This document shows, piece after piece, positions 1-64,000 of a stretch of DNA of 64,000 nt. Origin of the DNA: Bacillota bacterium (GTDB taxonomy: Bacteria > Bacillota > Clostridia > Acetivibrionales > JANLFN01); NCBI GenBank assembly GCA_030705825.1, contig JAUZPR010000001.1, positions 17,772 through 81,771 of the forward strand, read 5' to 3'. The position numbers and the translations under genes were made by a program. Below the pieces are notes generated by a model. It saw nothing but the letters and a program-made list of their open reading frames with translations. It was not told where the DNA came from and ran no database searches. How positions within the stretch are numbered: the stretch's first letter is position 1; each line of letters starts with the position of its first letter.

Positions 1-2100
1 ATAAAAAAGCGTTACAAAATAGTATTTATTTTATTTCTGGTTTTAGCTGCCGGGTTATTAGTCAGGCTGTTTTTTCTGCAGATAGTCAATGGGGCATGGT
101 ATCAAAAAATGGTTTACCAGCAGCACAATTCCGACCAGGTTACCAATCCGGACCGCGGAGCTATTTATGACAGGAACGGAACGGCACTGGCTATAGATAT
201 TCCTGCAAATACTATTACAATTGACCCTTCCATCGTGCAAAAATCAAAGCTTTCATTGGAGCAGATAGCAGATAGCATGTCACAGATTCTCAATTTAAAA
301 AAAGAAGATATATTAAAAAAGCTTAAGGAAACCAACAAGTATCAGTTGATTGTAAAGAGAACAGATACTAAAAACGGAGATGCCTTAAAGGACTGGTCAG
401 ATAAAAATAAGGTAGATGGAATTTACATATATGATGATGTAAAAAGGTACTACCCTTATAAAAACCTGGCATCTCAGGTCATTGGATTTACAGGTACCGA
501 TAATCAGGGCTTATCCGGAATAGAACTGGAAATGGAAAGCAGCCTTAAGGGTGAACCTGGAAAAATACTCAACGAAGTGGACCGGAGGGGTAATGCCATT
601 CCCTTCGGACAACAAAAACAGATTAACGTTCAGAATGGGCTTAACGTAGTCCTTACTATAGATGAAACAATACAGGATATCGCTGAAAAAGCACTTCAAA
701 AGGCTATGGACAACTATAAGGTCTTAAAGGGCGGAACAGCGATAGTAATGGACCCAAGAAACGGGGACATATTAGCCATGGTCTCAAAGCCCGATTTTGA
801 CCTTAATAGTCCATTTTTGGTTTCGGATAACCTATGGCGCAATAATGGCTTAAATACATATGAACCAGGCTCCACCTTTAAAGCCGTAACCGCTTCAGCA
901 GCTTTAGAGGAAGGTCTGATTTCACCTTCCACCACCTTTGTAGACGTTCCCATCACAGTACAGGAAAATACAATATACTGCTGGAGAGATGGAGGACACG
1001 GGAGAGAGACCTTTACCCAGGCTATGTATAACTCCTGCAATCCTGTACTTGTACAGGTTGCTCAAAAACTTGGAATAAGCAGATTCTATAAATATGTCAA
1101 GGCCTTCGGCTTTTATAATAAAACAGGCGTAGATTTGCCTGGTGAAGCCCCTGGCGTAATGCATCCCAAGCCGACAGAAATAGATATGGCTACAGGTTCC
1201 TTCGGTCAGAGCTTTGAAGTTACACCGCTTCAGATGGTAACTGCCTACTCGGCAATCGCGAATGGAGGAAACCTTGTTAAACCAAGAATTATCAAAGAAC
1301 TAACCGATTCCCAGGGAAATATCGTAAAGGAATACGCACCTGAACTGGTTAGAAACGTTATATCAAAACAAACCTCAGATACAATGAAAACAATTCTTCA
1401 GGGTATAGTCAACCAGGGTACCGGCGTTAATGCATATGTCAACGGGTATAAGGTGGCAGGAAAGACAGGTACATCACAGACCTTTGAAAATGGAGTCCGC
1501 AGTAAGGAACGGTTTATTGCTTCGTTTGAGGCGTTCGCACCGGCAGATAACCCTGTTTTATGCGTACTTGTCGTTATGGACTATCCAAGTGTGATATCTC
1601 ATTCGGGTGGTACCGTTTGTGCGCCTGTCGCAGCAAAAATCATAGAGGATTCTCTTGACTACCTGGGAGTAGAAAGACAGTATGATGCTTTGGATTCGGC
1701 ACGAATGTCTCAAATGGCAAGCGTACCCGATGTAAGGAATCTTGACACCGAAGAGGCACAGAGCAGATTATCGCAGGCAGGACTTAAATATAAAGTAATC
1801 AATAATTCCAATAACACTGCATCAAAGGTTCTTAAGCAATTGCCGGCAGCCGGAGTCGTACTGCCTCAAAAATCGGTGGTAGTCTTATATACCGACAACA
1901 GTAAGGAGGTTACGGCAAAAATGCCCGATCTGACCGATAAATCCATATCGGAGGCAACGCAGGTTCTCAACAACCTGGGATTGAATATAAAGGTCAGAGG
2001 CAGCGGAGTTGCAGTAATCCAGCAATTTAAAAAGGATACCGATGTTCCTTTGGGTACTGCGGTTGAGGTCGAGTTTGTCAACAAAACACCTGATGATTGA
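1..2100 (+). CDS. Class B penicillin-binding protein (FtsI/PBP2B/SpoVD-type transpeptidase), 5' end outside window
   Basis: The frame is open from base 1 (IKKRYKIVFILFLVLAAGLLVRLFFLQ membrane anchor precedes the track ATG at 109). Transpeptidase motifs are present: STFK (GSTFKAV), SxN (NSCN) and KTG (AGKTGTS). There are two C-terminal PASTA-like repeats. Confidence 0.9.
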   Translation: MKKRYKIVFILFLVLAAGLLVRLFFLQIVNGAWYQKMVYQQHNSDQVTNPDRGAIYDRNGTALAIDIPANTITIDPSIVQKSKLSLEQIADSMSQILNLKKEDILKKLKETNKYQLIVKRTDTKNGDALKDWSDKNKVDGIYIYDDVKRYYPYKNLASQVIGFTGTDNQGLSGIELEMESSLKGEPGKILNEVDRRGNAIPFGQQKQINVQNGLNVVLTIDETIQDIAEKALQKAMDNYKVLKGGTAIVMDPRNGDILAMVSKPDFDLNSPFLVSDNLWRNNGLNTYEPGSTFKAVTASAALEEGLISPSTTFVDVPITVQENTIYCWRDGGHGRETFTQAMYNSCNPVLVQVAQKLGISRFYKYVKAFGFYNKTGVDLPGEAPGVMHPKPTEIDMATGSFGQSFEVTPLQMVTAYSAIANGGNLVKPRIIKELTDSQGNIVKEYAPELVRNVISKQTSDTMKTILQGIVNQGTGVNAYVNGYKVAGKTGTSQTFENGVRSKERFIASFEAFAPADNPVLCVLVVMDYPSVISHSGGTVCAPVAAKIIEDSLDYLGVERQYDALDSARMSQMASVPDVRNLDTEEAQSRLSQAGLKYKVINNSNNTASKVLKQLPAAGVVLPQKSVVVLYTDNSKEVTAKMPDLTDKSISEATQVLNNLGLNIKVRGSGVAVIQQFKKDTDVPLGTAVEVEFVNKTPDD

Positions 2101-2257
2101 TATAAGATTTGAATGGACTCATTTTAGTGGGCTCTTTAGATAAGGATAAATCAGGAAGAATGTATTACTGCTGACAGAGGAAATAATAAGTAGGATATAA
2201 ATAGGAGAAGAACTGTCATTTTTCGAATATGAATTAAAAGAACGGGAGGATCTAATT

Positions 2258-2473
2258 ATGGCTAAACTGATGGAAACTTTAAAGGTTGAAGGTATGTCCT
2301 GCAGTCATTGTGAAGATGTCGTAAAAAAATCGGTGGGAGCTTTGAATGGTGTATATACTGTAAATGTAGACCTGAAAGCCAAGAAAGTAAGAGTAGAATT
2401 TGACGAAGACAAGGTTAGCCTGGTTACTATAAAAGATACTATTGAGGACCAGGGCTATGAGGTAAAATTATAA
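2258..2473 (+). CDS. copZ: Heavy-metal-associated (HMA) copper chaperone, CopZ-like
   Basis: 71 aa with the GMSCSHC metal-binding MxCxxC motif and the HMA pattern (GVYTVNVDL...VRVEFD). SD GGGAGGA lies upstream. No copA is adjacent. Confidence 0.8.
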   Translation: MAKLMETLKVEGMSCSHCEDVVKKSVGALNGVYTVNVDLKAKKVRVEFDEDKVSLVTIKDTIEDQGYEVKL

Positions 2474-2503
2474 TTGCTTTTACTCCATAAAAAATATATT
2501 AGA

Positions 2504-2543
2504 TAAAAAAAGGCAAGCAGTTCAATACCGCTTGCCTTTTTTA
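2504..2543. terminator. Bidirectional rho-independent terminator between copZ and metQ
   Basis: AGGCAAGC (2511-2518) pairs with GCTTGCCT (2530-2537). An A-run lies 5' and a T-run 3'. Confidence 0.8.
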
Positions 2544-2548
2544 TATAC

Positions 2549-3427
2549 TTAGAATGCGGGTACTATGGCGCCTTTATATTTATCTTCAATAAATTTCTTA
2601 ACATCGTCTGATGTAAGAACCTTTACCAATTCCTGAATTGCCGGATCGTTCTGGTTATCAGGCCTTACTGTCAGAACATTTGCATATGGGGAATCCTTGT
2701 CTTCTATGAACAATGCATCCTTTATAGGATTAAGCTTGGTTTCCAATGCAAAATTTGTATTTATTACAGCAAGGTCAACATCCTGAAGAACTCTTGGCAG
2801 CTGTGCAGCTTCAAGCTCTGAAAATTTCAGCTTTTTGGGGTTGCTCACTATATCCTTTTGTGTCTGGGATAACCCTGATGGATCCTTTAAGGTTATCAGT
2901 CCCTGCTTCTGAAGTAGAAGAAGTGCTCTGCCTTCATTTGTAGCATCATTTGGTACGGCAACCGTTGACCCGTCCTTAAGCTCACTTATATTTTTTATCT
3001 TTTTTGAGTAGGCTCCCATAGGTTCAACATGAACTTTTACAGCAGCAACAAGCTGTATGTTGTTCTTCTTGGCGAAATCCTCCATGTAAGGTACATGCTG
3101 AAAGAAATTTGCATCCAGCTGTTTGTCATTCAATGCTGTGTTAGGAGTTACGTAATCTGTAAATTCCTTGACTTCCAGTTCAATACCCTTTTCTTTCAAT
3201 ATAGGTTTTATGTAGTTTAGAATTTCAGCATGAGGTACAGGTGTTGCACCTACTACAAGCTTAACTGTTTTCCCTGTAGTTGTTGATGATACTGTAGCCT
3301 GAGAGGAAGAAGCCGATACCGAAGATGCCGATTTGCTGTCTGTGTTGCTGGAACCGCAGCCTGCAAGTATAAGTGTAAATAATGCCGTAACTGCTAAAAC
3401 CAGTACTAAAAATTTGTTCTTTTTCAT
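2549..3427 (-). CDS. metQ: Methionine ABC transporter substrate-binding lipoprotein (NlpA/MetQ family)
   Basis: Signal peptide with lipobox LAGC, a Ser/Thr-rich linker, and a MetQ-like core (GATPVPHAEIL, DANFFQH). It is the last gene of the metN-metI-metQ operon. Confidence 0.9.
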   Translation of the reverse strand: MKKNKFLVLVLAVTALFTLILAGCGSSNTDSKSASSVSASSSQATVSSTTTGKTVKLVVGATPVPHAEILNYIKPILKEKGIELEVKEFTDYVTPNTALNDKQLDANFFQHVPYMEDFAKKNNIQLVAAVKVHVEPMGAYSKKIKNISELKDGSTVAVPNDATNEGRALLLLQKQGLITLKDPSGLSQTQKDIVSNPKKLKFSELEAAQLPRVLQDVDLAVINTNFALETKLNPIKDALFIEDKDSPYANVLTVRPDNQNDPAIQELVKVLTSDDVKKFIEDKYKGAIVPAF

Positions 3428-3442
3428 AATAACGCCTCCAAA

Positions 3443-4102
3443 TTATTTTTTATTGAATTTTCTGGCAAGAAAATTGCCAATGGTTTGAATTAACTCTACT
3501 ACTATTATCAAGACAACAATTGTTGCCAGTAATACATCTGTCTGGAACCTCTGATAGCCGTATCTGATAGCAAGATCCCCAAGCCCTCCGCCACCTATGG
3601 CGCCGGCCATTGCTGAATATCCGATTATGTTTATTATGGTAAGAGTAATACCAAGTATAATTGACGGTAAAGCTTCGGGTATCAAAACATTGAATATTAC
3701 CTGGGGGATGTTTGCACCCGCAGCAAGGGAAGCTTCAACTACTCCCCAGTCCACATCCTTAAGAGAAGACTCTATAACCCTGGCTACAAATGGAGCAGCA
3801 GCTATGGATAATGGAACAATTGCAGCCGTTGAACCTATTGTTGTTCCTACAATAAGCCTGGACAGCGGGAAAATAGCAATAATAAGTATTATAAAAGGTA
3901 TAGAGCGTGCAATATTTATAATAGACCCCAGGATTTTATTCAATTGGGGTTTTTCACAAATGTGGCCTCTTTCGGTTATAACTAAAATTACACCCAGAAT
4001 AGAACCTATAATTACCGAAAAAAGTGTTGAGAAAAATACCATGTACAAGGATTCCCAGAATGATGGAAGGATAAGCTCCAGTAAATGCTGTAATTCACTC
4101 AT
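3443..4102 (-). CDS. metI: Methionine ABC transporter permease
   Basis: 219-aa polytopic MetI-type permease. It overlaps the metN stop by 4 nt. Confidence 0.9.
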   Translation of the reverse strand: MSELQHLLELILPSFWESLYMVFFSTLFSVIIGSILGVILVITERGHICEKPQLNKILGSIINIARSIPFIILIIAIFPLSRLIVGTTIGSTAAIVPLSIAAAPFVARVIESSLKDVDWGVVEASLAAGANIPQVIFNVLIPEALPSIILGITLTIINIIGYSAMAGAIGGGGLGDLAIRYGYQRFQTDVLLATIVVLIIVVELIQTIGNFLARKFNKK

Positions 4103-5121
4103 TTGTTCAGCACCTCGATTCCAACTTCATTGGCTTCCAGAAAAGCAACCGCTTCATCAATACTTTTTTCACTACCTGATATCTTGATGACAAGGTTTCC
4201 CACCTGGGTATCCTGTATGTTTTCTATATTTCCAGCCAGAATATTAGCTTCAATATCGCACTTCTTTATCATGCTGGAAATAACAGGCTTGTTGCTGCTG
4301 TTTCCTATAAAAGATGCACGTATTACTCGCTGCTTGTTGTTTTCGGTGTTTATAAAAAAGCTTTTTGCTAATGTTGAAAAAGAATCCTTAAGAAACGATC
4401 TTGAGGTTTCTGTCCGGGGGTTTGCATATATATCCAGAACGTCACCCTTTTCAACTACAGACCCGTTTTCAAGAATGGCTACCCGGCTGCATAACCTTTT
4501 TATCACCTGCATTTCATGAGTAATGACTATTACAGTAATTCCAAACTTTTTGTTTATATCCTTGAGAAGATCAAGTATATACTCAGTAGTGACCGGATCC
4601 AGTGCAGAGGTAGCCTCATCCGAAAGTATAATTTCAGGATTGTTTGCCAGAGCTCTTGCTATACCAACTCTTTGCTTCTGCCCGCCCGAAAGCTGTGCCG
4701 GATATGCATAGGCCTTATCCTTCAAATCCACCAGTTCGAGAAGGTTGTTTACTCTTTGGAAAATTTCATTTTTGGGCAAATGGGAAATTCTCAACGGGAA
4801 AGCAATGTTCTCAAAAACGGTTGAGTTTGACAGAAGATTAAAATGCTGAAAAATCATACCGATTTTTTTACGCGATTCTCGCAGTGAAGCAGGCTTCAGT
4901 CTTGTAATGTCGGTACCTTTTATTAAAATTTCTCCTGAATCGGGTGCTTCAAGCATGTTTATGCATCTTACCAGCGAGGATTTTCCTGCACCGCTCAGGC
5001 CGATTATTCCAAAAATATCTCCATTGTTGATGGATAGGTTTATATCATTTAATGCGATTATTTTTCCGCTATCAGTCTGATAAGTCTTTTTTAGATTTCT
5101 TATTTCAATCAAACCGGCCAC
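4099..5121 (-). CDS. metN: Methionine ABC transporter ATP-binding protein
   Basis: Walker A GLSGAGKS, signature LSGGQKQR, Walker B IILSDEATSALD, and the C-terminal NIL-type domain typical of MetN. The start is GTG 5121 or, better spaced from the GAGGTGG SD, TTG 5112 (MIEIRNLKK). Confidence 0.9.
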   Translation of the reverse strand: MAGLIEIRNLKKTYQTDSGKIIALNDINLSINNGDIFGIIGLSGAGKSSLVRCINMLEAPDSGEILIKGTDITRLKPASLRESRKKIGMIFQHFNLLSNSTVFENIAFPLRISHLPKNEIFQRVNNLLELVDLKDKAYAYPAQLSGGQKQRVGIARALANNPEIILSDEATSALDPVTTEYILDLLKDINKKFGITVIVITHEMQVIKRLCSRVAILENGSVVEKGDVLDIYANPRTETSRSFLKDSFSTLAKSFFINTENNKQRVIRASFIGNSSNKPVISSMIKKCDIEANILAGNIENIQDTQVGNLVIKISGSEKSIDEAVAFLEANEVGIEVLNK

Positions 5122-5184
5122 CTCATTTATGTATATTCTGTGTAAATAAAATCTAATTCCTAGTAAGCATATATGTTTAATAGG

Positions 5185-5214
5185 ATTTTACTCTATAAGG
5201 TAATATGATGTCAA
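5185..5214 (-). promoter_or_regulatory. Putative sigma-A promoter of metNIQ
   Basis: On the minus strand, TTGACA (5214-5209) is followed by an 18-nt spacer and TAAAAT (5190-5185). Confidence 0.5.
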
Positions 5215-5265
5215 TAGTTTGAAGAAAAATATTTGCAAACAAATAGGAATACTAGGAAAAATTTA

Positions 5266-5295
5266 TTGACAGTATATCTTGGGTAATAGTATGAT
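5266..5295 (+). promoter_or_regulatory. Putative sigma-A promoter of the PLP-enzyme operon
   Basis: TTGACA (5266-5271), an 18-nt spacer, then TATGAT (5290-5295). Confidence 0.5.
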
Positions 5296-5395
5296 GTGTA
5301 CAATACATATAGGAATAATAGGAATAACGGGTTAAATATTTAAATAAGAATTGGTATAACTACTATTGAGTTTCATTATAAAGGAAGTGAACCGT

Positions 5396-6529
5396 ATGAA
5401 GATAAGCACGAGATTGGTCCATGGTCATAAGGGGGTTGACAAGGAAACCGGAGCCGTAAGTTTTCCTATATATCAGAGTGCCACATTCAGGCATCCCGGA
5501 CTTAACCAGACTACCGGCTATGATTATTCCAGACTCCAAAATCCGACCAGAGAAGAACTTGAAAATACCATTGCAAGCCTTGAAAACGGGACTACAGGAT
5601 TTGCATTTTCCAGTGGAATGGCAGCCATATCCACAGCTTTGTCTCTTTTTGTACCGGGAGACCATATAATAGTGTCCGACGATTTATATGGAGGTACCTA
5701 TAGATTATTTGAGGAAATGTATAAAAAATACGGTATTGAATTTTCTTATTTGGATACAAGCAATATAGATAATGTTAAAACTGCTGTTAAAAAGAATACA
5801 AAAGCACTTTTTATAGAAACCCCTTCAAATCCTATAATGAAGGTTACAGATATAGCTGCGGCGGCTGAGTTGGCTAGAAGTTCGGGAATACTTACAATTG
5901 TGGACAATACATTTTTGACCCCTTATTATCAAAGACCCATTGAACTGGGAGCAGATATAGTACTGCACAGCGGTACCAAATACCTTGGGGGCCATAATGA
6001 TACCCTGGCCGGGTTAATAGTAGTAAAAAATGAAGAGCTTGCCGCCAGGATAAAGTTGATACAAAAAACAGAGGGGGCTATGCTTGCTCCGTTTGATAGC
6101 TGGCTTATACTGCGCGGTATAAAAACTCTTTCAGTACGGATGGACCGTCAGCAGAAAAATGCCGCAGAGGTTGCAAATTGGCTTAGAAGTAATAATAATG
6201 TGGAAAGGGTCTACTATATCGGTCTTGAAGATCATGAAGGCTATGAAATTTCAAAAAGGCAAGCATCAGGTTTTGGCGCTATGATATCATTTTCTGTGAA
6301 GGATGCTTCATTGGTAGAAAAAGTGCTGGAACGCATCAGGTTGGTTTTATTTGCCGAGAGCCTAGGAGGGGTGGAAAGTCTTATAACCTATCCTATGGTA
6401 CAGACGCATTCTGCCATACCTGCTGAAATGAGAGAAAGGCTTGGAGTTGATGAGAAGCTCCTAAGACTTTCAGTGGGTATAGAAGCAGCTGAAGATATTA
6501 TAGCTGATCTTGAGCAGGCTTTGGAATGA
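5396..6529 (+). CDS. Cys/Met-metabolism PLP-dependent enzyme (cystathionine beta-lyase / gamma-synthase family)
   Basis: YSRLQNPTR, FSSGMAAI, and the HSGTKYLGGH PLP-lysine motif. I placed the start at ATG 5396 (SD AAGGAAG) rather than the track TTG 5366. Confidence 0.85.
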   Translation: MKISTRLVHGHKGVDKETGAVSFPIYQSATFRHPGLNQTTGYDYSRLQNPTREELENTIASLENGTTGFAFSSGMAAISTALSLFVPGDHIIVSDDLYGGTYRLFEEMYKKYGIEFSYLDTSNIDNVKTAVKKNTKALFIETPSNPIMKVTDIAAAAELARSSGILTIVDNTFLTPYYQRPIELGADIVLHSGTKYLGGHNDTLAGLIVVKNEELAARIKLIQKTEGAMLAPFDSWLILRGIKTLSVRMDRQQKNAAEVANWLRSNNNVERVYYIGLEDHEGYEISKRQASGFGAMISFSVKDASLVEKVLERIRLVLFAESLGGVESLITYPMVQTHSAIPAEMRERLGVDEKLLRLSVGIEAAEDIIADLEQALE

Positions 6530-6571
6530 GTAGATTATAACAAAAAGATTTAATATTGGGGTGATTTTGAA

Positions 6572-7705
6572 ATGAAATTCGGGACCAAACTTATTCATAA
6601 CGGAAATGAAATCGATAAGACCACCGGGGCTTTAAGTATACCGGTGTATCAGGTATCTACCTATCATCAGGAGGATATTGACAAGGGACAGGAATTTGAT
6701 TATTCCAGATCCGGCAATCCTACAAGAAAAGCTCTTGAAGATACCATAGCAAAGCTGGAAGGAGGAGACAGGGGCTTCGCATTTTCATCGGGCATGGCTG
6801 CAACCTCCTCGGTTCTGTCAACTTTTTCTTCGGGAGATCACATAATAGTATGTGAAGACGTATATGGCGGCACCTATAGGATAACTACAAACTTTTTCAA
6901 CAGGTTTAAACTTGATATAACTTTTGTTGATGCTTCAGATATAAATGCGATTAAAGGAAGTATAAGAAACAATACTAAAGCACTATTTCTGGAAACTCCA
7001 TCCAATCCTTTAATGAAAATTATAGATTTGAAAAGTGCAGTTGAAATTGCTAAACAGCATGGAATACTAGTAATTGTTGATAATACTTTCATGTCGCCTT
7101 ATCTTCAAAGACCGTTGGAGTTGGGAGCTGATATAGTAGTTCATAGTGCAACCAAATTCATAGGAGGCCACAGCGATGTAATAGGCGGCCTTGCTGCAGT
7201 AAAAGGTGCTGAACTGGCTAAAAGAGTCTATTTTGTTCAGAATGGCTTTGGTGCTGTACTTGGACCTCAGGATTCCTGGCTGTTACTCAGGGGACTCAAA
7301 ACCTTGAAGGTAAGGATGGACTACCAGCAAAATAACGCAAACAGGCTGGCACAATGGCTTAAGACAAATAAGCATGTTAAAAAGGTTTATTATCCGGGGC
7401 TTGAGGAGCACCCTGGACGCAATATTCATATGTCCCAGGCTGACGGCGCCGGGGCGGTTTTATCCTTTGAGACTGTTGATACCGAAATGGCAAAACGTTT
7501 CATGAAGAATGTAAAAATGGCGGCAGTTGCAGTAAGCTTGGGAGGTGTCGAAACTATAGCCTCTTACCCGGTAAAGATGTCCCACGCTTCAATACCCAAG
7601 CCTGAAAGGGAAAGGCTGGGGATTTCGGACAGTCTTATACGTATTTCGGTTGGACTTGAAGAAATAGACGATTTGATTGAGGATTTTGAGAGAGCATTGA
7701 GCTGA
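6572..7705 (+). CDS. Second Cys/Met-metabolism PLP-dependent enzyme (cystathionine gamma-synthase/lyase family paralog)
   Basis: YSRSGNPTR, FSSGMAAT, and the HSATKFIGGH PLP-lysine motif. It is collinear with the preceding paralog. Confidence 0.85.
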   Translation: MKFGTKLIHNGNEIDKTTGALSIPVYQVSTYHQEDIDKGQEFDYSRSGNPTRKALEDTIAKLEGGDRGFAFSSGMAATSSVLSTFSSGDHIIVCEDVYGGTYRITTNFFNRFKLDITFVDASDINAIKGSIRNNTKALFLETPSNPLMKIIDLKSAVEIAKQHGILVIVDNTFMSPYLQRPLELGADIVVHSATKFIGGHSDVIGGLAAVKGAELAKRVYFVQNGFGAVLGPQDSWLLLRGLKTLKVRMDYQQNNANRLAQWLKTNKHVKKVYYPGLEEHPGRNIHMSQADGAGAVLSFETVDTEMAKRFMKNVKMAAVAVSLGGVETIASYPVKMSHASIPKPERERLGISDSLIRISVGLEEIDDLIEDFERALS

Positions 7706-7797
7706 TATTATGGGATACAGAAAAAGAGCAGGGGTTTGCTTGCTCTGACCATAAATATTATCTGTATCCTTTTATTTATACAAATACCTACTAAACC

Positions 7798-7902
7798 TAT
7801 AGGAATAATAAAAATATTTTGAAAATGTATTGACAATAATTTCTTAGGGGGATAAAATAAAAGCATATTAAAACCAAGTAAACAAATAAGAATACTAGGA
7901 AA
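7798..7902 (+). promoter_or_regulatory. cysK promoter with two operator-like motifs
   Basis: TATAGGAATAATA at 7798-7810. TTGACA (7830-7835), a 17-nt spacer, then TAAAAT (7853-7858). AAACAAATAAGAATACTAGGAAA at 7880-7902 matches 5238-5259 at 22 of 23 positions. Confidence 0.6.
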
Positions 7903-7921
7903 TAATTTTGGAGGCGATATT

Positions 7922-8854
7922 ATGTCAAAGGTAGCTAAAAATTTGACCGATTTAATTGGAAACACCCCACTTCTTGAACTTTCAAACTATAATGCGGAAA
8001 ATAAACTTGAAGCAAAGGTAATTGCAAAACTTGAATATTTCAATCCGGCAGGAAGCGTAAAGGACAGGATCGGATACGCAATGATCAAGGATGCAGAGGA
8101 AAAAGGCTTGTTAAAAAAGGATTCTGTAATAATTGAACCTACAAGCGGAAATACAGGTATAGCCCTTGCATTTGTTTCAGCAGCCAAAGGCTACAGATTG
8201 ATACTGACCATGCCTGAAACCTTCAGTATAGAAAGAAGAAATCTTCTCAAGGCATACGGTGCAGAACTGGTACTCACTCCCGGTTCGGAAGGCATGAAGG
8301 GTGCAATTAGGAAAGCTGAAGAACTGGCAGCAGAAATCCCGAATTCGTTTATACCCCAGCAGTTCAAAAATCCCGCTAATCCGGAAATCCATAGAAAAAC
8401 AACAGCAGAGGAAATATGGAGGGATACCGACGGCCAGGTGGATATTATTGTGGCCGGAGCAGGAACTGGAGGAACTATAACAGGTATAAGCGAGGTACTT
8501 AAACAGAAGAAACCCGGTATCCTGTCGGTTGTTGTGGAACCGTTTGATTCCCCAGTAATTTCAGGAGGAAATCCGGGGCCTCATAAAATCCAGGGAATAG
8601 GACCTGGTTTTGTACCTGATGTATTAAACAAGAGTATCCTCGATGAGATTTACAAGGTAAAAAATGAAGAAGCCTTTGAAACTGCAAGAAAACTAGCCAG
8701 AACAGAAGGACTTCTTGTGGGGATATCCTCGGGTGCTGCGGCTTTTGCAGCAACACAGCTTGCCCAGAGACCTGAAAATAAGGGCAAGACAATAGTTGTA
8801 ATTCTTCCGGATACAGGTGAAAGATACCTTTCAACTCCTGTATTTCAGGACTGA
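7922..8854 (+). CDS. cysK: Cysteine synthase A / O-acetylserine sulfhydrylase (PALP family)
   Basis: SVKDR PLP-lysine motif, TSGNTG, and the [10 protein letters not shown] loop. 310 aa. Confidence 0.9.
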
Positions 8855-8885
8855 TAACTAGTAAAAAATTTAATATCATTAAGAC

Positions 8886-8920
8886 ATTAGGGGGAATTAT
8901 TTAATCCCCCTAATATTTTA
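8886..8920 (+). terminator. Rho-independent terminator after cysK
   Basis: ATTAGGGGGA (8886-8895) pairs with TCCCCCTAAT (8905-8914), followed by an AT/T-rich tail. Confidence 0.7.
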
Positions 8921-8961
8921 ACCAGATTCAGGGTAAGGCATTAAGAAAGGAGGCCAAAGCA

Positions 8962-9726
8962 TTGCAAAAATCAATTGAAATACAAAGCAGGGGATTAACA
9001 TTAAGAGGAACATTACATTTACCTGACAACCAAAAGGGAAAAATTCCGGTAATTATTATTTTTCATGGTTTCGCAGGAAATAAAACAGGGCCTCATTTCA
9101 TATTTGTAAGATTATCAAGACTGCTTGAAGCAAAGGAAATTGCAACTGTACGCTTTGATTTTGGCGGTAGCGGTGAAAGTGACGGAAAATTTAAAGAAAT
9201 GACTATCACCGGAGAGCTTGAGGATGCAAAAAACATCCTCAATTATGTAAAAGTTCAAGAGTTTACAGATACCGGCAATATTGGAGTATTAGGCCTTAGT
9301 ATGGGAGGAGCGGTTGCAGGTATGCTGGCTGGTGAAAGAAAGAATGATATAAAAGCATTGTGCTTATGGGCACCTGCCGGCAATATGGGTGAAATCGCAG
9401 TAAATGACTTTATCGGCAGGCAGAACCTGCCAAAGCTTAATGATGATGGCTTTTATGATGTGGAAGGACTGCTTTTGGGAAAAGTGTTTGTGGACGATGC
9501 CGAAAAGCTTGATATATATGGTAAGTCGGCAGTTTTTGATAAAAAAATTCTGATAATTCACGGAGATTCGGATGAGGTTGTAAAACTGGACGCCTCCAAA
9601 AGGTATGTCGAGTATTATGGAAACAGGTCAAAGCTCATAGTCATTGAAGATGCCGATCATACCTTTAACGGAAGAATCTGGGAAGACCAGGTTATAGCCC
9701 ATACTTTGAAATTCTTTGAGTTTTGA
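8962..9726 (+). CDS. Alpha/beta-fold hydrolase
   Basis: HGFAGN oxyanion region, nucleophile elbow GLSMGG, HGDSDEVV and DADHTF (Ser-Asp-His triad). TTG start 8 nt after AAAGGAGG. Confidence 0.75.
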   Translation: MQKSIEIQSRGLTLRGTLHLPDNQKGKIPVIIIFHGFAGNKTGPHFIFVRLSRLLEAKEIATVRFDFGGSGESDGKFKEMTITGELEDAKNILNYVKVQEFTDTGNIGVLGLSMGGAVAGMLAGERKNDIKALCLWAPAGNMGEIAVNDFIGRQNLPKLNDDGFYDVEGLLLGKVFVDDAEKLDIYGKSAVFDKKILIIHGDSDEVVKLDASKRYVEYYGNRSKLIVIEDADHTFNGRIWEDQVIAHTLKFFEF

Positions 9727-9916
9727 ACCAACATTGAAATAAAATGCATATTAATATATAAATGACAGTTTAGGATTTATCCCAGGCTGTTTTACTGTTT
9801 AGCAGATATATCATTCCAATAAATTTTACCATTTGTCTTATTATATCGAATTAAGTAATTATTCCTATAATATATTGTTTGATGTGTTATAAGTTGATAT
9901 AATTTTCTTTGTACTA

Positions 9917-11089
9917 ATGTATCAGGGGGGGATTACTATTAAAAAGTATGTTTATATTAATGGAAATGAAAGAGTTGCTATTGAAAATGTTGAGTTGTTT
10001 CAGGTCTTTTTGAGATCAGGTAAAATAACAAAAGATACGTTTCTCTTCGATGAAGAAATACAAAACTGGGTAAGTGTATTGCAAATTCCTGAATTTGCCA
10101 CGTTTTTTCAATATGCACCAAACAGTCAGCCTTTCTATGGAAATAATCAACAGCAAGGTTTTCCTCAAAATCAGCCTTATCAAGCCAGTTATCAGAACTT
10201 TCAGCCACCAGTTCCTGTTAAGAAAACGCCGCTTTACGTAACAATAGCAATAATTGCAGGTATAGCAGCATTTGTGGCAGTTGGATTCCTGACTGGTCTG
10301 TTCAAAAAGCATACTGACACTACTACTGCTGCTCATATAACTGATATTTTCAGCAGTACGACACAATCTGAAAGCACATCATCGGGCTCTGATTCTTCAG
10401 ATAACAGTAGTTCGTCAAGTAAGGAAATGCGTGCCGTTCAAAAGATGGTTTCGATTATGCAGGATTTGAACAATAATGTACCTATAAGTGAAGAACAATA
10501 CTCTTCATCCGAATACGGTCAGCTGGCTCCGGTGCTCAAAGAATTCCAAAATTATTATATAAAGCTCCAGAAAGAAAGGAACCGGATTCAGGATGAGGTT
10601 ACAAAATTAGATGTAAATTCAATATTTACCGAAGAAAACCTTGGCAATCTTGATAATATAAAGACTACCGAAGATAATCTCAGGAATTATCTTGATGATT
10701 ATAAAACCTATGAACAGAATTATAAGCAGTATACTGCCGAATACAAGGATAATATTATGAAGCTGGATTTACCGGAAGCATCAAAGAATAATTTCCTGCA
10801 GAGTTTCAACAAGAGTAACGACCAGGTTATGGTATTAATGGATAAGTTCTTTACCGCCGAAGAATCCTTTATAAACAATATGATTCAGATTATGACCTTC
10901 CTTGAAGGAAAACAGGGTGAATATGATTTCAGCGGAGGACAGATACAATTTTATTCGGATGATGATGTAAACACATATAACAATTATTATACTGAAATGC
11001 AAAATGCAGCAAACCAGGAAGTTGATATACAGAAACAGATGACTCAAATGTCACAAAAGACACTTGATAATCTTAAAAGTGCACAATAA
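9917..11089 (+). CDS. Membrane-anchored protein with an N-terminal GYF_2-like domain, Q/P-rich linker, one TM, a Ser-rich tract and a coiled-coil ectodomain
   Basis: YVYINGNERVAIENVELFQVFLRSGKITKDTFLFDEEIQNWVSVLQIPEF resembles the GYF_2/DUF4339 pattern. The TM is LYVTIAIIAGIAAFVAVGFLTGLF. The exact start is uncertain. Confidence 0.5.
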   Translation: MYQGGITIKKYVYINGNERVAIENVELFQVFLRSGKITKDTFLFDEEIQNWVSVLQIPEFATFFQYAPNSQPFYGNNQQQGFPQNQPYQASYQNFQPPVPVKKTPLYVTIAIIAGIAAFVAVGFLTGLFKKHTDTTTAAHITDIFSSTTQSESTSSGSDSSDNSSSSSKEMRAVQKMVSIMQDLNNNVPISEEQYSSSEYGQLAPVLKEFQNYYIKLQKERNRIQDEVTKLDVNSIFTEENLGNLDNIKTTEDNLRNYLDDYKTYEQNYKQYTAEYKDNIMKLDLPEASKNNFLQSFNKSNDQVMVLMDKFFTAEESFINNMIQIMTFLEGKQGEYDFSGGQIQFYSDDDVNTYNNYYTEMQNAANQEVDIQKQMTQMSQKTLDNLKSAQ

Positions 11090-11110
11090 GATTTATATAT
11101 TTACTAACAG

Positions 11111-11157
11111 GAAGCCATATGAAGAGTAAGTTCACTTCATACGGCTTCTTTTATTTT
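11111..11157 (+). terminator. Rho-independent terminator after the GYF-domain gene
   Basis: GAAGCCATATGAAG (11111-11124) pairs with CTTCATACGGCTTC (11135-11148), followed by a T-run. Confidence 0.75.
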
Positions 11158-11166
11158 ACATTTTTT

Positions 11167-11195
11167 TTGACAAAAGCTTCCTTTTTTCATAAATA
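11167..11195 (+). promoter_or_regulatory. Putative promoter of the Tad-like operon
   Basis: TTGACA (11167-11172), a 17-nt spacer, then TAAATA (11190-11195). Confidence 0.4.
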
Positions 11196-11239
11196 TATTG
11201 TAAAATAAAATATAATATGTAAAAATAAGGGATATAAGT

Positions 11240-11917
11240 ATGAAAATAGCAGATAATAAAAATGGAAGCATTACGGTTGAAGCTTCGCTGGTAGTGCCGA
11301 TAGTTATATTTTGTATATTTGCAGTAATGTACTTTGCAATACTTCTCTATCAGCAGGTTCATCTTCAGGCTACTGCCGATTTGACCTCGGAAAAGGGAGC
11401 AGAATCCTGGTATAACAGCAAGATAAATATTGAAACAGGAAAGCTGGATATGAAATACTTGGACAATGACGGCTTATACTGGCAGCTGCTGGATTTGAAC
11501 AAGGATAAAAAGCTCAATAAAATTAACAATTTTGTTCTTGCAGGTAAAAATAAGGGCTTGGGAATGCTGGACATGAGCAGTATCCTGGTAAGCCGGATGG
11601 AAAATAGAAATCAAAGGGTAAACGTTGTAATCAAGGATTTTGTTATATATAAAAAACTTGAGGTGTCGATCCGGGACAGGTATGGAATACCGGCTGCAAA
11701 CATACTGCAGGTGTTTGGAAAAGGTGATTCGCTTAACATACCTGAGGCATCTGAGTATGTAATAAGCCAACCCTCTGAATTCATAAGAAATATAGATTTC
11801 GTCGATGACTTGGGGAAGGAAATCGGTAGAAAATATCCCGGTATAGGCAGTACTTTTCAAAAGATAGCAGATACCATAGGAAATATTAAGGGGAAAATTT
11901 CAGAATTCTTTAATTAA
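11240..11917 (+). CDS. TadE-like pseudopilin (class III prepilin-type N-terminus)
   Basis: The N-terminus MKIADNKNG|SITVEASLVVPIVIFCIFAVMYFAILL has Gly, Glu at +5 and a hydrophobic helix. Confidence 0.65.
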   Translation: MKIADNKNGSITVEASLVVPIVIFCIFAVMYFAILLYQQVHLQATADLTSEKGAESWYNSKINIETGKLDMKYLDNDGLYWQLLDLNKDKKLNKINNFVLAGKNKGLGMLDMSSILVSRMENRNQRVNVVIKDFVIYKKLEVSIRDRYGIPAANILQVFGKGDSLNIPEASEYVISQPSEFIRNIDFVDDLGKEIGRKYPGIGSTFQKIADTIGNIKGKISEFFN

Positions 11918-11993
11918 AACTCAACTTTTCCAAGTCAATGAAAGTGTATTTTCAGATATTTTTAATCAAGCTGATTTATACCGGGGGGATAAA

Positions 11994-14363
11994 GTGAAAA
12001 TTTCGAGTCAAAGAGGTCAGATTACAGTTTTCTTATGTTTTATACTGGTGGCGATTCTTATCTTTTCGGGAGTTCTGGTCGACGGATCAAGAGTGGCGGC
12101 TGCCAGAGCCCAGACAAGAAGAGCGGTTTCAGCCAGTGCCGAGTCGGCTCTTTCGTTGTTTGACAGTAAGCTGAAGGACGATTATGGTATTTTTTGCTTA
12201 AACCGAAATGACCAGAATGAATTACAGGAAATTATAAGTGAATATTTGAAAAAGAATTTGATGATAGATGAAAATCCAGGGCAAAAGGGATTTGATCCGT
12301 ATAATTTCCGGATCGAAAGCTTGAATGTATCCCCTCTATATAATTTGACCGAAAATGACGTTGTAAAGAATCAAATACTACAATACATGAAGTACAGGGC
12401 ACCTAAAGCCATTATTGAAGGAATTCTGGACAGGCTTGCAATTGTTAAGGACGGCAGCAATATGGCAGAGGCATATAAAAGAAAATCTAAAATAGATAAG
12501 CTGGCAAGTAAGGTCGCAAAGCTTCAGGAAAAGCTGAAAAAGCTTGTAAATGGTAAAAACGGTGATGGAAAGAATATAAAAACATTTGTCGACGGTTTTA
12601 ATCTTAATGGAGTATGGAATAGTCTGACTGAAAAGTATGCAAGTCTGGCAGACCAGTACAAAAGCCTGGTGCAGGCCAAGAGTGAAATAGACCAAAGTAT
12701 ACAAAGTGCAAGCTTTCAGTTGGATAACGATAGTGACGGCAGCCAGCTTGCTGAGCTTATGAAGCAGTCAGGACAAATTTCGGCACAGATTTCAGCAGTT
12801 TATGAGGATATAAAGAATACATATACGGAACTTAAAATAGACCAGACCGATTCATTTATTGCTCCCAACAATTCATCAATAGATTGTATACAAGAAATAC
12901 TCAAGTTAAAAGATGATTTGACAGCCCAAATCAATGATCTTAAGGATTATTTGGGTAAAACCTTCGGTAGTAGTAATGGAACAGAGTCAGGAGGTTTTGG
13001 AGAATTACTCGGAAAGGACCTTAAAGACATTGAAGATGCTTTGTTTCCCGAGGGTGAAGATATAAAACTAATTGATGGACTTAAGGCGAACTGTGGTGTA
13101 CTTAAAAATGCAGTTTCAAAGCTTGACTTGATAAGTGCAGATTCAGTCGGTTCGGGTAGTGTAAACGGAAGCTATATCCGGCAGGTATTGGACGGAATTG
13201 TCTCAGATTATAAAGGAATTACATACGATTATAAAAATGCAGGACCCGGAAATAACCAGGAGGATACCAGAGAACAGCAGGCAGAGGCGGCGAAAAAAAG
13301 ACTGAACGAGCCCAAAAATGAAGATAAGGAGTTGGGAGAAAATGAAGCCCAGCTTCCATCTCATAAAAAGATTGCTTCCAGGGTATTCAGCGATCAGGAG
13401 GATGGAGAAACCGGCTCGGAAGGTATTGGGGATAATTCCGGTCCTTCAGATGAAACACCGGAGGCTGAGACCAAATATGAAGGAGATATTGGAAATCTTG
13501 GTGATGAAGTAGGGTTTGACGAGGATAGCGGATTTTCAGAAGATGCATTAGGCTTTTTGGGGTCATTCGGGGATTTGCTGGGGAAGGGTATATCACAGCT
13601 TATGGACAATCTTTATATAAATGAATATATAATGGGTACGTTTAAAAATGCAGTGCCTTATATCTTAAGGGACGGTCAACAGGAGAAGGACTTAAACCTT
13701 AGAGGATTAGCCAAAACAGAGAATAAAAGCTATTTTGATTATGAGACTGAATATATACTTAACGGTGCCAAATCCCAGAATACAAATAAAACTATAGTCG
13801 AGGGAGAAATTCTTCTTATCAGGTTTGCTATGGACACACTTCATGTTTATATGGATCCTCAAAAAAAACAACTGGCATTAGGCATCGCTGCTGCGGTGGC
13901 GGGGTGGTGGACCGGCGGACTGGGAATTCCCATTGTGTCAAACCTGATAATGTGTGGTTGGGGAATGGGAGAGGCAATCATAGACCTGAACCATCTGATG
14001 AAAGGTGAATTGGTTCCGTTTTATAAGCTTAAAGGTGATTGGGAACTGAACCTTGGATTGGTGAAGGCTTCAAGTCCCAAGACAGAAAACAAATTGAAGT
14101 TTTCCTATTATGATTATCTAAGATTGTTTCTGCTATTTACAAGTACAGAGAACAAAATAAACAGAATTGAAGACCTGATTCAGCTCAACAGACAGTTGGA
14201 AACCCCGGGGTTTATGATGGGAAACTGTAATACAATGCTTCGGGTGGATGCCGTTATATCAATGAAGTATAACCTTTTGACAGGCCTTTTCTCACCAAAA
14301 TCGAGCAAAACTTCCGACGGCAGGCACAAGTTCAGAGTTGTACTGTATGACGGCTATAAATAA
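11994..14363 (+). CDS. Large TadG-like protein (Tad/pfam13400-like N-terminus, coiled coil, acidic low-complexity region, hydrophobic Gly-rich C-terminal domain)
   Basis: The N-terminus is SSQRG|QITVFLCFILVAILIFSGVLVDGSRVAAARAQ. GTG start after GGGGGG. The acidic tract is EDGETGSEGIGDNSGPSDETPEAE. The C-terminal segment is LGIAAAVAGWWTGGLGIPIVSNLIMCGWGMGEA. Confidence 0.6.
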   Translation: MKISSQRGQITVFLCFILVAILIFSGVLVDGSRVAAARAQTRRAVSASAESALSLFDSKLKDDYGIFCLNRNDQNELQEIISEYLKKNLMIDENPGQKGFDPYNFRIESLNVSPLYNLTENDVVKNQILQYMKYRAPKAIIEGILDRLAIVKDGSNMAEAYKRKSKIDKLASKVAKLQEKLKKLVNGKNGDGKNIKTFVDGFNLNGVWNSLTEKYASLADQYKSLVQAKSEIDQSIQSASFQLDNDSDGSQLAELMKQSGQISAQISAVYEDIKNTYTELKIDQTDSFIAPNNSSIDCIQEILKLKDDLTAQINDLKDYLGKTFGSSNGTESGGFGELLGKDLKDIEDALFPEGEDIKLIDGLKANCGVLKNAVSKLDLISADSVGSGSVNGSYIRQVLDGIVSDYKGITYDYKNAGPGNNQEDTREQQAEAAKKRLNEPKNEDKELGENEAQLPSHKKIASRVFSDQEDGETGSEGIGDNSGPSDETPEAETKYEGDIGNLGDEVGFDEDSGFSEDALGFLGSFGDLLGKGISQLMDNLYINEYIMGTFKNAVPYILRDGQQEKDLNLRGLAKTENKSYFDYETEYILNGAKSQNTNKTIVEGEILLIRFAMDTLHVYMDPQKKQLALGIAAAVAGWWTGGLGIPIVSNLIMCGWGMGEAIIDLNHLMKGELVPFYKLKGDWELNLGLVKASSPKTENKLKFSYYDYLRLFLLFTSTENKINRIEDLIQLNRQLETPGFMMGNCNTMLRVDAVISMKYNLLTGLFSPKSSKTSDGRHKFRVVLYDGYK

Positions 14364-14384
14364 TTTATATTTCGGAGGCTGTAA

Positions 14385-15560
14385 ATGAGGCGAAATCTTG
14401 TCAAGGGCTCGGTAACTGTAGAAGCATCATTGGTACTGCCAATTTTTATCGGTGCTGTACTGACTATAGTCTTTTTAATTAAGCTGGTATTCATTAATGA
14501 AGTGTTTCAGCATGCAATAAACGGAGCAGCCCATGAAATGGCTTCCACAAGCTATATTTATTATATATCCGGAGTAATGGGAATACATGATACAGTCAGA
14601 GACGGTTTGGAAAACGGTACTCAGGACATTAATAACAAAATTTCATCAATATCAGGGTTGGCCGACGGTCTGGAAAACCTGATTGGAAACGGGAATTCCG
14701 AGAACCAGGCCGAAAGTATAGATCAGCTGAAAAATAACTTTAATACCAGTCTTACAAATACAGCCGATGTTATTAATAACCCCTTGAAGTTTCTCAAGGA
14801 TGCAGCATGTCTCATAGCAGGAGGGGCTTTTGATGATTTGAAAAATGAACTGTGTATACCGGTTGTCAAGCTATATATGAAAAAGTACCTTTCCACTCCT
14901 GATATATCCTTTGAAAACAGAATCAAGGGGCTCAATATAGCAGGAGGTGCCGATGGGATTGATCTGAACAGCTCAAGCTTTTTTGAGGATGAAAAATGCA
15001 ATATTGATATTATTGTAAGGTATAAAGTGAATCTTCCCTTTCCCTTCAGAATTTTTAACGGCATAAATGTTGAACAAAGGGCAGTTGAAAGGGCATGGAC
15101 TTATGGAGATAAAGACAACGGTCCGACCGGAAAGGATGAACAGGAGGATGTATGGGCTCTTGGTAATCTGGAGAGGGGCCGGCTGATAAGAGAGAGATTC
15201 GGAGCAAACCTGCCGTTTGACTTTCCAGTTATAGCGGCATTTGACTCGGGAAAGGCTACAATGATAAAAAGCATGGATCTTACAACAGTTTATTATCAGA
15301 GCAGTTTTAATGTTAAGGACAAAATTTTAGACTATATCAATGAATTAAGGAAATTCAACGGCGGAAAGAGGGGCAGTGTTGAAATAGGTAGTACCGAAAT
15401 AACACAAAAGGTACTTAAACTTGTAATCCCGGAAAATGAGCTTAAGCAGGAAACAAATTCTGTGCTGGAGGAGTGCAGAGGAATTGCTGCAGGCTATGGT
15501 ATACAACTGGATATTAATAAGTACCAGACTAAAAAAACAAGTGATGAAAGCGGTGAATAG
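14385..15560 (+). CDS. TadE-like pseudopilin, long form
   Basis: The N-terminus MRRNLVKG|SVTVEASLVLPIFIGAVLTIVFLI has the same G/xxxxE pattern as 11240-11917. Confidence 0.6.
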   Translation: MRRNLVKGSVTVEASLVLPIFIGAVLTIVFLIKLVFINEVFQHAINGAAHEMASTSYIYYISGVMGIHDTVRDGLENGTQDINNKISSISGLADGLENLIGNGNSENQAESIDQLKNNFNTSLTNTADVINNPLKFLKDAACLIAGGAFDDLKNELCIPVVKLYMKKYLSTPDISFENRIKGLNIAGGADGIDLNSSSFFEDEKCNIDIIVRYKVNLPFPFRIFNGINVEQRAVERAWTYGDKDNGPTGKDEQEDVWALGNLERGRLIRERFGANLPFDFPVIAAFDSGKATMIKSMDLTTVYYQSSFNVKDKILDYINELRKFNGGKRGSVEIGSTEITQKVLKLVIPENELKQETNSVLEECRGIAAGYGIQLDINKYQTKKTSDESGE

Positions 15561-15563
15561 AAT

Positions 15564-16193
15564 ATGGAAAGTCTTCTGTTCCCGTTTATGGCAGTTATAT
15601 ATGCAAATCTTCTTTACAAAATAAATCTCATAGATGATTTGAAAAAAACAAGGTATATTAATTGGCTGTTTTCAGGCTTTTACAGCTCAGCAGAAGGTAT
15701 TGCCTGCGAAATTAGTGCTGCATTGTCGGCGGTGCTTTTGTTCAAAAGATATGGTATTACTGCAGAATGCATATTATATGCATTTATGTGCCAGATTCTT
15801 ATTACTGCTGCTATTCTGGAATTCAAAAATGAATTTTCCGCAAGGATAGAATTTATGGCAGCTGTAACAGCTACAGCGGCTTTTTTGATACGGTTGTGGG
15901 GATACGGCATATCCCTTCAGGAATCCATTTTGGGGATATTGGTCTCAGGAATATCCCTTTCTGTAATTTCGCTTCTTACCAAGGGCGGAGTCAATATTAA
16001 AGATATTATTCTCATCTCTTTTTCGGGTTATATTTTGGGGCTGCAGCAATCTCTTGAAGCCCTGCTTACAGCATCTGTCCTGTCTGCCGTGATATCTCTC
16101 GTGGGTATCGTTCGGGGCAGGTATGATAAAAAAAGCTCAATCCCCTTTGTAATTTTGTTTTACATAGGATACCTGTCTGTTCTTTGCATGTAA
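15564..16193 (+). CDS. A24-family prepilin peptidase-like membrane protein (CpaA/TadV-like)
   Basis: Polytopic, 209 aa. IDDLKKTRYINWLF resembles the first Asp box (D-x-R-x-R-x-I-P-N). NIKDIILISFSGYILG resembles the second (GxGDvKLlaalG). Confidence 0.55.
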   Translation: MESLLFPFMAVIYANLLYKINLIDDLKKTRYINWLFSGFYSSAEGIACEISAALSAVLLFKRYGITAECILYAFMCQILITAAILEFKNEFSARIEFMAAVTATAAFLIRLWGYGISLQESILGILVSGISLSVISLLTKGGVNIKDIILISFSGYILGLQQSLEALLTASVLSAVISLVGIVRGRYDKKSSIPFVILFYIGYLSVLCM

Positions 16194-16396
16194 GATACAT
16201 ATGGGATTACATCTCTAATAATTTATTTCTATAAGACTCTCCTTCCCATTCACATAATTTAATTTAAAAAATCATATTTGTTTAATACCATCTATGCTTA
16301 AATTTGGGGGCGCATTTTATATCAAAACTGAATATATTACATTAACAATTATTTTATGTGAAGCTTTTATTTATAAGAATGGAGGGGTGTTTTTAT

Positions 16397-17446
16397 ATGA
16401 GAAGGGGACCTGTATACATACTTATCTGCATAGTTATGATAATTGCGTTTGTTTTTACAGCATGCGGGAAATCTGCTTCCGGTGCCGATACAACCAAGCT
16501 TACTACTGTAAAGGTTGCATTTGATGATGCAGTAACCGAGGCAGGAGTTATTCTGGCCGACAAGCTGGGTTATTTTGAAAAACAAGGGATAAAAATGGAA
16601 TATGTCAGATTCAATTCAGGTTCAGATGAACTATCTGCCATAATTTCAAACCAGGTGGATGTGAGCAGAGGTATTATCAATGCCGCCCTGTTTAATGCCT
16701 CGAGTCAGGGTTTTAATGTAAAAGTGGTTGCTGACGGAGCATATAATATACCGGGAAAGGGTTTTTTCCAAATAGCTCTGAAAAAAGGACTGGGAGAAAA
16801 GGTTAAGGATTTCAAGGATTTGAAGGGCTTGAAAATTGCTATTGCCTCACGGGGCTCCATTAATGAATTGTTTGTGGAAAAAGCTCTCGAAAAAGGCGGA
16901 TTGTCTGAAAAAGATATCAGTTTTGTTGTGGTAGATTCCTTCCCGGATATGCTGACTGCGGTAGCCAACGGTAATGCCGATGCTACCATGCAGCTGGAAC
17001 CTCTTATTACAAAAGGTGTTGATGAAGGAATACTGGAATGGTGGAAAGACCCTGATACATATGCGACAGGCGAAGAAATGTCTGTTTTAATGTACAGCCC
17101 CAACTTAGTGAAGAAGCCTGAGCTGGGTAAGAAATTCATGGTTGCATACCTTAAGGGAGTCAGGGCATATTGTGATGCTCTTGTATATGGTAATAAAGAT
17201 CAGGCTAAAATAGTTGACATTCTTGCCAAAAACACTTCTGTAAATGATCCTGCTACACTTTTAAAAATGAAAACTCCGGGTCTGGAACCCAATGGTAAAC
17301 TGCTTAAGGAAGGTATTGCCTCCGACCAGCAGTGGTATATGAACAAGGGTCTTGTTAAGTCACCGGCTGATATAGGTAAGTTGATTGATGAAAGCTATGC
17401 AAAATATGCAGTAGGAATTCTTGGAGAATATAAGCAGCCAAAATGA
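16397..17446 (+). CDS. ABC transporter substrate-binding lipoprotein (NMT1/SsuA/TauA-like)
   Basis: Start moved to ATG 16397 (SD GGAGGGG). Lipoprotein signal MRRGPVYILICIVMIIAFVFTAC. The gene is followed by a cognate permease and ATPase. Confidence 0.75.
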   Translation: MRRGPVYILICIVMIIAFVFTACGKSASGADTTKLTTVKVAFDDAVTEAGVILADKLGYFEKQGIKMEYVRFNSGSDELSAIISNQVDVSRGIINAALFNASSQGFNVKVVADGAYNIPGKGFFQIALKKGLGEKVKDFKDLKGLKIAIASRGSINELFVEKALEKGGLSEKDISFVVVDSFPDMLTAVANGNADATMQLEPLITKGVDEGILEWWKDPDTYATGEEMSVLMYSPNLVKKPELGKKFMVAYLKGVRAYCDALVYGNKDQAKIVDILAKNTSVNDPATLLKMKTPGLEPNGKLLKEGIASDQQWYMNKGLVKSPADIGKLIDESYAKYAVGILGEYKQPK

Positions 17447-17456
17447 GGGATAGACA

Positions 17457-18275
17457 ATGATTACGGAGAAGAAATTGCAGCTTCAACAAAAACATAAAAT
17501 CAAACATACCAATGGATTGGATTCAGTAGCAGCAAGAAGAGTACTTTCAATAGTATCTCCGTTTGCTCTGCTTTTGATATGGGAGCTCCTGGTCAGAGTT
17601 CACCTTTTGGACAGCAGGTTCTTTCCTGCTCCCTCCAAGGTACTTTCAACGCTATTTGAAATGGCCAGGAACGGTATTTTATTCTCTGATATTTGGGTAA
17701 GTCTTACCAGGATTATGGGGGGATTTTTACTTGGAGCTGTTCCTGGACTGCTGCTGGGGCTGACAATGGGATTGTTCCCGACAGTCAAGGCAGTATTCGA
17801 TCCGCTTGTGGCATCGACCTATCCTATACCAAAGCTGGCTTTAATGCCTTTGATAATGATAATTTTCGGCTTGACTGAATTTGAAAAAATGATTGTAATT
17901 GCCCTGGGAACCTTCTTTCCCGTACTTATGAACACAGTATCGGGAGTTGTCAATATCAACAAGATATACTGGGACGTCGCAAAAAACTATGGTGCTACCA
18001 GAAAACGTTTTTATCTTACAGTTGCCTTACCCGGTGCGCTGCCAACTATTTTTACCGGTATAAAGCTGGGTATGGGAATGGCCCTCCTTTTAATTGTGGC
18101 AGCAGAGATGAATGGCGCTACCCAGGGTATTGGTTACAGGATATGGGAATCATACTCCATATTTAACATTCCTGAGATGTTTGTTTCATTTATAGTTATG
18201 TCTTTGTTAGGATATATTTTTACTATAATTCTGGATGAAGTGGAGCACCTGTTTGTTCCATGGAGGCGTGATTAG
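17457..18275 (+). CDS. ABC transporter permease (SsuC/TauC-type)
   Basis: Six predicted TM segments and a binding-protein-dependent transport signature region (GATRKRFYLTVALPGALPTIFTGIKLG). Confidence 0.8.
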   Translation: MITEKKLQLQQKHKIKHTNGLDSVAARRVLSIVSPFALLLIWELLVRVHLLDSRFFPAPSKVLSTLFEMARNGILFSDIWVSLTRIMGGFLLGAVPGLLLGLTMGLFPTVKAVFDPLVASTYPIPKLALMPLIMIIFGLTEFEKMIVIALGTFFPVLMNTVSGVVNINKIYWDVAKNYGATRKRFYLTVALPGALPTIFTGIKLGMGMALLLIVAAEMNGATQGIGYRIWESYSIFNIPEMFVSFIVMSLLGYIFTIILDEVEHLFVPWRRD

Positions 18276-18289
18276 GAGAGGGATGCAGT

Positions 18290-19114
18290 ATGAGTAGAGC
18301 ATATGTGATGGAGGATATTATAGCAGAGACTGTTGAAAGCAGTGCAGCTAAAAATGTAAAAATTGAGATGGATAGTCTTGCAAAAAAATTTTTGGTTAGA
18401 AAAAAAGAAATAGTGGCATTTCATAATGTAAGCTTGAAAATACATGAGGGTGAGTTCTGGTGCTTTGTCGGACCAAGCGGGTGTGGAAAAACTACGCTGC
18501 TGAGAGTATTGGCAGGATTGGAGACCCCAACTTCAGGTACGCTTGCAATACATAGAAACAACCCTGAGAAGCCTTTAAACTCCATGGTGTTTCAGGAATA
18601 TGCCATATTTCCGTGGATGACTGTCTGGGATAATATTGCATACGGACTTAAAAACAGAAAGGTTGAACAGGCCATAATCCAGAGAAATGTATCTGAATAT
18701 GTTGAGAAAATGGGACTTCAAAAATTCGTTAAAGCCTATCCGCACCAACTTTCAGGAGGCATGAAGCAAAGGGTAAGTATCGCAAGGGCATTTGCCAACG
18801 ATGCTGAGATACTACTTATGGATGAACCCTTTGCTTCTCTTGATGAACAGAATAGAATGATTCTGCAGCAGGAGCTTCTTCAGATTTGGGAAAATAATAA
18901 AAAGACAGTGGTTTTTATTACACACAGTATAGGAGAGGCAATCTTTCTGTCTGACCATATAATGGTTATGACAGGCCATCCAGGAGAGATTAAGGACGTA
19001 CTTGATGTTAAGCTTCCAAGGCCCAGAAATATGACGGAATTGCGTTCAAAACCGGTATTCAACATACTTTTTTCAAATATATGGTCGGAAATCAAGGAAG
19101 AAGTTACCAGATAA
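18290..19114 (+). CDS. ABC transporter ATP-binding protein (SsuB/TauB-type)
   Basis: Walker A GPSGCGKTT, signature LSGGMKQR, Walker B ILLMDEPFASLD. Confidence 0.85.
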   Translation: MSRAYVMEDIIAETVESSAAKNVKIEMDSLAKKFLVRKKEIVAFHNVSLKIHEGEFWCFVGPSGCGKTTLLRVLAGLETPTSGTLAIHRNNPEKPLNSMVFQEYAIFPWMTVWDNIAYGLKNRKVEQAIIQRNVSEYVEKMGLQKFVKAYPHQLSGGMKQRVSIARAFANDAEILLMDEPFASLDEQNRMILQQELLQIWENNKKTVVFITHSIGEAIFLSDHIMVMTGHPGEIKDVLDVKLPRPRNMTELRSKPVFNILFSNIWSEIKEEVTR

Positions 19115-19248
19115 AAAAGCAAAAACAAGTACAATCAAAAGTTAAGTAATTTGTTATAACAATGGCACTTAAAACAAATAATAAAATTAGGAATATCAAA
19201 ACCTTTTGGTGTTTATGGATATTTAAAATATGTACGGGAGATGATGCT

Positions 19249-19428
19249 TTGAATAGGGAAAGAGCAAAAGAAATAATGGAATCCCAGGGAATCATACAGG
19301 TACTGTACGGGAGTTCACCTGTTTGGATAGAGGATTTAAATGGTGATAACGCCCAGGTATCCTATATCGGCTCTAATAACAGAATACAAGTACCTCTGAA
19401 TAAATTGAATGAGACCCATCCTATGTAG
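19249..19428 (+). CDS. sspH: Small acid-soluble spore protein, SspH family
   Basis: MNRERAKEIMESQGIIQVLYGSSPVWIEDLNGDNAQVSY matches the SspH pattern (RAKEIxES...V.Y.G.PV.I). The in-frame TTG at 19249 gives the family-typical ~59 aa, so the track ATG 19162 extension is unlikely. Confidence 0.7.
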   Translation: MNRERAKEIMESQGIIQVLYGSSPVWIEDLNGDNAQVSYIGSNNRIQVPLNKLNETHPM

Positions 19429-19447
19429 ACATGCAAAATAATAAAAA

Positions 19448-19518
19448 GGGACTGCCTGAAGAAACTCACGGATAAGGATTATCCATCATCCGTTAAAATT
19501 CTCAGGAGTCCCTTTTTT
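19448..19518 (+). terminator. Compound hairpin terminator after sspH
   Basis: GGGACTGCCTGAAG (19448-19461) pairs with CTCAGGAGTCCC (19501-19512), followed by TTTTTT. An inner hairpin is ACGGA...TCCGT. Confidence 0.6.
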
Positions 19519-19644
19519 ATTGGACTATAAGTGGGAAAGTTGAATTATTAACTTAATTTACAATATGATATAATATGGTGGTAACCAAACGGGCAAATAA
19601 GGCTGAAAATATGAGAACAAATTTGGACAATCAGGGGTGTTATA

Positions 19645-19998
19645 ATGAAATTACACGAGATTATTGAAATATTAAAAGCTGAGGTCCTGACCGGAGACAG
19701 AGAGTCACAAATGGAAATACTCTCGGCATGTGGTTCAGACCTTATGAGTGATGTAATGGCATATGTAAAAGATAATGTTCTTTTACTGACAGGTCTGATT
19801 AACCCACAAGTGATAAGGACGGCAGAAGTTATGGACATAAAGGTTGTAGCTTTTGTAAGAGGAAAAATTCCAGATTCAAATATTCTCGAACTGGCCAGAG
19901 AAAAAGATATAACGGTAATCAGAACGGAATATCCGATGTTTATAGCATGCGGAAAGCTTTACAAGGCAGGAATAACCGGAAGAGGTGCGGATTGTTGA
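19645..19998 (+). CDS. DRTGG domain protein
   Basis: 117 aa. ACGSDLMSDVM...LLLTGLINPQVIRTAEVMDIKVVAFVRGK is the DRTGG-type pattern. It is the first gene of the hydrogenase-associated module. Confidence 0.7.
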   Translation: MKLHEIIEILKAEVLTGDRESQMEILSACGSDLMSDVMAYVKDNVLLLTGLINPQVIRTAEVMDIKVVAFVRGKIPDSNILELAREKDITVIRTEYPMFIACGKLYKAGITGRGADC

Positions 19999-20423
19999 GC
20001 GAGAATCTGATTAATCTCTACTATGTTATAAATGCAAATGACTTTTCGGCTGCCGGTGAAGCATCGGGCAATGTAAAAAAGAAGCTCGTACAGCTGGGTA
20101 TAGATCCTGCAATAATAAAAAAAACTGCAATTTCAATGTATGAAGCCGAAATGAATGCATTTATTCACGCCAATGGCGGAGAGATAAATGTTGAGATAAG
20201 CAATAACAGAATAGTTATTGTAATATCAGACAAAGGTCCCGGAATAGCCGATCTGGATCTGGCTATGAAAGAAGGTTACTCCACAGCTTCCGACAAGGTG
20301 AGGGAAATGGGATTCGGCGCCGGAATGGGCCTTCCCAATATAAAAAGATACTCAGATGAACTGGATATACAAACAGAAGTAGGAAAAGGAACGACGGTAA
20401 GAATTATAGTTTATATAAATTAG
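19995..20423 (+). CDS. RsbW/SpoIIAB-like HATPase_c protein (anti-sigma-factor-type Ser/Thr kinase fold)
   Basis: TTG 19995 overlaps the upstream TGA (TTGA). N-box EAEMNAFIHAN, G1 DKGPGI, G2 GFGAGMGL. Confidence 0.7.
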   Translation: MSENLINLYYVINANDFSAAGEASGNVKKKLVQLGIDPAIIKKTAISMYEAEMNAFIHANGGEINVEISNNRIVIVISDKGPGIADLDLAMKEGYSTASDKVREMGFGAGMGLPNIKRYSDELDIQTEVGKGTTVRIIVYIN

Positions 20424-20777
20424 GTTCATAGTTCATAGTTCAGAGTTCGGAGTTAGGAGTTCAGAGTTCGGAGTTGAGAGTTCAGAGTTCGGGGTTTAGA
20501 GTTTAGAGTTCGGAGTTTAGAGTTCAGAGTCCGGGGTTCAGAGTCCAGAGTTCGAAGCTTTGTAAGTTAAAGTTCATGGTTTGGAGTTTGTAGATTTTAG
20601 AATAACTAAAGTTCGGTTTTATTGGTCGTGATAGTGTTAGCGTTCAGAGTTAGGGGTTGCAATTAAATGTTATGAGTTTAGTATTAATAGCTAAAAGAGT
20701 AATTTAAAAGCTTAAACTCTCAACTCCAAACTTTCAACCCTCAACCCTCAACCATCAACCATCAACTCCGAACTTGA
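20424..20777 (+). repeat. Inverted heptamer-array element A
   Basis: 19 phase-perfect heptamers GTTNNRA (units start at 20424 and then every 7 nt through 20550). Degenerate copies continue to ~20660. Nine heptamers AACNNNN (mostly AACYCTC) at 20715-20777 are reverse-complement types. The SD AGGAGG lies at 20779. Confidence 0.9.
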
Positions 20778-20790
20778 CAGGAGGTTTACA

Positions 20791-22125
20791 ATGGGGACAT
20801 ATTTTCACTCGGTAACTTTAAATGAAGAAAAATGCAGGGGCTGTACCAACTGTATCAAACGGTGCCCTACTGAAGCTATCCGGGTAAGAAAGAGTAAAGC
20901 GCGTATTATTAATGAAAGATGTATAGACTGCGGTGAATGCATCAGAATATGTCCGTATCATGCAAAAAATGCCATAACAGATAAACTTGAAACGATAAAT
21001 TCGTATAAATATAAAGTAGTTATACCTGCCCCATCCTTATATGGGCAGTTTAAGACCATGTACACCAGAAATCATATTCTTACGGCATTGAAGCAGCTCG
21101 GGTTCGATGAGGTTTTTGAAGTCGCAAGAGCTGCCGAGATTGTAAGTGACGCCACAAGAAAGCTGATAGGAAAGGGAGAATTGAAAAAGCCGGTTATTTC
21201 TTCTGCTTGCCCGGCTGTTGTAAGATTGATACAGGTTAGATACCCAAATCTTATTGATAATATTCTAAAGCTGGAATCTCCAATGGAGGTTGCGGCCAAA
21301 ATAGTTAAAAACAAGGTATTGCATGAGAAAAAATTGGATCCTGCCGATATAGGCGTATTCTTTCTGACACCGTGTGCCGCCAAGGCAACAAGTGTAAAAG
21401 CTCCTTACGAAATGGAAAAATCAAATGTAGATGGTGTAATATCTATTAAGGATATTTATTTAAAGCTTTTGTATTTGCTGGAACATGGAACAAGTACTGA
21501 ACAACTTGAAACAGCAGGTTTTGAAGGAATAAGATGGGCTAACCCGGGTGGTGAAAGCCTTGCACTTAACACCGAAAAATTTCTGGCTGTTGACGGAATT
21601 CACAACGTAATTACAATTCTTGAAGAAATAGAAAATGATAAGCTGGAGGATGTTGAATTTATAGAGGCACTTGCCTGCAGCGGAGGTTGCCTTGGTGGAC
21701 CGCTTACCGTAGAAAATGCATACGTTGCAAAAACCAAATTGAAAAAGCATATAGACCAGGCAAAACAAAAGGGTATTGAGGTAGGTCAGACAGATAAGCT
21801 TGACGATGATTTGGTCTGGACAGGCAACATTGAATACAAGCCTGTTATGAAGCTTGACAGTGATTTTGCAAAAGCAATGAAAATGCTTGAGGATCTGGAA
21901 TCAATAAATAATATTCTGCCGGGGTTGGACTGTGGCGCATGCGGCGCACCAAGCTGCAGAGCTCTTGCAGAAGATATAGTCAGGGGTATCGCAAACGAAA
22001 CCGATTGTATTTTCAAGCTCAGGGAAAAAGTCAGAGACCTTGCTTCCCAGATGATAGAGCTGGAAGCAAAAATGCCTCCGGTTCTGGACAGGGAAAATGA
22101 CGACAAACAGGAACAGGAGAGTTGA
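20791..22125 (+). CDS. [FeFe]-hydrogenase-like protein, putative sensory type (2x[4Fe-4S] ferredoxin + Fe_hyd_lg_C + C-terminal Fe-S domain)
   Basis: CRGCTNCIKRCP and CIDCGECIRICP. H-cluster-type motifs SSACP, TPCAAK and ALACSGGCLGGP. The C-terminal LPGLDCGACGAPSCRALAEDI is an RnfB/pfam04060-like Fe-S motif. Confidence 0.75.
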   Translation: MGTYFHSVTLNEEKCRGCTNCIKRCPTEAIRVRKSKARIINERCIDCGECIRICPYHAKNAITDKLETINSYKYKVVIPAPSLYGQFKTMYTRNHILTALKQLGFDEVFEVARAAEIVSDATRKLIGKGELKKPVISSACPAVVRLIQVRYPNLIDNILKLESPMEVAAKIVKNKVLHEKKLDPADIGVFFLTPCAAKATSVKAPYEMEKSNVDGVISIKDIYLKLLYLLEHGTSTEQLETAGFEGIRWANPGGESLALNTEKFLAVDGIHNVITILEEIENDKLEDVEFIEALACSGGCLGGPLTVENAYVAKTKLKKHIDQAKQKGIEVGQTDKLDDDLVWTGNIEYKPVMKLDSDFAKAMKMLEDLESINNILPGLDCGACGAPSCRALAEDIVRGIANETDCIFKLREKVRDLASQMIELEAKMPPVLDRENDDKQEQES

Positions 22126-22126
22126 A

Positions 22127-22501
22127 ATGACAGTAAGAGAGTTGACTGAAAAATTAAACTTGAAACCGGTTACTGCCAAAGCCGGACTGGACAAGCAAGT
22201 AACAGGGCTATATATATGTGACCTCTTAAGTTGGGTAATGTCCCATGCCGGCAGCAGCAATGCATGGATTACTGTACTCACAAATCTTAATACAGTTGCC
22301 GTTGCACTGCTGACCGAGATTTCCTGCATAATCATTCCTGAAGGTATAAAAGCAGAAGAGACAATGGTCAAAAGAGCTGAAACTGAAGACATCGCAGTAC
22401 TTGAAACCGATGACGATGCATACAGCATATGCTGCAAAGCGTACAAAGCGGGAATAGGTAAGGCAGTTGATAGTAGAAAATTGTTGACAGTTGATAGATG
22501 A
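22127..22501 (+). CDS. DRTGG domain protein (second copy)
   Basis: ATG 22127 lies after SD AGGAGAG. YICDLLSWVM...WITVLTNLNTVAVALLTEISCIIIPEG is paralogous to 19645-19998. The last ~7 codons lie inside heptamer array B. Confidence 0.7.
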   Translation: MTVRELTEKLNLKPVTAKAGLDKQVTGLYICDLLSWVMSHAGSSNAWITVLTNLNTVAVALLTEISCIIIPEGIKAEETMVKRAETEDIAVLETDDDAYSICCKAYKAGIGKAVDSRKLLTVDR

Positions 22502-22645
22502 CAATTGACAGTTAAAAACAGCTGAGAATACGTTTTTTTAAAATATTAGTTACATTTATTATATAATTATACGGATGGAGTAGAACCCCATCCCTACTTT
22601 TAAGTTGGTTCAACTGTACACTGTCCTCTGTCAACTGTCAACTAA
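22480..22645 (+). repeat. Inverted heptamer-array element B
   Basis: The left array is ATTGTTG ACAGTTG ATAGATG ACAATTG ACAGTTA AAAACAG (22480-22521). The right array is CAACTGT ACACTGT CCTCTGT CAACTGT CAACTAA (22611-22645), the exact complement family. A central GGATGG/CCATCC hairpin lies at ~22573-22593. Confidence 0.85.
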
Positions 22646-22657
22646 TTAGAGGTGTTT

Positions 22658-23374
22658 ATGAAATTTGCAACTGATCTTCATATCCATTCAGCATTATCAC
22701 CATGTGCGGATAAGGATATGACTCCAAATAACATAGTTAATATGGCAAGATTAAAAGCCTTGGATATAATCGCGGTAACCGATCATAATTCGGCTGAAAA
22801 CATTGAAGCAGTGCTCTCATGCTGCGAAGGCTCGGATGTTTTGACTATTCCGGGAATGGAGATAGAAACAAGGGAGGAAGTACATTTGATTTGTCTTTTC
22901 CCGGACCTTGAGTCGGTTCTTGCAATGCAGAAGAAAGTTTATGATGCACTTCCCGGTTTTAAAAATAATGAAAAAATATTCGGTGAGCAAATCATATTTA
23001 ACAGCAGTGATGAAATTACAGGCAGTGTGGATCAGCTGTTGCTTACAGCAACAAGACTCAGTCTTGAGGAAACAGTATTAAATGTATTAGAATTGGGTGG
23101 GGCAGTGATACCTGCTCATATCGACCGGAATTCCTACAGCATATTATCCAATCTTGGCGGAATTCCTGAAAATCTTAATATTAGGTGGCTGGAAGTCTCC
23201 AGGGGAGGCGATAGGGAAAAATTACTGAAGGAAGTTGATTATTTGTCAAAATATTTCCTATTAACATCTTCCGATGCACACTCTCTGGAAAATATTCTGG
23301 AACGTGAAAATTTTATTGAACTTAGTAATAAGACTGTTGAGAGTCTTTTATGTACCTTACGTAATGGATATTGA
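22658..23374 (+). CDS. PHP-domain (polymerase/histidinol-phosphatase-like) metal-dependent phosphoesterase
   Basis: DLHIHSALSPC, AVTDHNS, PAHIDR and TSSDAHS metal-ligand motifs. ATG 22658 after GAGG. Confidence 0.75.
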   Translation: MKFATDLHIHSALSPCADKDMTPNNIVNMARLKALDIIAVTDHNSAENIEAVLSCCEGSDVLTIPGMEIETREEVHLICLFPDLESVLAMQKKVYDALPGFKNNEKIFGEQIIFNSSDEITGSVDQLLLTATRLSLEETVLNVLELGGAVIPAHIDRNSYSILSNLGGIPENLNIRWLEVSRGGDREKLLKEVDYLSKYFLLTSSDAHSLENILERENFIELSNKTVESLLCTLRNGY

Positions 23375-23492
23375 AAATTTAAAAGGAAATGCTGAAATAG
23401 TAACATTAGTACTACCATTTCTTTGACAAAATCCCTTTTGTTAAAAAAATCAAATTCAAAACAATAAATGCTTTGCTTTTTTGTTATCTGTA

Positions 23493-23521
23493 TTGAATGT
23501 TTTACGAAAATTTGTTATAAT
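23493..23521 (+). promoter_or_regulatory. Promoter of the hydrogenase operon
   Basis: TTGAAT (23493-23498), a 17-nt spacer, then TGT-TATAAT (extended -10, 23513-23521). Confidence 0.65.
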
Positions 23522-23529
23522 GTTAACGA
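23512..23529 (+). promoter_or_regulatory. Rex (redox-sensing repressor) operator 1
   Basis: TTGTTATAATGTTAACGA compared with the clostridial Rex consensus TTGTTAAnnnnTTAACAA. It overlaps the -10. Confidence 0.65.
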
Positions 23530-23532
23530 AAT

Positions 23533-23550
23533 TTGTTAAATACTTAACAC
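23533..23550 (+). promoter_or_regulatory. Rex operator 2
   Basis: TTGTTAAATACTTAACAC matches TTGTTAAnnnnTTAACAA at 13 of 14 specified positions. Confidence 0.7.
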
Positions 23551-23602
23551 ATCTTACGGACAATCACAAAAAATTACATCTTTTATTGGGAGGTTGTATT
23601 CA

Positions 23603-24103
23603 ATGGGTGACAATATGTGCTGCTGCGGGTCTGCTGACGTAATGGACCAGAAGCTGCAGGAAATCATTGAGAGGTACAAGGATACCAATGGCGCACTAAT
23701 TCCGGTTTTGCACGAAGCTCAGGAGTTGTACGGATACCTGCCTATGGAAGTTCAGATGAAAATATCTGAAGGGCTTGGTATTACTCTTTCTGAGATATAT
23801 GGGGTCGTGACATTCTATACCCAGTTTTCATTGAAGCCAAAGGGAAAAAACAGAATATCGGTTTGTCTGGGTACAGCATGTTATGTTAAAGGCGCAAACC
23901 ATATCCTTGATAAACTTAAGGAGAAGCTGGGAATAGAAGTTGGTGACTGCACCGAGGATGGAAAATTCTCGCTTGATGCTTGCAGATGTATAGGCGCATG
24001 TGGCCTTGCACCTGTTATGATGATCAATGACGATGTTTATGGGAGACTGACTCCGGATGAAATAGAAGGTATAATCGAGAAGTATAAAAACAGGCAGGAC
24101 TAA
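23603..24103 (+). CDS. hydC: NADH-linked [FeFe]-hydrogenase, NuoE-like [2Fe-2S] subunit
   Basis: CLGTACYVKG...CRCIGACGLAPVMMIND is the thioredoxin-like 2Fe-2S pattern. ATG 23603 lies 9 nt after GGGAGG. Confidence 0.85.
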   Translation: MGDNMCCCGSADVMDQKLQEIIERYKDTNGALIPVLHEAQELYGYLPMEVQMKISEGLGITLSEIYGVVTFYTQFSLKPKGKNRISVCLGTACYVKGANHILDKLKEKLGIEVGDCTEDGKFSLDACRCIGACGLAPVMMINDDVYGRLTPDEIEGIIEKYKNRQD

Positions 24104-24675
24104 TGAGAGATCTGTCGTTGCATTTATTGGACATTTTACAGAATTCTATTTCAGCAAAAGCGGACAATGTTTCCATAGAATTGGCGGTAGATACCAGTAC
24201 TGACAAGCTTGCATTGAAAATAGCAGATAATGGTATAGGGATGAATGAAAAATTGTTAAAAAGTGTGACCGACCCATTTACCACTACCCGAACCAGCAGG
24301 AAGGTTGGGTTGGGTATATCCCTTCTTAAAGCATCGGCTGAAAGAGCTGGTGGAGAACTAATGATCCAATCGTCTGAGGGGAATGGTACCACAATAAGTG
24401 CAAACTTCAGTATTTCAAATATAGACAGGCTGCCACTGGGTGATTTGACTGAAACAATTTGCAGCATAATTGCTGCCTATATGGAAATTGAAATCGATTT
24501 AACCCTTATAAATGGCAGTAAAACATTCCAATTTAGTACAATTGAAATTAAAAAACAGATTAGCGGTATTCCAATAAATCATTATGATGTGCTTGAGTGG
24601 ATCAGGGAATTCATAAATGAAGGAATAACCACCATATTTGGAGGTGTTTTGAATGAAATCGTTAGCGGAACTTGA
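24103..24675 (+). CDS. Histidine-kinase-like ATPase (HATPase_c only) embedded in the hydrogenase operon
   Basis: LLDILQNSISA (N-box-like), DNGIGM (G1), GLGISL (G2). There is no HisKA or sensor domain. ATGA overlap with hydC. Confidence 0.7.
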   Translation: MRDLSLHLLDILQNSISAKADNVSIELAVDTSTDKLALKIADNGIGMNEKLLKSVTDPFTTTRTSRKVGLGISLLKASAERAGGELMIQSSEGNGTTISANFSISNIDRLPLGDLTETICSIIAAYMEIEIDLTLINGSKTFQFSTIEIKKQISGIPINHYDVLEWIREFINEGITTIFGGVLNEIVSGT

Positions 24676-25039
24676 AGAAATCAGAAAAAAGGCTCTGGAC
24701 AAAATAAATATAAGAAAAGAGAATAACGGAGTAAGAATAGTGGTAGGTATGGCCACCTGTGGAATAGCAGCAGGAGCAAGGCCTGTAATGAACACCATTG
24801 TTGAAGAACTGAAAAAAAGAAATATCAATGATGTAACAGTTACAATGACCGGATGTATCGGTGTATGCAGACTGGAACCCATAGTTGAGGTTCTGGATCC
24901 CGACGGAAGCAGAGTTACTTATGTCAATATGACTCCTGAAAAAGCTCAGCATATTGTTTCCGAGCATATAGTCAATGGTAGGATTTGTTTGGATTATACG
25001 ATTGGTGAAGTAGAAAAAAAGGAAAAAAGTAAAGCTTAA
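24653..25039 (+). CDS. Thioredoxin-like [2Fe-2S] ferredoxin subunit
   Basis: GMATCGIAAGA...TGCIGVCRLEP. 128 aa. It overlaps the upstream gene by 23 nt. Confidence 0.75.
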   Translation: MKSLAELEEIRKKALDKINIRKENNGVRIVVGMATCGIAAGARPVMNTIVEELKKRNINDVTVTMTGCIGVCRLEPIVEVLDPDGSRVTYVNMTPEKAQHIVSEHIVNGRICLDYTIGEVEKKEKSKA

Positions 25040-25052
25040 AGGGGGGTAAAAA

Positions 25053-26852
25053 ATGCAGATATATAGATCTCATGTTCTTGTATGCGGCGGAACAGGCTGT
25101 ACTTCATCAAATTCTGAAAAGATTATCAAAGAATTTGAAGTGCAATTAAGTAAGGAGAAAATAGATAATGAAGTCAAGGTTGTTAAAACCGGATGCTTCG
25201 GCTTGTGTGCACAAGGCCCGGTAGTTGTTGTGTATCCGGAAGGCGCAATGTATACCATGGTTAAGGTAGAAGATGTCAAGGATATAGTATCCGAGCATCT
25301 GGTAAAAGGTAGGATTGTAAAAAGACTGCTGCCCAAGGATAACATGGATATAGACAAGGACGATGCTTCGCTGGAAAAGGTTGAATTTTTCAAGAAACAG
25401 GTAAGGATTGCCTTGAGAAACTGCGGAGTCATAAACCCTGAAGATATAGATGAATATATAGCATTCGACGGTTACAAGGCACTTGGTAAAGTATTGACCG
25501 AAATGACACCCGATCAGGTTATTGATTCCGTTAAGAAATCGGGTTTGAGGGGAAGAGGGGGCGGAGGTTTCCCAACCGGTCTGAAATGGGAGTTTACCGC
25601 AAAATCTCAAAACCAGCAGAAATATGTTTTGTGTAACGCCGATGAAGGAGATCCTGGAGCATTCATGGACAGAAGTGTCCTGGAGGGTGATCCCCACTCG
25701 GTAATAGAGGCAATGACTATTGCAGGCTATGCTGTAGGGGCAAGCCAGGGTTATATATATGTAAGGGCTGAATATCCGATAGCCGTAAAAAGACTTCAGA
25801 TAGCAATAAAACAGGCCAAGGAGTATGGCCTTTTAGGTAACAATATATTTGATTCGGGTTTTAGCTTTGACCTGGAGATAAGACTTGGTGCAGGAGCATT
25901 TGTCTGTGGTGAGGAAACTGCTCTTATGACTTCAATAGAAGGTAAAAGAGGAGAACCAAGACCAAGACCTCCATTCCCGGCTGTAAAGGGATTATGGCAG
26001 AAGCCGACACTGCTTAACAATGTTGAGACCTATGCCAATATTCCGGTAATATTCCTAAAAGGTGCAGAATGGTTTGCAAGTATAGGAACTGCAAAGAGCA
26101 AGGGAACCAAGGTATTCGCATTAGGTGGAAAAATCAATAATACCGGGCTTGTAGAAGTTCCTATGGGTACAACCATGAGAGAAGTAATTTACGAAATAGG
26201 CGGAGGAATACCTAACGGCAAGAAGTTCAAAGCCGCCCAGACAGGCGGACCTTCAGGCGGCTGTATTCCGGCAAGCCATATCGATGTTCCCATAGATTAT
26301 GATTCGCTGATAGAACTGGGTTCCATGATGGGCTCAGGCGGACTTATCGTAATGGATGAAGATAACTGTATGGTGGATATAGCAAAATTCTTCCTTGAAT
26401 TTACTGTGGATGAATCCTGTGGTAAATGTCCTCCGTGCAGAATCGGTACAAAGAGAATGCTCGAGATTCTTGAGAGAATAACCGACGGAAAAGGTGAAGA
26501 AGGGGATATCGAGAAGCTGGAAATACTTGCGAAGAACATCAAGGCTTCCGCTCTGTGCGGCCTCGGACAGACAGCTCCTAATCCGGTCTTGAGTACTCTC
26601 AGGTATTTCAGGAACGAGTATGAAGCGCATGTAAAGGATAAGAAGTGTCTTGCAGGCGTATGCAAATCCCTGATGCGCTATGTAATCCAGCCGGATGCAT
26701 GTAAAAAGTGCGGAATTTGTGCGAGAAACTGTCCGGTTAACTGTATAGAAGGCGACAAGACAAAAGCTTATGTTATAGATCAGGAAAAGTGCATCAAATG
26801 CGGAACATGTATGGAAAAATGTCCATTTAAAGCAATATTCAAAAATGCGTAA
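25053..26852 (+). CDS. hydB: NADH-linked [FeFe]-hydrogenase, NuoF-like FMN/NADH-binding subunit
   Basis: GRGGGGFPTGLKW, CGKCPPCR, and a C-terminal 2x[4Fe-4S] (CKKCGICARNCP, CIKCGTCMEKCP). Confidence 0.9.
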   Translation: MQIYRSHVLVCGGTGCTSSNSEKIIKEFEVQLSKEKIDNEVKVVKTGCFGLCAQGPVVVVYPEGAMYTMVKVEDVKDIVSEHLVKGRIVKRLLPKDNMDIDKDDASLEKVEFFKKQVRIALRNCGVINPEDIDEYIAFDGYKALGKVLTEMTPDQVIDSVKKSGLRGRGGGGFPTGLKWEFTAKSQNQQKYVLCNADEGDPGAFMDRSVLEGDPHSVIEAMTIAGYAVGASQGYIYVRAEYPIAVKRLQIAIKQAKEYGLLGNNIFDSGFSFDLEIRLGAGAFVCGEETALMTSIEGKRGEPRPRPPFPAVKGLWQKPTLLNNVETYANIPVIFLKGAEWFASIGTAKSKGTKVFALGGKINNTGLVEVPMGTTMREVIYEIGGGIPNGKKFKAAQTGGPSGGCIPASHIDVPIDYDSLIELGSMMGSGGLIVMDEDNCMVDIAKFFLEFTVDESCGKCPPCRIGTKRMLEILERITDGKGEEGDIEKLEILAKNIKASALCGLGQTAPNPVLSTLRYFRNEYEAHVKDKKCLAGVCKSLMRYVIQPDACKKCGICARNCPVNCIEGDKTKAYVIDQEKCIKCGTCMEKCPFKAIFKNA

Positions 26853-26870
26853 AGGAAGGGGAGTGTTTAT

Positions 26871-28619
26871 ATGGAAATGGTAAATATAACGATAGATGAC
26901 AGGAAGCTCCAGGTTCCAAAGAACTATACCGTCTTGGAAGCTGCCAGGTATGCGAATATAGCTATTCCTACACTTTGCTTCCTAAAGGATATAAACGAGA
27001 TCGGTGCCTGCAGAATGTGCGTAGTAGAGGTGCAGGGAGCAAGAAGCCTGCAGGCGGCTTGTGTTTTCCCGGTTTCAGAGGGCTTGGTCATATCCACAAA
27101 ATCGCCGGCGGTAAGAGAAGCCAGAAAGGTTACACTTGAACTTATCCTGTCCAACCATGACAGGAAATGCCTGACCTGTGTCAGGAGCAGAAGCTGTGAA
27201 CTTCAAAAGCTGGCTGAAGACTTGAATATCAAGGATATACGTTTTGAAGGTGAAGCTTCAAAGCATCCTATTGATAATTTCTCCCCGTCCATAGTAAGGG
27301 ATCCCAACAAATGTGTATTGTGCAGACGCTGCGTAAGCATGTGCAAGAATGTACAGGGAGTAGGAGTTATCGATACCAATGAAAGAGGCTTTAATACAAT
27401 AGTATCCTCGGCTTTTAATAAATCCTTGAACAGCGTACCCTGTACAATGTGCGGACAGTGTATAGCGGTTTGTCCCGTAGGCGCCCTGAAGGAAAAGGAT
27501 GATACCGACAAGGTTTGGGAGGCTCTCTCAAACAAGGATCTTCATGTTGTAGTACAAACAGCACCTGCAGTAAGGGTAGCTCTTGGTGAAGAATTCGGAA
27601 TGCCTATAGGTTCAAGGGTTACAAGCAATATGATTGCTTCGTTGAGAAGGCTGGGCTTTAAAAAGGTATTTGATACAGATACTGCTGCCGACCTTACAAT
27701 TATGGAGGAAGGAACCGAGCTGATAGACAGGCTGAAAAACGGGGGGAAGCTGCCCTTGATAACCTCCTGCAGCCCCGGATGGATTAAATTCTGTGAACAC
27801 AATTATCCCGAATTCATAGACAATCTCTCTTCGTGCAAATCTCCGCACGAAATGTTCGGTGCGGTTTTGAAGTCCTATTATGCCGAAAAAGAGGGAATAG
27901 ACCCGGCAAAGGTATTTGTAGTATCCATAATGCCGTGTACTGCAAAGAAGTATGAAGCTAAAAGACCTGAGCTATCATCTACCGGTTATCCTGATGTAGA
28001 TGTTGTTCTTACAACAAGAGAGCTTGCAAAAATGATTAAGGAAGCGGCAATTGACTTTACCGAGCTGCCTGAGAGACATTTTGACGATCCCATGGGTGAA
28101 GCAACAGGTGCCGGTGTTATTTTCGGCGCAACAGGTGGCGTAATGGAGGCTGCCTTAAGGACAGTGGTAGAGATTCTGGAAGGAAAATCCTTTGATAAAA
28201 TAGAGTATAATGCTGTCAGAGGTATAGATGGTATCAAGGAGGCAGTTGTCGAGGCAGGCGGGTATAAAATAAAGGCTGCCGTTGCACATGGCCTTGGAAA
28301 TGCCAGAAAGTTACTGGACAGGATTAAAGCAGGCGAAGCTCAGTATGATTTCATAGAAATCATGGCTTGCCCAGGAGGATGCGTAAATGGCGGAGGACAG
28401 CCTATTCAGCCTTCATATGTAAGAAGCTGGGTTGACCTGAGAAGTGAACGTGCCAAGGCTATATATGAAGAGGAAAGGGATCTGCCTATCAGGAAGTCCC
28501 ACGAAAATCCAAGAATACAGATGCTGTACAAGGAATACTTCGGAGAGCCGGGCAGCCATAAGGCTCATGAGCTTCTGCATACGCATTATGAGCAGAAAGA
28601 GAAATACCCTGAGAAATAG
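26871..28619 (+). CDS. hydA: [FeFe]-hydrogenase catalytic subunit
   Basis: N-terminal 2Fe-2S and 4Fe-4S domains. H-cluster motifs TSCSPGW, MPCTAKKYE and EIMACPGGCVNGGGQP. Confidence 0.9.
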   Translation: MEMVNITIDDRKLQVPKNYTVLEAARYANIAIPTLCFLKDINEIGACRMCVVEVQGARSLQAACVFPVSEGLVISTKSPAVREARKVTLELILSNHDRKCLTCVRSRSCELQKLAEDLNIKDIRFEGEASKHPIDNFSPSIVRDPNKCVLCRRCVSMCKNVQGVGVIDTNERGFNTIVSSAFNKSLNSVPCTMCGQCIAVCPVGALKEKDDTDKVWEALSNKDLHVVVQTAPAVRVALGEEFGMPIGSRVTSNMIASLRRLGFKKVFDTDTAADLTIMEEGTELIDRLKNGGKLPLITSCSPGWIKFCEHNYPEFIDNLSSCKSPHEMFGAVLKSYYAEKEGIDPAKVFVVSIMPCTAKKYEAKRPELSSTGYPDVDVVLTTRELAKMIKEAAIDFTELPERHFDDPMGEATGAGVIFGATGGVMEAALRTVVEILEGKSFDKIEYNAVRGIDGIKEAVVEAGGYKIKAAVAHGLGNARKLLDRIKAGEAQYDFIEIMACPGGCVNGGGQPIQPSYVRSWVDLRSERAKAIYEEERDLPIRKSHENPRIQMLYKEYFGEPGSHKAHELLHTHYEQKEKYPEK

Positions 28620-28656
28620 TAATAAAGATTACTAAGATAAAATAAATAAGTTTTGA

Positions 28657-28694
28657 ATAAGGTTGAAACCTTTAAGGTTTCAACCTTATTTTTT
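28657..28694 (+). terminator. Rho-independent terminator after hydA
   Basis: ATAAGGTTGAAACC pairs with GGTTTCAACCTTAT, followed by TTTTT. Confidence 0.85.
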
Positions 28695-28759
28695 GACTGT
28701 ATCCAATGCGTTAAATATGCTAAAATATAGAAAAGAGCTTATATCCGGGGGATAGATGA

Positions 28760-29938
28760 TTGAGCAGCAGAATAAGGGAAGTATACCTGATTGTTTTGTA
28801 TATACTTGGCTTTGCGGGGATTGCTATTCTAATAGCTACAGGACTTGAATCTATTTGGATCAGTATTATTTTTTCCTTGGGCTGGCTGTTATCGTTTACA
28901 ATAAGAAATCTATTGATTTATAATACTGATAACTATCGAAAGTTTGGACTCTTAACATATTTATTCGAAACCGTTATACTGATATGCATCGGTAAGGCAG
29001 GTGCCGGAGGGGCAATAAAGCTGCTTCTGCTTATAACTTATTCAGATTGCTTTATTGTTTGGGGCTTGGTTTATGGAGTATTTTTCTTCTTAATTATTCT
29101 TCTTGGATTAATAATTATTTCAAAAGATATAACTTTTTCTTCTATTTTTAAGGACTTACTTATGGTGATACTTAAAGAATCTCCTGTTTTACTTCTGACA
29201 GGAATAGTATCTTATCTAATAGGCAAAGTTTTCAGAATCAACTTTTTGTTGGAGAATTCGGTAAATGATATTGGAGAAAGAGAAGTTAAACTAACAGCTG
29301 CATATGAGGATTTGAACGCAGCATTCAAAAGCCTTGAAGAAATTACCATATTAAAAGAACGAAACAGGATAGCGCGTGAAATTCACGATACTGTTGGACA
29401 TACTTTGACAAATGTAATTGTTGAAATGGAAGCAGCAAAGTTGAATTCTGATAAACAACCCGAATTAGCAAAGAAAAGTTATGAAATGGCACAGAGTCAG
29501 GTAGTTAAGGCACTTAACGAAATGAGGCATTCTGTAAGGATGTTATCTGAGGATAAGACCAAAGGTGATCTAATACAATTAGTTACAGATATTATTGAAG
29601 ATACCTGCAAGCATACAGGCGTTTCTATTAAATACGAAATTGAAGCGATGCGTGGAATCAGAACCAGATTTGATGATTTGGTAGTAAGGGCTTTAAAAGA
29701 GGGAATTTCAAACAGCATTAGGCATGGCGCAAGTAACGTTTTTCTATTTAAACTTGTTATAAATGAGGACAGGCTTTATTTCCTCCTACAGGACAATGGA
29801 ACCGGTTGCACGGAATTTTCACCTGGTTTTGGCCTAAGTAACATGAGAAAAGGTATTGAACAGTCCGGAGGAAATATAATGTTCAGAACAGAGCCGGATG
29901 AAGGTTTTGAAATAGAATTTATATTGCCATTGAAATAA
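28760..29938 (+). CDS. Intramembrane-sensing histidine kinase (HisKA_3 / NarL-partner type)
   Basis: About 5 N-terminal TM segments with no large extracytoplasmic loop. H-box REIHDTVGHTLT. HATPase motifs DNGTG and GFGLSNM. TTG start after GGGGGA. Confidence 0.85.
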   Translation: MSSRIREVYLIVLYILGFAGIAILIATGLESIWISIIFSLGWLLSFTIRNLLIYNTDNYRKFGLLTYLFETVILICIGKAGAGGAIKLLLLITYSDCFIVWGLVYGVFFFLIILLGLIIISKDITFSSIFKDLLMVILKESPVLLLTGIVSYLIGKVFRINFLLENSVNDIGEREVKLTAAYEDLNAAFKSLEEITILKERNRIAREIHDTVGHTLTNVIVEMEAAKLNSDKQPELAKKSYEMAQSQVVKALNEMRHSVRMLSEDKTKGDLIQLVTDIIEDTCKHTGVSIKYEIEAMRGIRTRFDDLVVRALKEGISNSIRHGASNVFLFKLVINEDRLYFLLQDNGTGCTEFSPGFGLSNMRKGIEQSGGNIMFRTEPDEGFEIEFILPLK

Positions 29939-29955
29939 TAAAGGAGCCAACCTAA

Positions 29956-30603
29956 TTGAAAGAAATAAAAATATTGATTGTGGATGATCAGAAAATCCTA
30001 CAGGACGGATTAAAGGCAATACTGGAAACTAATCCGGAAATCAAGGTGATATCTACTGCTTCAGGAGGGGAAGAAGCTATTTTGGCAATTGAGAAGGATA
30101 CCCCTGATTTGGTACTAATGGATATACGTATGCCCCGGATGAACGGGGTTGAGTGTACCAGGATTATTAAGGAACGGTGGCCTTCCCTGGCTGTACTTGT
30201 ACTTACTACATTTGACGATGAGGATTATATCTCGGATGCATTGAAATTTGGAGCCAGTGGTTACCTTCTAAAGGACATAAGCGGTGAAAAATTGATACAG
30301 GCTGTTAAAGATGCATATAAAGGTGATACGTTGCTGCCATCAAAAATAGCGGCAAAAATAGCAGGAAAAATGAAGGAAAGCTCAGTCAAACTTGATTACA
30401 AACTGAAAACAGAGCTGAACTTATCCGACCGTGAGGCAGAGATAGCACAGATGATTGCAGAGGGATATACTAACAGACAGATAGCATCCTCTTTATACAT
30501 ATCAGAAGGGACAGCCAAAAATTATGCAAGTTCGGTTTACAATAAGCTGGGGGTATCAGACCGGACGGCAGCAGTGATAAGATTAAGAAAGATGATAGAG
30601 TGA
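29956..30603 (+). CDS. Response regulator, NarL/LuxR family
   Basis: Receiver domain (ILIVDDQ, LVLMDIRMP, LTTFDD) plus a LuxR-type HTH (LSDREAEIAQMIAEGYTNRQIA). Confidence 0.9.
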   Translation: MKEIKILIVDDQKILQDGLKAILETNPEIKVISTASGGEEAILAIEKDTPDLVLMDIRMPRMNGVECTRIIKERWPSLAVLVLTTFDDEDYISDALKFGASGYLLKDISGEKLIQAVKDAYKGDTLLPSKIAAKIAGKMKESSVKLDYKLKTELNLSDREAEIAQMIAEGYTNRQIASSLYISEGTAKNYASSVYNKLGVSDRTAAVIRLRKMIE

Positions 30604-30627
30604 GTTGGTAAGTCGGCTCACTTTTTT
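30599..30627 (+). terminator. Weak rho-independent terminator after the response regulator
   Basis: AGTGAG (30599-30604) pairs with CTCACT (30617-30622), followed by TTTTT. Confidence 0.5.
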
Positions 30628-30636
30628 AATGCCTAT

Positions 30637-30673
30637 ATTACTGGAGTAATATATTTTGATTACTCTTGGTACT
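30637..30673 (+). promoter_or_regulatory. Palindromic operator candidate upstream of the ABC exporter
   Basis: ATTACTGGAGTAAT (30637-30650) is a perfect 6-2-6 inverted repeat. A half-related ATTACTCTTGGTACT follows at 30659-30673. Confidence 0.45.
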
Positions 30674-30726
30674 AAAAAATGGAGAAATATGCTGATACAA
30701 TTGTATTAGAAAGGAGTTGGACATAT

Positions 30727-31869
30727 TTGAGACTAACTAAAACCATTACTGAACATAAACCATTGTCAGCTTATAAATATTTCTTGAACAATAAGAAAAG
30801 GTCATTTTCAATGATATTGGCTATTGCTGTAAGTATTCTGGCCGCCATGGTCTTTCAGCTTGTTTTTTATGCAGTTGCTGAAAGCGGACGGATGTCAATG
30901 TCAGGACGGCTGGATTATCTGACTGTAGTATATCCGGGAGATAACGGAATTGTCACCAAAAATATAACAGATAAAATAAAAGGTAGCTCTAATCTGGAAA
31001 AAATAGTTCCTATGTTGGTTTCAACTACTGATTATTACCATTTGTTCGGTAATTTGAATATACCTGTTTATGAAATAAACTCTGAAAATTTAAGTTACGT
31101 GATCGACCGCCTTGGTATGAAACTTGTAACAGGAAGTCTTCCAAAACCTGATAGTAACGAAATTTTACTGGACGAAAAAACTTTAAAAAATAAAGGGAAG
31201 CGTCTTGGAGATTATTTTGGTCGTGAAATTAACCCTGATGAAAAAATGCCTGGAAAGAATAAAATTGCGGGAGTTCTAAAGGGTGATTGCCTTATTGGCT
31301 TAATGATAACCAATAATTCATTATACCAACAGAATGGATATCTAATGTTTGCAAAAGATGGCAAACTTGATAGCCTTAACCAGGTAGTGACAAATGTAAG
31401 TTCCTTGGATGCTAAAATCCAGACAAAGGAATATGCTGAAAAATTTCGTAAGGAAGAATTGGGAACGCTTCTTACCGCTTCTTCTATTATTGCAGTAATC
31501 ATAATATTTATCATGTCGTTTGCAGCTGGTAACTCCAGCTATGCTCAGTATTTTTCAAGAAGATATGAATTTGCGATGCTGCAGTCTTTGGGCTACAGCA
31601 GGTTTAGGATTTTGATCAGAGCTGCCAAAGAAATTTTACTAATAAATATAGCAGGTCTTATAATGGGTATTTTACTACTACTGATTGTAGCATTGGGACT
31701 TAAAATCCTTATATTTGACCCCAAAGGGTATCCGTTTGTTTTTATTTCACCAGGCGGGTTGTTTTTAGCTCTTATAATACCCATGTGCACTATGGTTTTC
31801 AGCCTGATTCCGGCTTGGTGGACGTTATCCAGGGTAGACCATATGGATATTGTTGAAAAATATGAATAG
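30727..31869 (+). CDS. FtsX-like ABC transporter permease (MacB-type), copy 1
   Basis: N-terminal TM, a large extracytoplasmic domain and 3 C-terminal TM segments. TTG 30727 lies 9 nt after AAAGGAG; the track ATG 30679 is the alternative start. Confidence 0.75.
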   Translation: MRLTKTITEHKPLSAYKYFLNNKKRSFSMILAIAVSILAAMVFQLVFYAVAESGRMSMSGRLDYLTVVYPGDNGIVTKNITDKIKGSSNLEKIVPMLVSTTDYYHLFGNLNIPVYEINSENLSYVIDRLGMKLVTGSLPKPDSNEILLDEKTLKNKGKRLGDYFGREINPDEKMPGKNKIAGVLKGDCLIGLMITNNSLYQQNGYLMFAKDGKLDSLNQVVTNVSSLDAKIQTKEYAEKFRKEELGTLLTASSIIAVIIIFIMSFAAGNSSYAQYFSRRYEFAMLQSLGYSRFRILIRAAKEILLINIAGLIMGILLLLIVALGLKILIFDPKGYPFVFISPGGLFLALIIPMCTMVFSLIPAWWTLSRVDHMDIVEKYE

Positions 31870-31886
31870 TGAGGAGAGCTGTCAGA

Positions 31887-32585
31887 ATGTTTGAATTAAA
31901 AAATGTAAATCTTGTATATGATTTGGGAAAGGAAGACGTGACTTATGCATTAAAAAATATCAACTTTAATTGTGAGGATAAAGGCCTGATTGGAATTATC
32001 GGACCGTCAGGCAGCGGCAAAAGTTCAATTTTGTATGTAATGTCGGGACTAAAAAGGCCAACATCAGGAACAGTAGTCTATAATGGAAGATCTATTGATA
32101 AAATGCAATTGGACATGAAGGCAGGCATCAGATTAAAAGAGTTTGGATTTATTTTTCAAAGAGGATTTCTTATAGAATATCTTTCCGTTATTGATAATGT
32201 ACTGGTACCTGTAAATGAAAAAGGTATAGAAGCTAAATCAAAAGCAGCTATACTTCTTGATAAGCTTGGAATTCTAAAACTTGCTGATAAAAAGCCTTAT
32301 CAATTATCTGGTGGACAAAGACAGAGAGTTGCTATTGCCAGAGCTCTTATTAACAATCCCAAGGTGGTATTTGCAGATGAGCCGACAGCTGCCCTTGATC
32401 ATAAATCAGCCTCTGAGGTTATGCAAATATTGGCTGAATATTCTCAAAGTGCGCTGGTATTTGTAGTTACTCATGATACAAGCATTATTGGCGATGCAGT
32501 AAGGGTCATATCTATTTGGGACGGCAGTCTGGATTTAGGTATAGAAAACAAAATTCAAAATACAAGGCAGGGTGATAGGAAATGA
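31887..32585 (+). CDS. ABC transporter ATP-binding protein (MacB/LolD-type)
   Basis: Walker A GPSGSGKSS, signature LSGGQRQR, Walker B VVFADEPTAALD. ATG 31887 after GAGGAG. Confidence 0.9.
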   Translation: MFELKNVNLVYDLGKEDVTYALKNINFNCEDKGLIGIIGPSGSGKSSILYVMSGLKRPTSGTVVYNGRSIDKMQLDMKAGIRLKEFGFIFQRGFLIEYLSVIDNVLVPVNEKGIEAKSKAAILLDKLGILKLADKKPYQLSGGQRQRVAIARALINNPKVVFADEPTAALDHKSASEVMQILAEYSQSALVFVVTHDTSIIGDAVRVISIWDGSLDLGIENKIQNTRQGDRK

Positions 32586-33679
32586 AACCACTTTCTGCAT
32601 TTGCTTTTATAAAAGGGAGTATTCCAAAGCTGCTACCAATGGCAATAACAGTATGTCTGGCTGTTGCCGTCCTCTACTTCATGGCAATGTTTACACAACA
32701 AATTAATACAGGGGTTGAAGAAGCCGGTATTTATCCACTAGAAAAAATGTCTCTCATTTTGGGTGATAAGTCAGGTGTTTCAAAAGATGATATCAATAAT
32801 ATCGGTAAAAATATCAGTAATAGTAAAATATTTGTTATTAATCCAATTGATGTAACTTATTACAACATCATAGGATATACAAGTGCATTTATTATTATGT
32901 CCGGGCAAAAAGATATTGAACCCATAATGAAAATGCAGAACTTTAAATTGATTGAGGGGTGCTTGCCCCAAAAGCCTATGGAGATTGTATTGAACAAAAA
33001 GCTTGCAGAAAATTACGGCTTCAAGCTTGGTACTGTAATAAGGAAAAACACTAAAGGCTGGCGCATTGAAAAAGATCTGAAGGTTGTAGGGATATTTGAG
33101 GGAAGAGCAGTTACAGGTATGGGCATGGAAGATGAAAGCATCTTAAAACCGCGGAACCCGTATATTTCATTGCTGGTTGGTAGTGATGCCGGTTCGTTGC
33201 AGCCTGTAAATAAATATATAGAAAAAAACTTTTCTGGTAAATATCAAACCTTAACTTTGGAAGCAGAAAAAAATACGTTGAATAATTTTAATGGTCCGAT
33301 TAATGCATTGGAACTTTTTATCGGTTTAGTATTAATATGTGTTATAGGAGTTTTTCTGTCAAATATCACATCAATCCAATATTCCCTTCGCAGAAAGGAG
33401 CTTGAGCTGCTAAATGCAATAGGCTATACAAGAAAATACATCGTTAAAAAAGCTTTGAAGGAAATAGCAGTTGCGGCAGGTTTAGGGTATATAGTCGGTA
33501 TTTTGCTAGCTGTTGCCCTCGGCTGGGGAATGAATATATGTTTCTTAAGTGAAAAGGGAATGAGTTTTCCATTGTTTCTAGGCGGAAGCATGTTTAGTGT
33601 GCTAATAGTGCCGGCGGCAATAATATTATTCAGTATTAAAGCACCTTTGAAGCTGACCAAGTTTAGGGATCTGGCGTAA
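32582..33679 (+). CDS. FtsX-like ABC transporter permease, copy 2
   Basis: Same architecture as 30727-31869. ATGA overlap with the ATPase gene. Confidence 0.75.
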   Translation: MKPLSAFAFIKGSIPKLLPMAITVCLAVAVLYFMAMFTQQINTGVEEAGIYPLEKMSLILGDKSGVSKDDINNIGKNISNSKIFVINPIDVTYYNIIGYTSAFIIMSGQKDIEPIMKMQNFKLIEGCLPQKPMEIVLNKKLAENYGFKLGTVIRKNTKGWRIEKDLKVVGIFEGRAVTGMGMEDESILKPRNPYISLLVGSDAGSLQPVNKYIEKNFSGKYQTLTLEAEKNTLNNFNGPINALELFIGLVLICVIGVFLSNITSIQYSLRRKELELLNAIGYTRKYIVKKALKEIAVAAGLGYIVGILLAVALGWGMNICFLSEKGMSFPLFLGGSMFSVLIVPAAIILFSIKAPLKLTKFRDLA

Positions 33680-33710
33680 TTGCCCTTAATTTTGATAGCA
33701 TTTAAATTTT

Positions 33711-33735
33711 AAGCTGCCATACGGGCAGCTTTTTC
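33711..33735 (+). terminator. Rho-independent terminator
   Basis: AAGCTGCC pairs with GGCAGCTT, followed by TTTT. Confidence 0.75.
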
Positions 33736-33857
33736 TTGGTTGTAGCTAGTTAAATAATTCATAATTAAAAAAGCTAGCACTTCTTAGTTTTATATAATAA
33801 AGTGTCCTAAATTTTGGTATACTGTATCTGTACAATTTGTTAAAAGGAGGCTGCTCT

Positions 33858-34256
33858 ATGGATGAAATTCATGTCGTGGGAGCTGCAATAAGAGATGGGG
33901 AAAGGATACTGACGGCACAGCGTTCTGAAAAAATGGATGAAGCCATGAAGTGGGAATTCCCGGGAGGTAAGGTTGAAAAAAATGAAACCCATAAGGAAGC
34001 TCTTAAACGGGAATTACGGGAGGAACTTGACATCAAGGTAGATGTTGGGGAACATATAGCAACCGGCTATTCGCTGAAAGACGACCGCAAAATAGTCCTG
34101 CACGTTTATAACGCAAATATCACTTCAGGCCGGCTTGTGGTAAAGGAACACAAACAGGTAAAATGGATAAAGGTTTGTGATATAATGGATATGGATTGGG
34201 CTGAAGCTGATGTACCTGCTTGCAGGAAGATATTAGAGAATGAAGGTCTGATTTAG
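33858..34256 (+). CDS. NUDIX hydrolase (MutT-like)
   Basis: Nudix box GGKVEKNETHKEALKRELREELDI. ATG 33858 after AAAGGAGG. Confidence 0.85.
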   Translation: MDEIHVVGAAIRDGERILTAQRSEKMDEAMKWEFPGGKVEKNETHKEALKRELREELDIKVDVGEHIATGYSLKDDRKIVLHVYNANITSGRLVVKEHKQVKWIKVCDIMDMDWAEADVPACRKILENEGLI

Positions 34257-34370
34257 TTTTACAGAAAAATATTATGGTAATGAACTTTTTATATAGTTTA
34301 TCCGTATTATTAATATATTTTGAATATTTATTTGATTATGTCGGTAGTATTCAAGACACGGAGGTAAAAT

Positions 34371-35090
34371 ATGATAGAGATAAGCAATATATCCAAGAGC
34401 TACAGTAAAGGGGAAATTAAGGCTGTAGACAATTTAAGCCTCAAGGTCAACAGAGGTGAAATTTTCGGTTTTCTCGGGCCCAACGGAGCAGGGAAGACTA
34501 CAACTATTAAAATGATCGTAGGACTTTTAAATCCCGACCAGGGAAGTATAACGGTCAACGGGCTTGATATCAGGCATCAGATGCTTCAGGCTAAAAAATG
34601 TATGGGATACGCCCCGGACAACCCTGATGTATATGAAAAGCTGACAGGAATTGAATACTTGAATTTTATTGCCGATGTATACGATGTTCCATTGAAGGAA
34701 CGCAGAGAAAGAATGGAATATTTTCTGGATATGTTCGGATTGACCGATGCGGCTCCAGATCTGATAAAAAGCTACTCCCACGGAATGAAACAAAAGATAG
34801 TACTTACAGGTGCATTAATACATAACCCTGAATTATGGATTCTTGATGAACCTATGGTAGGTCTTGACCCAAAGTCGGCATTTCAGCTCAAAGAACTGAT
34901 GCGTAAACACTGCGACAACGGTAATACAGTATTTTTCTCAACCCATATCATGGAGGTGGCTGAAAAGCTGTGTGACCGAATTGGCATAATAAACAAAGGC
35001 AAGCTTGTCGCAATTGGTACGCTTGATGAATTGAAAAAGAAAGAGCATGCAGAGTCTCTTGAAAATATTTTCCTGGAGTTGACTGAATAA
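34371..35090 (+). CDS. ABC-2-type transporter ATP-binding protein
   Basis: Walker A GPNGAGKTT, signature YSHGMKQK, Walker B LWILDEPMVGLD. Confidence 0.85.
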   Translation: MIEISNISKSYSKGEIKAVDNLSLKVNRGEIFGFLGPNGAGKTTTIKMIVGLLNPDQGSITVNGLDIRHQMLQAKKCMGYAPDNPDVYEKLTGIEYLNFIADVYDVPLKERRERMEYFLDMFGLTDAAPDLIKSYSHGMKQKIVLTGALIHNPELWILDEPMVGLDPKSAFQLKELMRKHCDNGNTVFFSTHIMEVAEKLCDRIGIINKGKLVAIGTLDELKKKEHAESLENIFLELTE

Positions 35091-36772
35091 TGAGTATATT
35101 TTGGAAAATGATAAAAGTAAGCTTGAGGGTCAATTTTGGAATTTCGGTATTGAAATACCGCTTTACCAGAGAAAAGAAAAAGCTGTGGGAACCTATATTG
35201 ATAGGTATCAGTGCGCTTTTGGGCCTGGGCTTTTTTACAGCCATGTCTACGTTAATAATGATTGTTTTATACAAGGGCGCGTCGCAGCCACAGGTAGGAA
35301 GCCCGGAATTAGTCCTGACATTTGCCTTCCTGGCAGGACAGCTTGTAATCTTTTTCTTTGGAATATTCTACATAATCAGTTCGTTTTACTTTTCAAAGGA
35401 CATGAATATCCTTGTACCACTGCCCTTAAAGCCTTACCATATACTTGGAAGCAAGTTTGTTGTAGTAATGGTAAATGAATATCTGACGCTGATACCGTTT
35501 CTTATTCCGGCTATAATTATTTACGGCTGCGGTACTTCACAGGGGATAGTTTATTGGCTGAAGGCCCTGTTGCTGTTTATTACATCGCCGGCAATACCTC
35601 TTATAATAGCTGCACTTTTTGATGTGGTAATAATGCGTTTTATAAACTTAAGAAAAAGCCGGGATTTGCTTGCTATTATCGGGGGATTGTTTGGTTTGTT
35701 CCTGGCACTTGGAATAAACTTTTTAGCACAAAGCATACCTAAAAATGCGGGTATGAATACACTGACCAGTTTTGCAGCCGATAAGGCACATATAATTGAA
35801 TCAATAGGAAAGAATTTTCCGCCAAGTATATGGGCAACCTTCTCTCTATCAAAGAACGGATTTGCGGGTATCGGATATCTGTTGCTATTTATAGGCGTGG
35901 CTATAGTTCTTTTCCTGCTACTGCTGAAATTGGCCGATTTGGTTTTCTTCAAGGCAGTACTTGCCGGACAGGAATCCATCAAAAAGAAGAAGGCTATGAG
36001 CAGGGAAAAAAGAGAAGCATTGTACAGCCAATCATCCTCTACCGTACGTGCAATATTTAAAAGAGAATGGAAGCTTTTATTCAGGACTCCGGTATTTGCC
36101 ATGAACTGCCTTGCAGGAATGCTGGTTGGTCCAATATTTGCGGTTATGCCCATGCTTGCCAAAAACAGCAATATGAAGTTTCTGACCGATATCATATCAA
36201 ACAAGGCAAATGCAATGCCTGCAAGTCTTGCGGCACTTGGACTCATGCTTTTTTCTGCATCAATGAATATGGTATCCAGTACTTCAGTATCAAGGGAAGG
36301 CAATATGTTCTGGATTTCCAAGCTGATTCCTGTTAGTGCTGAAGAGCAGATTAAGGGTAAGCTTATCCATAGCATACTTATAACTTTAATAGGAGTCATA
36401 GTAACAGGTGTAGTGCTGATTTTGATGTTCCATCTGTCCTTTATCAGGGTTTTGGTTATAATGATACTTGGTATTATAGGAACAGTACCTATGTCGATTT
36501 ATGGGCTGCTTATAGACTTATCACACCCCAAGCTTGTCTGGACCAATCCTCAGGAAGCTGTCAAGTCCAATCTTAATGGAATACTCGGAATGGCAGCATC
36601 GTTATTGATAATTGGAATACTCGCTGTTGTTTCCATACTTATTGTGACTTCACATTTTCAGGATTGGTTTTGTTATCTTGCAATTGGAGTAATAATGGTG
36701 GTCATTTCGATACCGGGATATTACGGTCTTATTAATACGGCAAAAAGAAAGTATTTTACTATTGAAGTTTAA
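35090..36772 (+). CDS. Polytopic ABC-exporter membrane protein (about 12 TM), unknown substrate
   Basis: 560 aa and highly hydrophobic. It is translationally coupled (TAATG) to the ATPase. Confidence 0.65.
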   Translation: MSIFWKMIKVSLRVNFGISVLKYRFTREKKKLWEPILIGISALLGLGFFTAMSTLIMIVLYKGASQPQVGSPELVLTFAFLAGQLVIFFFGIFYIISSFYFSKDMNILVPLPLKPYHILGSKFVVVMVNEYLTLIPFLIPAIIIYGCGTSQGIVYWLKALLLFITSPAIPLIIAALFDVVIMRFINLRKSRDLLAIIGGLFGLFLALGINFLAQSIPKNAGMNTLTSFAADKAHIIESIGKNFPPSIWATFSLSKNGFAGIGYLLLFIGVAIVLFLLLLKLADLVFFKAVLAGQESIKKKKAMSREKREALYSQSSSTVRAIFKREWKLLFRTPVFAMNCLAGMLVGPIFAVMPMLAKNSNMKFLTDIISNKANAMPASLAALGLMLFSASMNMVSSTSVSREGNMFWISKLIPVSAEEQIKGKLIHSILITLIGVIVTGVVLILMFHLSFIRVLVIMILGIIGTVPMSIYGLLIDLSHPKLVWTNPQEAVKSNLNGILGMAASLLIIGILAVVSILIVTSHFQDWFCYLAIGVIMVVISIPGYYGLINTAKRKYFTIEV

Positions 36773-36800
36773 TTACCGGATACCCGGTTTGCCTTTAAAT

Positions 36801-36828
36801 AAAAATGCCTTCATATGAAGGCATTTTT
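36801..36828. terminator. Bidirectional terminator between the ABC-2 operon and the TetR gene
   Basis: AAAAATGCCTTCATATGAAGGCATTTTT is a perfect palindrome. Confidence 0.85.
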
Positions 36829-36864
36829 ATTTAAGCATTATTAAGCTATATTTCTTACTTGTGT

Positions 36865-37521
36865 TCAAGTTGATGGATGACGGTCTGCCTTGATGTACTC
36901 GACAATCATCTCAATGACCTGGAGTACCTGTTCATCTGGATCGATATTCTGTTCATGCCTTAATATATTCCCCCTTGAAGCCATCCTTTCAGCCACGCTG
37001 ATAAATGAATTACCTATAAAAACAGCTAATTTGTGGGCAGGAATATCCGAACGGATTGAACCGTCCTCAAGCCCTTCGTTTATTAATTCGGGAATAGGGG
37101 GGCAGTCCTTTAGAAAATCCCTGTATCTTTCTTCCAGCTCTTTGGTTGGGTAGTTGTGGCGGTAATAATGATCAAACAAGCCTATATATCTGAATGAGTC
37201 GGTTCTTTTACGGTACAAGTCAAACTGTGCCAAAAGCACATTCCTTACCTTCTCCAGTGCATTTGTTCCAATAGCGGCTGCTTTCCTCGAAACTATCTCT
37301 TTAGCTTTAAGTATCTTCATTTGTACTTCGAAAGCTATTTCATCTATTGAATTATAATATTTGTATAATGTAACACGGCTTATTCCTACATTGCTTGCGA
37401 TATCCATCATTGATACTCCAGGTAAATCCCTTAATAAAAATAGTTTTTCAGCAGAGCATATTATTTCATTCCTGCGGGAATCACGCTGCCTGTTAAGTTC
37501 TTTTTCCCAATCATCCTTCAT
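36865..37521 (-). CDS. TetR/AcrR family transcriptional regulator
   Basis: N-terminal HTH VSMMDIASNVGISRVTLYKYY. Confidence 0.85.
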   Translation of the reverse strand: MKDDWEKELNRQRDSRRNEIICSAEKLFLLRDLPGVSMMDIASNVGISRVTLYKYYNSIDEIAFEVQMKILKAKEIVSRKAAAIGTNALEKVRNVLLAQFDLYRKRTDSFRYIGLFDHYYRHNYPTKELEERYRDFLKDCPPIPELINEGLEDGSIRSDIPAHKLAVFIGNSFISVAERMASRGNILRHEQNIDPDEQVLQVIEMIVEYIKADRHPST

Positions 37522-37578
37522 AGAAAGAAACCTCCGATATTATAATACGATTTTAACCTTAATTACACATTGAAAGCA

Positions 37579-37599
37579 GTATTTACAACATGTAAATAC
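37579..37599. promoter_or_regulatory. Palindromic operator candidate in the TetR / flavin-reductase divergent region
   Basis: GTATTTACA-aca-TGTAAATAC has perfect 9-bp arms. Confidence 0.5.
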
Positions 37600-37708
37600 A
37601 ACCCGATGATATATGAAAAAAATATCAGTGTCAATATTTTTATTTATTTTTTTTACTTGAAATAATATACTATTTTATAGCTATATAAAGAAAGGATGAT
37701 ATTAATTT

Positions 37709-38323
37709 ATGTTTAAACAGCAGTGGAAACCTTCAACCCTGTTAAATCCGGTTCCGGTTGTGATGGTTACATGCTCGGATAAAGACGGGAAGTCTAACAT
37801 TATAACTCTTGCCTGGGCAGGCACGGTTAACTCGGAGCCGCCAATGGTATCAATTTCCGTAAGAAAGGAACGCTATTCCCACCAATTGATCAAGGACAGG
37901 GGGGAATTTGTTATTAACCTTACAACACGTAAACTGGCTCGTGCTACTGACCTTTGTGGAGTCAAATCCGGCAGGGATACTGATAAATTTGAATTGACAA
38001 AACTTACTAAGGAAAAGGCGTCAAAGGTAGATGTACCTCTTATAAAGGAGAGCCCTGTCAATCTGGAATGTGTTGTGAGGCAGATAATAGAACTGGGATC
38101 TCACGATATGTTTATTGCAGAAATTACAGCTGTTGATGTAGATGAAACCCTTATCGATGAAAAGGGTCGGCTTGATTTAGGAAAGGCAGATCTGATTGCT
38201 TATTCCCATGGTGAATACTGGAGCCTTGAAAAGCCTTTGGGTTATTTCGGTTATTCGGTAGCCAAAAGAAAAAGCATTAGAAAAACAGGAAATATAAGGA
38301 AGAAGAAGGATTTAAGAAAGTAA
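37709..38323 (+). CDS. Flavin reductase-like (FMN-binding split-barrel) protein with a Lys/Arg-rich C-terminal tail
   Basis: PVPVVMVTCSDKDGKSNIITLAWAGTVNSEPPMVSISVR is a flavin_reduct-type pattern. The tail is KRKSIRKTGNIRKKKDLRK. Confidence 0.7.
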   Translation: MFKQQWKPSTLLNPVPVVMVTCSDKDGKSNIITLAWAGTVNSEPPMVSISVRKERYSHQLIKDRGEFVINLTTRKLARATDLCGVKSGRDTDKFELTKLTKEKASKVDVPLIKESPVNLECVVRQIIELGSHDMFIAEITAVDVDETLIDEKGRLDLGKADLIAYSHGEYWSLEKPLGYFGYSVAKRKSIRKTGNIRKKKDLRK

Positions 38324-38497
38324 CGGCGAATAAATATAAGTTGGTGTATGTTTATAAGTTTGTTCTAAAAAAGGGGCATGAGCTCCTGATTTTGCTTTAA
38401 TGATCTTTGATATGCTGGAAATCTTTTATTATTAATTGCTTTAGTGGTTAATATAACAGGATTTCCTATATGAGTTCATATGGGAGGGGGATTATCC

Positions 38498-38869
38498 ATG
38501 TCTCTGCTGAATGATGTAAGAGAAAAGATATCCGATACTGCCAGGGCGGCTGTGAAAGCCTCCAGGGAGCTTGCAGAGATATCAAGACTAAATGCGGCTG
38601 TCAAATCGGAAGAGGAGAAAATTAAAACGCTTCTTCAGGATATAGGCCTGGCTGTATTTGAAACTTACAGAGACAATAAACCTGTAATGGTTGATTTGGA
38701 ACTGAAATGCAAAGAGATAATGGAATGCCGGCAAAACATTGTAGAACTCAAGGAGAGGATTCTGGACGTTAAAAATCTGGTTGCCTGTCCAAACTGTAAA
38801 GCGTCGGTCGAAAGGGTTTTCGTGTATTGTCCCGAATGCGGGACTCAGCTTGAAAGTTCGGAACAGTAG
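38498..38869 (+). CDS. Coiled-coil protein with a C-terminal zinc ribbon
   Basis: CPNC...17 aa...CPEC. ATG 38498 after GGAGGGGG. Confidence 0.55.
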   Translation: MSLLNDVREKISDTARAAVKASRELAEISRLNAAVKSEEEKIKTLLQDIGLAVFETYRDNKPVMVDLELKCKEIMECRQNIVELKERILDVKNLVACPNCKASVERVFVYCPECGTQLESSEQ

Positions 38870-38890
38870 CCGGAACTGGAACACTAAAGA

Positions 38891-38925
38891 AAAGGGTGCG
38901 GATTTATATTCGCACCTTTATTTTT
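38891..38925 (+). terminator. Rho-independent terminator
   Basis: AAAGGGTGCG pairs with CGCACCTTT, followed by a T-run. Confidence 0.8.
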
Positions 38926-38942
38926 ATGGGTAAAATTTTATA

Positions 38943-38967
38943 CTAAAAGGGGGCTTGATGCCCCCTT
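38943..38967 (-). terminator. Terminator of pfp (minus strand)
   Basis: GGGGGC/GCCCCC hairpin followed by TTTTA on the minus strand. Confidence 0.6.
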
Positions 38968-38981
38968 ATGTTTATTAATAT

Positions 38982-40229
38982 TTATTTAGCTGCAAGTACC
39001 TTCTTTAGTTTTGTAAACCTTGGAAGTCCATTCTCCAACGGAACCTTTGATTCTCCCTGTATAAGGGGAAGAGCATAGTTGATGAAATTTTCATTAAGAC
39101 CGTTGCCTTCCTTATTGATCCATTCTCTGGGGATCTTCTTTTCAGTATTTGCAACATCAGTAAGATTGATAAGCTTTATGTTACATTTGTATTCAGGTCC
39201 ATCTGCTCTTTCAAAGGCTACCATGTAGTCTGTCTTACCTTCGACAGCATATCTTACCGCCATCTGGCCGGCATAGAATGCTTCATTGACATCGGTTGCA
39301 GAACCAACGTGCGCGGCACATCTCTGGAGAAGGCTGAACTCAATACCACGAACCTTGGCACCTGTATGCTGTTTTGCTATGTTTGCAAGAGTTGAAGCGA
39401 GACCGCCGAGCTGAGAATGTCCGAATGAATCCTTGTTCTGTGCGAGGTCTGAACCGTATTCGGAAATGTATTTGCCGTTCTTGTCCCTTATACCTTCGGA
39501 AACAGCTACTATACAGTGGCCATTCTTGCTGTATACATCTTTAACTTCTGATATAAACTTGTCCATATCAAAATCAATTTCAGGAAGATAAACAAGGTCA
39601 GGACCTGCGCCCATATGCTTTGCAAGTGCGGAAGAGGCGGTAAGCCAGCCTGCGTTTCTTCCCATTATTTCAAGAATTGTTACCATACCTTTATCATAAA
39701 CCCTTGCATCATGATAAACTTCCATAGTTGAAGTTGCTATATATTTTGCAGCACTTCCATAACCGGGACAGTGGTCGGTTCCCCAAAGGTCGTTATCAAT
39801 TGTTTTTGGAACGCCCATTACTCTGCACTCGTAACCGGATTTCTGCATATACTTGCTGATTTTGTTGCAGGTATCCATTGAGTCGTTTCCGCCGTTATAA
39901 AAGAAATACCTGATATTGTATTTTTTGAAAACTTCAAGAATTCTCTTATAATCGGTTTCATCATCTTCAGCACTCTTAAGCTTATAACGTACAGAACCAA
40001 GTGCGGACGAAGGAGTAGTCTTTAATAATTCGAGCTCATATGGATCTTCTTTGCTCATATCATAGAACTTTTCATCAAGAACTCCCTTAATTCCGTGTGC
40101 TGCACCATAAACTGCAGTTATGTTTCCCTGCTTTAGAGCTTCTGTAAATACTCCTGCGGCACTGGCATTGATAACCGATGTAGGACCGCCGGATTGTCCG
40201 AATATGCAGGCCCCTTTCAATTCACTCAT
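38982..40229 (-). CDS. pfp: 6-phosphofructokinase, probably PPi-dependent
   Basis: 415 aa. GGNDS (Asp where ATP-PFKs have Gly104) and PKTIDND (Lys where ATP-PFKs have Gly124) are the residues associated with PPi use. Confidence 0.85.
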   Translation of the reverse strand: MSELKGACIFGQSGGPTSVINASAAGVFTEALKQGNITAVYGAAHGIKGVLDEKFYDMSKEDPYELELLKTTPSSALGSVRYKLKSAEDDETDYKRILEVFKKYNIRYFFYNGGNDSMDTCNKISKYMQKSGYECRVMGVPKTIDNDLWGTDHCPGYGSAAKYIATSTMEVYHDARVYDKGMVTILEIMGRNAGWLTASSALAKHMGAGPDLVYLPEIDFDMDKFISEVKDVYSKNGHCIVAVSEGIRDKNGKYISEYGSDLAQNKDSFGHSQLGGLASTLANIAKQHTGAKVRGIEFSLLQRCAAHVGSATDVNEAFYAGQMAVRYAVEGKTDYMVAFERADGPEYKCNIKLINLTDVANTEKKIPREWINKEGNGLNENFINYALPLIQGESKVPLENGLPRFTKLKKVLAAK

Positions 40230-40439
40230 TATATTACCCTCCCATTTGTATAAATGTAATTGTATATGTAAACCTTACCTGTCTAACAGGTTATTTTAGC
40301 GGCATAAATGCGCGCTTAAAGACTACAGGGCATATATTGCCCAGTTCCTAATCAAATTAAAATATAACACAAACATATCCAAATTGCAATTCCGAGCTTG
40401 CTAAATTTTTATCAAAATATACAGGGGGAATATACATTT

Positions 40440-41426
40440 CTATAAAAGTTTTTTTAGACTTTCACAGGAATTTATGAGAAGTTCTCCGAGGCATACCGCA
40501 TCAGTATAGAGTGATTCGATTTGAGGATACTTTTTATATATTTCCTTTAAGTCCAGGCTTTCCAGCTTTTTTAATACGGATTCTGCATTCAATATATCAG
40601 ACAGACTTTGCTGCCTGATATTTCCGATCAGGAACTCAGGTGTAGAAAGAACATGACATGGATATACTGAACCATCCTGAAGTATATTGATATAACACCC
40701 GATGCCGCAGCTTCCACAGGTCTTAAGCATGTAACTTTCAGCATCCTTTTTCACATGGATAAAACCATAACGTTTTTCCCAGAACCTGAAAATAACAGAC
40801 TGCGCATATGTCCATGAGCACAGAAGGTCATTTCTGTTAAAACCGCGACCAACAGGTCTGAAGGGGGAAAAGTGGAATTGGTTGACATGCATGTTATCAA
40901 CGGCATATTCCATAAAGGCTTCCAGTTTACCAGAATTCTCTGATGTTAATGTGACTGATATGCCCGGTGAAATTCCTGCAAGGTTAAGCAGCCTGATTGC
41001 ACGTTCAGCTTTGCTAAAAACACCTTCGCCCCTTAGCCGGTCGTTTGTATAAGGGAGCCCGTCGACACTTATGCGTATCTCGTCGAAGTGCTTTGCAATC
41101 TGAAAAGCCTGGTTCTCGTCAATCAATGTACCGTTGGACATAAGGCACAGTCTTGTCCTACGTGAAGCGTCAATACTTCGGAAAGCAGCTGCTATAGGAT
41201 ATATGTCATCTCTTAACAGGGGCTCACCTCCGGTGAAGACAAGCTTTTCTGGAGAAAGAGCTGCAATGTCTTTAAAAAGCCCATTAAACTCCTCGAAAGA
41301 TAATTCGGTATTAACTGTATGATCGGCATCTGAATTATCACCGGCATTGAAGTAGCAGTATGAACACTTTAAATTACACTTTCTTGTCATATGTATATAT
41401 ATGTTTTTAATTTTATTTTCAACCAT
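40440..41426 (-). CDS. Radical SAM protein with a C-terminal SPASM/twitch-like Cys cluster
   Basis: CNLKCSYC (Cx3Cx2C), GGEPLL, and C-terminal CGSCGIGC...VYPCH. The start lies 2 nt after the HEAT-gene stop. Confidence 0.8.
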   Translation of the reverse strand: MVENKIKNIYIHMTRKCNLKCSYCYFNAGDNSDADHTVNTELSFEEFNGLFKDIAALSPEKLVFTGGEPLLRDDIYPIAAAFRSIDASRRTRLCLMSNGTLIDENQAFQIAKHFDEIRISVDGLPYTNDRLRGEGVFSKAERAIRLLNLAGISPGISVTLTSENSGKLEAFMEYAVDNMHVNQFHFSPFRPVGRGFNRNDLLCSWTYAQSVIFRFWEKRYGFIHVKKDAESYMLKTCGSCGIGCYINILQDGSVYPCHVLSTPEFLIGNIRQQSLSDILNAESVLKKLESLDLKEIYKKYPQIESLYTDAVCLGELLINSCESLKKLL

Positions 41427-41428
41427 AG

Positions 41429-43600
41429 TTAGGCCCTTATACGTTCCTGAATCATTTTAATTACCGATGAATACAACTGAGGCCATAGCCCTTGAAGAGG
41501 ATACATAATAGTTTTAGCCTCTGCTGACCCGATGCTTTCGCCTACCTGCACCAGCAGCCACTCAAAGTGGTTCAGATCTCCCATTGGTATCATTTTGTAT
41601 TTTGAAAGGTCGCTTACTAAAAGGCGCATAACTTCTGGTGTTTTAAAATCTTTTACCAGCTCGTCAAAGAACTTCCACTTCTCTCCTTCGGATTCTCTAA
41701 CCGAATTCATTGCTCCCTGCAGCAAACGACGGTACCTTCTTTCATTTTCATTATTCAATTCGTCCTGTATTTGCCGACTTAAATTGCCTTGCTGTGAAAT
41801 ATACCATTCCATTTTATATGGAGGATTACCCCTTGCTTGCAATTCACTAAGCGCAATATTTCTCTGCTCCTGGAAATTGACACTTTCAGACCATTCCCCT
41901 CCGCAACCGTTGCTCATATGAACAGAAACATCCTTTTTTTGAGCTACAATATGTAGTATATTACTTGTTACATTGGATTTTATATTGCATAAGCTTCTAA
42001 TGGCATCATTTGAAGGTTCAAGCGTTATATATCCTGGGTCATGGCTGTAGCCATGATATTTGTGATCATACGTAGAGGCTTTTATTGCCCAGTCTATAAT
42101 TTCTTCACTAAGAAGTGAATATCCTATGAATTCTTTCAGTTTTCCTCTTATATCTGAAGATGTATCAGCATGTGGTGCATAAAACATATTGCGAAGCAGA
42201 ATGTCGATCACAGTGGGCTCATGCATTTTACATAGAGCTGTCAGGGCATTAACATTCCCTCTTTGTTTCCATATATTCAATAGTTTGGGGGCAATCGGCC
42301 TGGCGGCAGAACCAATGCTTCCTATAGCCAAAATGGCATTTGAGACTACACCATTGTCATTATCATTAAGTGCTTTTTCCAGGGCAGGCATTGCTTCCAA
42401 AGCATTTTCGCCAAACTTCTCAAGTGTGAACGCGGCATTTCTTCGAACTATAGGAGAATCATATGCAAGCCTTTCTATAAGAGGTGGAATTACCGTTTTA
42501 CCTAGTGCAGCCAATGCAGCAGATGCATATTTGTATATATTTGAGTCGTTTTCGGACAGAGTCCCAAGAAGGTATAGTACGCCATCCAGATCTGCTCCTA
42601 TGCTGCTGATTGCCTTGACACATGCTATCTTTACTTTTGGATCGTTGTCAGACAACAGCCTGTAAAGAACGGGAAGAGCAGGAGCTGCTGTCCTGCCTAT
42701 AGTTTCCAACACTTCTGCGGTTACTGTTCTGACTGAGGAATTAGCGTGGGTTAAGCCGTTAAGCAGCAAATTTATATTGTTTTTGCTTATTTTACCAAGG
42801 GTTGATTCAACTTGAGCCAAGTTTTCATCAAAATGCTGCATATTGAATATGGAAGGGATTGACTCTGCTGCAAGCTCTCCCATTTTTCCAAGGAGTGTCA
42901 GTATCTTGTTCCTGATATCGCGGGAATTGTCAGAAAGGGCCGCTGCCAGATAAGGAACAGCTTCCTTGGATTTAATATCAATACTTTCCAAAACGGCTAT
43001 AATTTTGGTTTTAAGAGCAGTATCCTGGATTTTTAAAAGCTGTATCAGATATGGTACTGAAGTATTGCCCATTTTGATAAGAGTATCTTTTGCAGAGTTG
43101 GAAACATCATAGTTTTTACCTGTAAAAGCATTAATTAGCGACTGGATAACCTGGGGGATGTTGGCGTATGGGATACCTATACTACTCAAAAGATTAATTG
43201 CTGTTATACGCTGGGTGGTTGACATTTCCCGGGCTTTTTTAAGTTCTGCAAGAGATTCAATCATCATCCTTCCGTCCGGGGGAAGCTTTTTCAACCTCTT
43301 TTCCGCATTTTTCAGTCTTTCAGTGTTACTACTATTCAAATCATATAATAAATCGTTAATACCGCTCCTTAGTGAATAGTCAAGTTGATCTATATAATTT
43401 TGGGTTTCCTGCCATTCATTATCAACCTGAGTGCTGTTTATAATATCAATAAGTGTGGGAATAATAGTCTGACCGACGCCAAGCACCGTCTTAATTGAGG
43501 TATCACGTAGCTTATCATTTGCACTTCCCAGATTTCGCAGAGCTGTAATAATGGGGTCCTCCTTTTGTTGTGAGGCGGATGGTTTTCTGAATAGACCCAT
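41429..43600 (-). CDS. HEAT-repeat (PBS-lyase HEAT-like) protein with an unassigned ~240-aa C-terminal domain
   Basis: Repeated ~31-aa units such as DPKVKIACVKAISSIG, SPIVRRNAAFTLEKFG and DNGVVSNAILAIGSIG. SD GGGGGG. Confidence 0.65.
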   Translation of the reverse strand: MGLFRKPSASQQKEDPIITALRNLGSANDKLRDTSIKTVLGVGQTIIPTLIDIINSTQVDNEWQETQNYIDQLDYSLRSGINDLLYDLNSSNTERLKNAEKRLKKLPPDGRMMIESLAELKKAREMSTTQRITAINLLSSIGIPYANIPQVIQSLINAFTGKNYDVSNSAKDTLIKMGNTSVPYLIQLLKIQDTALKTKIIAVLESIDIKSKEAVPYLAAALSDNSRDIRNKILTLLGKMGELAAESIPSIFNMQHFDENLAQVESTLGKISKNNINLLLNGLTHANSSVRTVTAEVLETIGRTAAPALPVLYRLLSDNDPKVKIACVKAISSIGADLDGVLYLLGTLSENDSNIYKYASAALAALGKTVIPPLIERLAYDSPIVRRNAAFTLEKFGENALEAMPALEKALNDNDNGVVSNAILAIGSIGSAARPIAPKLLNIWKQRGNVNALTALCKMHEPTVIDILLRNMFYAPHADTSSDIRGKLKEFIGYSLLSEEIIDWAIKASTYDHKYHGYSHDPGYITLEPSNDAIRSLCNIKSNVTSNILHIVAQKKDVSVHMSNGCGGEWSESVNFQEQRNIALSELQARGNPPYKMEWYISQQGNLSRQIQDELNNENERRYRRLLQGAMNSVRESEGEKWKFFDELVKDFKTPEVMRLLVSDLSKYKMIPMGDLNHFEWLLVQVGESIGSAEAKTIMYPLQGLWPQLYSSVIKMIQERIRA

Positions 43601-43863
43601 ATAAATTCCCCCCTAAATTCCATAAATTACATATAAATACATTCGAACTAATTAAATGTTAACATACAGCCTGATATTTTTAAAGTAAAAATGATAAACA
43701 AATGGAATTACAAATAATAACTTGATTTTGAGTTCAAATCTGGTAAAATTATATTGACAAAAACTTGACAATACATCTATAAAAGACGCAGGGTACTAGA
43801 AAATCAAAGTTTTATATCACTTTGGAATTATTGTTTTAACTGCATTATTTACATATACAGCTT

Positions 43864-43892
43864 TTGTAACATGTATCTAGTACATATATAAT
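43864..43892 (+). promoter_or_regulatory. fba promoter
   Basis: TTGTAA (43864-43869), a 17-nt spacer, then TATAAT (43887-43892). Confidence 0.65.
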
Positions 43893-43983
43893 ATGTGGTT
43901 AAAATTGAGTGTTAAAGGTTAAATTATAATAAATGCGTCTAGTATCGCCAAGAAAAACTATACCATAGAAGGAGTTGTTCAAT

Positions 43984-44913
43984 ATGCCGTTGGTTACGAC
44001 AAAAGAAATGTTTAAAAAGGCCTATGAAGGCGGGTATGCAATCGGTGCGTTCAACGTTAATAACATGGAAATCATACAGGGTATAACCGAAGCTGCCAAG
44101 GAAGAAAATGCACCATTGATACTTCAGGTATCATCAGGGGCAAGAAAGTATGCCAACCATACTTACCTTGTAAAATTGGTTGAAGCTGCAATTCAGGAAA
44201 CAAATCTTCCTATATGCCTCCATCTTGATCATGGTGACACATTTGAACTTTGTAAATCCTGTGTTGACGGAGGATTTACTTCAGTTATGATTGACGGATC
44301 ACATCATCCGTTTGAGGAAAATATCAAGCTGACAAAACAGGTTGTTGAATATGCACACGATAAGGGTGTAGTCGTTGAAGCTGAGCTTGGAAGACTTGCC
44401 GGCATAGAAGATGCTGTTAACGTTAACGACAAGGATGCAGCATTTACAAAGCCTGAAGAAGTTGAAGAATTTGTAAGCAAAACAGGTGTTGATTCACTTG
44501 CAATTGCAATCGGAACTAGCCATGGAGCATATAAATTCAAGGGTGAAGCCAGACTGAGATTTGATATTCTTGAGGAAGTCCAGAAAAAACTTCCCGGCTT
44601 CCCGATAGTACTTCACGGAGCATCATCGGTTATTCCGGAGTTTGTTGACATGATCAACCAGTTCGGCGGACAGATGCCAGGAGCAAAGGGTGTTCCTGAA
44701 GATATGCTGAGAAAAGCTGCTTCAATGGCAGTTTGCAAAATCAACATAGACTCTGACTTAAGGCTTGCAATGACTGGTACTATAAGAAAGTATTTTGCTG
44801 AAAATCCATCACACTTCGATCCAAGACAATACCTTGGACCAGCTAGAAATGCAATCAAGGGCCTGGTTAAGCATAAACTTGTTGACGTACTTGGCTGCAA
44901 CGGAAAAGCATAA
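43984..44913 (+). CDS. fba: Class II fructose-1,6-bisphosphate aldolase
   Basis: GAFNVNN, HLDHG and VLHGASS motifs. ATG 43984 after GAAGGAG. Confidence 0.9.
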   Translation: MPLVTTKEMFKKAYEGGYAIGAFNVNNMEIIQGITEAAKEENAPLILQVSSGARKYANHTYLVKLVEAAIQETNLPICLHLDHGDTFELCKSCVDGGFTSVMIDGSHHPFEENIKLTKQVVEYAHDKGVVVEAELGRLAGIEDAVNVNDKDAAFTKPEEVEEFVSKTGVDSLAIAIGTSHGAYKFKGEARLRFDILEEVQKKLPGFPIVLHGASSVIPEFVDMINQFGGQMPGAKGVPEDMLRKAASMAVCKINIDSDLRLAMTGTIRKYFAENPSHFDPRQYLGPARNAIKGLVKHKLVDVLGCNGKA

Positions 44914-44934
44914 TAGTTTTCAAAGCGAATCTTT

Positions 44935-44969
44935 AAACTGCCGACAAACTTGTCGGCAGTTTTGTTTTT
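44935..44969 (+). terminator. Rho-independent terminator after fba
   Basis: AAACTGCCGACA pairs with TGTCGGCAGTTT, followed by a T-run. Confidence 0.85.
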
Positions 44970-45111
44970 AATAAAATAACAGAGTTAACATCAATAATCC
45001 TGGAGGGAAATACCCTCTAATCAAATCTAAAATCCTTTTATCCAATTGTAGATAATATCAAGTATAAAATAACCCTGCAAAGGTAAATAATAGTTCGTGG
45101 GGGTGTTTTAT

Positions 45112-46089
45112 GTGCCGGCAAAAGTAGGTATTCCAAGAAGTCTTTCATATTATCAGTTGTTTCCGCTCTGGAAAACCTTTTTTGAAGAAATGGGTGCAGA
45201 GCTTGTTGTTTCAGGCCCAACAACTAAAAAAATCCTTGATGACGGCGTGAAATGCTGCGTGGATGAAGCTTGTCTGCCTGTGAAGCTTTTTCATGGGCAT
45301 GTTGCAGATATTAAGGATAGGGTTGACTATTTGTTTATACCCAGGCTGACAAGCATCTCAAAGGGAGAGTATATATGTCCCAAATTCGGTGGCTTGCCCG
45401 ACATGGTAAGAACCTCACTGCATGGGCTTCCTGAAATAATAAGTACAGAAATCAACCTGAGAAAAAATAAAAGAAATTCATTAAAAGCTGCAATGGAAAT
45501 AGGCCATTATTTTACCGATAAGGATTCCCAAATAAAATCAGCCTATAAAAAAGCTGTGGGTTGCTACAACCTGGTAAAAGATAATTTTGAAAAAGGTTAT
45601 ATCCCGGATTTTATACGTCCGGGAAAAACAGCAGAAACCAAATCTTTAGAAAAAGATAGAAATTTAAATATTGCTCTGGTCGGACATACATATAATATTT
45701 ATGATAGTTTTGTAAATATGAATATATGGAGAAAACTTGAGAATAAAAATGCAAACATCATCACTATAGAAATGGTGGACGAAAAAGCAATAAATAGAAA
45801 TGCCAGGCAGCTTCCTAAAAAAATATTCTGGAATTACGGAAGAAAAGCTGTAGGCTCGGCTATGCATTTACTTAATGAGAAAAACCTTGATGGAGTTATT
45901 TACGTGATGTCATTTGGCTGCGGTATTGATTCATTTGTATGTGACCTGGTAGAAAGAAGAATCAGGAGAACTACAGACCTGCCTTTTATAGTTATCACTC
46001 TGGATGAGCATTCAGGAGAGGCCGGACTTGATACAAGACTTGAAGCTTTTATTGATATGGTAAGATGGAGGTGCACAGACAAAAAATGA
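45112..46089 (+). CDS. Acyl-CoA dehydratase activase-related protein (DUF2229-like)
   Basis: KVGIPRSLSYYQLFPLWKTFFEELG, CLPVKLFHGH and SFGCGIDS are typical of the 'CoA enzyme activase uncharacterised domain'. GTG 45112 after GGGGG. Confidence 0.6.
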   Translation: MPAKVGIPRSLSYYQLFPLWKTFFEEMGAELVVSGPTTKKILDDGVKCCVDEACLPVKLFHGHVADIKDRVDYLFIPRLTSISKGEYICPKFGGLPDMVRTSLHGLPEIISTEINLRKNKRNSLKAAMEIGHYFTDKDSQIKSAYKKAVGCYNLVKDNFEKGYIPDFIRPGKTAETKSLEKDRNLNIALVGHTYNIYDSFVNMNIWRKLENKNANIITIEMVDEKAINRNARQLPKKIFWNYGRKAVGSAMHLLNEKNLDGVIYVMSFGCGIDSFVCDLVERRIRRTTDLPFIVITLDEHSGEAGLDTRLEAFIDMVRWRCTDKK

Positions 46090-47183
46090 AGCTCACATTT
46101 CCACACCTGGGTAATGCGTATATAGCGGTTAAGGCTCTGTTGGATGAGCTTGGGGTTGATTATATAATACCGCCCTTCAATAATAAAAAAGCATTGGAGA
46201 TAGGAATAAAAAATTCACCTGAGTTTGCATGCCTTCCATTGAAAATTAATATCGGAAATATAATCCAGGCATACAGGGAAGGTGCTGACACTGTTTTAAT
46301 AACAGGAGGCTGCGGTCCATGCAGATTCGGCTACTATTGCGAAATGGAAAGAGAGATATTACAGGATGCGGGTTATGATATTGGATTCATAACCATTGAT
46401 GCACCGCGGGGAATAAGTTTAAAGGAATATTTTTCTCAGCTGCTCAAAATAACTAATGGAATAAATATTTACAAGATAGCGAAAGCAGTAAAAAACACAA
46501 CCGAAATAGCAATACTAGTGGACCAGCTTGAAAAGCTGACTTTCAAAATGCGTTCAATTGAAGCATGTAGAGGAGACACAGATAGCGTTTACAGGGATTT
46601 TCAGCAGGAGATACGTTTAATTAACGGTGCCCAAAGCATTAAAAAATATATTTCTCAAACCAGCCAAAAGCTTACCAATATAAGGTGCAATACCGGAATA
46701 AAACCGTTAAAGGTAGGCATTGTAGGTGAAATTTATACTACCATTGATTCCTATACGAGTTTTAACCTGGATGCCAGATTGGGTAACATGGGTGTTGAAG
46801 TAGACCGTTCGGTAACTGTCAGCAACTGGGTAGTGGAGCATATGCTGAAAAAGGTATTTCACCTTCCGCGGGACCTGAAATATGCCGAGGCTGCGAAGCC
46901 CTATCTTGGAGCAATGATAGGAGGCCACGCACAGGAGACCATAGGCAATTCGATAATGTATTCACAAAAAGGCTATGACGGAATAGTACAAATATATCCT
47001 TTGACATGCATGCCTGAAATAGTTGCTCAAAGCATACTGCCTGCTGTTGAAAATGATTACGGCATACCTGTATTGACTCTGATTATTGATGAAATGACAG
47101 GTGAAGCCGGTTATCTTACCAGATTGGAAGCATTTGTCGATTTATTGAATAAACGAAGGGAGATGGCGGCATCTGATAGGTAA
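46086..47183 (+). CDS. Second activase-related / 2-hydroxyacyl-CoA-dehydratase-D-like protein
   Basis: FPHLGNAYIAVKALLDELG, ACLPLKINIGN, GGCGPCRFGYY and YPLTCMPE. ATGA overlap with the upstream gene. Confidence 0.6.
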   Translation: MKLTFPHLGNAYIAVKALLDELGVDYIIPPFNNKKALEIGIKNSPEFACLPLKINIGNIIQAYREGADTVLITGGCGPCRFGYYCEMEREILQDAGYDIGFITIDAPRGISLKEYFSQLLKITNGINIYKIAKAVKNTTEIAILVDQLEKLTFKMRSIEACRGDTDSVYRDFQQEIRLINGAQSIKKYISQTSQKLTNIRCNTGIKPLKVGIVGEIYTTIDSYTSFNLDARLGNMGVEVDRSVTVSNWVVEHMLKKVFHLPRDLKYAEAAKPYLGAMIGGHAQETIGNSIMYSQKGYDGIVQIYPLTCMPEIVAQSILPAVENDYGIPVLTLIIDEMTGEAGYLTRLEAFVDLLNKRREMAASDR

Positions 47184-48159
47184 AACATATTATCTGGGCG
47201 TTGATGTTGGTTCGGTTAGTACAAACCTGGTTGTAATCGATGAAAATGATAATATAATTAAAAAATTATATTTGAGGACCGGCGGGCAGCCTATAGAAGC
47301 TTTACGAAAAGGTATGGAATATCTTGCCGGCCAGCTTGGAAATATTGAAATAAGAGGTGCCGGTACTACCGGCAGCGGAAGACAGCTGGCAAGCGTCATA
47401 ATTGGAGCCGACATCGTTAAAAATGAAATAACTGCCCATGCAGTGGCAGCGCAAAATTTGGTTCCCGAGGTAAAAACAATACTTGAAATAGGCGGACAGG
47501 ACTCTAAAATAATAATTTTAAAAAATGGAGTAGTTTATGATTTCGCCATGAATACCGTCTGCGCAGCAGGAACAGGTTCTTTCCTTGACAGGCAGGCCTC
47601 CAGGCTCAATATACCGATTGAAGAATTCGGCAGCTATGCTCTGCGTTCTGATTCTCCGGTAAGGATTGCAGGTAGATGTGCGGTATTTGCAGAATCCGAT
47701 ATGATACATAAACAGCAGATGGGGCACCGGGTTGATGATATAGTAAGGGGCTTGTGCCAGGCTCTGGTAAGAAATTATCTTAACAATCTTGCAAAAGGCA
47801 AGCTCATAGCCGAACCTATACTTTTCCAGGGTGGAGTAGCCGCTAATGTGGGCATTACAGCTGCCTTTGAAGAGGCACTGGGCAAAAAGGTAATAATACC
47901 TGAGTATTATGATGTTATGGGTGCATATGGAGCTGCACTTATAGCAAAAAGGAAAATGGAGAAGAGTATAGACACCAATTTTAAAGGTTTTGATGCCTGC
48001 CTGAGGGATTATTCAGCCAGGAGCAGGGAATGTTCAGGCTGCTCCAATGTATGTGAAGTTATTGAGTTGTTTTCAAATGACGAATTACTTGCAAGCTGGG
48101 GTGACAGATGCGGTAAATGGAGCAGCAGGCTGGAAGGGCGACCTTTGGTCGCCCGTTAA
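47173..48159 (+). CDS. BadF/BadG/BcrA/BcrD-type ATPase (CoA-substrate-specific enzyme activase); start codon non-canonical or unresolved
   Basis: YYLGVDVGSVSTN (phosphate-1), GTTGSGR, EIGGQDSK and a C-terminal CSGCSNVC. The conserved N-terminus lies upstream of the first ATG/GTG/TTG (47272). The frame is open from 47149. CTG 47173 lies 10 nt after GGGAG. Confidence 0.7.
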   Translation: MIGKTYYLGVDVGSVSTNLVVIDENDNIIKKLYLRTGGQPIEALRKGMEYLAGQLGNIEIRGAGTTGSGRQLASVIIGADIVKNEITAHAVAAQNLVPEVKTILEIGGQDSKIIILKNGVVYDFAMNTVCAAGTGSFLDRQASRLNIPIEEFGSYALRSDSPVRIAGRCAVFAESDMIHKQQMGHRVDDIVRGLCQALVRNYLNNLAKGKLIAEPILFQGGVAANVGITAAFEEALGKKVIIPEYYDVMGAYGAALIAKRKMEKSIDTNFKGFDACLRDYSARSRECSGCSNVCEVIELFSNDELLASWGDRCGKWSSRLEGRPLVAR

Positions 48160-48173
48160 TGGCTCTGCAGGGT

Positions 48174-50285
48174 TTATTTTGGAACATTTGTTTTAAATGT
48201 ATTGGATGTGGCTATAATCCGTCCTATTGTATCCTTTACTCCAACACTGATTTCAAGCTCACTTCCTGCCTTGTACTTGTCGGGAAGCTCTGCCGTCAGG
48301 CTTGTATCAGTTTTGAAATCAGTTTTTATCAATTTTCCGTTTATACTGATCGAGCTTGTTTGAGTAAAATTCTTTCCGCTGACGGTTATCTCGTTTTTAC
48401 CTCCGGATGAATTAAAGGAGGCTGAGTCAATTCCTATTTTTCCAAGTCCCAAATAGAAGCCGGAAGGGTCTTTTGGAGGATTATTTCCATATGAATAACC
48501 TTTGCCGAACATCATATCGTATTGAAGCTGATTAAAGTCTGCCAGCGCAGTTTCATTAAGACCAAAACTTGCATCATAGGCTTTAGCCATAGGGATAATT
48601 TTTATTCCCTTGTTGAACAATTGGTTGTCATAATCCATTATTGTATTGCCTTTAAGTCCAATTTGGTTAAATAAATCTGGTAAAAGGAAGTTTGCGCTTA
48701 AATCCATAGTCTTTTTCTCAAGACCTATATTATTCCAGACAATATATGGCGTACTGTACATCTTGTCATATTTTTCTCTTGAAGTTCCCGAGTAATAGCC
48801 TGTTTCCTTGTACGCCTGATAGTCGGCTCCAAGGTAAGGCAGATGGTCACCGTATATTATTACTATTGTAGGAGTACTTTCTTTCTGTATTTCTGTTATC
48901 AATGATTTCAATGAACTGTCAACATCACACAAGTTATCTGAATATCTTTCAATCATTTCTCTGGACGACTCGCTGATGTTACCTTGCACCGTTACATTAG
49001 CCTTATAGTTTCCACTTACCGGATAAGGCCCATGGTTTTCCATAGTTACTGCAAAAATAAATTTAGGGTCACTTCCCTGATGCAGCACATCAAGTATTTT
49101 ATTGGTTATCTCCTGATCCTTTATATAATTTTCACCCTTTTGCGGGTTGTTGAAAAATTCCGCACTATCAAAATTATCAAATCCGAAGTGCTTGTATACC
49201 TGATCCCTTTTATAGAACCAGTTCATATAGCTGTGAATTGCAGTTGCACCATAGCCGTCATCCTTTAAGGCTGTTACAGCTGTTTCCAGAGGGTTGTGTA
49301 TATATTGGTTGTAAACCAATACTCCAGGTGGTAAAAAATGTTCTGTCATTCCGGTCAGTACCTGGAATTCCGTATTTGTAGTACCGCCGCCAAAAACAGG
49401 TGTATACAGGTATCCTGACGGATATTCATTTTGCAGGGTATGAAAATAAGGTAAAGGATCCTTTGAAAATTTAACATTGGGAAGCTTTGTAATATCCCAG
49501 AAAGCTTCACTTTGTATAACAATAATGTTTGGCTTTTGGCTTGCAGTAGTTGCAGAGGCTTGAGTGCCGTTTACTATAGACGCTATTTTTTCTTTACTGT
49601 AGCCTACAGGTTTTTGTATATTCAGCCATTTAATATTCATATCAAAACCTAGAAGAAATCCATTCTGCTGGTAATTCTGCCCCTGGTCCCAGGCTATCTC
49701 CGAAAGGTTGAAAATTTTAACGGGTTTTATTGGCTTACTGTAAGTGATAGTAAATATTAGAAAGATTGAAAGCACCGGTATATAAATTCTTGAGGCTTTG
49801 AACCTTTTATCTTTAGGGAAAAACAGGAGGCCCAATACTATTCCTGCCGCCAACAGGATAACGCAAATTATTATCTTCAAAATGCTTGGATGAAGAAAAT
49901 TCTGCTGTATATTCATTCCCTCCTTACCAAGGTTGAGGTCGGAAGGCATTAAAGGTTCTCCCCTGTACATGTATTTTACTTTACTTATATATGCAGCAAT
50001 TGTAAAAACTGCTGACACAACGAAAAACAAAGTTATGTATATTTTTTTCTTGAAAATATAGAATAAGTTTACTATTCCGAATGATAAGAAATATGTCAGA
50101 ATAAACGGCTTTTTATTGTGGTATACCCATTTTAAGGTACTTACAAAACCAGCATTGCTGATAAATACCGCCGCCAGACTGAACAGCAGAGGAAGTATCA
50201 AAATAGCAGCAAGATTAATAAGACTTTCCTTGGCGTACAATTTCTTTAAGTTACCAATTATTTTTTCTTTATTCAGCTTTAGCAT
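48174..50285 (-). CDS. LTA-synthase/sulfatase-family membrane protein (phosphoglycerol-transferase-like) with a C-terminal IPT/TIG-like domain
   Basis: Five N-terminal TM segments. PNIIVIQSEAFWD, GGGTTNTEFQVLTG and YGDHLP. Confidence 0.75.
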   Translation of the reverse strand: MLKLNKEKIIGNLKKLYAKESLINLAAILILPLLFSLAAVFISNAGFVSTLKWVYHNKKPFILTYFLSFGIVNLFYIFKKKIYITLFFVVSAVFTIAAYISKVKYMYRGEPLMPSDLNLGKEGMNIQQNFLHPSILKIIICVILLAAGIVLGLLFFPKDKRFKASRIYIPVLSIFLIFTITYSKPIKPVKIFNLSEIAWDQGQNYQQNGFLLGFDMNIKWLNIQKPVGYSKEKIASIVNGTQASATTASQKPNIIVIQSEAFWDITKLPNVKFSKDPLPYFHTLQNEYPSGYLYTPVFGGGTTNTEFQVLTGMTEHFLPPGVLVYNQYIHNPLETAVTALKDDGYGATAIHSYMNWFYKRDQVYKHFGFDNFDSAEFFNNPQKGENYIKDQEITNKILDVLHQGSDPKFIFAVTMENHGPYPVSGNYKANVTVQGNISESSREMIERYSDNLCDVDSSLKSLITEIQKESTPTIVIIYGDHLPYLGADYQAYKETGYYSGTSREKYDKMYSTPYIVWNNIGLEKKTMDLSANFLLPDLFNQIGLKGNTIMDYDNQLFNKGIKIIPMAKAYDASFGLNETALADFNQLQYDMMFGKGYSYGNNPPKDPSGFYLGLGKIGIDSASFNSSGGKNEITVSGKNFTQTSSISINGKLIKTDFKTDTSLTAELPDKYKAGSELEISVGVKDTIGRIIATSNTFKTNVPK

Positions 50286-50480
50286 TTAATTTTCCCGCTT
50301 CCTTTTTATTATGACAAATAAGCTAGATTTAGAGACATAAAATTAACCCCTTTAAAAATATAATTATATTATGGAATAGTTGAGGTGGTTTTGTAAACTA
50401 TTTATTAATAGAATATTAAAAACTTGTAAAGGAAAAATCGGGAAAAGATGATAACGGATTAAATTGAACCGATATATAAA

Positions 50481-50678
50481 TTATTTATAATCATCAATTA
50501 TATCTTTCAATAAAATGTCGGAGATGATTTCAGAATCGTATTCAACAACCACCTTCCTAAGCTCTGGAATTTCATTAATACTAACTATGCCGTTTAAAGC
50601 AGCAATAGAATTCTTTACATTGTCCATTTCGCCTGATGATATTTTGTTGGTGGATAAGGATAATATTTCAATAGCCAT
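50481..50678 (-). CDS. Small hypothetical protein with an HMA/ferredoxin-like pattern but no Cys
   Basis: 65 aa. NVKNSIAALNGIVSINEIPELRKVVVEYD resembles an HMA fold, but SSGE replaces the CxxC. SD CAGGAG. Confidence 0.4.
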   Translation of the reverse strand: MAIEILSLSTNKISSGEMDNVKNSIAALNGIVSINEIPELRKVVVEYDSEIISDILLKDIIDDYK

Positions 50679-50894
50679 AATATAACTCCTGTTTAATTCC
50701 TCTTATTATTAATATATTATGGACAAAGAAATTAAAGACCTAAACAATTCAATGAAATAAATTTAGAAAAAATTGATTTATAAACAATACTTAAGGCAAA
50801 ACATACGAGTGATTTATCACAATTTGACCATATTGGAAAATACTGATATATTACTTTAGGGAATGTATATAAAAAATTAAAGGAGAAAATTAAG

Positions 50895-51131
50895 ATGTCA
50901 CAGCTTACACTTTTGCTATTTCTTATAATTGCCGTGAGTTTAATGGCAGGGTTTATTATTTTAGTATTAAGAAAAGGAATTTCAGGGGTAAAGGTTATGC
51001 TTCTTGGAATAAATATTACTTTATTGGGAGGAATACTTGCAGTTGACCCTAATTCTAATCTTGGCGGCTTTGAATACTTGATAGTACTTATAGGTTTAAT
51101 TATTTCTATCTTTGGACTAGTAAATGATTAG
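50895..51131 (+). CDS. Small membrane protein (3 TM)
   Basis: 78 aa and hydrophobic. SD AAAGGAG lies 9 nt upstream. Confidence 0.5.
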   Translation: MSQLTLLLFLIIAVSLMAGFIILVLRKGISGVKVMLLGINITLLGGILAVDPNSNLGGFEYLIVLIGLIISIFGLVND

Positions 51132-51190
51132 TAATTAGCCTACCCTTAATGGACTATCAGACTTATGAGGCAATATAAATAACAACACTT

Positions 51191-51237
51191 ATATATTGAA
51201 ACGGAAGGTTATATATTAACCTTCCGTTTCAATATAT
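51191..51237. terminator. Bidirectional terminator (long perfect palindrome)
   Basis: ATATATTGAAACGGAAGGTTA-tatat-TAACCTTCCGTTTCAATATAT. Confidence 0.85.
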
Positions 51238-51243
51238 TGCTGT

Positions 51244-53811
51244 TTATTGCACTACCCACCTGACAAGGCCTGTTTCATAGCGGTTGATCATATCCGGATG
51301 ATACGGCATTACTCTGAATGTATAGCCGTATTCACCACCGTCGTACAATTTTATGTCTGCACAATATTTATAAGTTCCATCATCAGCTTTTTCAGTCATT
51401 TGCATTTCCAGAACTTCCGGATTTTCAATTATGTTGTTTTTACCTATAAGGCCATAATATACTTCTACCTTTACATCCGCCGGGCTTATACTTCCAAGGC
51501 GGACTGAAGCATAGACCTTTACAGGTTCACCTGAAACTGAATTCAGGTCCTTGAGCTGACTGACGGATCTGTCGGCTGATATTTCCACAGAAGGCCAATT
51601 CCTTTCAATATTTTGCTTCCAGTTTGAAAGTCCGCGTGCAAGCTCATAATTACTGGATTCTATTTTGCTCATACGTCCTATAAGGGGCATATACATTTTC
51701 CCGGTATATTCCTGTACCATTCTATGGGTACTATACTGCGGCAGCAGGGATCTTATGGACTCCTTCATGATTTTTACCCACTTGACGGGAATTCCTTTTT
51801 CGTCCTTATAGTAATACGATGGTATTATTTGATTTTCAAGAGTGTCATATATTGATTCGCTATCGGCATTGTCCTGGTAAAACTCATTTCCGTAGAAGGT
51901 GTCATCACCAATAGGCCAACCGTTTTTACCGTTGTAACCTTCACACCACCAGCCGTCAAGCACACTGAAATTTACAACGCCGTTAATACAAACCTTTTGT
52001 CCGCTGGTTCCGCTTGCTTCAAGCGGACGTCTGGGATTATTAAGCCATATATCAACGCCCTGGACCAGGTTCCTTGCCAACGTCATATTATAATTTTCAA
52101 CAAGTATGACTTTACCCTTGAAACCTTCCTGCCTGGCTATATCGTGTATGTTCTTGATAATCTCGTGGGCAGGCCTGTCAGCCGGATGTGCTTTGCCGGC
52201 AAAAATAATCTGGACAGGCATATTGGGGTTATTAAGTATTCTTTGTATTCTGGCTGCATCTCTAAAAATGAGGTTTGCCCGTTTATAGGTTGCAAATCTC
52301 CTGGCAAAACCTATGGTAAGAGCATCAGGACTTAATAATGAATCAACCTCTCTAAGGCTCTCAATTGAATCTCCGTTTTCCGTTCTTTGTCCCTTAAGCC
52401 TTTGACGTAAAAAATCTATCATTTTTGATTTGAGCGCACAGTGTATTTTCCATATTTCTTCATCGGGTATCTTTTCTATGTCATCCCAGATATCTTTTTG
52501 ATATAGTTTATCCAGCCACTCGGGATTCAAATACTTGTCAAAAAGGTATTTAAAGCTTGGGGACAGCCAGGTCAGTGTATGAATACCGTTTGTGATATGT
52601 GTTATTGGGACATCTTCTTCCGGCAGGCCCGGCCATACATTGTTGAAAATATTGCGTGAAACCGCTCCGTGAAGTTCGCTTACGCCGTTCTTTTTACCGG
52701 CAAGAGTAAGCGCAAGGACTGTCATGTTGAAATTCTGGTTATCATTTATTTTTGTACCCAAGTCAAGAAATTCATGACGACTTATCCCTATTCTGTTCCA
52801 GAAATTACTGAAATATTTGTCAATCATCTGTATTGGGAAAACATCATTACCTGCAGGGACAGGTGTATGCGTTGTAAATATTACCGACGACGAAACTGTC
52901 TCCTTGGCATCCCTGAATGACAGATTCTTCTCCTGCATGTACTTTTTAATCAACTCTAGTCCAAGAAAGGCTGAATGTCCTTCATTCATATGAAATACGG
53001 AGGGTTTTAATCCCATTGTTTCAAGAACACTTACTCCGCCCATACCAAGAAAGATTTCCTGCTGTATTCTGGTTTCCTGATCGCCGCCGTAAAGTCTGGA
53101 AGTAAGAACTCTGTCTCCAGGACTGTTATCCTCAATATCAGTATCCATAAGGTAAAGAGAAATCCTTCCAACCTTTACCTCCCAAATTATGGCGTGTACC
53201 ATCCTGCCAGGAAGTTCAACACTTATTCTGGCTTGCTTGCCGTCGGGAAGAAGCACCGGCCTTATTGGCAGCTGTGAAACATTCAATTCGGGGTAATTTG
53301 TTTCCTGCCAGCCATCATGGTTTATCCGCTGGTTAAAATAGCCCTGTTTATAAAACAAGCCTATTGCAGTAAAAGGAATTCCAAGGTCACTTGCCGATTT
53401 GCAGTGGTCACCTGAAAGAACTCCCAAACCACCCGAGTAAATGGGCAAAACCTCATGAAGTCCATACTCTGCAGAAAAATAAGCAACCATACAGTTCTTA
53501 TTATCGGGGTATGTTCTGTTAAACCAGGTATCTGTATTTGCCAGATAACTGTCAAATTTTTTAACTACTTCATCATACCTTTTCATAAATCCGGAGTCAT
53601 TTAATTTTTCCTCAAGTTTCTTTTGGCTTAATTCATGCAGAAACCTAACCGGATTTTTACCCAGCTTTTCCCATAATACCAGATCTATTTCTCTGTATAA
53701 ATCAATTGCTTCGGAATTCCAGGACCACCAAAGATTATAAGCAATGTCTCTCAAGCGTGCCAATTTTTCCGGTAAAACGGAAGTGACTGTGATTTTCCCT
53801 AAAAGATACAT
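51244..53811 (-). CDS. glgP: Alpha-glucan (glycogen/maltodextrin) phosphorylase, GT35
   Basis: N-terminal LARLRDIAYNLWWSW (DUF3417-type) and EASGTSGQK (PLP-lysine region). ATG 53811 lies 6 nt after GGAGG. Confidence 0.9.
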   Translation of the reverse strand: MYLLGKITVTSVLPEKLARLRDIAYNLWWSWNSEAIDLYREIDLVLWEKLGKNPVRFLHELSQKKLEEKLNDSGFMKRYDEVVKKFDSYLANTDTWFNRTYPDNKNCMVAYFSAEYGLHEVLPIYSGGLGVLSGDHCKSASDLGIPFTAIGLFYKQGYFNQRINHDGWQETNYPELNVSQLPIRPVLLPDGKQARISVELPGRMVHAIIWEVKVGRISLYLMDTDIEDNSPGDRVLTSRLYGGDQETRIQQEIFLGMGGVSVLETMGLKPSVFHMNEGHSAFLGLELIKKYMQEKNLSFRDAKETVSSSVIFTTHTPVPAGNDVFPIQMIDKYFSNFWNRIGISRHEFLDLGTKINDNQNFNMTVLALTLAGKKNGVSELHGAVSRNIFNNVWPGLPEEDVPITHITNGIHTLTWLSPSFKYLFDKYLNPEWLDKLYQKDIWDDIEKIPDEEIWKIHCALKSKMIDFLRQRLKGQRTENGDSIESLREVDSLLSPDALTIGFARRFATYKRANLIFRDAARIQRILNNPNMPVQIIFAGKAHPADRPAHEIIKNIHDIARQEGFKGKVILVENYNMTLARNLVQGVDIWLNNPRRPLEASGTSGQKVCINGVVNFSVLDGWWCEGYNGKNGWPIGDDTFYGNEFYQDNADSESIYDTLENQIIPSYYYKDEKGIPVKWVKIMKESIRSLLPQYSTHRMVQEYTGKMYMPLIGRMSKIESSNYELARGLSNWKQNIERNWPSVEISADRSVSQLKDLNSVSGEPVKVYASVRLGSISPADVKVEVYYGLIGKNNIIENPEVLEMQMTEKADDGTYKYCADIKLYDGGEYGYTFRVMPYHPDMINRYETGLVRWVVQ

Positions 53812-54147
53812 ATACAACCTCCAAAATGATGATTATTAATGCCAATAAACTGTCATTTTTACTAAAGCTGCAACAGCAACTCAATTAATTATTATTATCC
53901 ATTAATAAAAGAATAATATTAAAAATAAGTAAAAAATAATATTATATCTTATCATGTTTATAATAACATAATAGTTAATAAATTGGCAGTATTTATAATA
54001 TTTACCCTAAACAGCCTGTACAAAATCATGGATTCTTAAAAAACGGGGAATTATAAATATCAGATCCGGTCCAACAAATGGAGCGGATCTTAAGCAATAG
54101 GTGAATTTATGTGATAACAAATAAAAAAATACAAAGGAGCCGATCTT

Positions 54148-54279
54148 ATGGAGCAAAAAATGAAAAGCAAGGATCATCCATGGGATGATAATCTTCCCGG
54201 AAACAAAAAGTATATTAAAAAATTCTATAAGAAGTCTGAAAAGGAGATTAAACGGCAGGAAGGTGAGTCAAAGATATAA
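54148..54279 (+). CDS. Unannotated 43-aa Lys-rich small protein
   Basis: MEQKMKSKDHPWDDNLPGNKKYIKKFYKKSEKEIKRQEGESKI. SD AAAGGAG lies 8 nt upstream and a terminator 20 nt downstream. It is below the track's 60-aa cutoff. Confidence 0.5.
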   Translation: MEQKMKSKDHPWDDNLPGNKKYIKKFYKKSEKEIKRQEGESKI

Positions 54280-54299
54280 TACGCTGTATCATATTTATT

Positions 54300-54327
54300 G
54301 AAAGGACAATCAAGTCCTTTCTTTTTA
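54300..54327 (+). terminator. Rho-independent terminator after the small ORF
   Basis: GAAAGGAC pairs with GTCCTTTC, followed by TTTTT. Confidence 0.75.
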
Positions 54328-54532
54328 TTTACAGCTGTTTTACTATATATTTTATAAGAGATATCCAAGTTAAATATTAAATTTTTATAAATAATTGTAT
54401 ATTTTTATTTAAAAGTCGACCAAAATCTATTATTATATACTTGGTATGCTTGTAAGATTGCTAAACTGGCTTTATATAAACTTATATTTTTGAGCATTTA
54501 ATATATAAATTAATTTGTAGGGGGTTTCCCTT

Positions 54533-55627
54533 TTGTTGGAGCAGGATGTATCTATAAGACGTAAGAGAAGTGATTTGAATAGAAGTAAAAAAAAGAAACA
54601 GCCGTTATGGAAAAAGCTAGTTATTTTCCTTGCCTTTGAACTCATTTTTTCCACTGTAACAATGCCTTTGATTGTTTTCTACGGTCCTTTCCAAACCGTA
54701 AAGAAGACACTGGTGGGAATGTCCTGGAATACTCTCAATCATCAATGGATTGCCAAACTGTTTCTTTCAGACAAGGCTATAAAGAATATACTTGGCAACA
54801 GCTTTGTTGTAGATCCGGTTGAACATGGAGAAGAAATCCAACAGCTCAATTTTGCAGAAAATCACAGTGACAAGATTGAGGTCTTTAATATAGATGGTGG
54901 TAACTTCGAAGGTAAACTGATGGTTGTTCACGACCCGACAAAATTGGTTGTAGGTTATTCAAACAAGTTATCCAGCGGTGACGATGCTTCGGCAAATCTT
55001 GCTGCAGGAGAGACTACCAGCGCTATAGCAAAGGAAAACGGTGCAATTGCTGCAATTAATGCGGGCGGTTTTATGGATGCGGCACCTTCAGGCTCAAATA
55101 AATGGACAGGTACCGGCGGAATTCCAATGGGCTTTATAATTCATGACGGTAAGGTGGTATTCAATCAATACGACAGTGAGGAAAAGAAGCTTGATACAGC
55201 AGCTTTTGACGATATGGGAAGGTTGATTGTCGGAAAACATTCAATAACACAGCTTAAAAGACTAAATGTCAAGGAAGGCGTAAGCTTTGGGCCGCCGTTG
55301 ATAGTTAACGGCAAACCGACTATAACCCAAGGTGACGGAGGTTATGGACTTAATCCAAGGACTGCAATCGGACAAAGACAGGATGGTGCGGTTCTACTGC
55401 TGGTTATAGACGGCAGAAGCTTGAAATCCCTGGGGGCATCCTTAAGGGATGCTCAGGATATACTTCTTAAATATGGCGCAGTTAATGCCGTAAATCTGGA
55501 CGGAGGATCGTCTACAACAATGTACTATAAAGGCAAGCTTATCAACACTCCTTGTGACACACTGGGTGAACGTACAGTTCCTACGGTATTTATGGTAGCT
55601 CCCGGAGAGGGAGGAAGCGGTCAATGA
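54533..55627 (+). CDS. Phosphodiester glycosidase family protein (DUF2233/NAGPA-like), membrane-anchored
   Basis: N-terminal basic segment plus a TM. AINAGGF, GIPMGFIIHDGKV, PRTAIGQRQDG and NLDGGSST. Confidence 0.65.
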   Translation: MLEQDVSIRRKRSDLNRSKKKKQPLWKKLVIFLAFELIFSTVTMPLIVFYGPFQTVKKTLVGMSWNTLNHQWIAKLFLSDKAIKNILGNSFVVDPVEHGEEIQQLNFAENHSDKIEVFNIDGGNFEGKLMVVHDPTKLVVGYSNKLSSGDDASANLAAGETTSAIAKENGAIAAINAGGFMDAAPSGSNKWTGTGGIPMGFIIHDGKVVFNQYDSEEKKLDTAAFDDMGRLIVGKHSITQLKRLNVKEGVSFGPPLIVNGKPTITQGDGGYGLNPRTAIGQRQDGAVLLLVIDGRSLKSLGASLRDAQDILLKYGAVNAVNLDGGSSTTMYYKGKLINTPCDTLGERTVPTVFMVAPGEGGSGQ

Positions 55628-56658
55628 AAAAAACGGCTAGAATATACTCATGGGTAATTCTCTCCATATTTTTGCAGGTAGTTATACTTTTTTATATAAA
55701 TGACATATTTTTGGTCAGCAAAACTACATTCAAAGCTACAAGTATTGATGTTGTGGATGATAAGCCCAAGGAAAACATGGATATAAACATTCCGGATGGG
55801 GCTACAGATTTAAAAGTATCTTTTGACGGATCATACCTGGCTTATTTTAAAAACGGTAATCTTGAGCTTTATGATATCAAAAACAAAAAGGAAAAGAAGA
55901 CTATATCTGGAGACGGTAATATTATTAGCTATTACAGGTGGCTGCCCGACAGAAATATGATAATCTATGCCGTGGCCGCGCCTGAGTCACAAGCAGGCAG
56001 AGTGCAGATTTATACAGATGAAATGGATACCGATGTAGTTAGGGATTTTCCCGAAATCAGGAGAAATTTGACCAGGGGAAGCAAAATTGTTGCCATTGAG
56101 CTTTCACCGCTGACTAACGTTATATACTGCAAAATTGCAACCAGCGATACCAAAGCTGTAATATACAAATTTGACGTCAACAGAAATGTAGATTTTGTTA
56201 TGAGTGCGCTACAGGGAACCTTAATAAAGGAAACAGCATATGTTGATAATCTGATTTATCAGGATTCACGAAACAAAATAAATGTAAGGAGCGGAGCAAA
56301 CGCCAATACAACGGTCCTTCCGCTCAAAAACAAGGGTGCCCTGCTGGAAGTAGATGCCCATGACATGGTATACGCCGGTGAATTAGACAATAACGGGGAT
56401 GTTACCAAAGTATATTATGGAAATCTGACATCGGACTTTAAGGATTGGTCAACGGTAAACCTTGAAAAGCCGGTGAAACCCGAAGAAATATACGTATCTC
56501 AAAATGGTATCATATTTGAGGTTGATGAAAGTTCAAATACCTTATATGATATTACACACAGCAAAAATATTGCCTATAAAGGTAAAATGGTTACAGTGCT
56601 TGATGATTATATAGTTTCGGTGGATAGCGGTAAATTGATACTTGACGTTATAAAATAA
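55624..56658 (+). CDS. Membrane-anchored hypothetical protein (probably beta-rich ectodomain)
   Basis: ATGA overlap with the upstream gene, and a single N-terminal TM. I recognise no motifs. Confidence 0.5.
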   Translation: MKKTARIYSWVILSIFLQVVILFYINDIFLVSKTTFKATSIDVVDDKPKENMDINIPDGATDLKVSFDGSYLAYFKNGNLELYDIKNKKEKKTISGDGNIISYYRWLPDRNMIIYAVAAPESQAGRVQIYTDEMDTDVVRDFPEIRRNLTRGSKIVAIELSPLTNVIYCKIATSDTKAVIYKFDVNRNVDFVMSALQGTLIKETAYVDNLIYQDSRNKINVRSGANANTTVLPLKNKGALLEVDAHDMVYAGELDNNGDVTKVYYGNLTSDFKDWSTVNLEKPVKPEEIYVSQNGIIFEVDESSNTLYDITHSKNIAYKGKMVTVLDDYIVSVDSGKLILDVIK

Positions 56659-56720
56659 TAATAATTACGAATATTAAAACTTATAGGATATGAGGAAATT
56701 CTCTTATAGGGAGGTTTATT

Positions 56721-57050
56721 ATGGCTAGTGAAAAAATTGTTAAATTGTCAAAAGGCAACTTCGAACAGGAGGTTGAAAAATCGGAAATACCGGTGCTTGT
56801 TGATTTCTGGGCACAATGGTGTGGACCCTGCAGGGCTGTTGCACCTGTTGTAGAGCAATTGGCAGAGGAATTTGACGGAAAAGTAAAAATCGGTAAGGTA
56901 AACGTTGATGAAGAGGGAGAACTGTCGGCAAAATTCAGAGTAATGAGCATTCCCACGCTAATGGTTTTCAAAGGCGGAGAAATGGTAGAAAAGATGGTGG
57001 GAGCAAGACCCAAGGAAGAACTGGCAAAATTGCTGGAAAAAAATATTTAA
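56721..57050 (+). CDS. trxA: Thioredoxin
   Basis: WCGPC active site. 109 aa. Confidence 0.95.
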   Translation: MASEKIVKLSKGNFEQEVEKSEIPVLVDFWAQWCGPCRAVAPVVEQLAEEFDGKVKIGKVNVDEEGELSAKFRVMSIPTLMVFKGGEMVEKMVGARPKEELAKLLEKNI

Positions 57051-57072
57051 TCGGAAAAGCGACCTATGACCG

Positions 57073-57102
57073 AAAAGGAGCATACACAATGCTTCTTTTT
57101 TT
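57073..57102 (+). terminator. Rho-independent terminator after trxA
   Basis: GGAGCAT pairs with ATGCTTC, followed by TTTTTTT. Confidence 0.7.
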
Positions 57103-57268
57103 GGGCCGGTTGGTCCGGATGAAACCCAGCCCGAATCGGACGAAGTTCGATACCTGCGTATTTTTTAGCGGTCGTCGGTTCTTTTATTGTTGAAAAAAGA
57201 GGATTTTTGAAGTAAACATTGAATATATATAATAAGCTGTAATAACAATTTGGCAGAGGAGGATTCAG

Positions 57269-57712
57269 ATGGCAGGAGAAAAACGTTTCAGAACATCATT
57301 TATGGGAGGATTCAAAAAATCCGACGTCAATTCATACATAGAAAAGATGCTGACTGAATTTGATGATAAATTAAAAGAGAAGGATAATGAAATTAGTGCC
57401 TTGAAAAACCAACTCAGAGAAACCAGATTTAAATACGATGAGATTGTTAAAAATGCCGATCAGATAAATGAAGACCGCGCCAAAATTGCTAATGTTCTGA
57501 TTAAAGCTCAGGAAAAAGCTGAATTGATATTGGAAGAAGCAAAACAGCAGGCTTTTGATGAGAAGAAAAAGCTGGAATCGATGGTTGAAGACGAAAAGGA
57601 AAAGCTTGTCGATATAAAGGAAGAATTAAGAGTTTTGAAAGGCGAAGTAATAAGTACGTTAAAAAAATATGAACAGCAGCTTGATGGATTTATTGATGAA
57701 GAAGCCGAATAA
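57269..57712 (+). CDS. DivIVA-domain coiled-coil protein
   Basis: FRTSFMGGFKKSDVNSYIEKM (DivIVA N-terminal pattern) followed by a coiled coil. Confidence 0.6.
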   Translation: MAGEKRFRTSFMGGFKKSDVNSYIEKMLTEFDDKLKEKDNEISALKNQLRETRFKYDEIVKNADQINEDRAKIANVLIKAQEKAELILEEAKQQAFDEKKKLESMVEDEKEKLVDIKEELRVLKGEVISTLKKYEQQLDGFIDEEAE

Positions 57713-57789
57713 GTACTTGAAATTGATAACATTTTTTTGTATAATTGTAATAATATCTTTTTAAAGAATACTAAATAATATAAATACAA

Positions 57790-58046
57790 TGATGGAGAAG
57801 AGTATATTCGGGGATTTTAAGAGAGCCGGCGGTTGGTGCAAGCCGGTAAAAAACCGGATTGAACGCAGCTCCTGAGTATCTCCTTGAGAAATTTGAATTA
57901 CTTTCAAAGAATAGAGGAAGACGGTTAACTCCACGTTACAGGGGTACAATGTGAATGCATTGGTTAAAGTTGACGCTTAAAGCGTAATTAGGGTGGTACC
58001 GCGATTTACTCCTTCGTCCCTTGTACAGGGACCGAGGAGTTTTTAT
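57790..58046 (+). promoter_or_regulatory. T-box leader (tRNA-sensing transcription attenuator)
   Basis: Stem I has a GA/K-turn (TGATGG / CCTGAGTA), the specifier-loop 5' side AAGAGTA, an AGAGAG bulge and the distal loop GGTTGGTGCAA. The T-box sequence AATTAGGGTGGTACCGCG lies at 57986-58003. The terminator is CTCCTTCGTCCC / GGGACCGAGGAG plus TTTTT (58009-58045). Confidence 0.85.
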
Positions 58047-58143
58047 TTTACCCGAAAACTCAAAAAGAAGTTGTCTTATCGTTTGATAAATAATTGCATA
58101 AAGAAAATAACTAATATTATATTAGAATAAGGAGTGGATATTA

Positions 58144-58623
58144 ATGGAAGAAATTCTGGAAATCCTGGAAAAGAACAATAAGCTTACCGAAGAGCAGATA
58201 GCGGTCATGCTGGGTAAAAGTGTACAGGAAGTAAAAGAAGCCATAAAAAAGTACGAAGATGAAAAAGTAATAGTAGGTTACAGTACGTTGATTAATTGGG
58301 ATAAGACCAACAAGGAAAAGGTTATAACACTTATAGAAGTCAAAGTGACTCCACAGAGAGGAGAGGGCTTTGATAAGGTGGCAGAGAGGATATACAGGTA
58401 TCCTGAAGTAAAGGCATGCTATCTGATGTCTGGTGGTTTTGATCTTACAGTCATAATCGAAGGGAAAACAATGAAAGAAGTAGCCCTGTTCGTTGCAGAA
58501 AAGCTTGCGCCATTGGAATCTGTTTTGAGTACGGCTACACATTTTGTTCTTAAAAAATATAAGGACGAGGGCATAACGTTTGAAGACAAGGAAAAGGATG
58601 ACAGGGAGGCTGTTGTCTTATGA
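58144..58623 (+). CDS. Lrp/AsnC family transcriptional regulator
   Basis: N-terminal wHTH (ILEILEKNNKLTEEQIAVMLGKSVQEV) plus an RAM/ACT-like C-domain. Confidence 0.85.
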   Translation: MEEILEILEKNNKLTEEQIAVMLGKSVQEVKEAIKKYEDEKVIVGYSTLINWDKTNKEKVITLIEVKVTPQRGEGFDKVAERIYRYPEVKACYLMSGGFDLTVIIEGKTMKEVALFVAEKLAPLESVLSTATHFVLKKYKDEGITFEDKEKDDREAVVL

Positions 58624-59789
58624 ACATAGGGGATATGATTCTTCCGCATGTTAAAAGTGTACCTCCTTCCGGTATAAGAAAATACTTTGATATGATCAAT
58701 GAAATGAAGGACGCAATTTCTCTTGGTATAGGCGAGCCTGACTTTGTTACTCCATGGAATATCAGAGAAGCTGGAATATATTCACTTGAGCAGGGGCATA
58801 CCCACTATTCGGCAAACGCAGGCTTTATTGAGCTGAGGGAAGAGATATCAAGGTACATGAAAAGAAAACATGGCCTTGAATATAAACCGAGAGAAGAAAT
58901 TGTTGTAACGGTTGGGGGAAGTGAGGCCATAGATGCAGCGCTCAGGGCGCTGGCCGGACCTGGTGATGAGGTGATCATACCGGAACCGAGTTTTGTTGCA
59001 TACAAGGGCTGCGCATCATTTTGCGGTGCAACACCGGTAGTAATAGACTTAAAAGCCGAGAACCAGTTCAGGTTGACTCCGGAGCAGCTTGAAAACGCAT
59101 TGACGCCAAAAACCAAGGTTGTCATAATACCTTTCCCAAACAACCCGACAGGTGCCATAATGCCAGGGGAGGATATGGCCCGGATTGCAGAAATACTTAA
59201 AGACAGGGATGTAATTGTATTATCGGATGAGCTGTACTCCGAACTTACGTATGAGGGCAGGCATATGTCGATAGCAAGCTATCCTGGAATGAAAGAAAAG
59301 ACTATTGTCATAAATGGTTTTTCAAAGGCTTATGCAATGACCGGCTGGAGGATAGGCTATGCCTGCGGACACAGAGATCTGATCAGCGTCATGACTAAAA
59401 TACATCAGTACGCAATAATGTGTTCACCTACAACCGCACAGCATGCTGCGATTGAAGCCCTCCGCAACAGCGATCATGATGTGGAAAGTATGAAAAGAGA
59501 ATATAACAGGCGCAGACGGGCTATGGTTGATGGGTTTAGAAGAATGGGGCTTGACTGCTTCGAACCTCTGGGCGCTTTTTATGTATTTCCGTGTATTAAA
59601 TCGACAGGTCTGACTTCGGATGAATTCTGTGAAAAGCTTCTTGCAGAGGAAAAAGTCCTGGTTGTACCGGGAAATGCATTTGGAGAATGCGGAGAAGGAT
59701 TTGTAAGAGCCACCTATGCAAACTCGATAGAGAATATATTTGAAGCAATTAAAAGGATAGAAAGGTTTGTTAATAACTGCAGAAAATAA
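58620..59789 (+). CDS. Class I/II PLP-dependent aminotransferase (AspC/AlaT-like)
   Basis: GEPDF, NPTG and the SFSKAYAMTGWRIGY PLP-lysine motif. ATGA overlap with the regulator gene. Confidence 0.85.
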   Translation: MNIGDMILPHVKSVPPSGIRKYFDMINEMKDAISLGIGEPDFVTPWNIREAGIYSLEQGHTHYSANAGFIELREEISRYMKRKHGLEYKPREEIVVTVGGSEAIDAALRALAGPGDEVIIPEPSFVAYKGCASFCGATPVVIDLKAENQFRLTPEQLENALTPKTKVVIIPFPNNPTGAIMPGEDMARIAEILKDRDVIVLSDELYSELTYEGRHMSIASYPGMKEKTIVINGFSKAYAMTGWRIGYACGHRDLISVMTKIHQYAIMCSPTTAQHAAIEALRNSDHDVESMKREYNRRRRAMVDGFRRMGLDCFEPLGAFYVFPCIKSTGLTSDEFCEKLLAEEKVLVVPGNAFGECGEGFVRATYANSIENIFEAIKRIERFVNNCRK

Positions 59790-59799
59790 GGAGTATCGA

Positions 59800-60618
59800 A
59801 TGTATAAACTTATAGCAATAGATTTGGATGGTACGCTGCTCAATTCGCAAAAAGAAATTTCGGGAAAGAATATTAAAGCTATTCAGGATGCAATGAATAA
59901 AGGCATCAAGGTAATAATCTGTTCAGGCAGGATATACAAGGGTGCCAGGCTGTATGCGAGGCAGATAGGCAGCAGGGAACTGGTTATCGCCTGCAACGGG
60001 GCAATAATAAGGGATATGGCTACTGAAGAGGCGCTTTATGACAATTCATTAAGTACAGAGGATTGTATAAATGTAATAGACATATGCCATCAGGAAAACG
60101 TATATTTTCACGTTTATGCAAATGATATCATGTACACTGAAAAGCTTGCGTTCGGTTCCACCTTTTATGTAAAGCTGAATGAGAAACTGAAAGAGGAAGA
60201 CAGGATAGATGTAAGGCTGGTAGACAATGTGGCAGACGTTATCAGAGATAACAGTATTAAAGCCTCAAAATTAATAGTGGTGTCGGAGGACGGTAGTATA
60301 CTGAGCAGGGTCAGGGAAAAAGCAGAAAGTATAAAATCAATAGATGTGGTTAGTTCTTTCTATGACAATTTTGAAGTTTTAAACAAAGGCGTAAGTAAGA
60401 GAAAGGCTTTGGAATATGTATCGCAGAGATATGGCATAGACAGCAGTGATATGATAGCTATCGGTGATAACGAGAACGATATCTCCATGATTACATATGC
60501 CGGTCTCGGAATAGCAGTAGGCAATGCGGAGGATTCACTCAAAGAGGCTGCCGGATATATAACCCAGGCAACAAATGATGAGGATGGGGTGGCAGAGGCT
60601 ATAAACAGATTTATTTAG
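59800..60618 (+). CDS. Cof-type HAD-IIB phosphatase
   Basis: MYKLIAIDLDGTLL (motif I), SGR, and GDNENDISM (motif IV). ATG 59800 after AAGGAG. Confidence 0.85.
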   Translation: MYKLIAIDLDGTLLNSQKEISGKNIKAIQDAMNKGIKVIICSGRIYKGARLYARQIGSRELVIACNGAIIRDMATEEALYDNSLSTEDCINVIDICHQENVYFHVYANDIMYTEKLAFGSTFYVKLNEKLKEEDRIDVRLVDNVADVIRDNSIKASKLIVVSEDGSILSRVREKAESIKSIDVVSSFYDNFEVLNKGVSKRKALEYVSQRYGIDSSDMIAIGDNENDISMITYAGLGIAVGNAEDSLKEAAGYITQATNDEDGVAEAINRFI

Positions 60619-60635
60619 TATTTTACTTACATAAT

Positions 60636-60670
60636 AAAAATACTGCCGTATCTGGACAGCAGTATTTTTT
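60636..60670. terminator. Bidirectional terminator between the HAD gene and glnB
   Basis: AAAAATACTGC pairs with GCAGTATTTTT. Confidence 0.8.
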
Positions 60671-60679
60671 ATTTTATTA

Positions 60680-61018
60680 CTAGATTGCGTTTTCTCCTCT
60701 TTCTCCGGTTCTTATCCTGACTACATCCTCGATTTCATAGACGAATATTTTGCCGTCTCCTACTTCACCTGTTTTTGCTTCGTCACTGATAAGCTTGATT
60801 ATTTCATCAACATGTTCGTCCTTGGCCACGATTTCAACTTTGATTTTAGGAAGTAAATTTAATGTAATTTCTGTACCTCTGTAATATTCTTTTCTGCCTT
60901 TCTGAAGGCCGCATCCCATAACCTGGCTTATGGTCAAGCCATGTATATTGAATTTGTTAAGGGTATCTTTTATATCTTCCAGTTTTCCGGGACGTATAAT
61001 TGCCTCGATTTTCTTCAC
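60680..61018 (-). CDS. glnB: Nitrogen regulatory protein P-II
   Basis: MKKIEAIIRPGKL...T-loop GRKEYYRGTE...GDGKIFV. GTG 61018 lies 7 nt after GAGGTGA. No amtB or glnA is adjacent. Confidence 0.9.
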   Translation of the reverse strand: MKKIEAIIRPGKLEDIKDTLNKFNIHGLTISQVMGCGLQKGRKEYYRGTEITLNLLPKIKVEIVAKDEHVDEIIKLISDEAKTGEVGDGKIFVYEIEDVVRIRTGERGENAI

Positions 61019-61040
61019 TGAAATCACCTCACTTGAATTT

Positions 61041-61069
61041 ATTATAATTTATATCCTGTAATTTGTTAA
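61041..61069 (-). promoter_or_regulatory. Proximal glnB promoter
   Basis: On the minus strand, TTAACA (61069-61064), a 17-nt spacer, then TATAAT (61046-61041). Confidence 0.55.
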
Positions 61070-61140
61070 CATATATTTACAGATTAATTAATTTGCTGCC
61101 CGTATTATTAGCTGTCAAAATAACTCCGACAGGGTTCAGT

Positions 61141-61247
61141 AAAATAAAAAGGCACTATATTAAGAGCATACTTCCCTCAATAAGCGCCTTCACTTATTTT
61201 CACCATAGTAATAAAAATATTATAACACCAAGACACTGAATTTACAA
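61141..61247 (-). promoter_or_regulatory. Distal promoter followed within ~30 nt by a terminator-like hairpin (candidate attenuator or ~60-80-nt sRNA)
   Basis: On the minus strand, TTGTAA (61247-61242), a 17-nt spacer, then TGT-TATAAT (61224-61219). AAGGCGC (61190-61184) pairs with GTGCCTT (61155-61149), followed by TTTTATTTT. Confidence 0.45.
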
Positions 61248-61551
61248 TAAGCAGTATTAATAGAGCTTGTAATACGACAGTACCCATGTTATTATTTAAA
61301 AAAATTTTTCTTTAATTTAATAGGCATTTTTGATATATTAACCTATGTGATAATGTTTTTAATTGAATATATATTGGAAATACGAAATTAAGCGGAACTA
61401 CAAAACAGCTGTTAGATAATTAAGCCGGGTAAGTATTTGTAAATATATATGAATATAATATAATACGTATTGAAGCAATTGTAACCTGCAGGTTGAACAA
61501 GAAATTTGTTCAAAGATTATTTCAGGTCGGAAACTATGGAAGGCGGTTGTA

Positions 61552-62136
61552 ATGGCTGGAGAAAAATATATCGTCGCTACACTGGACAATCCGTCACAAA
61601 TTAATATTCGTAATATTTTAAATCCGGGTGGTTACATATTTCTGGGTAATTGCTTTGATCCTGTTTCTCTTCTAAGGTTAATAAGAAGTTATAATCCGGA
61701 TTTTGTTGTAGTAGATTTGGGTATGCAGCCCAGAGAACTCAGAAAGACAATAGAAACAATAGATGATGAAATGCTGTGTGCCTGCATAGCATTAGGTGAT
61801 TACAGGGATATTGAAAACGAAAATCTTGTTCAAAGATGCAAGGTACTTACATTATGCCAAAAGCCTCTAAGCAGGGAAATATTTTTGAACACGGTTGAAT
61901 TGGCTAATATGTATTACAAAAGACTGAGCGAAACCGAACAGAAACTAAAGGAAATGACAGAAAATTATGAAACAAGAAAATCGGTAGAGCGTGCAAAGTG
62001 GATTCTCATTAAAAGGGATGGTATCAGCGAAGCAGAGGCTTATGAACGTATGAGGAAAAAGAGTATGGATTCAAGGCTTACAATGAAAGCAATTGCAGAG
62101 GCAATTATATTTACCCATGAGATAGAAGGAAAGTAA
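61552..62136 (+). CDS. ANTAR-domain RNA-binding antiterminator with an N-terminal pseudo-receiver
   Basis: The C-terminal RKSVERAKWILIKRDGISEAEAYERMRKKSMDSRLTMKAIAEAII is the ANTAR pattern. The N-terminal domain has VVVDLG but lacks the acidic DD pair. Confidence 0.8.
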   Translation: MAGEKYIVATLDNPSQINIRNILNPGGYIFLGNCFDPVSLLRLIRSYNPDFVVVDLGMQPRELRKTIETIDDEMLCACIALGDYRDIENENLVQRCKVLTLCQKPLSREIFLNTVELANMYYKRLSETEQKLKEMTENYETRKSVERAKWILIKRDGISEAEAYERMRKKSMDSRLTMKAIAEAIIFTHEIEGK

Positions 62137-62384
62137 GTAAATAGTTAGGAGTTAAGAGTTAAGAGTTAAGAGTTAAGAGTTGGGAGTAGTGAGTAAGGAG
62201 TTAGGGGTTTATGGTTCAGAGTTCGGAGTAAAATAGTTGGGAGTTGGGAATTTAGGAGTGATATCCTGTAGGGAACGGCGCCCCGCCATTCCGCTATAGT
62301 TAAAGGAATATTTCTAACTCTGAACTCCTAACCCCGAACTATGAACCCTGTAACTCCAAACTACGAACCACAAACCCCGAACTA
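62137..62384 (+). repeat. Inverted heptamer-array element C
   Basis: The element starts at the base after the stop codon. It has 14 in-phase heptamers (GTAAATA GTTAGGA GTTAAGA x4 GTTGGGA ... GTTCAGA GTTCGGA GTAAAAT, 62137-62234) plus 2 more after a +1 slip (62236-62249). The central GC hairpin is GGAACGGCG-ccc-CGCCATTCC (62272-62292). Ten complementary heptamers (TAACTCT GAACTCC TAACCCC ... CGAACTA) lie at 62315-62384. Confidence 0.9.
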
Positions 62385-62412
62385 ATCAATTATATTTTAG
62401 GAGATGATTTTT

Positions 62413-63532
62413 GTGATTGAACTTGATCAATTCAAGCTTGAAATTGACGAAATTAAAGGTGTTCTGGACGAAATGAGGGCTTCACTTTGACATCGCCAGG
62501 TTAAATGACGAAATAGCAGAACTGGAGATGAAATCAACAGAACCGGATTTTTGGAATGACATTGAAAATTCACAGAAAATACTTCAGAGGACCAAAAACC
62601 TTAAGACCAAGCTGGAACAGTTCCAGAAGATGGAGATGCAGTGCGACGATTTAAAAACCTTGAATGAGCTTGGTATTGAAGAAAATGATGATAGTGTAAT
62701 ACCTGAAATACAGGAAGGTTTGAAAAAGCTCAAAGAAAATTATGAAAAGCTTAAGCTTGAAACACTCCTGACAGGTCCATATGATAAAAACAATGCCATC
62801 ATAACAATGCATGCGGGTGCCGGTGGAACCGAAGCCCAGGATTGGGTACAGATGCTTCTGAGAATGTATACACGCTGGGGTGAAAGCAGGGGCTTTACCG
62901 TAAAAATTCTGGACTTCCTTGACGGTGAAGAGGCAGGAGTCAAGAGTGTGACAATTCACGTCATAGGCGACAATGCATACGGCTATCTAAGATCTGAGAA
63001 GGGAGTCCACAGGCTTGTCAGGATATCTCCTTTTGATGCATCAGGAAGAAGGCACACATCTTTTGCTTCGGTAGATGTTATGCCCGAATTGGATGATACG
63101 GTGGAAGTTGATATAGACCCTGACGACCTCCGTGTTGATACCTACCGTGCAAGTGGGGCTGGTGGACAGCACATTAACAAGACCGAATCCGCAATCAGAA
63201 TTACACATATTCCCACCGGCGTTGTCGTATCATGTCAGACTGAACGTTCACAGTTCCAAAACAGGGATACGGCTATGAAAATGTTGAAGGCCAAGCTTTT
63301 GGAATTAAAAGAGCGGGAACATAAAGAAAAGATAGAGGATTTAAAAGGAATACAAATGGAAATTGCATGGGGCAGCCAGATAAGATCTTATGTTTTTTGT
63401 CCCTATACACTTGTAAAAGACCACAGAAGCAACTATGAAGAAGGTAATGTCCAGTCTGTTATGGATGGGGAATTGGATGGCTTCATAAATTCCTACCTCT
63501 CAATGGGCGCTTTAAAGAAGGAAGAGCAATAA
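62413..63532 (+). CDS. prfB: Peptide chain release factor 2, programmed +1 frameshift (62413-62487 joined to 62489-63532)
   Basis: ORF0 is VIELDQFKLEIDEIKGVLDEMRASL-stop. The CTT TGA C shift site lies at 62485-62491 with an internal SD-like GAGGG at 62475-62479. The downstream frame gives DIARLNDEI...SPF...GGQHINKTESAIRITH (the GGQ motif). Confidence 0.9.
62475..62491 (+). promoter_or_regulatory. prfB autoregulatory +1 frameshift site
   Basis: GAGGG-cttca-CTT TGA C has the classical RF2 recoding architecture. Confidence 0.85.
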
Positions 63533-63536
63533 TAAC

Positions 63537-63567
63537 AGAAAAGCCTGGTTTTATAACCAGGTTTTTC
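63537..63567 (+). terminator. Rho-independent terminator after prfB
   Basis: CCTGGTT pairs with AACCAGG, followed by TTTTT. Confidence 0.8.
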
Positions 63568-63759
63568 TTTATGTTTTTTGCATTAACTTATTTATCCGGG
63601 TGCATAATTTTGCTGTGCCATGGAATTTACTTACATTTATATTATGCAATTAGGCAAGATTCTCATATACTTATCTATATAAAAATGTGATATTATCAAT
63701 TTGGTAACTCTTAAAAGAGTTTTGTTTTAAAAATCAAACAAAATCAGGAGCGGCTAAAT

Positions 63760-64000
63760 ATGGAACCAAACGAAAAATTGAACTTACTTAAAAATAATAT
63801 AAGGGAACTTGGAAGCCTTGCAGTAGCCTTTTCAGGTGGTGTTGACAGTACGTTTCTCCTTAAGGCGGCACATGAAGTATTGGGGGATAATGTCATAGCT
63901 GTCACAGCACGTTCTTCTACATATCCGGAAAGAGAATTCAAAGAGGCTGTGGCTTTTATAAAAGAGCTGGGAATCAGGCATTTCGTAATTATATCTGAAG
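63760..64000 (+). CDS. PP-loop ATP pyrophosphatase (LarE / TIGR00268-like), 3' end outside window
   Basis: MEPNEKLNLLKNNIRELGSLAVAFSGGVDSTFLLKAA contains the SGGxDS PP-loop. SD CAGGAG. There is no stop before the window end, which is why it is absent from the ORF track. Confidence 0.7.
   Translation, partial: MEPNEKLNLLKNNIRELGSLAVAFSGGVDSTFLLKAAHEVLGDNVIAVTARSSTYPEREFKEAVAFIKELGIRHFVIISE

Follow-up and report, generated by a model that had tools for sequence, protein, structure and literature searches.

Genetic context of element B

Element B fills the spacer between the last two genes of a five-gene unit with the order DRTGG-HATPase-HydS-like-DRTGG-PHP, which is conserved in relatives. These two genes encode the second DRTGG-domain protein of the unit and a PHP-domain phosphoesterase (Table 1; the window is the whole 64-kb stretch of DNA that was analysed). 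The start codon of the second DRTGG gene is most likely the M at 22127, not that at 22097. In the alignment with three orthologues, homology of this protein extends from M11 to ...GIGK (22460-22462), and non-homologous, array-derived sequence starts at 22463. As originally predicted, the gene ends with the tail ...KLLTVDR and the stop codon TGA at 22499-22501.

The PHP product matches, at 100% identity, a protein listed in a single NCBI record for a 'Bacillota bacterium' metagenome-assembled genome (MAG); apart from this record, exact look-ups of the PHP and DRTGG proteins gave no match. The best homologue otherwise is 62% identical, a search of the protein index including the JGI data yielded no close relative, and the nearest relatives of the host are Acetivibrionales-like. 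The structural hydrogenase genes have Rex-box-like sites of their own further downstream.

Table 1. Coordinates of element B, its flanking genes and the sister elements A and C within the window
Feature	Position	Strand	Description
Element A	20424..20776	.	GTTCAGA x18.6, 157-nt core, facing array of ~9 units; between the HATPase and HydS-like genes
Second DRTGG-domain gene	22127..22501	+	Pfam DRTGG match; last 13 codons including the stop array-derived
Element B, whole insert (left array, core, right array)	22463..22646	.	~184 nt
Left array of B, AGTT-type units	22466..22517	+	GTTGATA GTAGAAA (att) GTTGACA GTTGATA GATGACA ATTGACA GTTAAAA
Core of B	22518..22609	.	AT-rich, 92 nt; similarity to the A and C cores: none (blastn, chance matches only)
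Small apical hairpin of B	22570..22596	+	GGATGGAG / CCCCATCC, then CTACTTTT; inverted-repeat search
Right array of B, AACT-type units	22610..22645	+	TCAACTG TACACTG TCCTCTG TCAACTG TCAACTA; complements the left array
Putative ancestral stop TAG (22647-22649) overlapping the Shine-Dalgarno (SD) sequence GAGGTG (22649-22654) of the PHP gene	22647..22657	+	Based on the sequence and the relatives
PHP-domain phosphoesterase gene	22658..23374	+	Pfam PHP match; last of the five-gene unit
Element C	62143..62384	.	AGTTAAG/AGTTAGG array facing its complement; between an ANTAR-domain gene and prfB

Inverted heptamer arrays in the window

The left array of B was detected by Tandem Repeats Finder as 4.4 copies of GTTGACA (22483-22513, 75% matches, score 41) and the right array as 4.9 copies of TCAACTG (22610-22643, 77%, score 40). 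Both scores fall below the usual score of 50 for this program, that is, the two arrays are weak. All of the left and right heptamer units quoted in the original prediction were recovered in place. The left array, which had been described as starting at 22480, is real but begins earlier: two more units, GTTGATA and GTAGAAA, occupy 22466-22479 and are followed by a 3-nt phase slip, which brings the array to about 7 units if these degenerate upstream units are included. At the other end, the gap between the right array and GAGG (22649-22652) is 3 nt rather than the reported 2 nt. The GGATGG/CCATCC hairpin of the core is present, with 22570-22581 facing 22585-22596 at 83% complementarity.

The arms of B form an inverted repeat (22478-22516 versus 22609-22647) of 39 nt each, with 92 nt between them and 79% complementarity (31 of 39 positions match, plus one U-G). 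In unit 3, the two arms depart from the unit sequence at the same position (GATGACA versus GAGGACA). The best inverted-repeat score at B is 16; in 300 shuffles, this score averaged 8.1 and never exceeded 13. B combines some 4 or more tandem units of 7-nt period with a complementary, hairpin-capable facing array, the features by which an element is recognized as resembling the short tandemly repeated repetitive (STRR) sequences of cyanobacteria.

The period scan of the 64-kb window identified period-7 arrays in elements A, B and C only, and no arrays at periods 5, 6 and 8-12; 20 shuffled windows contained no period-7 arrays. B is the most degenerate of the three and was missed by a search with a three-unit AGTT pattern (1 mismatch allowed), which matched A and C only. 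All three elements reside in stop-to-start spacers, with the units GTTCAGA, GTTGACA and GTTAAGA, respectively; the units alike include AGTT, and in each element the AGTT-type array precedes the AACT-type array. A and C additionally show a super-period of 21 nt (about two helical turns).

These observations confirm that A, B and C share one architecture built from differing units. As had been proposed, the elements are not copies of one mobile sequence, because their cores share no sequence: the cores are unrelated to each other and to the rest of the window, where blastn-short produced only chance matches of 10-14 nt. On the same grounds, a common mobile core was considered and rejected. The units are not free to vary. 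Given that AGTT is found in all three units and that the arrays follow an orientation rule with respect to genes (see below), sequence and polarity matter besides periodicity.

Comparison with relatives

In six relatives, the DRTGG-PHP spacers measure -17, -4, 9, 12, 21 and 84 nt, and no period-7 arrays were detected in 100 kb of the orthologous DNA of these genomes. Paired arrays are thus not conserved at the orthologous junction, one of two findings that, taken together, would have counted against the original prediction. Excision of 22463-22646 restores AAG-TAG-AGGTGTTTATG, the tight stop/SD/start layout observed in the closest relatives (TAA-GGTG...ATG in L121; L122 was also compared). B is a lineage-specific insertion or expansion of ~184 nt that lacks a counterpart in the six relatives, and it lies between the last conserved DRTGG codon and the putative ancestral stop and SD. 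In relatives, this site is a translationally tight junction within the five-gene operon. Because the insertion falls after the last conserved codon, the 12-residue tail of the DRTGG protein and its stop codon are encoded by the array.

Gain or loss of a 7-nt unit, which had been predicted to alter the C-terminus of the DRTGG protein, would indeed do so, but the change would be trivial: the left array carries stops in all three frames (TGA at 22485, 22492 and 22499), all frames are closed within 15 nt, and only a few non-conserved residues would be affected. The odd spacer of 156 nt between the DRTGG stop and the PHP start, together with the 12-residue tail, is the footprint of a repeat insertion at a normally tight junction and no conserved part of the regulation of the hydrogenase-sensor operon. 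In genome annotation, this tail should not be taken as functional.

Predicted RNA folding

The RNA of B is predicted to fold with z-scores of -4.1 (plus strand) and -6.1 (minus strand), and none of 200 shuffles was equally stable. On either strand, the arms are predicted to pair into a stem of about 35 bp, with the PHP Shine-Dalgarno sequence just outside it. The small hairpin at 22570-22596 appears in both the minimum-energy and the centroid folds of both strands, and elements A and C fold like B. The predicted stem contains runs of 16, 4 and 6 bp and is compatible with an RNase III-type site, which calls for about 20 bp or more of double-stranded RNA. Nothing in these models marks the plus strand RNA as the active species, both strands folding about equally. 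The asymmetry between G-U and A-C pairs in the arms (32 of 39 pairs on the plus strand and 31 of 39 on the minus strand) was also considered as an indicator of the transcribed strand and proved uninformative, with fold energies similar on both strands. The original prediction took the identical architecture of the elements as a sign of selection on structure or periodicity; the correlated arm variants could equally have arisen by inverted duplication.

A search of the whole window against Rfam 15 at the gathering score returned a single match, a T-box at 57780-58024, and no match was obtained for 22400-22720 at E <= 1. The region 22300-22800 contains no terminator-like sites: the long stem of B is followed by AAUUAGAGG and the small hairpin only by CUACUUUU, so that the combination of a GC-rich stem-loop and a U-tract typical of intrinsic terminators is missing there.

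Heptamer arrays in other genomes and their polarity

At least 120 loci from other genomes were selected with the pattern GTTNNNA x5. Among the 120 loci listed, the AGTT-type array precedes the AACT-type array in 31 of the 34 facing pairs (31:3). The lone arrays among the loci listed show a matching polarity, with AGTT-type arrays 49:18 after stops and AACT-type arrays 32:16 before starts (Fisher p = 2.6e-5); the gene context and these polarity statistics rest on crude ORF calls. By the same crude call, 16 of 34 elements (A, B and C together with 31 of other genomes) are flanked by a gene on both sides; the flanking genes are co-directional in 12 cases, convergent in 4 and divergent in none. 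Stop-to-start spacers are filled by the same architecture in representatives of Blastocatellia (L082), Parcubacteria (L120), Nanoarchaeota (L114) and Nostoc (L010), and one Bacteroidales genome (L109) carries two copies with a conserved core, 430 nt apart. Facing arrays with units other than GTTCAGA were identified by the genome scan in many genomes from many phyla; their complete lack would have counted against the original prediction.

Heptamer repeats able to form hairpins are best known from filamentous cyanobacteria, but repeats of the same layout recur in Bacillota, Acidobacteriota, Bacteroidota, Planctomycetota, candidate-phyla bacteria and a nanoarchaeon. The array polarity, which is strongly non-random with respect to genes, points to a constraint at the RNA level or linked to transcription, and the orientation rule favours such an explanation over pure DNA slippage. 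This rule also provides a concrete experimental handle on this class of repeats.

A broader generalization, which we put forward tentatively and consider rather unlikely, is that AGTT-core heptamer arrays comprise a single gene-oriented class of cis-elements across prokaryotic phyla, with (AGUUNNN)n after stops, (NNNAACU)n before starts, and paired arrays always facing in that order. If so, a conserved strand-specific cause would be implied. A candidate cause would be a trans-acting factor that binds single-stranded nucleic acid and covers 7 nt (for example, a cold-shock-domain protein, an S1-type protein or a HutP-like ring oligomer) or, alternatively, a conserved polar mutational mechanism. 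B would then be the Bacillota instance of this class, and the 35-year-old question of STRR function would become testable in many culturable hosts.

Interpretation and alternative explanations

B very probably belongs to the class of palindromic, STRR-like heptamer repeats. The overall explanation that we favour, at slightly better than even chances, is that B is a transcribed, STRR-like hairpin of the intercistronic spacer whose effect is modest or neutral. The arrays would have been born by slipped-strand expansion of a 7-nt unit and an inverted copy, and could now be decaying, as suggested by their 75-79% purity. Read through within the operon mRNA, B would fold out as a long imperfect hairpin, the base of which would rejoin the DRTGG stop and the PHP ribosome-binding site, so that the insertion would be tolerated. 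Any effect would be exerted at the RNA level, where such a hairpin might act as a barrier to 3' exonucleases, as an RNase III-type processing site, or by maintaining translational coupling, as has been proposed for the heptamer hairpins of cyanobacteria. That an RNA-level role of B is actually selected seems plausible to us, with the chances somewhat below even; otherwise, B would be a tolerated, near-neutral insertion. The absence of B from relatives and its degeneracy fit neutral decay as well as function.

Several other readings of B were weighed against the intercistronic hairpin. It is unlikely that B is a terminator-plus-promoter module that splits the operon. Under this scenario, the upstream transcript would end in the left arm or at the small GGATGG hairpin, directly after which lies CTACTTTT, and PHP would be driven by a sigma-A-type promoter in the core (TTAAAA-18-TATAAT, 22538-22567), a 10/12 promoter-like match on the plus strand. 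Only the AACT-type right arm would then remain in the PHP mRNA, where it would form the leader, in line with the enrichment of lone AACT-type arrays just 5' of start codons in other genomes (among the loci listed; PMC4679880). However, the 4 promoter-like sites found are not a significant enrichment over the 1.7 +/- 1.3 expected, no terminator-like site passed the scan, the predicted transcription start is at or 5' of the small hairpin, and the cores of A and C contain no plus strand match above 9/12. Promoter and terminator scans of all three elements yielded nothing beyond chance. The TTGACA within the unit was separately considered as a source of real -35 boxes and dismissed as a by-product of the unit, with no plus strand -10 at the proper spacing. 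Another possibility, to which we assign a low probability, is that B is a MITE-type non-autonomous mobile element with the heptamer arrays as terminal inverted repeats and the transposase encoded elsewhere. The status of B as an insertion relative to the six relatives, its terminal inverted arms and its size of ~184 nt are compatible with this view. So are the arrays, which consistently point inward (31:3 among the loci listed), as expected of transposon ends, and the Bacteroidales pair with a conserved core, 430 nt apart. Against it, A, B and C have unrelated cores without other matches in the 64 kb covered, where copies of a mobile element would share a core, and the arm units vary between copies. 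The arms of element A are very unequal (~19 versus ~9 units), and the polarity relative to genes is seen also in lone arrays, which transposon ends would not explain. There is no clear target-site duplication either (GGTAAG/GCAG... versus ...CTAAT/TAGAGG): comparison of 22457-22462 with 22643-22649 revealed no clear direct repeat, the boundaries of the degenerate arrays being uncertain by a few nucleotides.

B could also be an array of protein-binding sites at the DNA level. In this case, the head-to-head heptamers, with the -35 hexamer TTGACA in the unit, would be recognized as double-stranded DNA by a regulator or nucleoid protein, which would control the hydrogenase-sensor operon. Geobacter metallireducens has paired tandem heptanucleotides that were annotated as putative sites of a global regulator (PMC2700814), deletion of heptamers upstream of recO and recF altered reporter output in Nostoc (10.1101/2022.06.06.494920), and the 21-nt super-period of A and C corresponds to about two helical turns. 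We nevertheless regard this as hardly probable: the unit differs at every locus (GTTCAGA, GTTGACA, GTTAAGA), with only AGTT in common; the elements are located in stop-to-start spacers, and in the crude survey of ORFs none is flanked by divergent genes; the hydrogenase structural genes have the downstream Rex-box-like sites of their own; and the same operon in relatives is devoid of such sites. A phase-variable contingency locus, in which slippage by one unit would toggle the DRTGG C-terminus or the coupling to PHP, appears highly improbable. The array spans the last 13 codons of the DRTGG gene, and heptanucleotides, according to Mrazek 2007 as quoted in PMC4679880, make up the most frequent type of long simple-sequence repeat in many prokaryotes and are presumed to be prone to slippage. 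However, the purity of 75-77% is too low for frequent slippage, which calls for a near-perfect tract; with the three frames closed within 15 nt, only a few non-conserved tail residues would change; and the relatives lack the tail. Finally, the reading of B as a chance low-complexity palindrome, the fallback of the original prediction, or as an assembly artefact is effectively refuted. The array scores of 40-41, below the usual Tandem Repeats Finder threshold, and the origin of the window from a MAG would allow it, but arms, arrays and fold all go beyond shuffled controls (no period-7 arrays in 20 shuffled windows, the inverted-repeat score unmatched in 300 shuffles and the fold energy in 200). 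Furthermore, there are two stronger sister elements of the same layout in the window, unrelated isolate genomes show this layout as well, and the flanks of B are collinear with the conserved operon.

Comparison with known systems

The REP/BIME elements of enterobacteria and the intercistronic RNase III sites of phage T7 are palindromes in transcribed spacers that protect or process segments of operon mRNA; such extragenic palindromes occur where the flanking genes are co-directional or convergent. REP elements are GC-rich, conserved in sequence and associated with a cognate RAYT transposase, and the T7 sites are conserved processing signals. We regard both as analogies for the possible action of B, which lacks a conserved sequence and for which processing is putative.

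Three further systems are based on heptamers. The class 3 putative 'global regulator binding sites' of G. metallireducens (consensus MTYCTGA), like B, consist of tandem heptamers, five in number, matched by a second set on the other strand, and occur at many intergenic loci; they differ from B in that a single consensus unit is used genome-wide and in that they are read as putative DNA-binding sites (PMC2700814). Direct repeats of the heptamer TAACTGA are sporadically distributed in Beggiatoaceae, Cyanobacteria and Bacteroidetes (MacGregor 2015, PMC4679880). These repeats are of the AACT type and, like the right arm of B, are located a few nucleotides 5' of start codons in the sense orientation; the proposed RNA-level regulator is S1, Csp or CsrA (PMC4679880). 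Unlike B, they are nearly all direct (169 direct sets and one indirect set in the Guaymas 'Maribeggiatoa'), there is one dominant unit per genome, and a facing arm or core is not described (PMC4679880). The P6b stem-loop of the Nostoc tRNA-Leu(UAA) group I intron consists of degenerate heptanucleotide repeats, the copy number of which varies between Nostoc genotypes and gives rise to length differences, as stated in the P6b passage of PMC3488679, which cites Costa et al. 2002. As described there, P6b resembles B in having two facing sets of degenerate heptamers that form a long base-paired hairpin in the transcript (predicted in the case of B), and its length variation fits growth by slippage with pairing retained. 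Unlike B, P6b lies inside a structured intron as part of a known RNA, and the unit classes differ.

A counterpart of B in cyanobacteria is the set of 7-bp STRR hairpins between hupS and hupL, for which roles in transcript stability or translational coupling have been proposed (PMC2670836). Both consist of hairpin-capable tandem 7-nt units in a spacer between co-transcribed genes (presumably so in the case of B) of a hydrogenase-related operon, and both represent classes with many loci per genome and differing units. The ttgtcag repeats of Nostoc 7120, with 44 genomic copies (PMC2408588), are one base apart from the ttgacag of B. B is not an STRR sensu stricto, given its non-cyanobacterial host and a unit that differs from the Nostoc ttgtcag (PMC2408588). 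The host is a Clostridia-like Bacillota MAG rather than a filamentous cyanobacterium, and the operon is that of an [FeFe]-hydrogenase sensor module as opposed to the [NiFe] HupSL. Compared with the hupS-hupL repeats, B is short and degenerate, replaces a junction of about zero length, and intrudes into the 3' end of the upstream gene. The architecture of B is nevertheless one already described in cyanobacteria (PMC2670836, PMC3488679), of which B is a further example.

Structure and boundaries of element B

All the heptamer units that the original prediction had read in element B, the facing 7-nt arrays and core between the second DRTGG gene and the PHP gene, were found in the sequence where it had placed them, and the two arrays are indeed mutual reverse complements (see table). 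The arms, 92 nt apart, pair through 31 matches and one U-G over 39 nt, and the top inverted-repeat score in 22400-22720 (scored +1/-2) is 16, whereas 300 shuffles averaged 8.1 and reached at most 13. For RNA of 22460-22660, the predicted folding energies are -52.4 kcal/mol (+ strand; z = -4.1) and -55.1 kcal/mol (- strand; z = -6.1), each equalled by 0 of 200 shuffles, and the modeled stem is about 35 bp long on either strand. In a window-wide period scan, every tandem array detected had a period of 7 or a multiple of 7 and belonged to element A (20424-20776), B, or C (62143-62384); 20 shuffled windows yielded none. Because arms, fold, and period scan all exceed the shuffled controls, the observation stands, apart from minor corrections. 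Of the three elements, B is the weakest and the most degenerate: a three-unit AGTT search with one mismatch allowed misses it but matches A and C repeatedly.

When the second DRTGG protein is aligned to three orthologues, homology starts at the methionine encoded at 22127, rather than at 22097, and ends at ...GIGK (22460-22462), the exact end of the protein from relative L122. The left array overlaps the 3' end of this gene, as predicted: the repeat supplies the last 12 residues, AVDSRKLLTVDR, as well as the TGA stop codon. A further pair of degenerate left units, GTTGATA and GTAGAAA, occupies 22466-22479, with a phase slip of 3 nt after it, so that foreign sequence appears to start at 22463. 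The last right unit ends at 22645; TTA separates it from GAGG, a gap of 3 nt rather than the 2 nt originally given. TAG 22647-22649 overlaps the PHP Shine-Dalgarno (SD) sequence and is probably the ancestral DRTGG stop codon; in-silico excision of 22463-22646 yields AAG-TAG-AGGTGTTTATG, which reproduces the compact stop/SD/start arrangement seen in the closest relatives, such as TAA-GGTGTATAT-ATG in L121. The left array carries TGA once per frame (22485, 22492, 22499), so that any frame entering it is closed within 15 nt, and the PHP ribosome-binding site lies just outside the stem.

Comparison with relatives

The PHP protein has one identical match at NCBI, a record from a 'Bacillota bacterium' metagenome-assembled genome, and the next-best homologue, 62% identical, is found among Acetivibrionales-like organisms. 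The five-gene unit DRTGG-HATPase-HydS-like-DRTGG-PHP is kept in six relatives, with DRTGG-to-PHP spacers of 9, 21, 12, -17, 84, and -4 nt, compared with 156 nt in the window. Conservation of paired arrays at this junction, by which the original prediction was to be judged, is absent from the six relatives, whose orthologous DNA, some 100 kb in all, yielded no period-7 arrays. These short, array-free spacers indicate that the 156-nt spacer is a lineage-specific insertion or expansion; judging from the relatives, the two genes normally lie close enough together for translational coupling. Element A fills a 367-nt HATPase-to-HydS-like spacer, which is shorter in three relatives, and A, too, represents the expansion of a spacer whose length varies. 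The orthologous operon of one relative has a Y1-type (IS200/IS605-like) transposase gene some 2 kb upstream; heptamer arrays are lacking at this locus, which makes a connection between the gene and the repeats unlikely.

Features of the window and of loci in other genomes
Feature	Position	Details
B, left array	22483-22513	GTTGACA x4.4; 75% matches (Tandem Repeats Finder)
B, right array	22610-22643	TCAACTG x4.9; 77% matches (Tandem Repeats Finder)
B, facing arms	22478-22516; 22609-22647	39 nt, 79%
A, 21-nt super-period	20430-20554	three units
C, 21-nt super-period	62143-62229	three units
Rex-operator-like boxes	23512-23529; 23533-23550	TTGTTATAATGTTAACGA; TTGTTAAATACTTAACAC; 21 nt apart, before NuoE-like gene
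T-box leader	57780-58024	+ strand; Rfam RF00230, 125 bits
ANTAR-domain protein	61552-62136	194 residues
prfB, short first frame	62413-62490	VIELDQFKLEIDEIKGVLDEMRASL, ending at stop codon
prfB, second ORF	62528-63532	334 residues; PCRF and RF-1 domains; +1 frame
HATPase-to-HydS-like spacer, relative L121	4269-4397	129 nt
Same spacer, relative L122	4178-4295	118 nt
Same spacer, relative L123	4314-4325	12 nt
Transposase gene, relative	L123 1022-1477; L124 146-658	Y1 type
Blastocatellia locus	L082 4854-4950
Parcubacteria locus	L120 3535-3631
Nanoarchaeota locus	L114 3408-3517
Further heptamer locus	L010 5028-5242
Bacteroidales RUG14675 (uncultured), two elements	L109 6146-6252; 6578-6683	430 nt apart

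Genomic context and sister elements

The genes on the + strand are, in order, DRTGG, HATPase, HydS-like [FeFe]-hydrogenase homologue, second DRTGG, PHP, NuoE-like, HATPase, ferredoxin-like, and NuoF-like. The 219-nt PHP-to-NuoE-like spacer contains two boxes that resemble the Rex operator consensus TTGTTAANNNNTTAACAA; the first overlaps TATAAT, and the stretch is a 21-nt repeat according to Tandem Repeats Finder. Their position suggests that the structural hydrogenase genes probably have their own, redox-controlled promoter, in which case B would precede the final gene in the sensor operon. The T-box leader is the sole Rfam family in the window, and none matched B.

The heptamer units of A, B, and C (GTTCAGA, GTTGACA, and GTTAAGA, respectively) have AGTT in common. 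The 21-nt period matches better than the 7-nt one in A (85% vs 78%) and a 21-nt super-period is also seen in C, suggesting growth by three units at a time; B is not long enough to reveal one. Directly upstream of C is a gene for a protein with a C-terminal ANTAR RNA-binding antiterminator domain, and C ends about 15 nt before the ribosome-binding site of prfB (release factor 2), which appears to have a classical programmed +1 frameshift.

Facing heptamer arrays across phyla

A search for five consecutive GTTNNNA units, with one genome per species, returned at least 120 loci; those listed come from Cyanobacteriota, Bacteroidota, Acidobacteriota, Planctomycetota, Chloroflexota, Poribacteria, candidate-phyla bacteria, a few Clostridia, and a nanoarchaeon. 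At many of the listed loci, a complementary array faces the first at a distance of 2-260 nt, so that paired arrays with other units do occur elsewhere, and the B unit ACAGTTG is present in about ten, including Microcoleus, Daejeonella, and Paludibacteraceae. The Blastocatellia locus reads TAA-ttc-(AGTTGAG/AGTTGAT)x4-core-(CAACTCT/CAACTAT)x6, with ATG 13 nt on, and the Parcubacteria and Nanoarchaeota loci share this stop-array-core-array-start layout. The architecture is general, and the original prediction is partly borne out; its claim of selection on structure is undemonstrated.

The most interesting by-product of this analysis is a cross-phylum polarity rule. Among the listed loci, adjacent inverted arrays run from AGTT-type to AACT-type (the reverse-complement unit) in 31 cases vs 3 in reverse (binomial p = 8e-7), the sample being at least 120 loci picked by an AGTT-containing pattern. 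The three exceptions have gaps of 318-486 nt, and at least one (L109) is merely the gap between two separate elements. This order is invariant under reverse complementation and is therefore a genuine topological constraint. Unpartnered arrays at the listed loci, under crude ORF calls, are on the sense strand mostly AGTT-type after stop codons (49:18) and AACT-type before start codons (32:16; Fisher p = 2.6e-5). Genes flank both sides in 16 of 34 elements (31 from other genomes plus A, B, and C), 12 co-directional, 4 convergent, and none divergent by rough gene calls. In 8 of 15 elements with a + strand left gene, the left array begins within the ORF, by 6-39 nt; a start within the gene 3' end is accordingly common in this class. 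We know of no published statement of the AGTT/AACT orientation rule.

Possible roles and origin of element B

Transcription of the operon would read through B, which could fold out as a hairpin whose base rejoins the DRTGG stop codon and the PHP SD sequence; such reunion would make the insertion tolerable. Any effect would probably be on mRNA stability, processing, or coupling. We hold a selected RNA-level role to be possible but rather doubtful; otherwise, B would be a tolerated, decaying insertion. A terminator-plus-promoter module, which would use the 10/12 promoter-like match in the core, seems unlikely; no terminator signature was found at B.

A miniature inverted-repeat mobile element is quite improbable. 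Spread of A, B, and C as one mobile sequence, already doubted in the original prediction, was rejected: their cores show only chance 10-14-nt matches to each other and to the rest of the window, the units differ, the arms are unequal (in A, about 19 units left and 9 right), and no clear target-site duplication was found. The two L109 heptamer-hairpin elements, unlike A, B, and C, have a conserved core in common (AGTTGGCTAYCGCYTTGTTG...GGAACTATCAACTGTCAACTGTAAACT), so some lineages may spread such elements as whole units. Arrays bound by protein as double-stranded DNA are just as improbable for B, a phase-variation switch is very improbable, and chance or an assembly artefact, given the shuffled controls, is the least probable of all.

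B very probably belongs to the known class of heptamer-repeat hairpins, and its architecture was already described before this analysis. In four cyanobacteria, hairpin-capable seven-base short tandemly repeated repetitive (STRR) sequences lie between hupS and hupL, where transcript stability or translational coupling was proposed only (PMC2670836); none of the six sources cited in this paragraph establishes a mechanism. According to Mrazek, as summarised in PMC4679880, heptanucleotide repeats outnumber other long simple repeats in many prokaryotes; the summarising paper itself describes TAACTGA repeats that closely precede start codons in Beggiatoaceae, cyanobacteria, and Bacteroidetes. Paired heptanucleotide sites are annotated in Geobacter (PMC2700814). 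Repeats of ttgtcag occur 44 times in Nostoc 7120 (PMC2408588), the P6b hairpin of the Nostoc tRNA-Leu intron consists of paired degenerate heptanucleotide repeats of variable copy number (PMC3488679), and deletion of heptamer repeats in Nostoc altered reporter output (10.1101/2022.06.06.494920).

Follow-up and report, generated by a model that had tools for sequence, protein, structure and literature searches.

Radical-SAM enzymes with SPASM or twitch domains have been sought almost exclusively for the small modified peptides that they make; to our knowledge, full-size protein substrates are known in only a handful of cases, namely sulfatases, QhpC and a small number of cofactor precursors. 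In the twitch domain the SPASM fold is cut down to its first half, which holds one auxiliary Fe-S cluster. HEAT-repeat proteins of the PBS-lyase type (CpcE/F, NblB, HEAT_PBS) are known to act on partner proteins, at Cys residues. The complete SPASM motif reads CX9-15GX4C - gap - CX2CX5CX3C - gap - C (PMC6231123).

StsB, CteB (SCIFF), SkfB and PapB are thioether-forming peptide maturases. The twitch domain of SkfB holds one auxiliary cluster, and in CteB an open site of the auxiliary cluster binds the substrate Cys (PMC6231123); StsB, CteB and PapB have a second cluster-binding motif. Two other enzymes act on proteins. The sulfatase maturase anSME is RRE-less and alters a single Cys or Ser, within the target C/S-x-P/A-x-R, in a large folded protein. 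Its SPASM domain is complete, with all seven Cys and two fully ligated clusters (PMC6231123). QhpD cross-links Cys to Asp or Glu inside the co-encoded protein QhpC, with which it forms a stable complex (PMC7876137). QhpC is a protein of about 110 aa, mostly coil, which needs a 28-residue leader.

The gene pair described here was found in a window of 64,000 nucleotides, the whole stretch of DNA analysed, from a non-photosynthetic Bacillota MAG, a host unlike that of the phycobilin lyases. It consists of a gene for a HEAT-repeat protein and one for a radical-SAM enzyme (Table 1). The coordinates of both ORFs and their close spacing, as given in the first-pass annotation, were confirmed by the ORFs and the junction sequence. 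Such a spacer implies co-transcription and probably translational coupling; in related loci the corresponding junctions are 12–21 nt overlaps or short gaps. In NCBI the repeat protein is named ‘HEAT repeat domain-containing protein’ and nothing further. The flanking genes encode a PFK-family phosphofructokinase and a class-II fructose-bisphosphate aldolase, so that the pair does lie between core glycolytic genes as first noted, but no meaning attaches to this location because the flanks differ in every related locus; pfp and fba are incidental neighbours. GC content (0.39–0.42 for the pair vs 0.34–0.43 for the flanks) gave no sign of recent insertion.

Table 1. Features of the HEAT/radical-SAM gene pair (positions within the window).
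Feature	Position	Strand	Basis and remarks
HEAT-repeat protein gene	41429..43600	minus	ORF, 723 aa; NCBI MDP4091784.1
Alpha-solenoid of HEAT-like repeats, aa 16-474	42179..43555	minus	DSSP helices of the AF2 model; Foldseek
Alpha/beta C-terminal domain, aa 482-600, ~120 aa	41801..42157	minus	AF2, conservation, profile search
Cys566 codon, hairpin tip; proposed target residue	41903..41905	minus	Translation, secondary structure, alignment columns
Helical C-terminal extension, aa 605-722	41435..41788	minus	AF2 helices, tail-length distribution
Gene junction TAA-ct-ATG	41426..41431	minus	Sequence; 2-nt spacer, HEAT gene first
Radical-SAM enzyme gene	40440..41426	minus	ORF, 328 aa; NCBI MDP4091783.1; Pfam Radical_SAM and SPASM
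CX3CX2C motif CNLKCSYC (C17, C21, C24)	41355..41378	minus	Translation; SAM-cleaving [4Fe-4S] cluster
Auxiliary-cluster region CGSCGIGC...PCH...C	40491..40718	minus	Translation, Cys-column counts

The enzyme belongs to the radical-SAM superfamily (PF04055, 76.9 bits vs a threshold of 29.5) and shares its CX3CX2C motif with 32 of 34 relatives. Because only 16 residues precede this motif, there is no room for an N-terminal RRE (peptide-recognition) domain; the aligned segments start at position 91 of StsB and residue 92 of CteB, past the RRE of both. As in the thioether maturases, the core is followed by a beta-hairpin CX11GX4C element, here C240-X11-G252-X4-C257. Of the SPASM motif, this is no more than the first half. 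The CX2CX5CX3C block is absent and, further downstream, only C312 is invariant; in a sister subfamily an additional CX2C precedes this last Cys. C240, C257 and C312 are invariant throughout the family and C237 occurs in 23/34. Pfam SPASM scores 35.1 vs 21.5 bits but spans residues 243–289 only, and the seven Cys that hold two auxiliary clusters are not all there. Since the half for the second cluster is missing, the C-terminal domain appears from its sequence pattern to be a truncated, twitch-like SPASM, which would liken it to that of SkfB; it differs from StsB, CteB, PapB and anSME. Thus, of the radical-SAM/SPASM assignment made initially, the motifs CNLKCSYC and CGSCGIGC...PCH stand, while the SPASM label claims too much. 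The three invariant auxiliary Cys would be compatible with an open iron site like that of CteB.

Profile searches against the PDB returned CteB (8e-31), SkfB (2e-27) and anSME (1e-22) as the top three matches; CteB is also the structure on which QhpD has been modelled. With NCBIfam, StsB (NF045574) was the top match for all 34 family members, none better than E=2e-48, and the enzyme itself reached 155.3 bits vs a cut-off of 625. Scores for SCIFF/CteB (TIGR03974; 69.6 vs 425), PapB (NF047865; 80.2 vs 340) and anSME (TIGR03942; 73.2 vs 349) were likewise under the cut-offs, as were those for NirJ (TIGR04051; 121.8 vs 515) and AhbD (TIGR04545; 99.6 vs 500), both confined to the core (residues 12–218). 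Neither the enzyme nor any of its 33 relatives reaches a curated NCBIfam cut-off; all remain far below, and the enzyme does not fall into a characterised family, which the first-pass annotation had named as counting against its reading. The nearest characterised relatives, StsB, CteB, SkfB and anSME, all have Cys as their target, in peptides or in proteins. No QhpD model was among the NCBIfam matches listed for the family, and the likeness to QhpD drawn here is one of gene arrangement and proposed chemistry. A function in anti-phage defence was considered and discarded; PADLOC yielded only generic viperin-core and HEAT matches.

The partner is a HEAT-repeat protein according to both Pfam (HEAT_2, PF13646, 105.9 bits vs 27.7; HEAT, PF02985, 73.5 vs 23.5; HEAT_PBS, 41.6) and the AF2 model of the full-length chain (pLDDT 94.4), in which the solenoid shows 23 DSSP helices, 6 of them long enough to count double. 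This is compatible with about 12–14 HEAT-like repeats, in keeping with the approximately 14 PBS-lyase-type repeats claimed at the outset. Foldseek matched the solenoid to importin-beta and PP2A-A (both at E about 1e-8), alphaRep and CAND1. The repeat type is that of the PBS-lyase group, but the scores do not reach the phycobilin lyase cut-offs (CpcE/F, CpeY, NblB: 44.4 vs 600, 34.2 vs 220, 28.2 vs 330, 32.6 vs 300 bits), and CpcE/F and NblB lack the C-terminal alpha/beta domain.

The C-terminal region of about 240 aa, at first described as one unassigned domain, indeed has no Pfam match, but it comprises two parts, the alpha/beta domain and a helical extension. The alpha/beta domain (AF2 pLDDT 91.7) gave no Pfam match even at E<=10, none in NCBIfam and none in the PDB, by fold or by sequence, and is novel. 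When the whole HEAT protein was used in a word-index search, only the query and generic HEAT proteins came up, and a profile search with the C-terminal domain gave three short proteins; an exhaustive profile search was needed to reveal the family, which at E<=1e-3 has at least 474 cluster representatives. The following residues are near-invariant: L537, C538, N547, L549, R580, A583, E586, L587, R590, G591, P593 and Y595. The His/Trp motif HKYHGYSHDPGY, previously taken for a conserved feature, is restricted to one subfamily and its positions are poorly kept across 152 relatives. An analogy to glycyl-radical enzymes (C-terminal R-G plus activase) was rejected, Gly591 being present in 139/152 only and the enzyme grouping with SPASM/twitch enzymes and not with PFL activases. 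The helical extension, without Pfam match, is lineage-specific (19/151 relatives) and is missing from enzyme-linked partners such as those of L003 and L087.

A solenoid-repeat gene adjoins the radical-SAM gene in ten out of ten homologues examined (nine HEAT, one ankyrin), at 34–47% enzyme identity and with otherwise unrelated flanks. The solenoid partner lies upstream on the same strand in all homologue loci except L139, where it is just downstream. The pairing is not due to chance and represents a conserved two-gene module; the worry that the two might not be neighbours in other genomes is answered by these ten contexts. No third conserved gene was found beside the pair in any of the contexts, nor a conserved alternative partner in the loci without enzyme. 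A scan of GTDB genomes with the radical-SAM profile gave no HEAT partner among the matches listed, these being generic radical-SAM/SPASM genes with at most 31% identity in full-length matches; the metagenome scan was run with a tighter alignment than the one of 34 sequences. As first claimed, no short precursor ORF is found on either side of the pair. Candidates are limited to ORFs of 22–39 aa that lack a ribosome-binding site, and none of the small ORFs of the locus is conserved in related loci.

This arrangement resembles QhpD/QhpC in that a radical-SAM enzyme is co-encoded in the same operon with its proposed protein substrate instead of a short peptide, and in the proposed Cys-centred chemistry with acidic acceptor residues. 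Unlike QhpC, the partner is a folded HEAT protein of 545–1030 aa without leader, a structured hairpin with one Cys is the presumed site, and the pair is not accompanied by genes for a quinone cofactor, a protease or an exporter. From the thioether-forming peptide maturases, of which StsB, CteB and SkfB are its best sequence relatives, the enzyme differs by lacking both RRE and short precursor peptide. It shares the missing RRE with anSME, its third-best PDB relative; however, the hairpin (GCGGEW and variants) does not contain the anSME target sequence and Pfam detected no sulfatase domain in the HEAT partner.

The alpha/beta domain also occurs without an adjacent radical-SAM gene, which allowed the two situations to be compared. 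Cys566 is found within SNGCGGEW (about 41890–41915, minus strand), in the loop of a beta-hairpin modelled confidently by AF2 (strands 558–562 and 570–574). A survey starting from the domain covered 48 metagenome loci, of which 47 were clustered; a radical-SAM gene of the family adjoins the domain gene in 12/47. The hairpin Cys is present in every enzyme-linked metagenome locus and missing in 31/35 loci without enzyme, and position 566 is the sole alignment column separating the two groups. At the level of 65%-identity clusters, the Cys occurs in 13 with adjacent enzyme and 1 without, and is absent from 0 and 12, respectively (Fisher p=2.7e-6), the 26 clusters not being fully independent because the enzyme-linked sequences form about three clades. 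L108, which lacks both Cys and enzyme, is nested within an enzyme-linked clade. Two Cys-bearing loci without adjacent enzyme are L094, with 5 kb of downstream sequence, and L089, with only 427 nt. Among the solenoid neighbours of the enzyme homologues, 9/9 with readable sequence carry the hairpin Cys, including the divergent C-termini in L088, L138, L139 and L142; the C-terminus of the ankyrin-repeat neighbour is outside this set. Overall, 85 of the 152 domain members inspected have it, 63 of these 85 with an acidic residue at C+1 to C+5. Pairwise identities of C-terminal domain and enzyme correlate (r=0.67, Mantel p=4e-4).

Because the hairpin Cys is almost confined to loci with the enzyme, Cys566 is the likely modification site, judging from these alignments; the co-variation could equally mark it as a docking or cluster-ligating residue. 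It had been suggested that the enzyme modifies either the HEAT protein or a client held by it. The co-variation of Cys566 favours the HEAT protein, and we infer the modification itself from the genomes. With moderate confidence we therefore propose that the two genes form a dedicated maturase-substrate module in which Cys566 of the HEAT protein is modified, probably by a thioether cross-link.

According to this model, the enzyme would bind a [4Fe-4S] cluster through C17, C21 and C24 and cleave SAM to the 5'-deoxyadenosyl radical, as is known for the superfamily. Given an enzyme without leader-recognition domain and the absence of a short precursor gene, it would dock directly on the folded alpha/beta domain and act on the exposed hairpin loop bearing Cys566. 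The most likely chemistry would be an intramolecular thioether cross-link. For this, the single auxiliary cluster, held by three invariant Cys ligands, would take up the Cys566 thiolate at its free iron site, and the thiolate would next be linked to a carbon atom in a residue close by, locking the hairpin; acidic residues are frequent at C+2 to C+5. The thioether is suggested by analogy only, because no acceptor residue near the hairpin Cys is conserved among the relatives; another cysteine-centred oxidation, for example to formylglycine, would be the second choice. In many lineages the HEAT-plus-domain family works with neither Cys nor enzyme, and the modification would therefore probably adjust or stabilise an existing binding or scaffold function, not create it.

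Other roles have to be weighed against this. The HEAT protein might be an adaptor that presents a third-party client, or that loads or stabilises Fe-S clusters, with Cys566 as docking residue or external cluster ligand. HEAT solenoids are typical interaction scaffolds, as the structural matches to importins, PP2A-A and CAND1 illustrate, and the family, being widespread without the enzyme, should have a function of its own. Moreover, an auxiliary cluster with three invariant Cys only recalls the CteB site, which is filled by a Cys of another chain, and the co-variation fits docking as well as modification. Yet no third gene is conserved with the pair in any context, linked and unlinked partners differ at one exposed loop residue and not over an interface-sized patch, and the characterised enzymes nearest to this one bind the Cys-bearing polypeptide and modify it. 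We consider such an adaptor rather unlikely.

Far less probable is a part in tetrapyrrole metabolism, with a NirJ/AhbD-like enzyme tailoring a haem- or bilin-type cofactor and a phycobilin-lyase-like HEAT protein binding it and perhaps attaching it at Cys566. NCBIfam matches do include NirJ (122 bits), AhbD (100 bits), AhbC and NirJ1/2 for the enzyme and CpeY, CpcE/F and NblB for the HEAT protein, and in L001 a gene of the URO-D family is found 5 kb upstream. These matches are, however, far below the curated cut-offs (122 vs 515; 44 vs 600) and cover mainly the generic radical-SAM core (residues 12–207) and generic HEAT repeats; StsB outscores NirJ in 34/34 members, and tetrapyrrole genes do not recur in other contexts. 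We give least credence of all to a conventional RiPP system whose short precursor was missed and in which the HEAT protein serves as immunity, export or accessory factor. The resemblance of the enzyme to sactipeptide and ranthipeptide maturases speaks for it, and an ORF of 26 aa with one Cys (40357–40437) begins 2 nt past the radical-SAM stop codon. This candidate was rejected, as it lacks a ribosome-binding site and none of 16 related loci has a counterpart downstream of the enzyme. Nor is any other small ORF conserved, the RRE used by such maturases is lacking, so that neither mark of this class (RRE and adjacent short precursor) is present, and no protease or transporter genes go with the pair.

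A literature search for HEAT proteins paired with radical-SAM or SPASM enzymes found nothing relevant, in agreement with the earlier statement that no such system was known to have been described, and we regard the HEAT/radical-SAM module as previously undescribed. Returning to modification at Cys566, we put forward, more tentatively than the module itself, that it represents an unrecognised system of post-translational modification, in which a leaderless, RRE-less twitch-type enzyme would recognise the new alpha/beta domain and place a Cys-derived modification, for example an intraprotein thioether, on one hairpin residue of a large, folded, non-enzymatic repeat protein, in many anaerobic bacterial lineages and with a swappable HEAT or ankyrin scaffold. 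If true, this would be a further and widespread case of full-size protein modification by a SPASM/twitch enzyme, with a substrate that is a scaffold protein, neither enzyme nor toxin precursor, and with recognition by a folded domain in place of a leader peptide. The prediction, made from sequence, is sharply testable, as it names one residue, Cys566, on a confidently modelled domain of 120 aa. It could give a first function to a domain family without Pfam, NCBIfam or PDB entry, and the module could show how twitch-type enzymes choose their protein substrates.

ORF calling recovered the two genes described in the first-pass annotation, a HEAT-repeat gene and a radical-SAM gene, exactly at the positions assigned to them there. 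Both ORFs lie on the same strand and meet at the junction TAA-ct-ATG; the base composition of the pair is unremarkable. In this Bacillota MAG, NCBI gives them the generic names ‘HEAT repeat domain-containing protein’ and ‘radical SAM protein’.

Features around the gene pair in the window and parts of the encoded HEAT-repeat protein
Feature	Position	Strand	Assignment
Flavin_Reduct-family gene	37709-38323	+	three genes off the pair
Zinc-ribbon gene, 129 aa	38480-38869	+	N-terminal coiled coil, C-terminal double zinc ribbon (PF12773)
PFK-family kinase (pfp), flanking	38982..40229	-	
26-aa ORF MYIPPVYFDKNLASSELQFGYVCVIF	40357-40437	-	
Radical-SAM gene, 328 aa	40440..41426	-	Pfam Radical_SAM, Fer4_12, SPASM
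HEAT-repeat gene, 723 aa	41429..43600	-	Pfam HEAT_2, HEAT, HEAT_EZ, HEAT_PBS
Class-II aldolase (fba), flanking	43975..44913	+	
Three-gene cluster	45097-48159	+	DUF2229/HGD-D-like, DUF2229/HGD-D-like, BcrAD_BadFG ATPase
Alpha-solenoid of HEAT protein	aa 16-474		AF2 model
Compact alpha/beta domain of HEAT protein (C-domain)	aa 482-600		AF2 model
Helical extension of HEAT protein	aa 605-722		AF2 model

The pairing was checked on the contigs of ten homologues of the radical-SAM enzyme (34-47% identity). In nine of these a HEAT-repeat gene (440-1030 aa) directly adjoins the radical-SAM gene on the same strand, mostly upstream, where the two genes overlap or lie a short distance apart, and once downstream. 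In the tenth (P0100, 41% identity) the upstream neighbour encodes a 688-aa ankyrin-repeat protein and ends exactly at the radical-SAM start, which suggests that the solenoid scaffold is interchangeable. With a solenoid-repeat neighbour in all ten contigs, the neighbourhood is conserved in other genomes, and HEAT and radical-SAM genes are a conserved two-gene module. The remaining flanks differ in every contig (histidine kinases, an amino-oxidase, a globin, Cas1/Cas2 and others), and therefore the location between pfp and fba, to which the first-pass annotation had drawn attention, is incidental. Across 12 pairs, C-domain identity correlates with enzyme identity (r = 0.67, Mantel p = 4e-4), as expected for a long-lived module.

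Several further genes were seen in these surroundings. L001 is the locus most closely related to the window, with 38% identity for the HEAT protein and 47% for the enzyme; both values lie below the 54% shared by the Flavin_Reduct-family genes of the window and of L001 (5021-5602), the latter placed directly upstream of the HEAT gene. This gene was found in no context other than these two and could represent leftover synteny or an electron donor to the enzyme. The zinc-ribbon gene sits between the flavin-reductase-like gene and pfp. Beyond fba, the three-gene cluster resembles a 2-hydroxyacyl-CoA-dehydratase-type system plus activase and seems to have no connection with the pair. Two distant loci, L141 (1-424) and L142 (1423-2019), carry an AAA_28 (PF13521) gene ahead of the HEAT gene, and in L142 a fusion of HEAT repeats with a Cys-type sulfatase (CAPAR motif) is encoded at 5675-7498, two genes downstream from the radical-SAM gene.

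The AF2 model of the HEAT protein, based on an alignment of 45 relatives, has a pLDDT of 94.4 and a pTM of 0.79. In Foldseek, the solenoid matched importins, PP2A-A and designed alphaRep proteins. A C-terminal domain of ~240 aa had been proposed previously; the region exists, but in the model it comprises two units, the C-domain and the helical extension. An alignment of six loci showed the C-domain as the feature common to the partners and the extension as confined to the window protein and the relative nearest to it. The stretch HKYHGYSHDPGY, highlighted in the first-pass annotation, turned out from the conservation table to be confined to one subfamily.

Modelled alone, the C-domain reached a pLDDT of 91.7 (AF2). 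It returned no Pfam match even at E≤10 and no NCBIfam match, and neither Foldseek (best E=0.18) nor a profile search found a relative in the PDB. An exhaustive search of 1.84 billion cluster representatives with a C-domain profile gave 474 proteins at E≤1e-3, 301 of them at E≤1e-10. The domain nearly always lies at the very end of the protein (median tail 3 residues), and the protein usually terminates in ...ELxRRGNPPYDPxAYL; 19 of 151 proteins carry the ~117-aa extension. Near-invariant positions are L537, C538, N547, L549, R580, A583, E586, L587, R590, G591, P593 and Y595. Unusual arrangements include two stand-alone or nearly stand-alone C-domains: a 132-aa protein with the hairpin Cys described below (L089, 3536-3934; the contig ends 427 nt downstream) and a 122-aa C-domain ORF, lacking both Cys and enzyme, behind a 59-aa ORF with a single HEAT repeat (L140, 239-805). 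In the 1411-aa protein P0159, two C-domain copies (residues 465-577 and 1296-1411) point either to two such proteins fused in tandem or to genes merged during gene calling.

When metagenomes were scanned with the C-domain, 48 loci emerged, 47 of them clusterable. A family radical-SAM gene adjoins the C-domain gene in only 12 of these 47 and was missing from the others in flanking sequence of up to 5 kb per side. Column-by-column comparison identified Cys566 as the single alignment column setting enzyme-linked loci apart from unlinked ones. In both AF2 models this residue occupies the loop joining strands 558-562 and 570-574, at the tip of a beta-hairpin. The Cys is present in all 17 enzyme-linked loci (absent, 0) and in four unlinked loci, with 31 unlinked loci lacking it; the four are L089 (downstream sequence limited to 427 nt), L094, and L105/L106, in which the Cys is shifted. 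When the loci were grouped into clusters at 65% identity, the Cys was present in 13 clusters with an adjacent enzyme and one without, and absent in none and 12, respectively (Fisher p = 2.7e-6). L108, which is devoid of both Cys and enzyme, is nested within an enzyme-linked clade. The distant enzyme-linked partners L088, L138, L139 and L142 have diverged C-termini, missed or barely detected by the narrow C-domain profile; each nevertheless has a Cys, followed by ...QLARQELxRR[GDE]. A Cys in fixed register, D[IV]xVxxxx[GS]C, occurs in 85 of 152 family representatives, and 63 of these 85 carry an Asp or Glu at most five residues after it.

The CX3CX2C motif of the enzyme is located at residues 17-24, leaving no space for a RiPP recognition element (RRE) at the N-terminus, and alignments to StsB and CteB begin after the RRE of those proteins. 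In the C-terminal half, C240, C257 and C312 are invariant among 34 relatives; C237 is present in 23 of them. Measured against the SPASM motif definition (PMC6231123), the earlier SPASM label holds for the first half of the signature, C-X11-G-X4-C, but the second-cluster-binding block CX2CX5CX3C was not found in the enzyme sequence. Judged by these motifs, twitch-like is the better description of the C-terminal domain, whose auxiliary cluster may have an open iron site. One subfamily (L090, L092, L093, L104) lacks C237 and carries, ~10 residues ahead of the last, invariant Cys, an extra CX2C (AQCxxCFKEL...C-LG); auxiliary-cluster ligation may thus differ between subfamilies. Membership in a characterised radical-SAM family had been raised as a counter-argument; neither the enzyme nor any of the 34 relatives reached an NCBIfam cut-off. 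StsB was the best match in 34/34 relatives (maximum ~165 bits, cut-off 625), with NirJ, AhbD, MftC, PapB and anSME scoring lower. The closest PDB sequences are CteB (8e-31), SkfB (2e-27) and anSME (1e-22), all enzymes that target Cys or Ser in a peptide or protein substrate.

Most simply, the enzyme would be a dedicated maturase of its HEAT partner, with the hairpin Cys as its site of action. This reading accommodates the conserved adjacency, the lack of RRE and precursor gene, the cysteine-directed relatives, and the strict link of the enzyme to a single exposed Cys. That link favours the earlier proposal of the HEAT protein itself as substrate, but its main rival remains an adaptor role, in which Cys566 would be a docking residue or a cluster ligand. 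Little supports a tetrapyrrole-related or a cryptic-RiPP reading of the pair. Concerning the latter, the intergenic regions around the pair contain only ORFs of 22-39 aa, none with a ribosome-binding site (RBS), in agreement with the first reading that no precursor-peptide ORF is present. The 26-aa ORF starts 2 nt past the stop codon of the radical-SAM gene, a spacing identical to that between the HEAT and radical-SAM genes; it lacks an RBS, has no equivalent behind the enzyme in 16 related loci, and was treated as a chance occurrence.

For the maturase, we favour an intramolecular thioether at Cys566, by analogy with CteB, SkfB, StsB and QhpD; this would staple the hairpin. QhpD cross-links Cys to Asp/Glu inside a co-encoded protein (PMC7876137). 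No acceptor residue is conserved, and other Cys chemistry, e.g. formylglycine formation, is possible. Since many lineages keep the HEAT and C-domain protein without Cys or enzyme, the modification would probably modulate a pre-existing function, presumably binding or scaffolding, and not create one.

Neither a curated family nor a solved structure or paper on the domain or the pairing was found in Pfam, NCBIfam, the PDB or the literature searched. As protein-directed radical-SAM maturation, the pair would be alike in kind to anSME-sulfatase and QhpD-QhpC. It differs from these in its proposed substrate class, a large solenoid scaffold, in recognition, which appears to proceed through a folded domain without a leader peptide, and in the predicted single-auxiliary-cluster architecture of the enzyme. 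The module gives a concrete prediction at the level of a single residue, Cys566.

Follow-up and report, generated by a model that had tools for sequence, protein, structure and literature searches.

What occupies the space between a gene for an ANTAR-domain response regulator and prfB, the gene for release factor 2 (RF2), in a member of the Bacillota? In the window (the whole stretch of 64,000 nucleotides of contig JAUZPR010000001.1 that was analysed), two facing arrays of heptamers take up the whole of this spacer (62137-62384, here element C), and two comparable structures, elements A and B, lie elsewhere in the same DNA. The locus raises the question of whether such a structure is a dedicated regulator of the downstream gene or a simple-sequence repeat (SSR) that grew where it is found.

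Organization of the ANTAR-prfB spacer

The left array starts at the base after the TAA stop codon of the upstream gene, whose product is 100% identical to an NCBI entry annotated as 'ANTAR domain-containing protein [Bacillota bacterium]' and carries the Pfam domain PF03861. Fourteen units follow in phase from 62137, with a 1-nt phase slip at 62235 and then two copies of GTTGGGA. The right array, with units complementary to the left-arm consensus, has a 1-nt phase slip after the fifth of its ten units (Table 1). As inverted repeats, the arms show 74% complementarity over 50 nt, 86% over 28 nt and 94% over 18 nt. The GC skew of the left arm ranges from +0.85 to +1.0, and that of the right arm is about -0.6. 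In the left arm, Tandem Repeats Finder identified a period of 7 at 62143-62181 (5.6 copies, 96% matches) and periods of 14 and 21 as far as 62229; in the right arm it identified periods of 14 and 29. The heptamers that an earlier note on this DNA had listed are all present in the positions it gave, and independent tools agree on them. The distance from the right array to the Shine-Dalgarno sequence (SD) of prfB is 14 nt when counted to AGGAG, however, rather than the 13 nt given there.

Table 1. Genes and heptamer elements of the window, with their coordinates.
Feature	Position	Strand	Description
Element A	20424-20775	+	unit family as in element C; extends between the HATPase gene (TAG stop) and a HydS-like Fe-S gene (SD)
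Element A, left arm	20424-20556	+	~19 GTTCAGA/GTTCGGA units
Element A, core		+	160 nt, degenerate
Element A, right arm	20714-20775	+	~9 CAACYnn units
Element B	22460-22643	+	unit family different from A and C; ends at the SD of the PHP gene
ANTAR-domain response regulator gene	61552-62136	+	194 aa; TAA stop (62134-62136) adjoins the left array
Element C, left (5') arm	62137-62262	+	~16-18 GTTnnGA (= GAGTTnn) heptamers; G/T-rich, C-free
Element C, central core	62263-62314	+	unique, with GC-rich hairpin
Element C, right (3') arm	62315-62384	+	~10 nnAACnn units (TAACTCT, GAACTCC etc.); A/C-rich
Linker, prfB SD and start	62385-62415	+	SD AGGAG (62399-62403), GTG start (62413)
prfB (release factor 2)	62413-63532	+	Pfam PCRF and RF-1 on orthologues

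The hairpin of the core, GGAACGGCG-ccc-CGCCATTCC (62272-62292), has 8 of 9 bp paired with one C.A mismatch, in agreement with the earlier description, and can be extended to TAGGGAACGGCG...CGCCATTCCGCTA. It is followed by GCTATAG on the + strand and by CTACAGG on the - strand. The only small open reading frames inside element C would encode 20 and 26 aa, and neither is supported. Downstream, prfB carries the programmed +1 frameshift site CTTTGAC (62485-62491). An 11-nt direct repeat, CAATTATATTT, occurs at 62102 and at 62387.

Relationship to elements A and B

A pattern of three consecutive GTTNNGA units, with at most one mismatch allowed, matches 20 times in the window (0.01 expected, from shuffled sequence). 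All of the matches are in elements A and C, which share a unit family, as the earlier note had stated. In both, GT at positions 1-2 of the left-arm units and AAC in the right-arm units are invariant, and positions 4-5 vary. Arrays in the window occur at period 7 only; periods of 5, 6, 8 and 9 give none. The left arm of element B is built of AGTTGAY/GTTGACA units and overlaps the last 14 codons of a DRTGG open reading frame; its core hairpin is GGATGGAG-tagaa-CCCCATCC, and its right arm consists of TCAACTG units.

The three elements are non-random and share one architecture that runs from a stop codon to an SD, as had been proposed. It was also proposed that they are not copies of each other, and the differences in arms, unit order, length and core are in agreement with this. 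Short-word blastn against the window and ~250 comparison loci revealed no additional copy of any of the three cores. The arms of A and C pair across the two elements as well as they do within each element. Thus, their complementarity reflects a shared unit consensus, not element-specific co-evolution, and offers no compensatory evidence for upkeep of the particular hairpin in element C. The statement that the elements are oriented with transcription carries no information, because in the reverse complement, too, GTT-type units precede AAC-type units.

Predicted RNA folding and transcription signals

The predicted RNA fold of element C has a free energy of -84.8 kcal/mol, compared with -61.6 +/- 4.75 kcal/mol for shuffled sequences (z = -4.9). 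The core hairpin is paired in the minimum-free-energy folds of either strand. The long hairpin persists when 62080-62470 is folded, with the prfB SD immediately outside its base and predicted to be 75% unpaired. There are nine G-U pairs in the fold of the + strand and eight in that of the - strand, and these equal counts give no sign of RNA-level selection on the sense strand. The excess of G-U pairs in element A derives from its longer G/U-rich arm.

No terminator-like sites were identified in a scan of 61300-62600. Element C lacks the combination of GC-rich stem-loop and U-tract that makes an intrinsic (Rho-independent) terminator, as neither the GC hairpin nor the long stem has a T-run behind it on either strand. 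A search for + strand promoters found none inside element C and none between it and prfB. Scanning of the window with Rfam 15 at gathering scores gave a single match, a T-box at 57780-58024, and a permissive scan of 62000-62550 returned matches with E>2 alone, to eukaryotic families. A megablast search of a plasmid collection with the locus gave no match. The RNA targets of ANTAR proteins are composed of two adjacent short hairpins with 6-nt loops that have conserved A1 and G4. By inspection, this pattern is absent from element C, where there is a single central hairpin with a 3-nt CCC loop and no tandem partner.

The same sites in related species

The adjacency of the ANTAR gene and prfB is kept in five of six related species, and their spacers are short and contain a prfB promoter and/or a terminator. 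Those of L121 and L252 are 60-95 nt long with an extended -10 promoter, and those of L124 and L125 include a terminator hairpin. Repeat arrays 3' of the ANTAR gene were found in none of the six, of which the nearest are 72-76% identical in the ANTAR protein. Just the two ends of the relatives' spacer are retained in the window. The ANTAR C-terminus EGK* is common to the relatives, the block ..TTAGGAGATGAT.. around the prfB SD is conserved in them, and the edges of element C are continuous with ancestral spacer sequence. The spacer is hypervariable, essentially the finding that the earlier note had named as speaking against its interpretation, and it is without arrays in all six relatives.

From the comparison of these sequences, the growth of element C appears to have erased the prfB promoter that is present in the relatives' spacers. 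If so, expression of the essential RF2 gene would hinge on read-through, over 250 nt of structured RNA, from the gene of a nitrogen-linked ANTAR regulator, and element C would illustrate concretely how simple-sequence repeats can rewire an operon.

At site A, the orthologous spacer measures 15-33 nt in L127 and L129; L131 has 164 nt there, in which no repeats occur. L127 and L131 have 15-16 nt at site B. The 326 nt of L129 at that site hold a different heptamer pair, and this genome carries another heptamer pair 3' of the PHP gene.

Comparison with known repeats and intergenic elements

Intergenic G-rich heptameric SSRs have been described in Xanthomonas (GGGAATC) and Anabaena/Nostoc (GGGGAYT), where ~90% are intergenic (Rehm 2015, PMC4692102). 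Their units have a conserved core and variable positions, and two convergent arrays able to form a stem-loop are often present. The G-rich strand is on the coding strand, with a mean distance of 28 nt to the 5' ORF versus 160 nt to the 3' ORF, and repeat length and sequence are not conserved among close species. Most of the repeats are transcribed, and a regulatory role was sought, but no function was found (Rehm 2015, PMC4692102). Element C also consists of tandem heptamers, well above the two to four copies at least that are expected of this class (5.6 copies; ~16 + 10 units), and has a conserved unit core with variable positions 4-5. It is intergenic, with the G-rich coding strand directly 3' of an ORF, its G-rich 5' and C-rich 3' arrays converge and could form a stem-loop, and its length and sequence are unconserved among related genomes. 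It differs in its AT-richer unit (GAGTTnn, without G-tracts), for which G-quadruplex formation is not expected, in its host, an uncultured member of the Bacillota represented by a metagenome-assembled genome, and in that the arrays here fill the entire stop-to-SD spacer in operon-like gene pairs. This class of intergenic heptameric SSRs was reportedly also treated by Mrazek in 2007.

The cyanobacterial short tandemly repeated repetitive (STRR) heptamers of Calothrix/Anabaena were reportedly described by Mazel et al. in 1990. STRRs are dispersed tandem heptanucleotide arrays in non-coding DNA, often within operons. Element C is similar in being made of tandem heptamers in non-coding DNA, whereas the classical STRR units (CCCCAGT, TTGGTCA, CAACAGT) are different and were described mainly as single arrays and in one phylum. 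Reports of heptamer repeats go back to 1990, and many bacteria have more of them than expected, but they are not known to have a function.

No function was found for the TAACTGA direct repeats that occur in marine Beggiatoaceae, Cyanobacteria and Bacteroidetes (MacGregor 2015, PMC4679880). In this case too, the corresponding spacers between the same genes are shorter and free of repeats in close relatives, strains differ by indels in 7-nt steps, and binding of a protein has been proposed (MacGregor 2015, PMC4679880). The AACT core and the A/C-rich mRNA strand immediately 5' of the start codon are features shared with the right arms described here. However, the TAACTGA repeats are almost always direct (one inverted set among 170), occur in 2-6 copies and often replace a recognisable SD, whereas in element C a canonical SD follows the array.

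The REP, BIME and REPIN sequences of Enterobacteria and Pseudomonas are intergenic palindromes, often found within operons near stop codons; as co-transcribed hairpins, REP elements block exonucleases and can affect upstream translation termination (PMC12306157, PMC3116915). They are the best analogue of element C in terms of how it may work. In structure they differ, as REPs are fixed imperfect palindromes of ~35 nt in hundreds of near-identical copies mobilised by RAYT, whereas elements A, B and C have no fixed sequence, consist of tandem heptamers and have no repeated copies. Sets of many near-identical palindromic units of ~25-40 nt were not found within the window. [quoted passage not shown] The broad lineage (Clostridia) and the position of a stem-loop between cistrons are shared with element C. 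The SRPS stem-loops are short unique hairpins with mapped processing sites and no reported repeat structure, whereas element C is a long predicted stem-loop built of heptamers.

We conclude that element C is of the same kind as the cyanobacterial STRRs, the Xanthomonas GGGAATC repeats and the Beggiatoaceae TAACTGA repeats. The possibility, raised earlier, that the family is a known dispersed repeat is essentially what we find, in the form of intergenic convergent heptameric SSRs (Rehm 2015, PMC4692102; MacGregor 2015, PMC4679880). The case extends the convergent-pair heptamer class to the Bacillota.

Origin and possible role of element C

Element C is not a conserved dedicated regulator of prfB. 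It is probably a lineage-specific convergent pair of heptanucleotide SSRs that grew by slippage, shares a transcript with prfB, is looped out in the form of a hairpin and possibly acts in a REP-like manner. We infer that it grew in place within a short ancestral stop-to-SD spacer, through replication slippage in 7-, 14- and 21-nt steps, and that an inverted copying event or pairing-driven homogenisation may have given both arms one unit family. Transcription of prfB would most likely proceed from the ANTAR-gene promoter through element C, because no terminator and no internal promoter were found. Pairing of the arms in the predicted transcript gives an imperfect hairpin of ~100 bp that loops out ~235 nt, and at its base only ~40 nt or less would separate the ANTAR stop codon from the free SD of prfB. 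Such a fold could make the insertion tolerable inside an operon. The structure is probably REP-/SRPS-like, acting as an exonuclease barrier and possibly as an RNase III substrate, and such a barrier would modulate the relative stability of both cistrons. Co-transcription, folding in the cell and the effect on mRNA stability are predictions only.

Alternatively, the hairpin may be a selected cis-regulatory RNA that is kept because it sets the ANTAR:RF2 expression ratio, via processing by RNase III/RNase Y, SRPS-like differential stability, or translational coupling in which a ribosome terminating at the ANTAR stop opens the hairpin base beside the prfB SD. The strong predicted hairpin with the SD just beyond its base is consistent with this, as are the documented SRPS stem-loops of related cellulolytic Clostridia (PMC4423207) and the placement of all three elements exactly from stop codon to SD in same-strand gene pairs. 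That the architecture recurs with strict polarity in many phyla and in phages (see below) also points to constraint beyond mutation. We nevertheless regard a selected regulator as rather unlikely, given that the six relatives lack the arrays and instead rely on a prfB promoter of their own and/or a terminator, that neither element-specific co-variation of the arms nor a G-U strand bias is seen, and that Rehm et al. sought a regulatory role for analogous repeats and found none (PMC4692102). That element C terminates transcription or insulates the ANTAR gene from prfB is hardly credible. It contains a GC-rich hairpin, and the corresponding spacers of L124 and L125 do include a terminator hairpin, but on both strands T-runs are lacking after the GC hairpin and after the long stem, the scan found no terminator, and no promoter lies downstream of element C to restart the essential prfB. 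The proposal of the earlier note that the elements form a functional class rather than chance occurrences holds in so far as the intergenic class is real and recurrent; with neither a terminator nor an internal promoter found, there is no indication of a dedicated function, for example as terminator or insulator.

The ribbon-helix-helix omega protein of plasmid pSM19035 binds 7-bp heptad arrays on DNA. The heptamers of element C might be iterated sites for a sequence-specific protein, on RNA or DNA, with S1, a cold-shock protein or a CsrA-like protein as candidate RNA binders, as proposed for the TAACTGA repeats. A binding platform would fit the invariant GT (left) and AAC (right) with variable positions 4-5, a pattern similar to that in Rehm 2015, and strict convergent polarity is expected of directional binding sites; it is also the reading put forward by MacGregor (2015, PMC4679880). 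However, no candidate protein was identified, site occupancy is unconserved, two unit families occur in the window (GAGTTnn, GTTGACA) and others in a close relative (AATAGGT, GAAGTTA), and the conservation of unit positions may stem from higher-order duplications of 14/21 nt rather than from independent constraint. We therefore consider this improbable. Inverted arms around a unique core, the occupation of spacers that are tiny in relatives, and the 11-nt direct repeat would fit a miniature mobile element (MITE- or REPIN-like) with heptamer-built terminal inverted repeats, inserted between stop codon and SD. This origin is very improbable. Elements A, B and C differ in length, unit order and core, no second copy of a core is present in the data, the edges of element C run on into ancestral spacer sequence, and the ORFs of 18.5-24.5 kb and 58-64 kb include no evident transposase or RAYT gene. 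Terminal inverted repeats with a target-site duplication in multiple similar copies, as in MITEs, were not found. The 11-nt repeat was rejected as a target-site duplication, because it would enclose the conserved last eight ANTAR codons. Insertion of the GC hairpin as a small mobile module (SDR-like) is unsupported, as there are no dispersed copies of the core.

Distribution and polarity of convergent heptamer arrays

Among the matches listed, the convergent heptamer architecture is found in bacteria of more than 10 phyla as well as on contigs of phages. Many genomes of Nostoc, Calothrix and Rivularia have GTTAGGA-type arrays, which belong to the same unit family as element C. The arrays follow a strict polarity, in which the G-rich arm comes first and adjoins the 5' neighbouring ORF, in agreement with the published accounts (Rehm 2015, PMC4692102; MacGregor 2015, PMC4679880): among the loci listed, the G-rich arm is 5' in 58 cases versus 2, with the complementary partner downstream in 36 genome loci and upstream in 1, and downstream in 22 and upstream in 1 in the phage contigs. 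For other heptamers in the same loci, the left arm has G>C in 11 of 13. We conclude that repeats of this class are under a real constraint to place the G-rich arm before the C-rich one. The strict polarity and the placement beside stop codons exceed what neutral slippage alone would give, and some selective or mechanistic factor is missing. A polarity that is near-absolute in the matches listed, over more than 10 phyla and phage contigs, is a sharp and testable constraint for any explanation of heptamer repeats.

Several candidate causes were rejected. Cyanobacteria, to our knowledge, lack Rho, and they follow the same rule, so avoidance of Rho is not the general cause. Avoidance of U-tracts or terminators does not account for the polarity, which follows G versus C and not T-richness. 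Mimicry of the SD by the units is not general either, as the common units GTTTTGA and GTTATGA are unlike an SD. It is conceivable, although we think it distinctly unlikely, that convergent heptamer arrays are a pan-bacterial and phage module at the RNA or DNA level, with a specific mechanism, G-rich first and anchored at stop and start codons, of which element C would be one working copy controlling RF2 supply. In such a module, a co-transcriptional fold may 'splice out' the spacer in three dimensions, keep translational coupling and never expose the C-rich arm; or the arrays may be a platform for a putative conserved heptad-binding protein.

Paired and unpaired arrays do not differ in length, so that one prediction of a model in which pairing permits growth falls away. 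Unpaired arrays are nearer to the 5' ORF in 35 cases versus 12, and the rule that the G-rich strand lies on the coding strand directly 3' of the 5' ORF holds over a set of at least 120 genome loci.

Structure of element C

Element C consists of two facing heptamer arrays in the spacer between an ANTAR-domain regulator gene and prfB (release factor 2). It is real, and the observation in the earlier note was correct, as direct reading and a 7-nt register layout place every unit where it had been listed. The left array runs GTAAATA, GTTAGGA, GTTAAGA (four copies), GTTGGGA, GTAGTGA, GTAAGGA, GTTAGGG, GTTTATG, GTTCAGA, GTTCGGA and GTAAAAT, followed after a 1-nt slip by two copies of GTTGGGA. Tandem Repeats Finder reported period 7 (5.6 copies, 96% matches) along with periods 14 and 21 in this arm, and periods 14 and 29 in the right arm. 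The two arms are inverted repeats, 74% complementary over as much as 50 nt and 94% over 18 nt. The repeat structure is significant: three-unit GTTNNGA with at most one mismatch has 20 matches in the window (0.01 expected), all inside elements A and C. A period scan found arrays at period 7 only, and none at periods 5, 6, 8 or 9. GC skew is +1.0 in the left arm (whose first 60 nt lack C) and -0.6 in the right arm. Folded as RNA, the + strand of element C reaches -84.8 kcal/mol (shuffles -61.6 +/- 4.75, z = -4.9) and the - strand -83.8 kcal/mol (z = -6.6). The layout is common to elements A, B and C. The description of the elements as oriented with transcription is without content, because the reverse complement likewise has its G/T-rich units ahead of its A/C-rich ones.

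Element C and the final 8 ANTAR codons lie between the copies of an exact 11-nt direct repeat, CAATTATATTT. A target-site duplication is ruled out because these codons are conserved, and the repeat is probably due to chance or microhomology.

Positions of element C, its neighbours and other features in the window
Feature	Position	Strand	Remark
Element A	20424-20775
Element B	~22460-22643
T-box leader	57780-58024	+	Rfam RF00230, 125 bits
ANTAR-domain response regulator	61552-62136	+	ORF 5' of element C
Direct repeat CAATTATATTT	62102-62112 and 62387-62397
Element C, left array	from 62137	+	14 in-phase units (7-nt register layout)
Element C, core hairpin	62272-62292	+	GGAACGGCG-ccc-CGCCATTCC, 8/9 bp, in unique core
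Element C, right array	62315-62384	+	ten A/C-rich units, one phase slip past the fifth
prfB Shine-Dalgarno (SD)	62399-62403
prfB	GTG start 62413	+	3' of element C
prfB programmed frameshift site	62485-62491	+	CTTTGAC

Gene context and predicted transcription

The ANTAR ORF product is 100% identical to an NCBI protein of a metagenome-assembled genome labelled "Bacillota bacterium". Its nearest homologues are 72-76% identical, and the named relatives Pseudobacteroides and Anaerobacterium 65-67%. A scan of 61300-62600 yielded no terminator-like site, and no + strand promoter-like site within element C or 3' of it. Two candidates lie farther 5', TTGTAA-16-TATAAT (61437-61464) as promoter of the ANTAR gene and a weak match within that gene (62083-62111). 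Thus, prfB is most likely transcribed through element C. The predicted fold of 62080-62470 keeps the long hairpin, with the prfB SD directly outside its base and 75% unpaired. Such a hairpin would loop out ~235 nt and bring the stop codon and the SD to within ~40 nt of each other.

The region 60680-61551 has only a 525-nt non-coding gap between the P-II and ANTAR genes. As amt lies there in 5/5 syntenic relatives, it has been lost or moved here. The gap is a possible site for the P-II gene's ANTAR target leader.

Orthologous sites in relatives

The synteny of amt, P-II, the ANTAR gene and prfB is conserved in relatives. We compared the spacer 3' of the ANTAR gene in six related species and found a period-7 array in 0/6. 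The spacers are ~95 nt and AT-rich with an extended -10 TGTTATAAT (L121), ~60 nt containing GCGTTATAAT (L252), and ~100 nt with TTGACA...GATAAT (L253). L124 has a terminator hairpin and then TTGACA, L125 has a terminator hairpin, and in L254 an integrase gene breaks synteny. In the alignment, the window retains just the stop-codon end (..AAGTAAATA..) and the SD end (..TTAGGAGATGAT..) of the spacer, and element C replaces the promoter-bearing middle. The local consequence would be loss of the prfB promoter and coupling of prfB to the ANTAR gene via 250 nt of structure.

Elements A and B lie in a gene cluster at 19548-24700 that is conserved (DRTGG, HATPase, HydS-like [FeFe]-hydrogenase-domain Fe-S protein, DRTGG, PHP, 2Fe-2S thioredoxin-like, HATPase) and tightly packed in relatives, with 15-33-nt or overlapping junctions. 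The spacer at site A is 33 nt in L127, 15 nt in L129 and 164 nt without repeats in L131. The spacer at site B is 16 nt in L127, 15 nt in L131 and 326 nt in L129, where it carries a different convergent pair (AATAGGT/ATAGGCT units facing CCAATAGCCCATAGCCTATTGCC). The next L129 spacer has another (GAAGTTA/GAGGTTA facing CCAACCTCTCACCTCCAACTTCTCAC). These pairs lie at 2700-2985 and 3755-3855 of L129, whose HydS-like protein is 79% identical. The sister contig L130 stops inside the first of these arrays, which suggests that assemblies break at heptamer repeats. In the window, array B (22460-22501) ran over the DRTGG-domain gene's stop codon (L127 has ATATAG, the window ATAGG), adding 14 repeat-encoded codons (GKAVDSRKLLTVDR). 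This comparison of orthologous spacers at sites A, B and C points to a convergent heptamer class that is typical of the lineage, with fast turnover of site occupancy and unit sequence. The elements occupy formerly compact stop-SD-start junctions.

A known class of heptamer arrays

Rehm et al. (2015; PMC4692102) described two heptamer repeats, GGGAATC of Xanthomonas and GGGGAYT of Anabaena, in which some unit positions are conserved and others vary; 89-93% are intergenic, with 70-75 convergent inverted pairs per genome and mean distances of 28 nt to the 5' ORF vs 160 nt to the 3' ORF. They also reported extensive length and sequence variation among close species, and transcription of most repeats; a regulatory role was sought and none was found (PMC4692102). 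In Beggiatoaceae, Cyanobacteria and Bacteroidetes, TAACTGA repeats occur directly 5' of start codons, with repeat-free spacers in close relatives, strain differences of 7-nt indels, and S1, Csp or CsrA proposed as binders (MacGregor 2015; PMC4679880). The Geobacter metallireducens genome paper shows tandem heptanucleotide sites (consensus MTYCTGA), with the alignment drawn looping between both DNA strands (PMC2700814). Element C has every defining trait of the published convergent class, differing from that of Rehm et al. in its Bacillota host and AT-rich GAGTTnn unit. The earlier note's elements do form a real class; however, that class was already published, and element C is not conserved at its locus. 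Element C is thus an addition, in Bacillota, to a described class that has been a puzzle since 1990.

Scanning 185,579 species genomes for (GTTNNGA)x4 gave at least 120 loci; the matches listed include Cyanobacteria, Bacteroidota, Planctomycetota, Deltaproteobacteria, Chloroflexota, Acidobacteriota, Verrucomicrobiota, Nitrospirota, Clostridia and others. Viral contigs, scanned likewise, gave at least 120 loci; GTTNNGA arrays are thus common in contigs of phages and giant viruses (e.g., L196, 4534-4764), one GVMAG contig having 8 consecutive pattern matches. Among the matches listed, the complementary partner (within 350 nt) lies downstream in 36 cases and upstream in 1 (104 arrays with enough flank), and in 22 and 1 in viral contigs. 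Pairs of other heptamers in these loci have G>C in 11/13 left arms and C>G in 12/13 right arms, again among the matches listed. Unpaired arrays there, read G-rich, are nearer the 5' ORF in 35 cases vs 12 for the 3' ORF (p = 0.001; medians 19 and 72 nt) and most commonly start directly past a same-strand stop codon; paired and unpaired arrays listed do not differ in length. This near-absolute polarity across phyla and phages offers a sharp experimental handle.

The Clostridia loci L040 and L111 also have GAGTTnn arms. L111 (rumen Clostridia, 320-520) is a composite, with five GAGTTMA units followed directly by ~20 heptamers of GCAACTT/GCCACTT type, a different, partly complementary unit that keeps the AACT core. 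Of the units of the 16 exact GTTNNGA types among the genome matches listed (L001-L120), 74% carry a stop codon on the G-rich strand (GTTAGGA, GTTTTGA, GTTATGA, GTTGAGA and others), vs 50% expected for uniform NN, a raw figure that takes no account of AT content or of the non-independence of units in one array.

Proposed origin and alternatives

We propose that the arrays grew in place through slippage, with the 14- and 21-nt higher-order repeats as a possible record of multi-unit duplication steps, and that an inverted copying step, or homogenisation, would have given both arms one unit family. Element C would be co-transcribed with prfB and then fold, and the insertion may be tolerated because the fold keeps the stop codon and SD close together. 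By analogy with REP elements and SRPS stem-loops, the stem may block exonucleases and offer a possible site for RNase III (PMC12306157, PMC4423207, PMC8219983).

This model does not account for the order of the arms, with the G-rich one always 5', or for the anchoring of that arm at the 5' ORF. As general causes of the polarity we rejected Rho avoidance, since cyanobacteria, which are not known to have Rho, follow the rule; terminator or U-tract avoidance, since polarity tracks G vs C and not T content; and SD mimicry, since many common units are not SD-like. Speculatively, fold-back priming by a self-pairing G/T-rich nascent strand would account for the arm order, and would leave anchoring at ORF ends unaccounted for.

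That element C is a hairpin selected for regulation seems unlikely to us, if the least so of the rivals. The sense strand is not favoured by its G-U pairs (9 vs 8). Arm pairing scores (left x right) are 31.5 for A x C, 27.5 for A x A, 18 for C x A and 19.5 for C x C; the arms of A and C pair equally well between elements as inside one, and those of B only with each other. Because cross-element pairing matches within-element pairing, the complementarity is a product of the unit family that the elements share and not of base-by-base co-evolution within a single hairpin. We give a platform for a binding protein, such as those suggested for TAACTGA repeats, about half that credence. A MITE- or REPIN-like mobile element is quite improbable; a second copy of the A, B or C core was found neither in the window nor in ~250 fetched loci. 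Least probable of these is a terminator or insulator, and consensus matches to terminators are missing from the scanned region. We also consider an assembly artefact unlikely: the arrays are degenerate and are embedded in a contig of 93.7 kb, and independent assemblies, many in number, contain them too.

A T-box upstream of a putative regulator

The T-box leader lies 5' of two ORFs, 58144-58623 (putative Lrp/AsnC-like, from the look of its sequence) and 58620-59789 (putative aminotransferase, by eye), and such a pair would be unusual T-box cargo.
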